DNA of 20,000 nucleotides. Source: an uncultured virus (IMG/VR IMGVR_UViG_3300030109_004479). Its lineage: Duplodnaviria > Heunggongvirae > Uroviricota > Caudoviricetes. A program made the translations under genes and the position numbers. Of this stretch, positions 1-20,000 are shown piece after piece (the stretch's first letter is position 1; each line of letters opens with the position of its first letter). The notes beneath the pieces were generated by a model, which saw only the letters and a program-made list of their open reading frames with translations, did no database searches and was not told the origin of the DNA. Location of the stretch: IMG/VR virus record IMGVR_UViG_3300030109_004479, positions 47,292-67,291 of that record, one strand, 5' to 3'.

Positions 1-1
1 T

Positions 2-1252
2 ACCCAAGAAGCGGGGCGAATTGGTGCAGATATTCACAAGGCAACTCTCCACACATCACCGTGGATTGACCTTATTAAACAAACAACCTTTCCAGAAGGA
101 ATGGGGTATCAATTGAGTACACTTATTTATGACCGTGCTCTTCCACTATCTCCTATTAACAAGGACTTTACTGACTCTGGTATTAGTGTAGGTGTTGACT
201 TTTCACCTATCGGATCAACTCACGGAACTGCCGCTAATGGTATGTCTGCGAATCAGCAAGACCAGACTTTGTCTATAGGTACTGAGAAAGCAAGTGTTAA
301 CACTCTTGACTTCACTAAAGTTCAAAAGAACTACAGCCTTGAGAGAGCTATCGTTGAGTCTCCACGAATTAACGTTGAGGAACTTCGCTACACTGCTCAC
401 AGAACTGAGCAACTTCGGGCTATTATGGATATTCTGAAAGAGTCTACCCGCCATTCGTGGGAAGAGCGTTACCGTGATGAGTATTCTAAGCTCTGCGACA
501 ACGTAGTTGAGTGTTCAGCCTCAGGCACAGCCACTACTACTAATCTTGAAGGAACGGTTCTTACCGCTATTAACGTAGATACTGGAAACAACGGTTGTGA
601 CATTGACGCTAATATCTCCAACAAGATTCTTGATGATATTTACTTCAAACTTGTTAGAGCTGGTGCTGGAGCAAACGCTTATGGCCGTGAGAATGGCCGC
701 CCAGTGTTCTCCCTTGTTCTTTCGTCTGAAGCATCATATCAATTGATGACTGAAGCTGGATTCCGTGATGACGTGCGTTACAATAATGCTAAAGTTTCTG
801 ACCTCATTGCTCCATTAGGAGTTGAGAAGAGCTTTAGAGGTTTCTATCACTTGGTAGATGATCTTGCACCACGTTTCTCATTTAACGCTAGTACTGACAA
901 ACTGGAAAGAATTGATCCTTACACTGTTAGTGATACTACTGGTTCTGCAACGAACAAGGTTATTGTTAACACTGCTTACGATTCTGCCGACTTTGAAGCA
1001 GCTTACGTTCTCGTTGATAACGTGATGGAGTCTTTGATTCCTGCACCAATCACTAATGCTAACGGATTATCCTTTAATCCTGTTAACTACAAAGGTGAGT
1101 TCAAGTGGACTAACATCCCTGATGTAACACTTAACCCAGACGGAACTATTGGTTTCTTCAGAGGTATTCTTGCTTCGGCTTCTAAGCCAATCAAGACTAA
1201 CTTCGGGTATGCCATATTGTTCAAGCGTACAAGTAGTACACCTGCTGCTTAA
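2..1252 (+). CDS. Probable phage major capsid protein (5'-truncated)
   Basis: The track ORF 101..1252 is open in the same frame back to position 2 (TQEAGRIGADIHKATLHTSPWIDLIKQTTFPEG-MGY...), so the true start is upstream of the window and the protein exceeds 416 aa. Size, position at the head of a structural operon, the downstream hairpin/terminator and segments such as FSLVLSSEASYQL and SFRGFYHLVDDLAPRF resemble capsid proteins of uncultured phages. The fold was not verified. Confidence 0.75.
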   Translation, partial: TQEAGRIGADIHKATLHTSPWIDLIKQTTFPEGMGYQLSTLIYDRALPLSPINKDFTDSGISVGVDFSPIGSTHGTAANGMSANQQDQTLSIGTEKASVNTLDFTKVQKNYSLERAIVESPRINVEELRYTAHRTEQLRAIMDILKESTRHSWEERYRDEYSKLCDNVVECSASGTATTTNLEGTVLTAINVDTGNNGCDIDANISNKILDDIYFKLVRAGAGANAYGRENGRPVFSLVLSSEASYQLMTEAGFRDDVRYNNAKVSDLIAPLGVEKSFRGFYHLVDDLAPRFSFNASTDKLERIDPYTVSDTTGSATNKVIVNTAYDSADFEAAYVLVDNVMESLIPAPITNANGLSFNPVNYKGEFKWTNIPDVTLNPDGTIGFFRGILASASKPIKTNFGYAILFKRTSSTPAA

Positions 1253-1259
1253 TTCTAAA

Positions 1260-1287
1260 GTGGGGTTCCCGTAAAAAGGAACCCCAC
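1260..1287 (+). promoter_or_regulatory. Perfect 10-bp GC-rich stem-loop after the capsid stop codon
   Basis: GTGGGGTTCC (1260-1269) pairs with GGAACCCCAC (1278-1287), loop CGTAAAAA. It is followed by ATAATATT rather than a U-tract, so it is a weak terminator at best, or an mRNA stability/processing element. Confidence 0.7.
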
Positions 1288-1315
1288 ATAATATTAATTT
1301 TAACTATTAAAAATT

Positions 1316-1462
1316 ATGCCAACTTTAGATGATTCGCCTATATTAGAAATATTAACTTCTACTACTATGGCTGACGACGACCTTGTATTGGTCTATGATC
1401 AGTCAGAGCAAAAGATAAAAGCTATTACAATAGCTCAACTTAGAGTAGATATTAACGTCTAA
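1316..1462 (+). CDS. Small 48-aa protein (not in ORF track), candidate capsid-associated protein
   Basis: ATG 1316 to TAA 1460-1462 gives MPTLDDSPILEILTSTTMADDDLVLVYDQSEQKIKAITIAQLRVDINV. The A/T-rich leader (AAAAATT-ATG) is like those of neighbouring genes, and the ORF fills the gap between two hairpins. The DDDLVLVYD..E.KIKAITIAQL segment resembles a short motif recurring in phage virion/fibre proteins. Confidence 0.75.
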   Translation: MPTLDDSPILEILTSTTMADDDLVLVYDQSEQKIKAITIAQLRVDINV

Positions 1463-1483
1463 CCTTAAAGGTTTACTATTCAC

Positions 1484-1530
1484 AATAATCCCCGATCCTC
1501 TTGATAAAGCAGGGGATCGGGGTTATTTTT
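1484..1530 (+). terminator. Rho-independent terminator
   Basis: CCCCGATCCTCT (1490-1501) pairs with AGGGGATCGGGG (1511-1522, one G-U pair), 9-nt loop. It is followed by TTATTTTT (1523-1530), and an outer AATAA/TTATT pairing extends the stem. Confidence 0.85.
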
Positions 1531-1549
1531 GTACAACCAATTATTTATT

Positions 1550-2029
1550 ATGCCGACTGTAGGAAAAAAGAAATTTAAATACGATGAAGAGGGTATGGCG
1601 GCTGCTGAGGCAGAAGCTGCTGACTCTGGACAAGAAATGAGTATGGTGGATAAAGTAGATGATACTTTGTCTGGTTTAGAAATGCCTGAGCAGGATATTG
1701 CTATGCCTGATGAAATAGAACCCTCTGTAGATGAAATGGCTGAGGAGGAACCAGAAACAGACGTTCTTGATCAAGGTTTATTGATGCAATTATTTAGAAT
1801 TGTTTACAGGCAAGACTATGATCCAAACAATCAAAAGCACCAGTCTCAGTTATCTGTAATAGAGAGCACTCTGGATCAAAACCCAGAAATGGCTAGCAGG
1901 TTGAAAGATGGTGAAATGTCTATGACTGACTTTGCATTGCGTGTATATAAGGGAATGGTTCCTTCTGAAGAAGCTACAATGACGGCTCCTGCTGTTACGC
2001 CTGAAGCAGGTAATTCTTATATGGCTTAA
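1550..2029 (+). CDS. Hypothetical acidic protein (159 aa)
   Basis: The track start (TTG 1529) lies in the terminator U-tract. ATG 1550 has the A/T-rich leader TTATTTATT-ATG typical of this operon. The protein has a basic N-terminus (MPTVGKKKFKY) followed by a very D/E/M-rich, probably disordered region. Confidence 0.75.
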   Translation: MPTVGKKKFKYDEEGMAAAEAEAADSGQEMSMVDKVDDTLSGLEMPEQDIAMPDEIEPSVDEMAEEEPETDVLDQGLLMQLFRIVYRQDYDPNNQKHQSQLSVIESTLDQNPEMASRLKDGEMSMTDFALRVYKGMVPSEEATMTAPAVTPEAGNSYMA

Positions 2030-2030
2030 T

Positions 2031-2579
2031 ATGGCACTTACCTCTTTAAACTTAGTTCAGCAATTATCTGCTAACCTTACCTCAACAGGGATTAGGGGGA
2101 ATATTCCACTCGGTGGTACGAACACAACCGTGCTTAGTTCGGACGATGCCGATTACATGTATGAGTTTACTATAGAAGCAGCCGCTAATGGTAATGTAAC
2201 AACATGGAACTTAGCTACAAATCAGTTAACAAATACCACTGGGAATGCTTACATAAATCAACCTTCAGGAGCTATTGCACGGGATGCTAATGGGGATGAA
2301 GTGCATCTTCCTGATGGTCAAAGTCCATCTGTAGATGATAAGATTGTAGCCATATATTATGAAACTGAAGCAACTAATACAGGAAACATTGCGATTGCTG
2401 CTTCAAACCCTGTTTATGGCACAGTTACTTTTAACTCAGGAGTAGGGACTACTGTAGGAGTTAGAGTTCCAAGATCCGCTTTATTTATTCCAAGATGGGA
2501 GGCTTCTTCTGGCACAGTTACTTTTACGTTTAGTGCATCTGGAGATAAACTACACGGAATTTTCTTAGGCAAGACATAA
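2031..2579 (+). CDS. Hypothetical virion structural protein (182 aa)
   Basis: Long ORF tightly coupled to its neighbours (TAA-T-ATG). The composition is T/N/G/A-rich and beta-strand-like with few charged residues, as is typical of virion proteins. No family recognised. Confidence 0.6.
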   Translation: MALTSLNLVQQLSANLTSTGIRGNIPLGGTNTTVLSSDDADYMYEFTIEAAANGNVTTWNLATNQLTNTTGNAYINQPSGAIARDANGDEVHLPDGQSPSVDDKIVAIYYETEATNTGNIAIAASNPVYGTVTFNSGVGTTVGVRVPRSALFIPRWEASSGTVTFTFSASGDKLHGIFLGKT

Positions 2580-2582
2580 TAA

Positions 2583-4064
2583 ATGGCAACATCCCCGAAC
2601 AGAAGACAACGGGTATTTGAGTTCGCAACTCCAAAGGTAGCGGATTTAGTTGTTGTCGAAGTGGTTGACGTTAGCAGAAAAGCGGGGTCTGCCGAAACTA
2701 TAAGTGATAGTGCTTATGGGTCTAATCATCCTAACACAGATAAGTTTCCTGACTTTAAATTAGCTTTAATTAAAAATGCTGATGAAGATCAAGGCCAGTT
2801 TCAATACTGGTATTATGTAAAAGACAGGGCTAGTCAAGACGACTATAACTGGGAGTTCCAAGCTGCGGGAGGCTCTAATCCTTTGTATGATACTGTGGTC
2901 AGAACGTATGTAACTCTTCGTAGTAGCTACGAAACCAACTCTCCTAAAATAGGTTACAATACATCCGTTGATACCGAAGCTTTATTAAACTTAGGTCAGA
3001 AGAAAGATAATAATACTTACATGCCTTCGGGCGATACAGACTTAACTCCCTTTTCAGGAACCGTCTTGGCAGGTACAGACTCTAGTGGAGCGGCTATTCT
3101 AGCAACTAGAACAAATGGAGTTAAATTTGACACTGATTATATTTTATTTGAAAGAAGACAAGTTCGTTCAGGAGATGAGACTTTGGATTCTTTATATGTT
3201 GTAGAGCAGCGGGTATTTATAAAAAAGATCCCTATTCGTGGAACGGACGTAGACGCAGAGTTTAATTTTGCTCTTCGCTCTAAACAAACAATTTTTCATA
3301 AAGACGAGCTACCTGTAAAAACTACAGTGTTTAAGGAATCAGACACAACAGTACCTACAGACCCTTCTAAGAACACTTCTCAAGTTTTTGCTTTAGGGAA
3401 CGCAGCTACTGCTCAGGGCCCTATTCCTTTTTTTGGATCTAAGTTAATAGATGGTGAGGGGTCTAATAAATTTGGTATTCTTTGTGAAGGTAGACAGTTG
3501 TCAGATAATTGGTATTCTATTTCTGAAAAAGAAGTTGTTAAGACAGATACTAATAACTTAGTTCGATCTTATACTACATATCAAAATTATACGTGGCCAG
3601 CTGTTCTTGATCGAATTGCAGATGAAAACTGGACACGGAATGACGGGGGTACCGACACCATAGTTTATCCTATCTATAAAAGAGGTGCCTATAGTGGCCC
3701 TACTAAAGTATTAGTTCAATTGTATTGGACAGACTCTGATACTGGTTTTCCTACATCTACTTCTCAAGACGGAGGGCACACTCATATAGGAACAATAAAT
3801 CCAATGCTTCCTGAGCCTTTAGTATTTCAGACTCCCATAGCAACGGTAAACGTACCTCCTACTTTACATAACCAAATTTTGGTTACAGCTACAACAGGAA
3901 GCAACCACCCTGTATACAATTATATAGGAACTCGCTGGCTGTTTTTAAAGACAAATCATGTAGATTGGCCTGACACTATTATAATAGCGGATTCACAGAG
4001 ACCTTATAGAGGAGGTTTTTTGAGGGAAAAGATAACTGCATATAAACCTGTAGCTTCTACATAA
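2583..4064 (+). CDS. Hypothetical virion/tail structural protein (493 aa)
   Basis: 493-aa ORF in the structural operon (TAA TAA ATG junction), rich in T/V/Y beta-type sequence. It has a single GGHTHIG motif at about 3771-3791. Function is inferred from context only. Confidence 0.55.
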   Translation: MATSPNRRQRVFEFATPKVADLVVVEVVDVSRKAGSAETISDSAYGSNHPNTDKFPDFKLALIKNADEDQGQFQYWYYVKDRASQDDYNWEFQAAGGSNPLYDTVVRTYVTLRSSYETNSPKIGYNTSVDTEALLNLGQKKDNNTYMPSGDTDLTPFSGTVLAGTDSSGAAILATRTNGVKFDTDYILFERRQVRSGDETLDSLYVVEQRVFIKKIPIRGTDVDAEFNFALRSKQTIFHKDELPVKTTVFKESDTTVPTDPSKNTSQVFALGNAATAQGPIPFFGSKLIDGEGSNKFGILCEGRQLSDNWYSISEKEVVKTDTNNLVRSYTTYQNYTWPAVLDRIADENWTRNDGGTDTIVYPIYKRGAYSGPTKVLVQLYWTDSDTGFPTSTSQDGGHTHIGTINPMLPEPLVFQTPIATVNVPPTLHNQILVTATTGSNHPVYNYIGTRWLFLKTNHVDWPDTIIIADSQRPYRGGFLREKITAYKPVAST

Positions 4065-4065
4065 C

Positions 4066-5121
4066 ATGGCTGATATTGATGCTAGTGGTAGAGGAGATGT
4101 AAAAGAATCTGCTGGGTCAAGCCTAACAGAACTTAATTTAGTTGATAACCCCTACGGTGAGTTTCAACACAATATATTTGATGCAAACTACGAACATTCT
4201 CCGTACACCTCTTTTAATGGTTCGGGGGCCTCTAGTGGTTCAGGTTCTGGGTTAGGGAGTATAACTCCTGTACATCCTTTTAAATTAGAAAGATTTGTAG
4301 ATTCTTCAGGGAGCCCTAGGACTCGTTTATATAAAGGTTATTTACGATATTGTATTAATACTTTTAAAACAATAATTCAAAGTGATACTAAAACGACTAC
4401 TGCTTATAGCACTTCTGCAAATGGTTCAGATGCTAATTCAAAAACACACACTGAAAGTGCTCATACCCACAGTCTTACTGACTATACTGGAAGTGTTTAT
4501 TCTTCTGGTGGATCATACTCCGACACCCCCCACCAACATAATTTAGGAGGTAGTACTGAAGGAGTTGATTCTCCAACTGATGGGCATTTTCACAAGATTC
4601 CCGATTTAGTACCTTCAACCTCAACAGTAGATAAGTTTGTGTGTGTTCATGGGCAGACGGAAGGGCAAGGAATTTTAAGAGATGTGTCGGCAAACGGTTT
4701 TGGTGAAATTACAAATGATTTAGGGGAAGGCACGGGGGTTTATGCTATGGACTTACCTGTTGGAGATACATTTGGTTCTATTTTTTTAAAATGGAAAATA
4801 GTTTTATCTGATACGGTTGATCTTTCTGGGGTTACTATAAGTGCTGCTGATGTAACAATTCACAGAGATGCTGCTGTAACTAAAGAAGCTCACGAACTTT
4901 CAGACGATGACCAACTTCCTAAATTAGAATCAGACAACGAAGGAGCTAGTATGACTAATTTTGATAGAGGAGGTGAGTCTGAAGATGACAGGACGGCTTA
5001 CTTTTATGTAAAAATAGGCGAGTCCTACCCTGCTGCGGAAGGCTCCCTTAAATCTATTGTGCAAATAACTTACGATAATATTAACTGGACTCCTTTACTA
5101 ATATCAAGAGCGAGTACATAA
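4066..5121 (+). CDS. Hypothetical tail-tip/spike-like protein with HxH motifs (351 aa)
   Basis: A Gly/Ser linker (NGSGASSGSGSGLGS) is followed by VHPFKL and then an S/T/G-rich segment with AHTHSL, PHQHNL and GHFHKI motifs. Confidence 0.5.
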   Translation: MADIDASGRGDVKESAGSSLTELNLVDNPYGEFQHNIFDANYEHSPYTSFNGSGASSGSGSGLGSITPVHPFKLERFVDSSGSPRTRLYKGYLRYCINTFKTIIQSDTKTTTAYSTSANGSDANSKTHTESAHTHSLTDYTGSVYSSGGSYSDTPHQHNLGGSTEGVDSPTDGHFHKIPDLVPSTSTVDKFVCVHGQTEGQGILRDVSANGFGEITNDLGEGTGVYAMDLPVGDTFGSIFLKWKIVLSDTVDLSGVTISAADVTIHRDAAVTKEAHELSDDDQLPKLESDNEGASMTNFDRGGESEDDRTAYFYVKIGESYPAAEGSLKSIVQITYDNINWTPLLISRAST

Positions 5122-5130
5122 TGGGGCTGC

Positions 5131-5826
5131 ATGGTAGACCCTAAGTATATAAAGCTTAGTTATTGGTTTGATCGCATCTATGTTATTAATAGACCTGACA
5201 GACCTGTTCGATTAGCTAGATTTTTTAAACATATAGAAGAACTCGGATTAGCAGAAAGGCATGAAGTTATAGTATACCCAGCAATTATGGGGAATAAAAC
5301 AACGTGCCCTCCTTATTTTTTAGCGGGAGCTGGAGCGTGGGGGTGCTTAAAATCCCATAGCAATATAATAGAAAATGCTATTATGGAGGTAGAAATTAAA
5401 GGAGAGACACACGGAATAGATAGTATTCTTATACTAGAAGATGATGTGCAGTTTATTGATAACCCTTACCAATTGATATTTAATTTTTTGTCTAATATCC
5501 CTAAAGATTGGGATCAATTATATTTGGGAGGCCAACATAGAATGAAACCGATAGCTACTGAAAACTCGGAAATTAAAAGGGTTATAAGTACTAATAGGAC
5601 GCATGCTTATGCTTTAAACAGTAAAATTTATAAAAAAGTATATGCACATATTAATAATGCTACTGACTATATAGGCAAAAAAGATTATCATGTAGATGGT
5701 CAGTTAGAAGAAGCCCACAGAAAACAGGCATGGAACGTGTATTGCCCTCCTAAATGGCTAGCTGGGCAATGTGCTAATATAAGTGATGTAAGTAACACGG
5801 AAATCCCCTATAAAATATGGGACTAG
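5131..5826 (+). CDS. Glycosyltransferase, family 25-like (GT-A fold)
   Basis: It carries the hallmark GT25 motifs in order: FDRIYVIN..DR..RL..F, GAWGCLKSH, ILILEDDVQF, DWDQLYLGG, THAYALN and HVD. Confidence 0.9.
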   Translation: MVDPKYIKLSYWFDRIYVINRPDRPVRLARFFKHIEELGLAERHEVIVYPAIMGNKTTCPPYFLAGAGAWGCLKSHSNIIENAIMEVEIKGETHGIDSILILEDDVQFIDNPYQLIFNFLSNIPKDWDQLYLGGQHRMKPIATENSEIKRVISTNRTHAYALNSKIYKKVYAHINNATDYIGKKDYHVDGQLEEAHRKQAWNVYCPPKWLAGQCANISDVSNTEIPYKIWD

Positions 5827-5871
5827 TTGACAGCTTGAATTAAGCACAATTTCTCTTATATTTAGTATATT
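5827..5871 (+). promoter_or_regulatory. Possible sigma70-like promoter between the GT25 gene and the adaptor gene
   Basis: This 45-nt gap is the largest intergenic space downstream of position 1550. It contains TTGACA (5827-5832), TTGAAT (5835-5840) and two TATATT hexamers (5857-5862, 5866-5871). TTGAAT-N16-TATATT has near-canonical spacing, while the perfect TTGACA has no correctly spaced -10. Confidence 0.35.
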
Positions 5872-6927
5872 GTGCCAGCATTAACTACCCAGCAATTAGA
5901 GACTACTCATAAAAAGTATTTAGATGCATCTAATGCTTCCCCTTCTGATTTTTGGGAAGCCTTAAATGAAATAATGCCCAGAATATATAAAATGGGCTAC
6001 TGGCGGGAAATGCTTTTAGAGCATTCCCAAAGTGCTAAAGATGAATACATATCACTGCCTCCAGAAACCGATTCATTAGTAGCGGGTATATTAGATAATA
6101 ACCCGTTACCTACAAGATCCTTATGGCACGACTATAAAATTTTTGGTACTAATGATCGGGATGACACCCTTTTAAGTTCTTTTATTGATGATGGGTATGC
6201 TCCAACGTACAGGGATTTAGTATCAGGCAGCCAGTATAAAATAAAATATTCTTCTTTAAAAGGCCCTTTTAACACTAGACCTGAATTAGGAAAAATAAAC
6301 ATTAGGTTTAGGCAACACAGCGATGCAACAAATCACCACGGTGTAATTCATCCAGAAACAAAACTAGAGTTATCTTCTTATACAGAAGTTACTCATGATT
6401 TTAAAGCTTCTTTTTCGACAGGAGACGCTGCTGGATTTGAACTTGATTTAGTAGCAGATACCGATGTTACGGACATAGTGTCTATTACTTGGTCTGATAT
6501 GGAATCGGATCATCCTATAATTGTTGTTGCGGAATATCAAGGAGTAGCTGGAGAAAGCATAACTACAGATAGTACAAAAGATTTAATGCTTGCAGAAATT
6601 AATTCAAGAAATGGAGTATCAAGGTACAGAAGATTTAGGGTAGGAGGCACAAACGATACCTCAACAGCACATTTACTTTTGAAAAGAAGATGGATAGATT
6701 GCGACAGTGCTCATGATCTAATTCACATCCCATCTAATGCAATTATAAAACACGCTCTTTTAGGTAAACTGGGAGAAGATAACGGAGATGCCCAAAGAGC
6801 AGAGTATCATTGGGGCTTAGTAACCCAACTTTTAGAATCAGACACTGACTCTTATAGGGGGACTGCTAAACCCACTTTAAACATAGCCCCTAATGGCGTA
6901 GGTGGTGGTATGTTAGGGATGTATTAA
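5872..6927 (+). CDS. Probable head-tail adaptor / tail tubular protein A-like (351 aa, GTG start)
   Basis: The N-terminal helical pattern FWEALNEIMPRIYKMGYW...YISLPPETDSL and the C-terminal helical pattern LIHIPSNAIIKHALLGKLGEDNGDAQRAEYHWGLVTQLL resemble podovirus adaptor proteins. A central beta-rich region lies between them, and the gene sits upstream of the fibre genes. Confidence 0.5.
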   Translation: MPALTTQQLETTHKKYLDASNASPSDFWEALNEIMPRIYKMGYWREMLLEHSQSAKDEYISLPPETDSLVAGILDNNPLPTRSLWHDYKIFGTNDRDDTLLSSFIDDGYAPTYRDLVSGSQYKIKYSSLKGPFNTRPELGKINIRFRQHSDATNHHGVIHPETKLELSSYTEVTHDFKASFSTGDAAGFELDLVADTDVTDIVSITWSDMESDHPIIVVAEYQGVAGESITTDSTKDLMLAEINSRNGVSRYRRFRVGGTNDTSTAHLLLKRRWIDCDSAHDLIHIPSNAIIKHALLGKLGEDNGDAQRAEYHWGLVTQLLESDTDSYRGTAKPTLNIAPNGVGGGMLGMY

Positions 6928-6954
6928 CAATTTAACAATAAAACAAATTATATT

Positions 6955-7236
6955 ATGGCTGAAAACAGAACATTAAAAGGAATATATGGAGAAGCAGGAG
7001 CTACTATGCGTAGCGGGACTGAGTCAATCGAAAAAGATATATGCGCAATTCTCGTTATTGAGGCTGCCGTCTTAGATGCTACGGGAACTATTTGGGCTGA
7101 ACTTACTGATACTGGTGTGGGAGCAAAAGCCCTAAAGGGGGGTGTTACTCTTCCTGCGGGAATTACTATCTACGGACAGTTTTCCAAAGTCACCTTGGAT
7201 AGTGGCACAGTTCTTTGCTATCACGCTTCTAAGTAA
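6955..7236 (+). CDS. Small hypothetical virion protein (93 aa)
   Basis: A-rich leader (AACAATAAAACAAATTATATT-ATG). The C-terminal VTLPAGITIYGQFSKVTLDSGTVLCY is a beta-sandwich-type motif I associate with small proteins of aquatic phages. Function unknown. Confidence 0.65.
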   Translation: MAENRTLKGIYGEAGATMRSGTESIEKDICAILVIEAAVLDATGTIWAELTDTGVGAKALKGGVTLPAGITIYGQFSKVTLDSGTVLCYHASK

Positions 7237-7238
7237 TC

Positions 7239-7712
7239 ATGGCTAACATAGAGATTAAGAGGGGTCAGCAGACTCAAGTAGATATAAAGTATATCCCTTC
7301 GGGGGAGACATATACTAAAAACTTTTTTAATGCTACGACTCTTGGTTCTGCTCCTAAAAAATTTAGGCATAAAGCTTCATTAGTTCTTAGGAGGAAAACA
7401 AATAATTCTGTTCAGGGAGAGGTTGTAGATACTTTAACTACGACAGACACAGCAGCGTCAGCTTCTACCTCATCTTTACAATCAACATCGGGGAGGATTA
7501 GATTTCCTAACGTAGGGGCTTCTAATACAGCTAACGCAAATATCACATTGCACTTTGATACCGCAGCTTCTGATGCGCTCCCTAACGAAAAAATTACTAT
7601 TTTTGGCGATTTAAAAATTACTGATGTTGCTCCTGACGGTAGCGAAGCAACTACTGATGAAGTTATTAACTCTTTCCGATTAACTTTTGATATAATACCA
7701 GAAATTATCTAA
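7239..7712 (+). CDS. Putative fibre attachment/adaptor protein (BppU N-terminal-like Ig fold, 157 aa)
   Basis: The pattern IEIKRG...ITLHFDTAASDALP...IFGDLKIT...TFDIIPEI resembles small Ig-like proteins found immediately before tail fibre genes. Its stop overlaps the fibre start (TAATG). Confidence 0.45.
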   Translation: MANIEIKRGQQTQVDIKYIPSGETYTKNFFNATTLGSAPKKFRHKASLVLRRKTNNSVQGEVVDTLTTTDTAASASTSSLQSTSGRIRFPNVGASNTANANITLHFDTAASDALPNEKITIFGDLKITDVAPDGSEATTDEVINSFRLTFDIIPEII

Positions 7713-10700
7713 TGGCAAATGAAGAAGCTACTGTTTCACAGACGGTCAATACGGTTACCGTTACACCACCCGCAGCAAGCACATTAAGTGTAACTTCTGC
7801 GACAGGGGGTACTTTAACATCTCCTGAAAGCACATCTAGCTTAGTTGCGGTAACAGTTGCTCCATCTACAGCAAGTTTAACAATAGAGAGCAAATTAGCC
7901 CCTAAAGATAGCCCAATATTTACAGGCACTCCTACAGCACCGACAGCTTCTGCGGGAACTAATACGACTCAGATAGCGACTACTGCGTTTGTTAATAGTG
8001 CAATTACGCTAGAGAATACTCTAGCTGAGATGGATGATGTTAACTTCACATCTCTGGGAGATAATGAGATCATACAATATGATACCTTCTCTTCTAAATG
8101 GTTAAACCAAACTTTGTCTGAAGCAGGTATTGCTTCGACATCATCTTTATCTGCACACACCAGTGCAACGAATAATCCTCATAGTGTCACCGCTACTCAA
8201 GTCAACTTAGGAAATGTTACTAATGAGTCTAAGGGCACGATGTTTACGAGTCCTACATTTACAGGGACTCCGCTTGCACCTACTGCATCAGCAGCGACTA
8301 ACAGTACACAGATAGCAACAACTGCTTATGTTACTACTGCGGTTAGTAACCTAATAGACTCAGCCCCTGCTGCACTCGATACGCTTAATGAGTTAGCAGC
8401 AGCTTTGAATGACGATGCTTCGTTCTCGACAACAGTAACTAATTCGATAGCTTTAAAAGCACCTTTAGCAAGCCCTGCTCTTACAGGAACACCTACAGCA
8501 CCTACAGCTAACGCAGGTACAGACACTACACAGATAGCAACGACAGCTTTTGTAAATGCTGCGGTAGCTTTAGAGAACACTTTAGCTGAGATGGATGACG
8601 TTACGTTGGCATCTTTAGCTGACAATGAATTACTACAATACAATTCTTCTAATAGTAAATGGGAGAATAAAACGATATCAGAAGTAGGGTTAGCTTTAGC
8701 CTCTGATTTAAGCACACACATTGGGGCTACTAACCCACATAATATTACTTTATCTGGTCTTGGAGGACTCCCCCTCGCAGGTGGCACGATGACTGGCAGC
8801 ATCGTCTTGAATGATGATGTTAAAGCTATTTTTGGAACTAGCTCCGATGGTCTTGAGATTTATCACGATGGAAGTAATTCAATAATTAAAGATTCAGGCA
8901 CAGGAGTTTTAAATATACAAGGATCTACTCAGGTTAATATCGGGGGAGTTAATGGGCAAAATGGTGTTCAGTACATCGAAGGAGGTGCTGTAAGGTTGCG
9001 TCATAACAATGTTGTAAAACTAGATACAACATCTACTGGTGTAACAATAACTGGAGAGTTGGTAGCTACCTCTTTAGACATATCTAACGATGTTGATATT
9101 GATGGTACGACAAACTTAGATGCCGTTGATATTGATGGCAACGTACAACTGGATGGAACTCTCACTGTTGGAGTAGACGATACAGGCTACGATGTTAAAT
9201 TCTTCGGAGCTACTTCTGGCAGATATCTTCTTTGGGACGAGAGTGCAGACGCTTTAAGGCTAACTGACTGGACTCCATTATATCTTGGGGCAGGTAACGA
9301 TCTTCAGTTATATCACGACGGTACTAATAGTAATATAATTAATACCAATGGAGATCTTACTATTCAGAACTCCGCAGATGATAAGGATATTATCTTCCAA
9401 TGCGACGATGGTAGTGGAGGTATAGAAACCTATTTCTATTTGGATGGTTCAGCTTCTTCAGGAAATCCGATTACTAGATTTCCTGACGATAGTCGATTAA
9501 CCTTTGGAAACAGTGGTGATTTAAAAATTTACCACAATGGAACTGACTCATACATTTCTAACAATACAGGCAGTTTAATTATTGGTGCTTTTGGTGATGA
9601 TAAAGACATTATATTTAAATCTGATGATGGCAGTGGAGGCACAGAAGTTTATTTCCGTTTAGACGGCAGTCTTTCATCAGGAAACCCATTTACTGTTTTC
9701 CCTGATAATGCAAGATTAGCTTTAGGGACTAGTGCCGACATGACGGTTTTTCATAACGGCACAGATAATTATATTATTGGAAGCACTGGAGACATGTACG
9801 TCAGACAGAGTGCTAACGATAAAGATATAATTTTTGAGTGCGATGACGGAAGCGGTGGAGTAGAAACCTATTTCCGTTTAGATGGTTCTGCTTCAAGTGG
9901 TAACCCTATCACAAATTTCCCAGATAATTCTTTTTTATCTTTTGGTTCAAGTCATGATTTTAGTATTTACCATGATTCGACTAATACATACATCGCTAAT
10001 TCAACTAACGATTTATACATTCAAAATAATGCTGACAATGCGGATATTATATTCAGGAGTGATGATGGCAGTGGTGGTGTAGCAGAATACTTCCGTTTAG
10101 ACGGTGGTGATGAAACAATTATTTTTTCAAAAACCCTTGATGTTACTGGAAGTCAAAATATAAAGCTAACTGACAATGGTAGACTTAGACTCGGAAACAG
10201 TAATGATATAGACATATATCATGGGGGTGCTAATTCTTTTTTAATAAATAGCACGGGCGATTTAACTATCAGAAATGCTGCCGACGACAAAGATATTATA
10301 TTCCAAGCAGATGACGGTAGTGGTGGAAATGAAACCTATTTTTATTTAGATGGTTCCCTAAATTCTGGCAATTATCCGATAACAGTTTTTCCAGATGATT
10401 CTTCTTTATGTTTTGGCGACGGCAGAGATTTAGTTATAGCTCATAATGGAACTGACACCAATATTAATAATTATGTTGGGCATCTTAATATTATTAATAG
10501 AGCCGATGATAAAGACATTGTTTTTTATTCCGATGATGGCAGTGGAGGCACAGAAGTTTATTTCCGTTTAGATGGCTCTTTTTCTGGAGGTGACCCATAT
10601 ACAGTATTCCCAGACAATTCAAATTTAGTTTTAGGTACAGGAGGTGATTTACATTTTAATCACGATGGTACTAACTCATCTATAAAAAATCATACAGGAG

Positions 10701-13700
10701 ATCTTCAATTTATTCAGTACGCTGACGACAAGATGATCCGTTTCTATAACGATAACGGAAGTGGCGGTACTATAGAATATCTTAGAGTTGATGGTTCAGA
10801 GGAAAGAACAGTTTTTTCAAAAGATGCAAGGTTACTAGACGATGTTAAATTAAACTTTGGGGCAAGTTCAGATCTAAAGATCTACCACGACGGGAGTAAT
10901 TCATACATTCGAGACGAAAGCGGAACAGGTGATTTAATAATCAGCACAAATGCGTTCAGATTAAAATCGGCAAATAATGGCGAGACTATGATGACTGCCT
11001 TTGAGGATGGGGCTACTAATTTGTACCATAATAATGTACAAAAGTTTGAGACAACCTCCACAGGCATAGCAATTACAGGAGGTATAACAACAACAGGAGC
11101 TTCTACTTTATCCAGCACACTTACAGTTGGAGTGGATGACACAGGACACGACGTTAAATTTTTCGGGGCTACAAGCGGTTCCTATATGCTTTGGGATGAA
11201 AGCGCAGACAAGTTAATTTTAAACGAAGCTTCTCTACAAATTGTAGACGCTACCCCTAATATTCAGCTATATGATTCTGACACAGCTAATCAATTCAATA
11301 TAGATTTCAATGGTGCTGACGTTACGTTTAAAGCTGCTACACCCGATGGAGATATTCTTTTCCAAGCTGACGACAATAGTGGTGGGTTAGAAACCTACCT
11401 TTACTTTGACGGAGGTAATAATAATATAAAGTTTTTAAAAGACACTAATTGGGTAGATAATGAAAAAGCTTTATTTGGTACTGGCAGTGATTTAAGAATA
11501 TTTCATGATAGTGCTCACAGTTATATACAGAGCAACGGTACAGGTGACCTTTATATCCAGCAATATAATGATGACAAAGACATAGTCTTTCAAGCTGATA
11601 ATGGGTCTGGGGGTTTAGATACTTATATGTTGTTGGATGGAAGTGCCACAAACATAAAAGTAGTCAAAGATTTAAATGTTAGCGATTCAGCAAAATTAAC
11701 ATTGGGCGATGGTAGTGATCTAAAGATTTACCACGACGGGACTCATAGTTATATAGATAACAGTTCAACATTTCTTATTTTAGAAAGTGACAATATAATT
11801 TTAAGGAACAACGCAGGAGACGAAGACTACGCCAAATTTTTAGGTGATGGAGCCGTTGAGTTATATCACAACGACGTAAAGAAATTCGAGACAACTGCTG
11901 CTGGGGCAACTGTAACAGGAAACCTAACGGTATCAGCCGACCTCATTATCAATGGTACTACGACTACGGTTAACAGTACGACTGTCACGATTGACGATCC
12001 TGTATTCACCCTTGGTGGTGACAGCGCACCTTCAAGTGATGACAACAAAGATAGGGGTATCGAGTTCCGTTATCACAATGGTTCTGCTGCTAAGATAGGT
12101 TTCTTTGGGTGGGACGATAGTGCTTCTGTATTTACCTTTATTGCTGATGCCTCGCCATTATCGGAAGTTTACAGTGGATCTGCTGGCAATGTGGCGTTTG
12201 GCAATATAGCAGGAACTTTAACCACAGCAGCCCAAGGCAATATCACTTCGTTAGGTACACTCACTACTCTTACTGTAGATGATATAACTATTAATGGTTC
12301 TACTATTTCTGACGGAGGTGCTTTTTCATTAGACGTTGGAGCCGATATAACATTCGATGCAGGTGGTGGTGATATCATATTAAGCGATGATGGTACAATA
12401 GTTGGTACTCTCAGCATGAATCAGAATGGTGGGGACTTTGAGATAAGGTCAAGAGTATCTGATAAAGATTTAGTATTTAAAGGTAATGATGGAGGTTCAG
12501 AGATTACTGCACTTACCATTGATATGTCAGCAGGTGGCGACATTGTCGCTGTAGATAATAAAAAGTTCAAGGGAACAACTTATTCAAGCTCTTACATAAA
12601 GTTTGAAGATGATACAAAAGTAAGTGCAAATAGTGACATTATATTTGATGTTAATGGTTCTACGGAATTAATGCGTCTTGAAGAGGGAGGTAACGTAGGT
12701 ATAGGCACTACAAGCCCTGCAAGAACTTTATCAGTTGTAAGTGGTTCTGGAATTGTTTCTACATTCACAAGCTCAACATCAGAAGCTAAAATATTTTATA
12801 AAGCTAGTGGTACATCAGGAGATTACCATGTGGGTACAGGAGCTAGTGGGGACAACTTAATACTACTCGCAGGGACTTCGGAAAGGATGCGGGTTACTTC
12901 TAGTGGTAGCGTGGGTATAGGAACTACAAGCCCAGATGAAAAACTTCATGTATTAGGAGATATATTAATAGATGCTGGAAGCGTTAACACTAATACTGGA
13001 GAACTAGCATTTACAACCCAATACAATACAGCATTTATAAAATCAAGTTACACTGATCCCGCAAACATTACAGAAACCTATTTGGCTTTCCATGCGAATA
13101 CATCGGGGGCTGCTAATGGAACTGTAGCAGAGCAAATGAGAATAGCTGGCAGTAAAGTAGGTATAGGTACAACCTCTCCACTTTCAAGACTCGATGTACG
13201 AGGAACAGTTCAAGTAGGTGTCGATGACACAGGACACGATGTAAAATTCTATGGTGCTACGAGTGGTTCCTATATGCAATGGGATGAGAGTGCCGATAAA
13301 CTGATTTTAACTGAAAGCTCTTTGCAGGTTATTGCAGGGACTCCTAACATTCAGCTATATGACTCCAGTTCAACAGGTACTTTTGATATTACTCTGGACG
13401 GGGTTAACACCACTTTAAAGAATGGAGGGACTGACGGAGATTTAATTTTCAGTTCCGATAATGGTAGTGGGGGAGAGGAAACCTATTTCTTTTTAGATGG
13501 GTCATTGAATACTGACTCGACTCCAAAAACAGTATTCCCTGACCACTCTAAGTTACTTTTCGGTTCAGGTAATTTTGATCTTAGGATTTATCATGATGCC
13601 ACAGATTCTAGAATTGAAAACAATACTGGCGATTTATACATTATAAATTATACAGATGACAAGGATATTATATTCCAATCTGACGATGGGAGCGGTGGAA

Positions 13701-15202
13701 TAGAAACCTATTTCTACTTAGATGGTTCATTATCAAGTGGAGAGCCTAATACCGTATTTCCAGATAATTCACATTTGCGTTTCGGAACTGGTGCTGATTT
13801 AGACTTCGTACATGATGGGAGTAATACTTATATAAATAACTCTACTGGCGATTTATATATTACTAACAATGCTAACGACAAAGATATTATTTTCCGAAGC
13901 GATGATGGCTCTGGTGGAAATGAAACCTATTTCTATTTAGATGGGTCAGCTTCTTCTGGCAACCCTATTACAATATTTCCAGATAACTCTTATTTGCAGT
14001 TTGGAACTGGTATGGACTTAGGCATAGTCCATAATGGAACTAATGCCCTTATTTCAAACACAACTGGAAATATTAAGTTTACTAATTATGCTGATGATGC
14101 CGATATAAAGTTTGAATGCGATGATGGTAGTGGAGGTGTTACAGAATATTTCCGTGTAGATGGGGGCGCAACAAACATTCTTTTTAGTAAAGAGTTAAGG
14201 CTACTTGATGGCGTTCAGATCCAGTTGGGTACTAGCCTTGATATGTTATTTATGCACAATGGTGCAAATGGGGCTATTACAAATAATACAGGCAACCTTA
14301 TTATTAAAAATAACAATGATGACGGGGATATAATATTTGAATGTGATGACGGGTCAGGTGGTATAGCTGAATATTTCCGTTTAGATGGTGGGTTAGGTTA
14401 TTTATTTGTTAGCAAAACTTTAAACTTTGCTGACAATGTCCCTGCAACATTTGGCCCAGCAGGTGATTTAAATATTAGGCATGATGGAACCGACTCATCA
14501 ATTACTAATAACACAGGAGACTTATACGTTCGCAATACCGCAGACGACAAAGACATTATTTTCAAAGCGGATGCTGGTGGTACTGAAGCTGAGATCATGC
14601 GGATCGATGGCTCGACAGGTCGGGTTGGAATAGGCACTACAAGCCCAGCACAAAAGCTCCATGTAGAAGGAACGGCAAGAATTACTGGTCATACCGATAT
14701 AGCAAACTCAATAGACATATCAAACACTACAAGAATTTATACAAAGTTAGGTGTAGGTAATAGTAGTTGGGTTACTCCCACCGAAGCGTTAGAAGTTAGA
14801 GGAAATGCAAGGATAGGAAGCAGTACAACTAACGGACATTTAATTGGCAGAAAAGATTATTCAGTAACCCAAACCTTCTCAACTGGCTTAACAGTCACAC
14901 TGGCCGACCATACTGCTTGTCATGTAAAAGTATTCATATCAGGTGATTGGAGCAACCATAGTTCCTTTGCTTATGTCGGTGAGTTCTTTATACAGAACAC
15001 TGGCAATGTGGGATCGTACAATGAGCCAGGAATTATACTAACAGAACACGACAATTTAACTACTGATGGGATCTTATCACAAATCGTAGATGGGACAGGG
15101 GACAGTTTCACAATTCAATTTAGAGCAAACACTAGTAGTGCAACGTCAGTATCAGGAAGACTTTGTTATCACGTAATGGGAGACGCATCAGCAGTATCAT
15201 AA
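7712..15202 (+). CDS. Giant modular tail fibre protein 1 (2496 aa)
   Basis: It has classical fibre motifs: 3x SPx[FL]TGTPxAPTA...TQIATTA[FY]V, APAALDTLNELAAALNDD, NNPHSVTATQVNLGNVTN, LPLAGGTMTG and 4x VGIGTTSP. It also has 3x VGVDDTG.DVKF.GATSG and about 15 DDGSGG-type repeats, ending in a unique C-terminal domain of about 120 aa. Confidence 0.9.
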   Translation: MANEEATVSQTVNTVTVTPPAASTLSVTSATGGTLTSPESTSSLVAVTVAPSTASLTIESKLAPKDSPIFTGTPTAPTASAGTNTTQIATTAFVNSAITLENTLAEMDDVNFTSLGDNEIIQYDTFSSKWLNQTLSEAGIASTSSLSAHTSATNNPHSVTATQVNLGNVTNESKGTMFTSPTFTGTPLAPTASAATNSTQIATTAYVTTAVSNLIDSAPAALDTLNELAAALNDDASFSTTVTNSIALKAPLASPALTGTPTAPTANAGTDTTQIATTAFVNAAVALENTLAEMDDVTLASLADNELLQYNSSNSKWENKTISEVGLALASDLSTHIGATNPHNITLSGLGGLPLAGGTMTGSIVLNDDVKAIFGTSSDGLEIYHDGSNSIIKDSGTGVLNIQGSTQVNIGGVNGQNGVQYIEGGAVRLRHNNVVKLDTTSTGVTITGELVATSLDISNDVDIDGTTNLDAVDIDGNVQLDGTLTVGVDDTGYDVKFFGATSGRYLLWDESADALRLTDWTPLYLGAGNDLQLYHDGTNSNIINTNGDLTIQNSADDKDIIFQCDDGSGGIETYFYLDGSASSGNPITRFPDDSRLTFGNSGDLKIYHNGTDSYISNNTGSLIIGAFGDDKDIIFKSDDGSGGTEVYFRLDGSLSSGNPFTVFPDNARLALGTSADMTVFHNGTDNYIIGSTGDMYVRQSANDKDIIFECDDGSGGVETYFRLDGSASSGNPITNFPDNSFLSFGSSHDFSIYHDSTNTYIANSTNDLYIQNNADNADIIFRSDDGSGGVAEYFRLDGGDETIIFSKTLDVTGSQNIKLTDNGRLRLGNSNDIDIYHGGANSFLINSTGDLTIRNAADDKDIIFQADDGSGGNETYFYLDGSLNSGNYPITVFPDDSSLCFGDGRDLVIAHNGTDTNINNYVGHLNIINRADDKDIVFYSDDGSGGTEVYFRLDGSFSGGDPYTVFPDNSNLVLGTGGDLHFNHDGTNSSIKNHTGDLQFIQYADDKMIRFYNDNGSGGTIEYLRVDGSEERTVFSKDARLLDDVKLNFGASSDLKIYHDGSNSYIRDESGTGDLIISTNAFRLKSANNGETMMTAFEDGATNLYHNNVQKFETTSTGIAITGGITTTGASTLSSTLTVGVDDTGHDVKFFGATSGSYMLWDESADKLILNEASLQIVDATPNIQLYDSDTANQFNIDFNGADVTFKAATPDGDILFQADDNSGGLETYLYFDGGNNNIKFLKDTNWVDNEKALFGTGSDLRIFHDSAHSYIQSNGTGDLYIQQYNDDKDIVFQADNGSGGLDTYMLLDGSATNIKVVKDLNVSDSAKLTLGDGSDLKIYHDGTHSYIDNSSTFLILESDNIILRNNAGDEDYAKFLGDGAVELYHNDVKKFETTAAGATVTGNLTVSADLIINGTTTTVNSTTVTIDDPVFTLGGDSAPSSDDNKDRGIEFRYHNGSAAKIGFFGWDDSASVFTFIADASPLSEVYSGSAGNVAFGNIAGTLTTAAQGNITSLGTLTTLTVDDITINGSTISDGGAFSLDVGADITFDAGGGDIILSDDGTIVGTLSMNQNGGDFEIRSRVSDKDLVFKGNDGGSEITALTIDMSAGGDIVAVDNKKFKGTTYSSSYIKFEDDTKVSANSDIIFDVNGSTELMRLEEGGNVGIGTTSPARTLSVVSGSGIVSTFTSSTSEAKIFYKASGTSGDYHVGTGASGDNLILLAGTSERMRVTSSGSVGIGTTSPDEKLHVLGDILIDAGSVNTNTGELAFTTQYNTAFIKSSYTDPANITETYLAFHANTSGAANGTVAEQMRIAGSKVGIGTTSPLSRLDVRGTVQVGVDDTGHDVKFYGATSGSYMQWDESADKLILTESSLQVIAGTPNIQLYDSSSTGTFDITLDGVNTTLKNGGTDGDLIFSSDNGSGGEETYFFLDGSLNTDSTPKTVFPDHSKLLFGSGNFDLRIYHDATDSRIENNTGDLYIINYTDDKDIIFQSDDGSGGIETYFYLDGSLSSGEPNTVFPDNSHLRFGTGADLDFVHDGSNTYINNSTGDLYITNNANDKDIIFRSDDGSGGNETYFYLDGSASSGNPITIFPDNSYLQFGTGMDLGIVHNGTNALISNTTGNIKFTNYADDADIKFECDDGSGGVTEYFRVDGGATNILFSKELRLLDGVQIQLGTSLDMLFMHNGANGAITNNTGNLIIKNNNDDGDIIFECDDGSGGIAEYFRLDGGLGYLFVSKTLNFADNVPATFGPAGDLNIRHDGTDSSITNNTGDLYVRNTADDKDIIFKADAGGTEAEIMRIDGSTGRVGIGTTSPAQKLHVEGTARITGHTDIANSIDISNTTRIYTKLGVGNSSWVTPTEALEVRGNARIGSSTTNGHLIGRKDYSVTQTFSTGLTVTLADHTACHVKVFISGDWSNHSSFAYVGEFFIQNTGNVGSYNEPGIILTEHDNLTTDGILSQIVDGTGDSFTIQFRANTSSATSVSGRLCYHVMGDASAVS
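7898..8748 (+). repeat. N-terminal fibre duplication: two ~97-aa copies (starts 7898 and 8459) around a third TGTP motif
   Basis: APKDSPIFTGTPTAPTASAGTNTTQIATTAFVNSAITLENTLAEMDDV...KWLNQTLSE...NNPHSVT aligns with APLASPALTGTPTAPTANAGTDTTQIATTAFVNAAVALENTLAEMDDV...KWENKTISE...TNPHNIT. The offset is 561 nt. Confidence 0.9.
9290..10861 (+). repeat. DDGSGG repeat array 1 (7 tandem units) in fibre 1
   Basis: D[DN]GSGG cores begin at 9404, 9623, 9842, 10061, 10310, 10532 and 10751. Spacings are 219, 219, 219, 249, 222 and 219 nt. Confidence 0.95.
11340..11707 (+). repeat. DDGSGG repeat array 2 (one partial plus one full unit) in fibre 1
   Basis: Cores DDNSGG at 11369 and DNGSGG at 11597, spacing 228 nt. 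Confidence 0.85.
13430..14617 (+). repeat. DDGSGG repeat array 3 (5 units plus one degenerate) in fibre 1
   Basis: Cores at 13457, 13682, 13901, 14120, 14345 and a degenerate DAGG at 14570. Spacings are 225, 219, 219, 225 and 225 nt. Confidence 0.92.
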
Positions 15203-15203
15203 A

Positions 15204-18200
15204 ATGGCAGACCAAACTATACCAACAATTAAAAATTTAAGAGGCAATATCGGAATCGGTACTGCGAGTCCAGCAGAAAAACTTCATGTTGATAGTGGCA
15301 ACATTCAACTTACTAATGGCAACTACATAATCTTTGATGGGCCTACACCAAAGCAAACTAAAATGCGTTCTTACTATGATGGTAGTTCAACGCATTTAGC
15401 AATGACTGTTGCTAACACATCTATTTTAGATTTAAAGGCTGATGGACTAGTTACATTTTCTGGCACTGGTGGTGGTGCATTAACCATTGGTTCTCATATA
15501 GATTTGGGGGACAGTCAAAAAGTAAGGCTTGGTGCTTCAGATGATCTACAGATCTACCACGATGGAACCCATAGTTATATAACCAATAATGTAACTGGTA
15601 GTCTTTATATACAGTCAGGAAATTCAATACAATTAGAAAGCTCCACTGGAGAAAATATGCTTGTAGCAACTGCAAATGGTGCGGTTGAATTATACCACAA
15701 CAACTCCAAGAAGTTCGAGACAACCACAGATGGAATCGCACTTCACGGTAATGGCTATATTGATTTACCTGATAACGGACGAGCTAGATTTGGGGCAGGT
15801 TATGATTTAGCAATTTATCACAGTGGTTCTCATAGTTACATAAAAGATGAAGGCACTGGAGGACTTTATCTCCAAACAAACGGCCCTGCTATTTACTTCC
15901 AAGATACTGATGGAAATCCTATGGCTCAGTTTACTGATGGTGGTCATTGTTTCTTAATGTCTGAAGGAACTACTAGGTTCCAGACATCTGCAACAGGAGC
16001 CACTATAACTGGCGACTTAACAGTTACAGGCGGTCTAACCATCAATGGCACAACGACAACCATAGACACTACTAATTTATTAGTTGAGGATAAGAACATT
16101 GTCATAGGCAATGTAGACACCCCATCTGACACAACGGCTGATGGTGGTGGTATTACCCTGAAAGGTGCTAGTGATTATACTATTGCATGGAGCAATTCAA
16201 CAGATTACTGGACATTTAACCAAGGCATTGAAATTGATGTAGGCAGTACAAATGCCAAAGGAATAAAAATTGGCAACGATAGTTATGATGCCTCAATCAT
16301 TCCAACTAGTCTTGGAGGTGTTGCTATATCATCTAGTGATCCATTTTTGTTTTATATAAATAGCGCAGTCAGGGCAACATTTACAACTGATGGTAAATTA
16401 AATTTTCCAGATAATGGTCGAGTAAGTTTAGGATCTGCAAATGATTTAGAGTTATGGCACTCTGGCAGTCATAGCTATGTAAGTAATAATGTTGGTGATT
16501 TGTTTATTTATAATAACACTAACGACGGTAATATTACATTTTATAGCGACGACGGTTCTGGAGGTGTTACAGAATATTTCCGTGTAGATGGAGGAGCTAA
16601 TCAAAATGTTTTCCCAGTAAGTGTTTTATTAAATGATGGTGTTTACTTACACATGGGCACGGGTTCTGATCTACAAATTTGGCATGATGCCACTAACTCT
16701 AACATTCAGAATAACACTGGTGATTTTTACATAACTAACACAGCGGATAACAAAGATATAATTTTTCAATGTGACGACACGTCTGGAGGAACAACTCCAT
16801 ACTTCCGTTTAGATGGAGATTCTGGATACACTAAGGCGCATAAAGAAATCCGTATGGATGATTCAATACCACTTCGTATTGGAACAGGTGGTGATGCTCG
16901 TTTCATGCACGATGGTAACAATACCTATCTAGATAATTACACAGGCGACTTTTATATTCGCCAAGCTACTGACGACAAAGACCTCATCTTCCAATGCGAC
17001 GATGGTAGTGGGGGTAATGCAACCTATTTCTTCTGTGACGGATCTCTTGCTGGAAGCACTAACTGGACAGTCTTCCCCGATAATTCAATTATAGCTATTG
17101 GATCTGGTTTAGATTTAAGGATATACCATGATGGAACACAATCTTGGGTTTATAATACAGTTGGCGATCTCAAGATAGCGAATGGCGCAGATGATAAGGA
17201 CATTATCTTCCAATGTGACGATGGTAGTGGAAGCTTTGAAACCTATTTCTTTTTAGATGGATCTAAATCTACAGGAGATCCATATACAATCTTCCCAAAC
17301 AATTCTTTCTTAGGTTTTGGAGATTCTGGAAACTTACTCATAAGGCACACTGGTCTAGGGGCTAGTATACAAAACAATGGTGGGGATATTTCCATCACAC
17401 AAAACACTAATGATGGTGATATAAGGTTTTATTGTGATGATGGCTCTGGCGGAACGGCAGAATATTTCCGTGTTGATGGGGGCGCAGAACTAACCTATTT
17501 TTCAAAATCAATTAGATTTGCCGACGGTATTCAATCGGGTTTTGGTGCTGATAATGACCTTGTTATTTACCACAACACTAGTGGTGATTCCGTTATAGAT
17601 AACTTTACTGGAGATCTTTATATTTCAAATAAAGCAGATGATAAAGATATTGTTTTCAGAAGTGATGACGGTAGTGGGGGTTATGAAACCTACTTCTTTT
17701 TAGATGGTTCCTATGGTTCCAGTGGTTATACATGGACTGTATTTCCTGATCAATCAGTTGCAGCTTTTGGAGATTCTAAAGACCTAAGAATTTATCACGC
17801 ATCCAATTCATACATTTACAACACTGTTGGAGATTTACAAATAATAAATGGTGCAGACGACAAAGATATTACTTTTCAATGCGATGATGGTAGTGGAGGA
17901 TATGAAACCTACTTCTTTTTAGATGGGTCAGTTTCAAGTGGCAACCCATATACAACCTTTCCTGACAATTCGAGACTTACATTTGGCAGTAGTCGTGACC
18001 TACAAATTATGCACAACGGTACAAATACCGTTGTTGAAAATTTAACAGGGAATTTAAGTTTTATAAATTACGCTGACGACAAGGATATAGTTTTCCAATC
18101 TGATGATGGTAGCGGTGGAGTTACCGCTTACTTAACAATAGATGGCTCTGGAGGTTATATGTGGGCTTCCAAGAGTCTTCTTTTTGCTGACAATATTTCA

Positions 18201-20000
18201 GCACAGTTTGGTAACTCTCAAGATTTATTTATTAAACACGATGGCACTGATTCAATTATTGAAAACTCCACTGGCCATATAAGAATTACAAATAAAGCTG
18301 ATGATAAAGATATTATTTTCCAGAGTGATTATGGTGATGGCACTGTTGCAACTTATTTTAGATTAGACGGCAGTTTTGGTGGGGCAGGTTACCCAACAAC
18401 TGTATTCCCTAACGACTCATCATTAAGGTTTGGTAATCAAGGGAACCTGCAAATAATCAACAATGGCACTGATTCATACATTCAAGAGAACAATGGTGAC
18501 CTTTATATAAGGCAAAGTACAGACGATAAAGATATAATTTTCCAATGTGACGATGGCTCTGGTGGTATAGAAACCTATTTCTATTTAGATGGTTCCATTA
18601 ATGGAGGTAATCCTTTTACTGTTTTTCCAGATAACGCAAGGATAGCTTTTGGAACTGGTTTAGATTTAAGATTTACTCACGATGGGAATGATAGTTTCAT
18701 AACACAAACTGGAACAGGGGATTTATACATTCAAAATATTGTAGATGACAAAGATATAATTTTCCAGTCTGATAATGGCTCTGGTGGAACAGAAACCTAC
18801 TTCTATTTAGATGGTTCAGCTTCTTCTGGTAATCCTTTTACAGTATTTCCTGACCTTAGTGAACTAGCTTTTGGAGATAGTAGAGATCTTAGAATCAAAC
18901 ATACTGGTGATAGTTATATTACTAGTTATTCGGGTAGTCTTTACCTCCGCACGGACACTACGGATGGTGATATAAGGCTTCAGTCTGACAATGGATCTGG
19001 AGGAATGACTGATTACTTAATTTGTGATGGTAGCCAAGTCACTATTCGGATGAAGAGGCAGACGAAATGGGATAACAACATACTGGCAACTTTTGGCGAT
19101 AGTGATGACCTTCAAATATACCATGACGGAACGGACAGTTATATTTCTAATACGCAGAACGAAGGAAATCTAGTAATTGAAAACGGGGCAAACGGGAAAG
19201 ATATTCTATTTAAATGCGATTCTGGCGACGGTGGTTTACATGAATATGTTCGCCTAGATGGGGGTCTGTTCCACACCATATTTTCAAAATCCACTCAACA
19301 CGCAGATGGTGCTTATGCAAAATTTGGAAATGCTGGCGATATGCAGATTGTGCATGATGGTAGCAATAATATTATACAAGCTACTGTCGGTGATTTAATC
19401 ATACAAAATACTGCGAATGATAAAGACATCATCTTTAAATCTGATGATGGCTCTGGTGGAGTAGAAACCTATTTCTTTTTAGATGGTAGTGCTTCAAGCG
19501 GTGATCCTATTACTGTTTTTCCTGATAGTTCCAAACTGTGTTTTGGAACAGATTTCGACCTTAGACTTTTTCACACTTCTGGTAATTCTTACATTGATAA
19601 TTATGTAGGCGATTTATTAATTAGAAACCAAGCAAACGATGGAAATCTTTCTTTTGTTTGTGACGATGGCTCTGGAGGTATGGCTGAATACTTCCGTCTA
19701 GATGGTGGGATAACAAATATTACCTTTAGTAAAGAACTTAAATTACTAGATGCTGTTCAAATTCAATTAGGCTCTGATGTTGATATGGTAATAACCCACA
19801 ATGGAGCTAATGGGTTCATTACTAATAATACAGGTGATCTAACTATAAAAAACAATGCAGATGATAAGGACATTATATTTCAATGTGACGATGGCTCTGG
19901 TGGTGTAGCTACTTACTTCAGTTTAGACGGATCAGGCGCACCAAATCCAAGGACAACTTTTCCAGACAACTCAACACTTCAGCTTGGAACAGGCGGTGAT
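15204..20000 (+). CDS. Giant modular tail fibre protein 2 (3'-truncated, at least 1599 codons; not in ORF track)
   Basis: ATG at 15204 (TAA-A-ATG) gives MADQTIPTIKNLRGNIGIGTASPAEKLHVDSG.... The same frame carries every repeat core and ends the window as ...FPDNSTLQLGTGGD (last codon 19998-20000). An internal in-frame stop would have produced a long track ORF, and none is listed. Confidence 0.92.
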   Translation, partial: MADQTIPTIKNLRGNIGIGTASPAEKLHVDSGNIQLTNGNYIIFDGPTPKQTKMRSYYDGSSTHLAMTVANTSILDLKADGLVTFSGTGGGALTIGSHIDLGDSQKVRLGASDDLQIYHDGTHSYITNNVTGSLYIQSGNSIQLESSTGENMLVATANGAVELYHNNSKKFETTTDGIALHGNGYIDLPDNGRARFGAGYDLAIYHSGSHSYIKDEGTGGLYLQTNGPAIYFQDTDGNPMAQFTDGGHCFLMSEGTTRFQTSATGATITGDLTVTGGLTINGTTTTIDTTNLLVEDKNIVIGNVDTPSDTTADGGGITLKGASDYTIAWSNSTDYWTFNQGIEIDVGSTNAKGIKIGNDSYDASIIPTSLGGVAISSSDPFLFYINSAVRATFTTDGKLNFPDNGRVSLGSANDLELWHSGSHSYVSNNVGDLFIYNNTNDGNITFYSDDGSGGVTEYFRVDGGANQNVFPVSVLLNDGVYLHMGTGSDLQIWHDATNSNIQNNTGDFYITNTADNKDIIFQCDDTSGGTTPYFRLDGDSGYTKAHKEIRMDDSIPLRIGTGGDARFMHDGNNTYLDNYTGDFYIRQATDDKDLIFQCDDGSGGNATYFFCDGSLAGSTNWTVFPDNSIIAIGSGLDLRIYHDGTQSWVYNTVGDLKIANGADDKDIIFQCDDGSGSFETYFFLDGSKSTGDPYTIFPNNSFLGFGDSGNLLIRHTGLGASIQNNGGDISITQNTNDGDIRFYCDDGSGGTAEYFRVDGGAELTYFSKSIRFADGIQSGFGADNDLVIYHNTSGDSVIDNFTGDLYISNKADDKDIVFRSDDGSGGYETYFFLDGSYGSSGYTWTVFPDQSVAAFGDSKDLRIYHASNSYIYNTVGDLQIINGADDKDITFQCDDGSGGYETYFFLDGSVSSGNPYTTFPDNSRLTFGSSRDLQIMHNGTNTVVENLTGNLSFINYADDKDIVFQSDDGSGGVTAYLTIDGSGGYMWASKSLLFADNISAQFGNSQDLFIKHDGTDSIIENSTGHIRITNKADDKDIIFQSDYGDGTVATYFRLDGSFGGAGYPTTVFPNDSSLRFGNQGNLQIINNGTDSYIQENNGDLYIRQSTDDKDIIFQCDDGSGGIETYFYLDGSINGGNPFTVFPDNARIAFGTGLDLRFTHDGNDSFITQTGTGDLYIQNIVDDKDIIFQSDNGSGGTETYFYLDGSASSGNPFTVFPDLSELAFGDSRDLRIKHTGDSYITSYSGSLYLRTDTTDGDIRLQSDNGSGGMTDYLICDGSQVTIRMKRQTKWDNNILATFGDSDDLQIYHDGTDSYISNTQNEGNLVIENGANGKDILFKCDSGDGGLHEYVRLDGGLFHTIFSKSTQHADGAYAKFGNAGDMQIVHDGSNNIIQATVGDLIIQNTANDKDIIFKSDDGSGGVETYFFLDGSASSGDPITVFPDSSKLCFGTDFDLRLFHTSGNSYIDNYVGDLLIRNQANDGNLSFVCDDGSGGMAEYFRLDGGITNITFSKELKLLDAVQIQLGSDVDMVITHNGANGFITNNTGDLTIKNNADDKDIIFQCDDGSGGVATYFSLDGSGAPNPRTTFPDNSTLQLGTGGD
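16434..20000 (+). repeat. DDGSGG repeat array 4 (at least 16 uninterrupted units) in fibre 2
   Basis: Cores at 16548, 16773, 16998, 17217, 17436, 17664, 17883, 18102, 18327, 18549, 18771, 18987, 19218, 19443, 19662 and 19887. Spacings are 216-231 nt, all multiples of 3, and the array runs off the window end. Confidence 0.95.

Follow-up and report, generated by a model that had tools for sequence, protein, structure and literature searches.

Repeat modules, probably recombining at a hinge, as the probable trimeric shaft of tail fibres in uncultured marine phages

The unit of 73-75 amino acids that is repeated along two fibre proteins of an uncultured marine phage is probably the module of a trimeric shaft which is rebuilt by recombination at a conserved hinge; the shaft would provide reach and the tip specificity. 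In the sequences compared, linkage between parts of neighboring units is broken at the hinge, and mosaic cassettes are observed. The window, i.e. the whole stretch of 20,000 nucleotides that was analyzed, is the final 20 kb of a single contig of 67,291 nt, and the sequencing runs containing it are marine metagenomes. The ORF and family scan of the genome gave, among others, a terminase large subunit, DNA polymerase, helicase, primase and endolysin, which indicates a tailed phage. Both fibres are encoded among the phage virion genes, are homologous to tail fibres and match PHROG tail-fibre families. Their layout is listed below (a, alpha unit; b, beta unit; coordinates are those of the window except where the genome, C1, is named).

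7712..15202, plus strand: fibre 1, 2,496 aa, with 15 cores in three groups and N-terminal PHROG tail-fibre matches
9296..10867, plus strand: first run of fibre 1, with seven units (a a a b a a b) ahead of a hinge-less half unit
9296, 9515, 9734, 9953, 10202, 10424, 10643, plus strand: unit starts of fibre 1 run 1
11297..11716, plus strand: middle of fibre 1, a beta unit reduced to its hinge, followed by a complete beta unit
13412..14600, plus strand: third run of fibre 1, a partial a unit followed by a, a, b, b and a degenerate unit
13793-14527, plus strand: the alpha-beta-beta piece of fibre 1 that was modelled
14825..15202, plus strand: fibre 1 C-terminal domain, with one homologue among the sequences collected
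15204..20000 (open), plus strand: fibre 2 in the window, the first 1,599 of 1,856 aa
16440..20000, plus strand: unbroken run of 16 units in fibre 2 (b b a a b a a b a a a b b a b a)
19922..20000, plus strand: 79-nt exact repeat of genome C1:959-1037, the merge point of two alternative five-unit paths
Genome C1:1038-1811: remainder of fibre 2, two further units and a β-sandwich tip

An earlier note, made from the letters of the window, had counted 15 cores in fibre 1 and at least 16 in fibre 2. The core profile gave the same 15 for fibre 1, namely 14 with hinges of the DDGSGG type and one degenerate (DAGGTE), and in fibre 2 the 16 cores within the window were confirmed in the order listed above. 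The units in the middle of fibre 1 correspond by this profile to residues 1196-1233 and 1260-1335, and in two fibre 1 cores, near residues 1196 and 1901, the first half is missing. In the two proteins the strict motif D[DN]GSG[GS] is found 26 times, whereas 1,000 shuffles gave 0.025 on average and never more than 1. The lengths assigned to the two subtypes hold as modal values, as 27 of 54 distinct alpha units have 73 aa and 46 of 74 beta units have 75 aa, and the scaffold and variable positions alternate, β-strand-like, as had been described. The subtypes themselves do not alternate as they were said to, since alpha/beta order is indistinguishable from random. His7 is conserved in 91-93% of units, and Cys occupies position 36 in 52% of alpha units; from these sequences, either position could be a candidate inter-chain metal site among the three chains. 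The D[DN]GSGG turn presumably resembles Dx[DN]xDG loops, from which the idea of calcium binding comes. Many fibres contain half units without the hinge and a hairpin of shorter form, 'G.DGG', which makes the fusion of two older shaft motifs a plausible origin of the unit. The C-terminal domain of fibre 1 is, by its position, the probable tip. At the start of fibre 1 (window 7712-8700) other repeats, SPxFTGTPTAPT and TTQIATTAFV, occur twice or more, and these N-terminal repeats match common tail-fibre PHROGs.

The unit had been thought to belong to no named family, and this held in all family searches: neither fibre reached any Pfam or NCBIfam cut-off, no Pfam or NCBIfam family matched more than five of 74 segments (best E 7.8e-5), and none of the 30 nearest Atlas clusters had a common Pfam family. 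T-cell receptor and other weak rows in the Pfam, NCBIfam and PDB sequence searches were rejected as chance, and single dimers match PHROGs only weakly (E 1.6e-8 or worse). A search of the openly accessible literature found no description of the unit, and the query 'DDGSGG' returned only unrelated papers. A profile of 21 alpha-beta dimers nevertheless found 11,711, 5,335 and 1,399 representatives at E≤1e-3, 1e-10 and 1e-30, respectively, of which the two weaker tiers will include hinge-less relatives. Two scans of IMG/VR gave 45 and at least 74 loci, the second from the best 80 of 504 confirmed stretches, and after removal of 12 duplicate loci the collection comprised 349 proteins with 2,350 hinges and, by the strict pattern, a maximum of 20 hinges per protein. 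A non-fibre gene in common with this genome was present in 12 of 102 loci. Other carrier loci form one group with portal PHROG 33693 and a tape measure protein and another with GroEL, terminase 6681 and portal 6547. The sole isolate carrier is Roseobacter phage CRP-207, whose gp52 has a single unit; all the other relatives are metagenome assemblies. Some carriers of the repeat end in PF13884, and the end domain 'KSFLIDHP...EGPE' (in this genome L001:1480-1808), which belongs to a conserved unnamed viral family (PHROG 17490/28536), caps many unrelated fibres. A cellular origin of the repeat was considered and found no support, as one of 70 candidate GTDB stretches was confirmed, and this one on a chimeric-looking contig. 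On that contig, assigned to a Marinimicrobia MAG, an acyl-CoA dehydrogenase gene passes abruptly into a phage fibre with two units (L050:8516-11006), a junction which is probably a mis-assembly. One further protein (P0236) is likewise labelled as coming from a Poseidoniaceae genome.

The boundary of the cassette was examined through linkage between neighboring parts of the repeat. When tails were at least 80% identical (124 pairs), an identity of 75% or more was found for the next core in 57% and for the core on the other side of the hinge in 13%, while among cores at least 80% identical (87 pairs) the preceding tail was kept in 83% and the following tail in 17%, with a background for this test of 0.5%. 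The inherited cassette thus spans from one hinge to the next, and is out of phase with the unit that the earlier note described. Third-codon identity drops off over unit positions 28-46. A distance-matched DNA test, much weaker than the protein test and based on pairs that are not independent, pointed in the same direction with 24 versus 13 of 45 pairs (discordant pairs 16 versus 5). Between random unit pairs the DNA of the hinge is 66% identical, that of the cores 50% and that of the tails 38%, and the median length of the longest exact match between two random hinges is 9 nt. Of the 31 complete cassettes of this genome 19 recur at 80% identity or more in other proteins, one of them in 10 proteins, and the recurring cassettes often stand in a different order. 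The fibre 1 orthologue L061 carries three of our cassettes, permuted, at 96-99% nucleotide identity, and at locus L087 a fibre 1 cassette is located inside its fibre 2; in this mapping of cassettes among relatives, 20 of 22 proteins were mapped. Runs of units are flanked by N-terminal parts that fall into 21 clusters (61 proteins) and by C-terminal parts that fall into 12 (50 proteins). Neighboring units are no more alike than units of different proteins (0.46 vs 0.44 for alpha, 0.35 vs 0.35 for beta). Growth by fresh tandem duplication was not seen, with 0 of 999 adjacent same-type pairs at least 70% identical; as about 2 of 999 are expected from the between-protein rate and assemblers collapse such copies, active purging of tandem twins does not follow from this count.

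Exchange also reaches across phages that are otherwise unrelated. Three cassette pairs are 97% identical and one is 88% identical between two unrelated low-GC groups with different portal families, while no pair at 80% or more was found between these two groups and the group of this genome (404 cassettes, with groups assigned from flanking genes and 183 cassettes unassigned). The loci L010 and L059, with GroEL/GroES and a different portal, share near-identical cassettes with the tape-measure phages L063, L067, L076 and L080. Both pools have about 32% GC, which suggests that the GroEL/GroES and tape-measure phages share low-GC hosts.

Fibre 2 continues at the start of the contig. The core profile detected seven additional units and a C-terminal domain encoded at the contig start, and the last 79 nt of the contig are the exact copy listed above. 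A protein listed as the window's own (P0216) runs from fibre 2 residues 1098-1599 directly into the C-terminal part, and a contig at genome-level depth seems, as read from a single joint row, to bridge this point in two sequencing runs, X1 and X2. Together these indicate that the full fibre 2 has 1,856 aa and 18 cores. The segment C1:1-958 is most likely an alternative allele of fibre 2 in which a b a b a replaces b b a b a, and its cassettes are found with 94-97% identity in two fibre 2 relatives (P0051 and P0151). The contig is lasso-shaped (genome C1:1-1037 and window 19922-20000), and if C1:1-958 is a variant allele the genome is a circle of about 66.25 kb.

Such merge points raise the question of whether the arrays are in fact stable and ancient and the apparent shuffling consists mostly of short-read chimeras of co-occurring strains. 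Short-read assemblers may mis-join strains at a common hinge and collapse identical neighbors, which would inflate the mosaics, and this contig has such a merge point in its 79-nt repeat. Exact repeats of 79, 41 and 33 nt within the genome, many partial contigs which start or stop at hinges, the contig start as an alternative path and the abrupt fibre junction on the Marinimicrobia contig all agree with this explanation. However, contigs of the runs X1 and X2 reproduce the window: of 16 listed pieces that cover the region, 14 are without a differing letter, and two of the covering pieces span several hinges, although both runs are from one study and X1 is possibly the source of this contig. 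Shared cassettes are 80-99% identical and mostly not 100%, one occurs in 10 proteins, and the median exact run at the hinge, 9 nt, is shorter than the usual assembly word lengths. A cassette found in many contexts argues for real exchange even if some chimeras are present, and we consider it very unlikely that the shuffling is mostly an artefact.

The alpha-beta-beta piece was modelled with an alignment of 74 rows. The monomer model is all β with pLDDT 95.3, and three copies score 0.93 compared with 0.00 for the best of three controls, in line with the trimeric β-structured shaft that had been proposed. Among solved pairs 20 of 30 attained the mark used for trimers, as did 1 of 23 single chains, counts which are only rough because the trimer model was made with a custom alignment and a calcium ligand, and a pass may mirror likeness to solved β-helical fibres. 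In the trimer runs contact agreement was at least 98% and partner pLDDT at least 93, with about 1,000 contacts, and the best contacts join strands across chains (85-89/94-98, 94-96/105-108, 60-62/68-70 and 212/219). The predicted assembly is a parallel, intertwined β homotrimer. Each unit would contribute about seven β-strands per chain, with two intra-chain hairpins and the other strands pairing with the neighboring chain. In the model DDGSGG is the turn of a within-chain hairpin, which would be the most conserved one, and the subtypes may diverge only after it, where beta has an extra strand and alpha a loop, probably Gly/Ser-rich and followed by a Phe-Pro strand. Confidence stays high over the alpha-beta and beta-beta junctions. 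Both subtypes are predicted to lead back to the same next core, so that any cassette may follow any other. With about seven strand levels at 4.8 Å, one unit would rise by roughly 3-4 nm, and the fibre 2 run would measure some 60 nm. Foldseek against PDB gave no match for the repeat at E≤0.001 and the best Z in a wide structural search was 5.0, which does not imply a novel fold; the weak structural rows were phage and pyocin spikes and the Bdellovibrio fibre Bd2133. No solved structure resembles the unit clearly, and its fold is thus a predicted one. In a comparison with predicted viral structures the best matches were unnamed, followed by cyanophage fibres.

The earlier note also supposed that the binary pattern of subtypes sets kinks or flexibility, which we did not find reflected in their order. 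In 593 runs there were 120 alpha-alpha neighbors, compared with 124.1±5.3 in 2,000 within-run shuffles, and 164 runs of at least six units showed 105 distinct patterns. Close relatives and orthologues arrange the same cassettes differently, many fibres consist of beta units throughout, and the two alleles of this contig, b b a b a and a b a b a, differ as well. All this speaks against a selected code for kinks or flexible joints that would determine fibre shape, an explanation for which it can be said that the tails differ in predicted secondary structure, and may therefore differ in rise and stiffness, and that alpha is always followed by another core (41 of 41 alpha-ending runs), the sole order rule that was observed. 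We regard such a code as highly improbable, and the alpha/beta order would rather be a by-product of shuffling.

Another proposal, that variable faces of the units give multivalent binding along the shaft, was likewise left without support. In its full form each cassette would be an adhesin with weak glycan binding, every fibre would carry 10-20 specificities, and shuffling would produce a host-range repertoire, similar to the segments of gp38. The dN/dS ratios were calculated from 20 alpha and 20 beta nearest-neighbor pairs. At variable positions they are 0.36 for alpha and 0.34 for beta, and at scaffold positions 0.04 and 0.09; the variable positions are under relaxed purifying selection. 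That they are constrained at all agrees with adhesin cassettes, as does their composition in alpha (17% Tyr, 9% Arg), but Tyr, Thr and Arg are usual on exposed β-sheets, and diversifying point selection at these positions was not seen in the 20 + 20 pairs. Also in favor of adhesins, distinct cassettes persist across many phages while neighbors are as unlike as units of different proteins. Complete fibres ending 46 residues past the last hinge, which leaves little room for a tip, are 4 of 52, and 5 of 52 end within 80 residues. The layout of gp38, with conserved Gly-rich motifs and variable segments (PMC3157838), is the same. Against adhesin cassettes stand the sizeable and diverse C-terminal domains of most fibres and the separate, lectin-like end domain of fibre 2. 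In the predicted model this domain is a β-sandwich of small size, and the structure most like it is the end domain of the tailspike of cyanophage Pam1 (PDB 7EEA; Z 8.6, a value that barely exceeds the level common for unrelated folds, rmsd 1.8 Å, 66 residues, 12% identity), followed by lectin-like tips (R2 pyocin, discoidin) with Z under 6.5. It has no Pfam family and no Foldseek match in PDB at E≤0.001. An S74-like chaperone was considered for this end and found no support, there being no Pfam or PDB match to one and a lectin-like fold instead. On balance adhesin cassettes seem unlikely; the units most likely form the fibre stalk, and host binding by them is purely hypothetical.

A putative major capsid protein, recognized by size and position, is encoded at window 2-1252 (genome 47224-48543). 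It has no PHROG, Pfam or annotated-phage match, and a search for the host through its relatives found none among annotated phages; 1,575 metagenomic relatives were found among 8,000 scored candidates, and these represent a large unnamed phage group. Among the virion genes shortly upstream of the fibres (window 5131-5826) lies a GT25-like glycosyltransferase (Pfam E 0.00087, below the cut-off; PHROG match glucosyltransferase), which might glycosylate virion proteins. An ORF of 5,771 aa at genome C1:18236-35551, nearly without family matches, is probably an ejection protein. No reverse transcriptase of a diversity-generating retroelement was present among the main ORFs scanned, and the 79-nt allele junction was the sole long exact repeat in the genome, where such an element would have a near-identical pair of template and variable repeats.

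Taken together, the units would be stalk modules of long homotrimeric tail fibres in which three chains are wound in parallel. A conserved hinge block recurs about every 220 nt in many co-occurring phages, and a recurring hinge of this kind would allow homologous recombination to swap, add and remove whole cassettes. Such exchange may take place between the two fibre genes, between strains and between unrelated phages, presumably by recombination during co-infection, and it would alter the length and surface of the fibre and recouple shafts to other N-terminal anchors and C-terminal tips. Specific binding would most likely be left to the tip, with the shaft giving reach. Judging by their sequences, the fibres look built from a shared library of parts, with units swapped singly among ocean phages. 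Near-identical cassettes join phages with unrelated head genes, and do not join other groups, and may for this reason mark shared host cells. It is a doubtful, more far-reaching possibility that the ocean-wide library consists of hundreds of interchangeable adhesin cassettes of 73-75 aa with their own constrained glycan-binding faces, which recombination at the hinge would link into fibres that sample many sugars over their entire length, with pools that track hosts; if true, cassette sharing would predict the host range of uncultured phages. In either case the module, widespread in metagenomes with 1,399 clusters at E≤1e-30 but found in neither Pfam nor NCBIfam, permits a direct test of whether the shaft gives reach only or binding too. 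A trimer module tolerant of order is also a natural protein rod of tunable length.

Among known fibres, the sole significant PDB sequence match was gp28 of the cyanophage P-SCSP1u (PDB 8I4M), a trimeric phage fibre, as is proposed for the unit. Residues 798-910 of gp28 resemble the first half and the tail end of the unit (profile E 1.4e-5), but the alignment is without the DDGSGG hairpin and homology does not extend over the whole unit. The gp28 fibre is described as a trimer whose distal part has no solved coordinates (PMC10575957). Related cyanophage fibres are found in PHROG 8745, 13518, 19195 and 29834. Long trimeric β-helical fibres with interchangeable tips, some with S74 chaperone ends, are described for the MATs (mosaic adhesive trimers) of Bdellovibrio, which are exported bacterial proteins with a signal peptide and a conserved N-terminal domain of about 130 aa, and whose mosaicism is described at the tip (PMC10769870). 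One of them, Bd2133 (PDB 8OND), gave the top Foldseek probability (0.60) and the longest structural alignment (143 residues) with the repeat, a match that is weak (E 0.083; Z 3.2, rmsd 14 Å). For receptor-binding proteins of Klebsiella phages, short hotspots near the N-termini have been described (bioRxiv 10.64898/2026.05.12.724579), and motifs of β-helical fibres are reported to be swapped among phages (PMC3157838). Marine fibre genes are known as variable islands with protein-specific repeats (PMC3909814; PMC1079782), in which the exchange unit is seldom visible, while here it is one module with a fixed joint. A further parallel is with the T-even distal tail fibre gp37 and adhesin gp38, where exchange takes place within or close to those Gly-rich motifs that are conserved best (Tétart 1998, cited in PMC3157838). 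The likeness to gp38, i.e. conserved Gly-rich motifs as exchange points, is an analogy only, as no search gave sequence homology to gp37/gp38. In gp38, as described there, the number and order of motifs are fixed and variable segments set host range (PMC3157838), whereas the runs of our unit are free in order and number (1-15 by the strict pattern). What sets the present case apart is that unrelated phages have one repeat in common, which is jointed at each unit and unconstrained in the number and order of its units. By this analogy, recombination at the hinge would be a known mechanism, that of T-even gp37/gp38, acting on an unnamed and widespread module.
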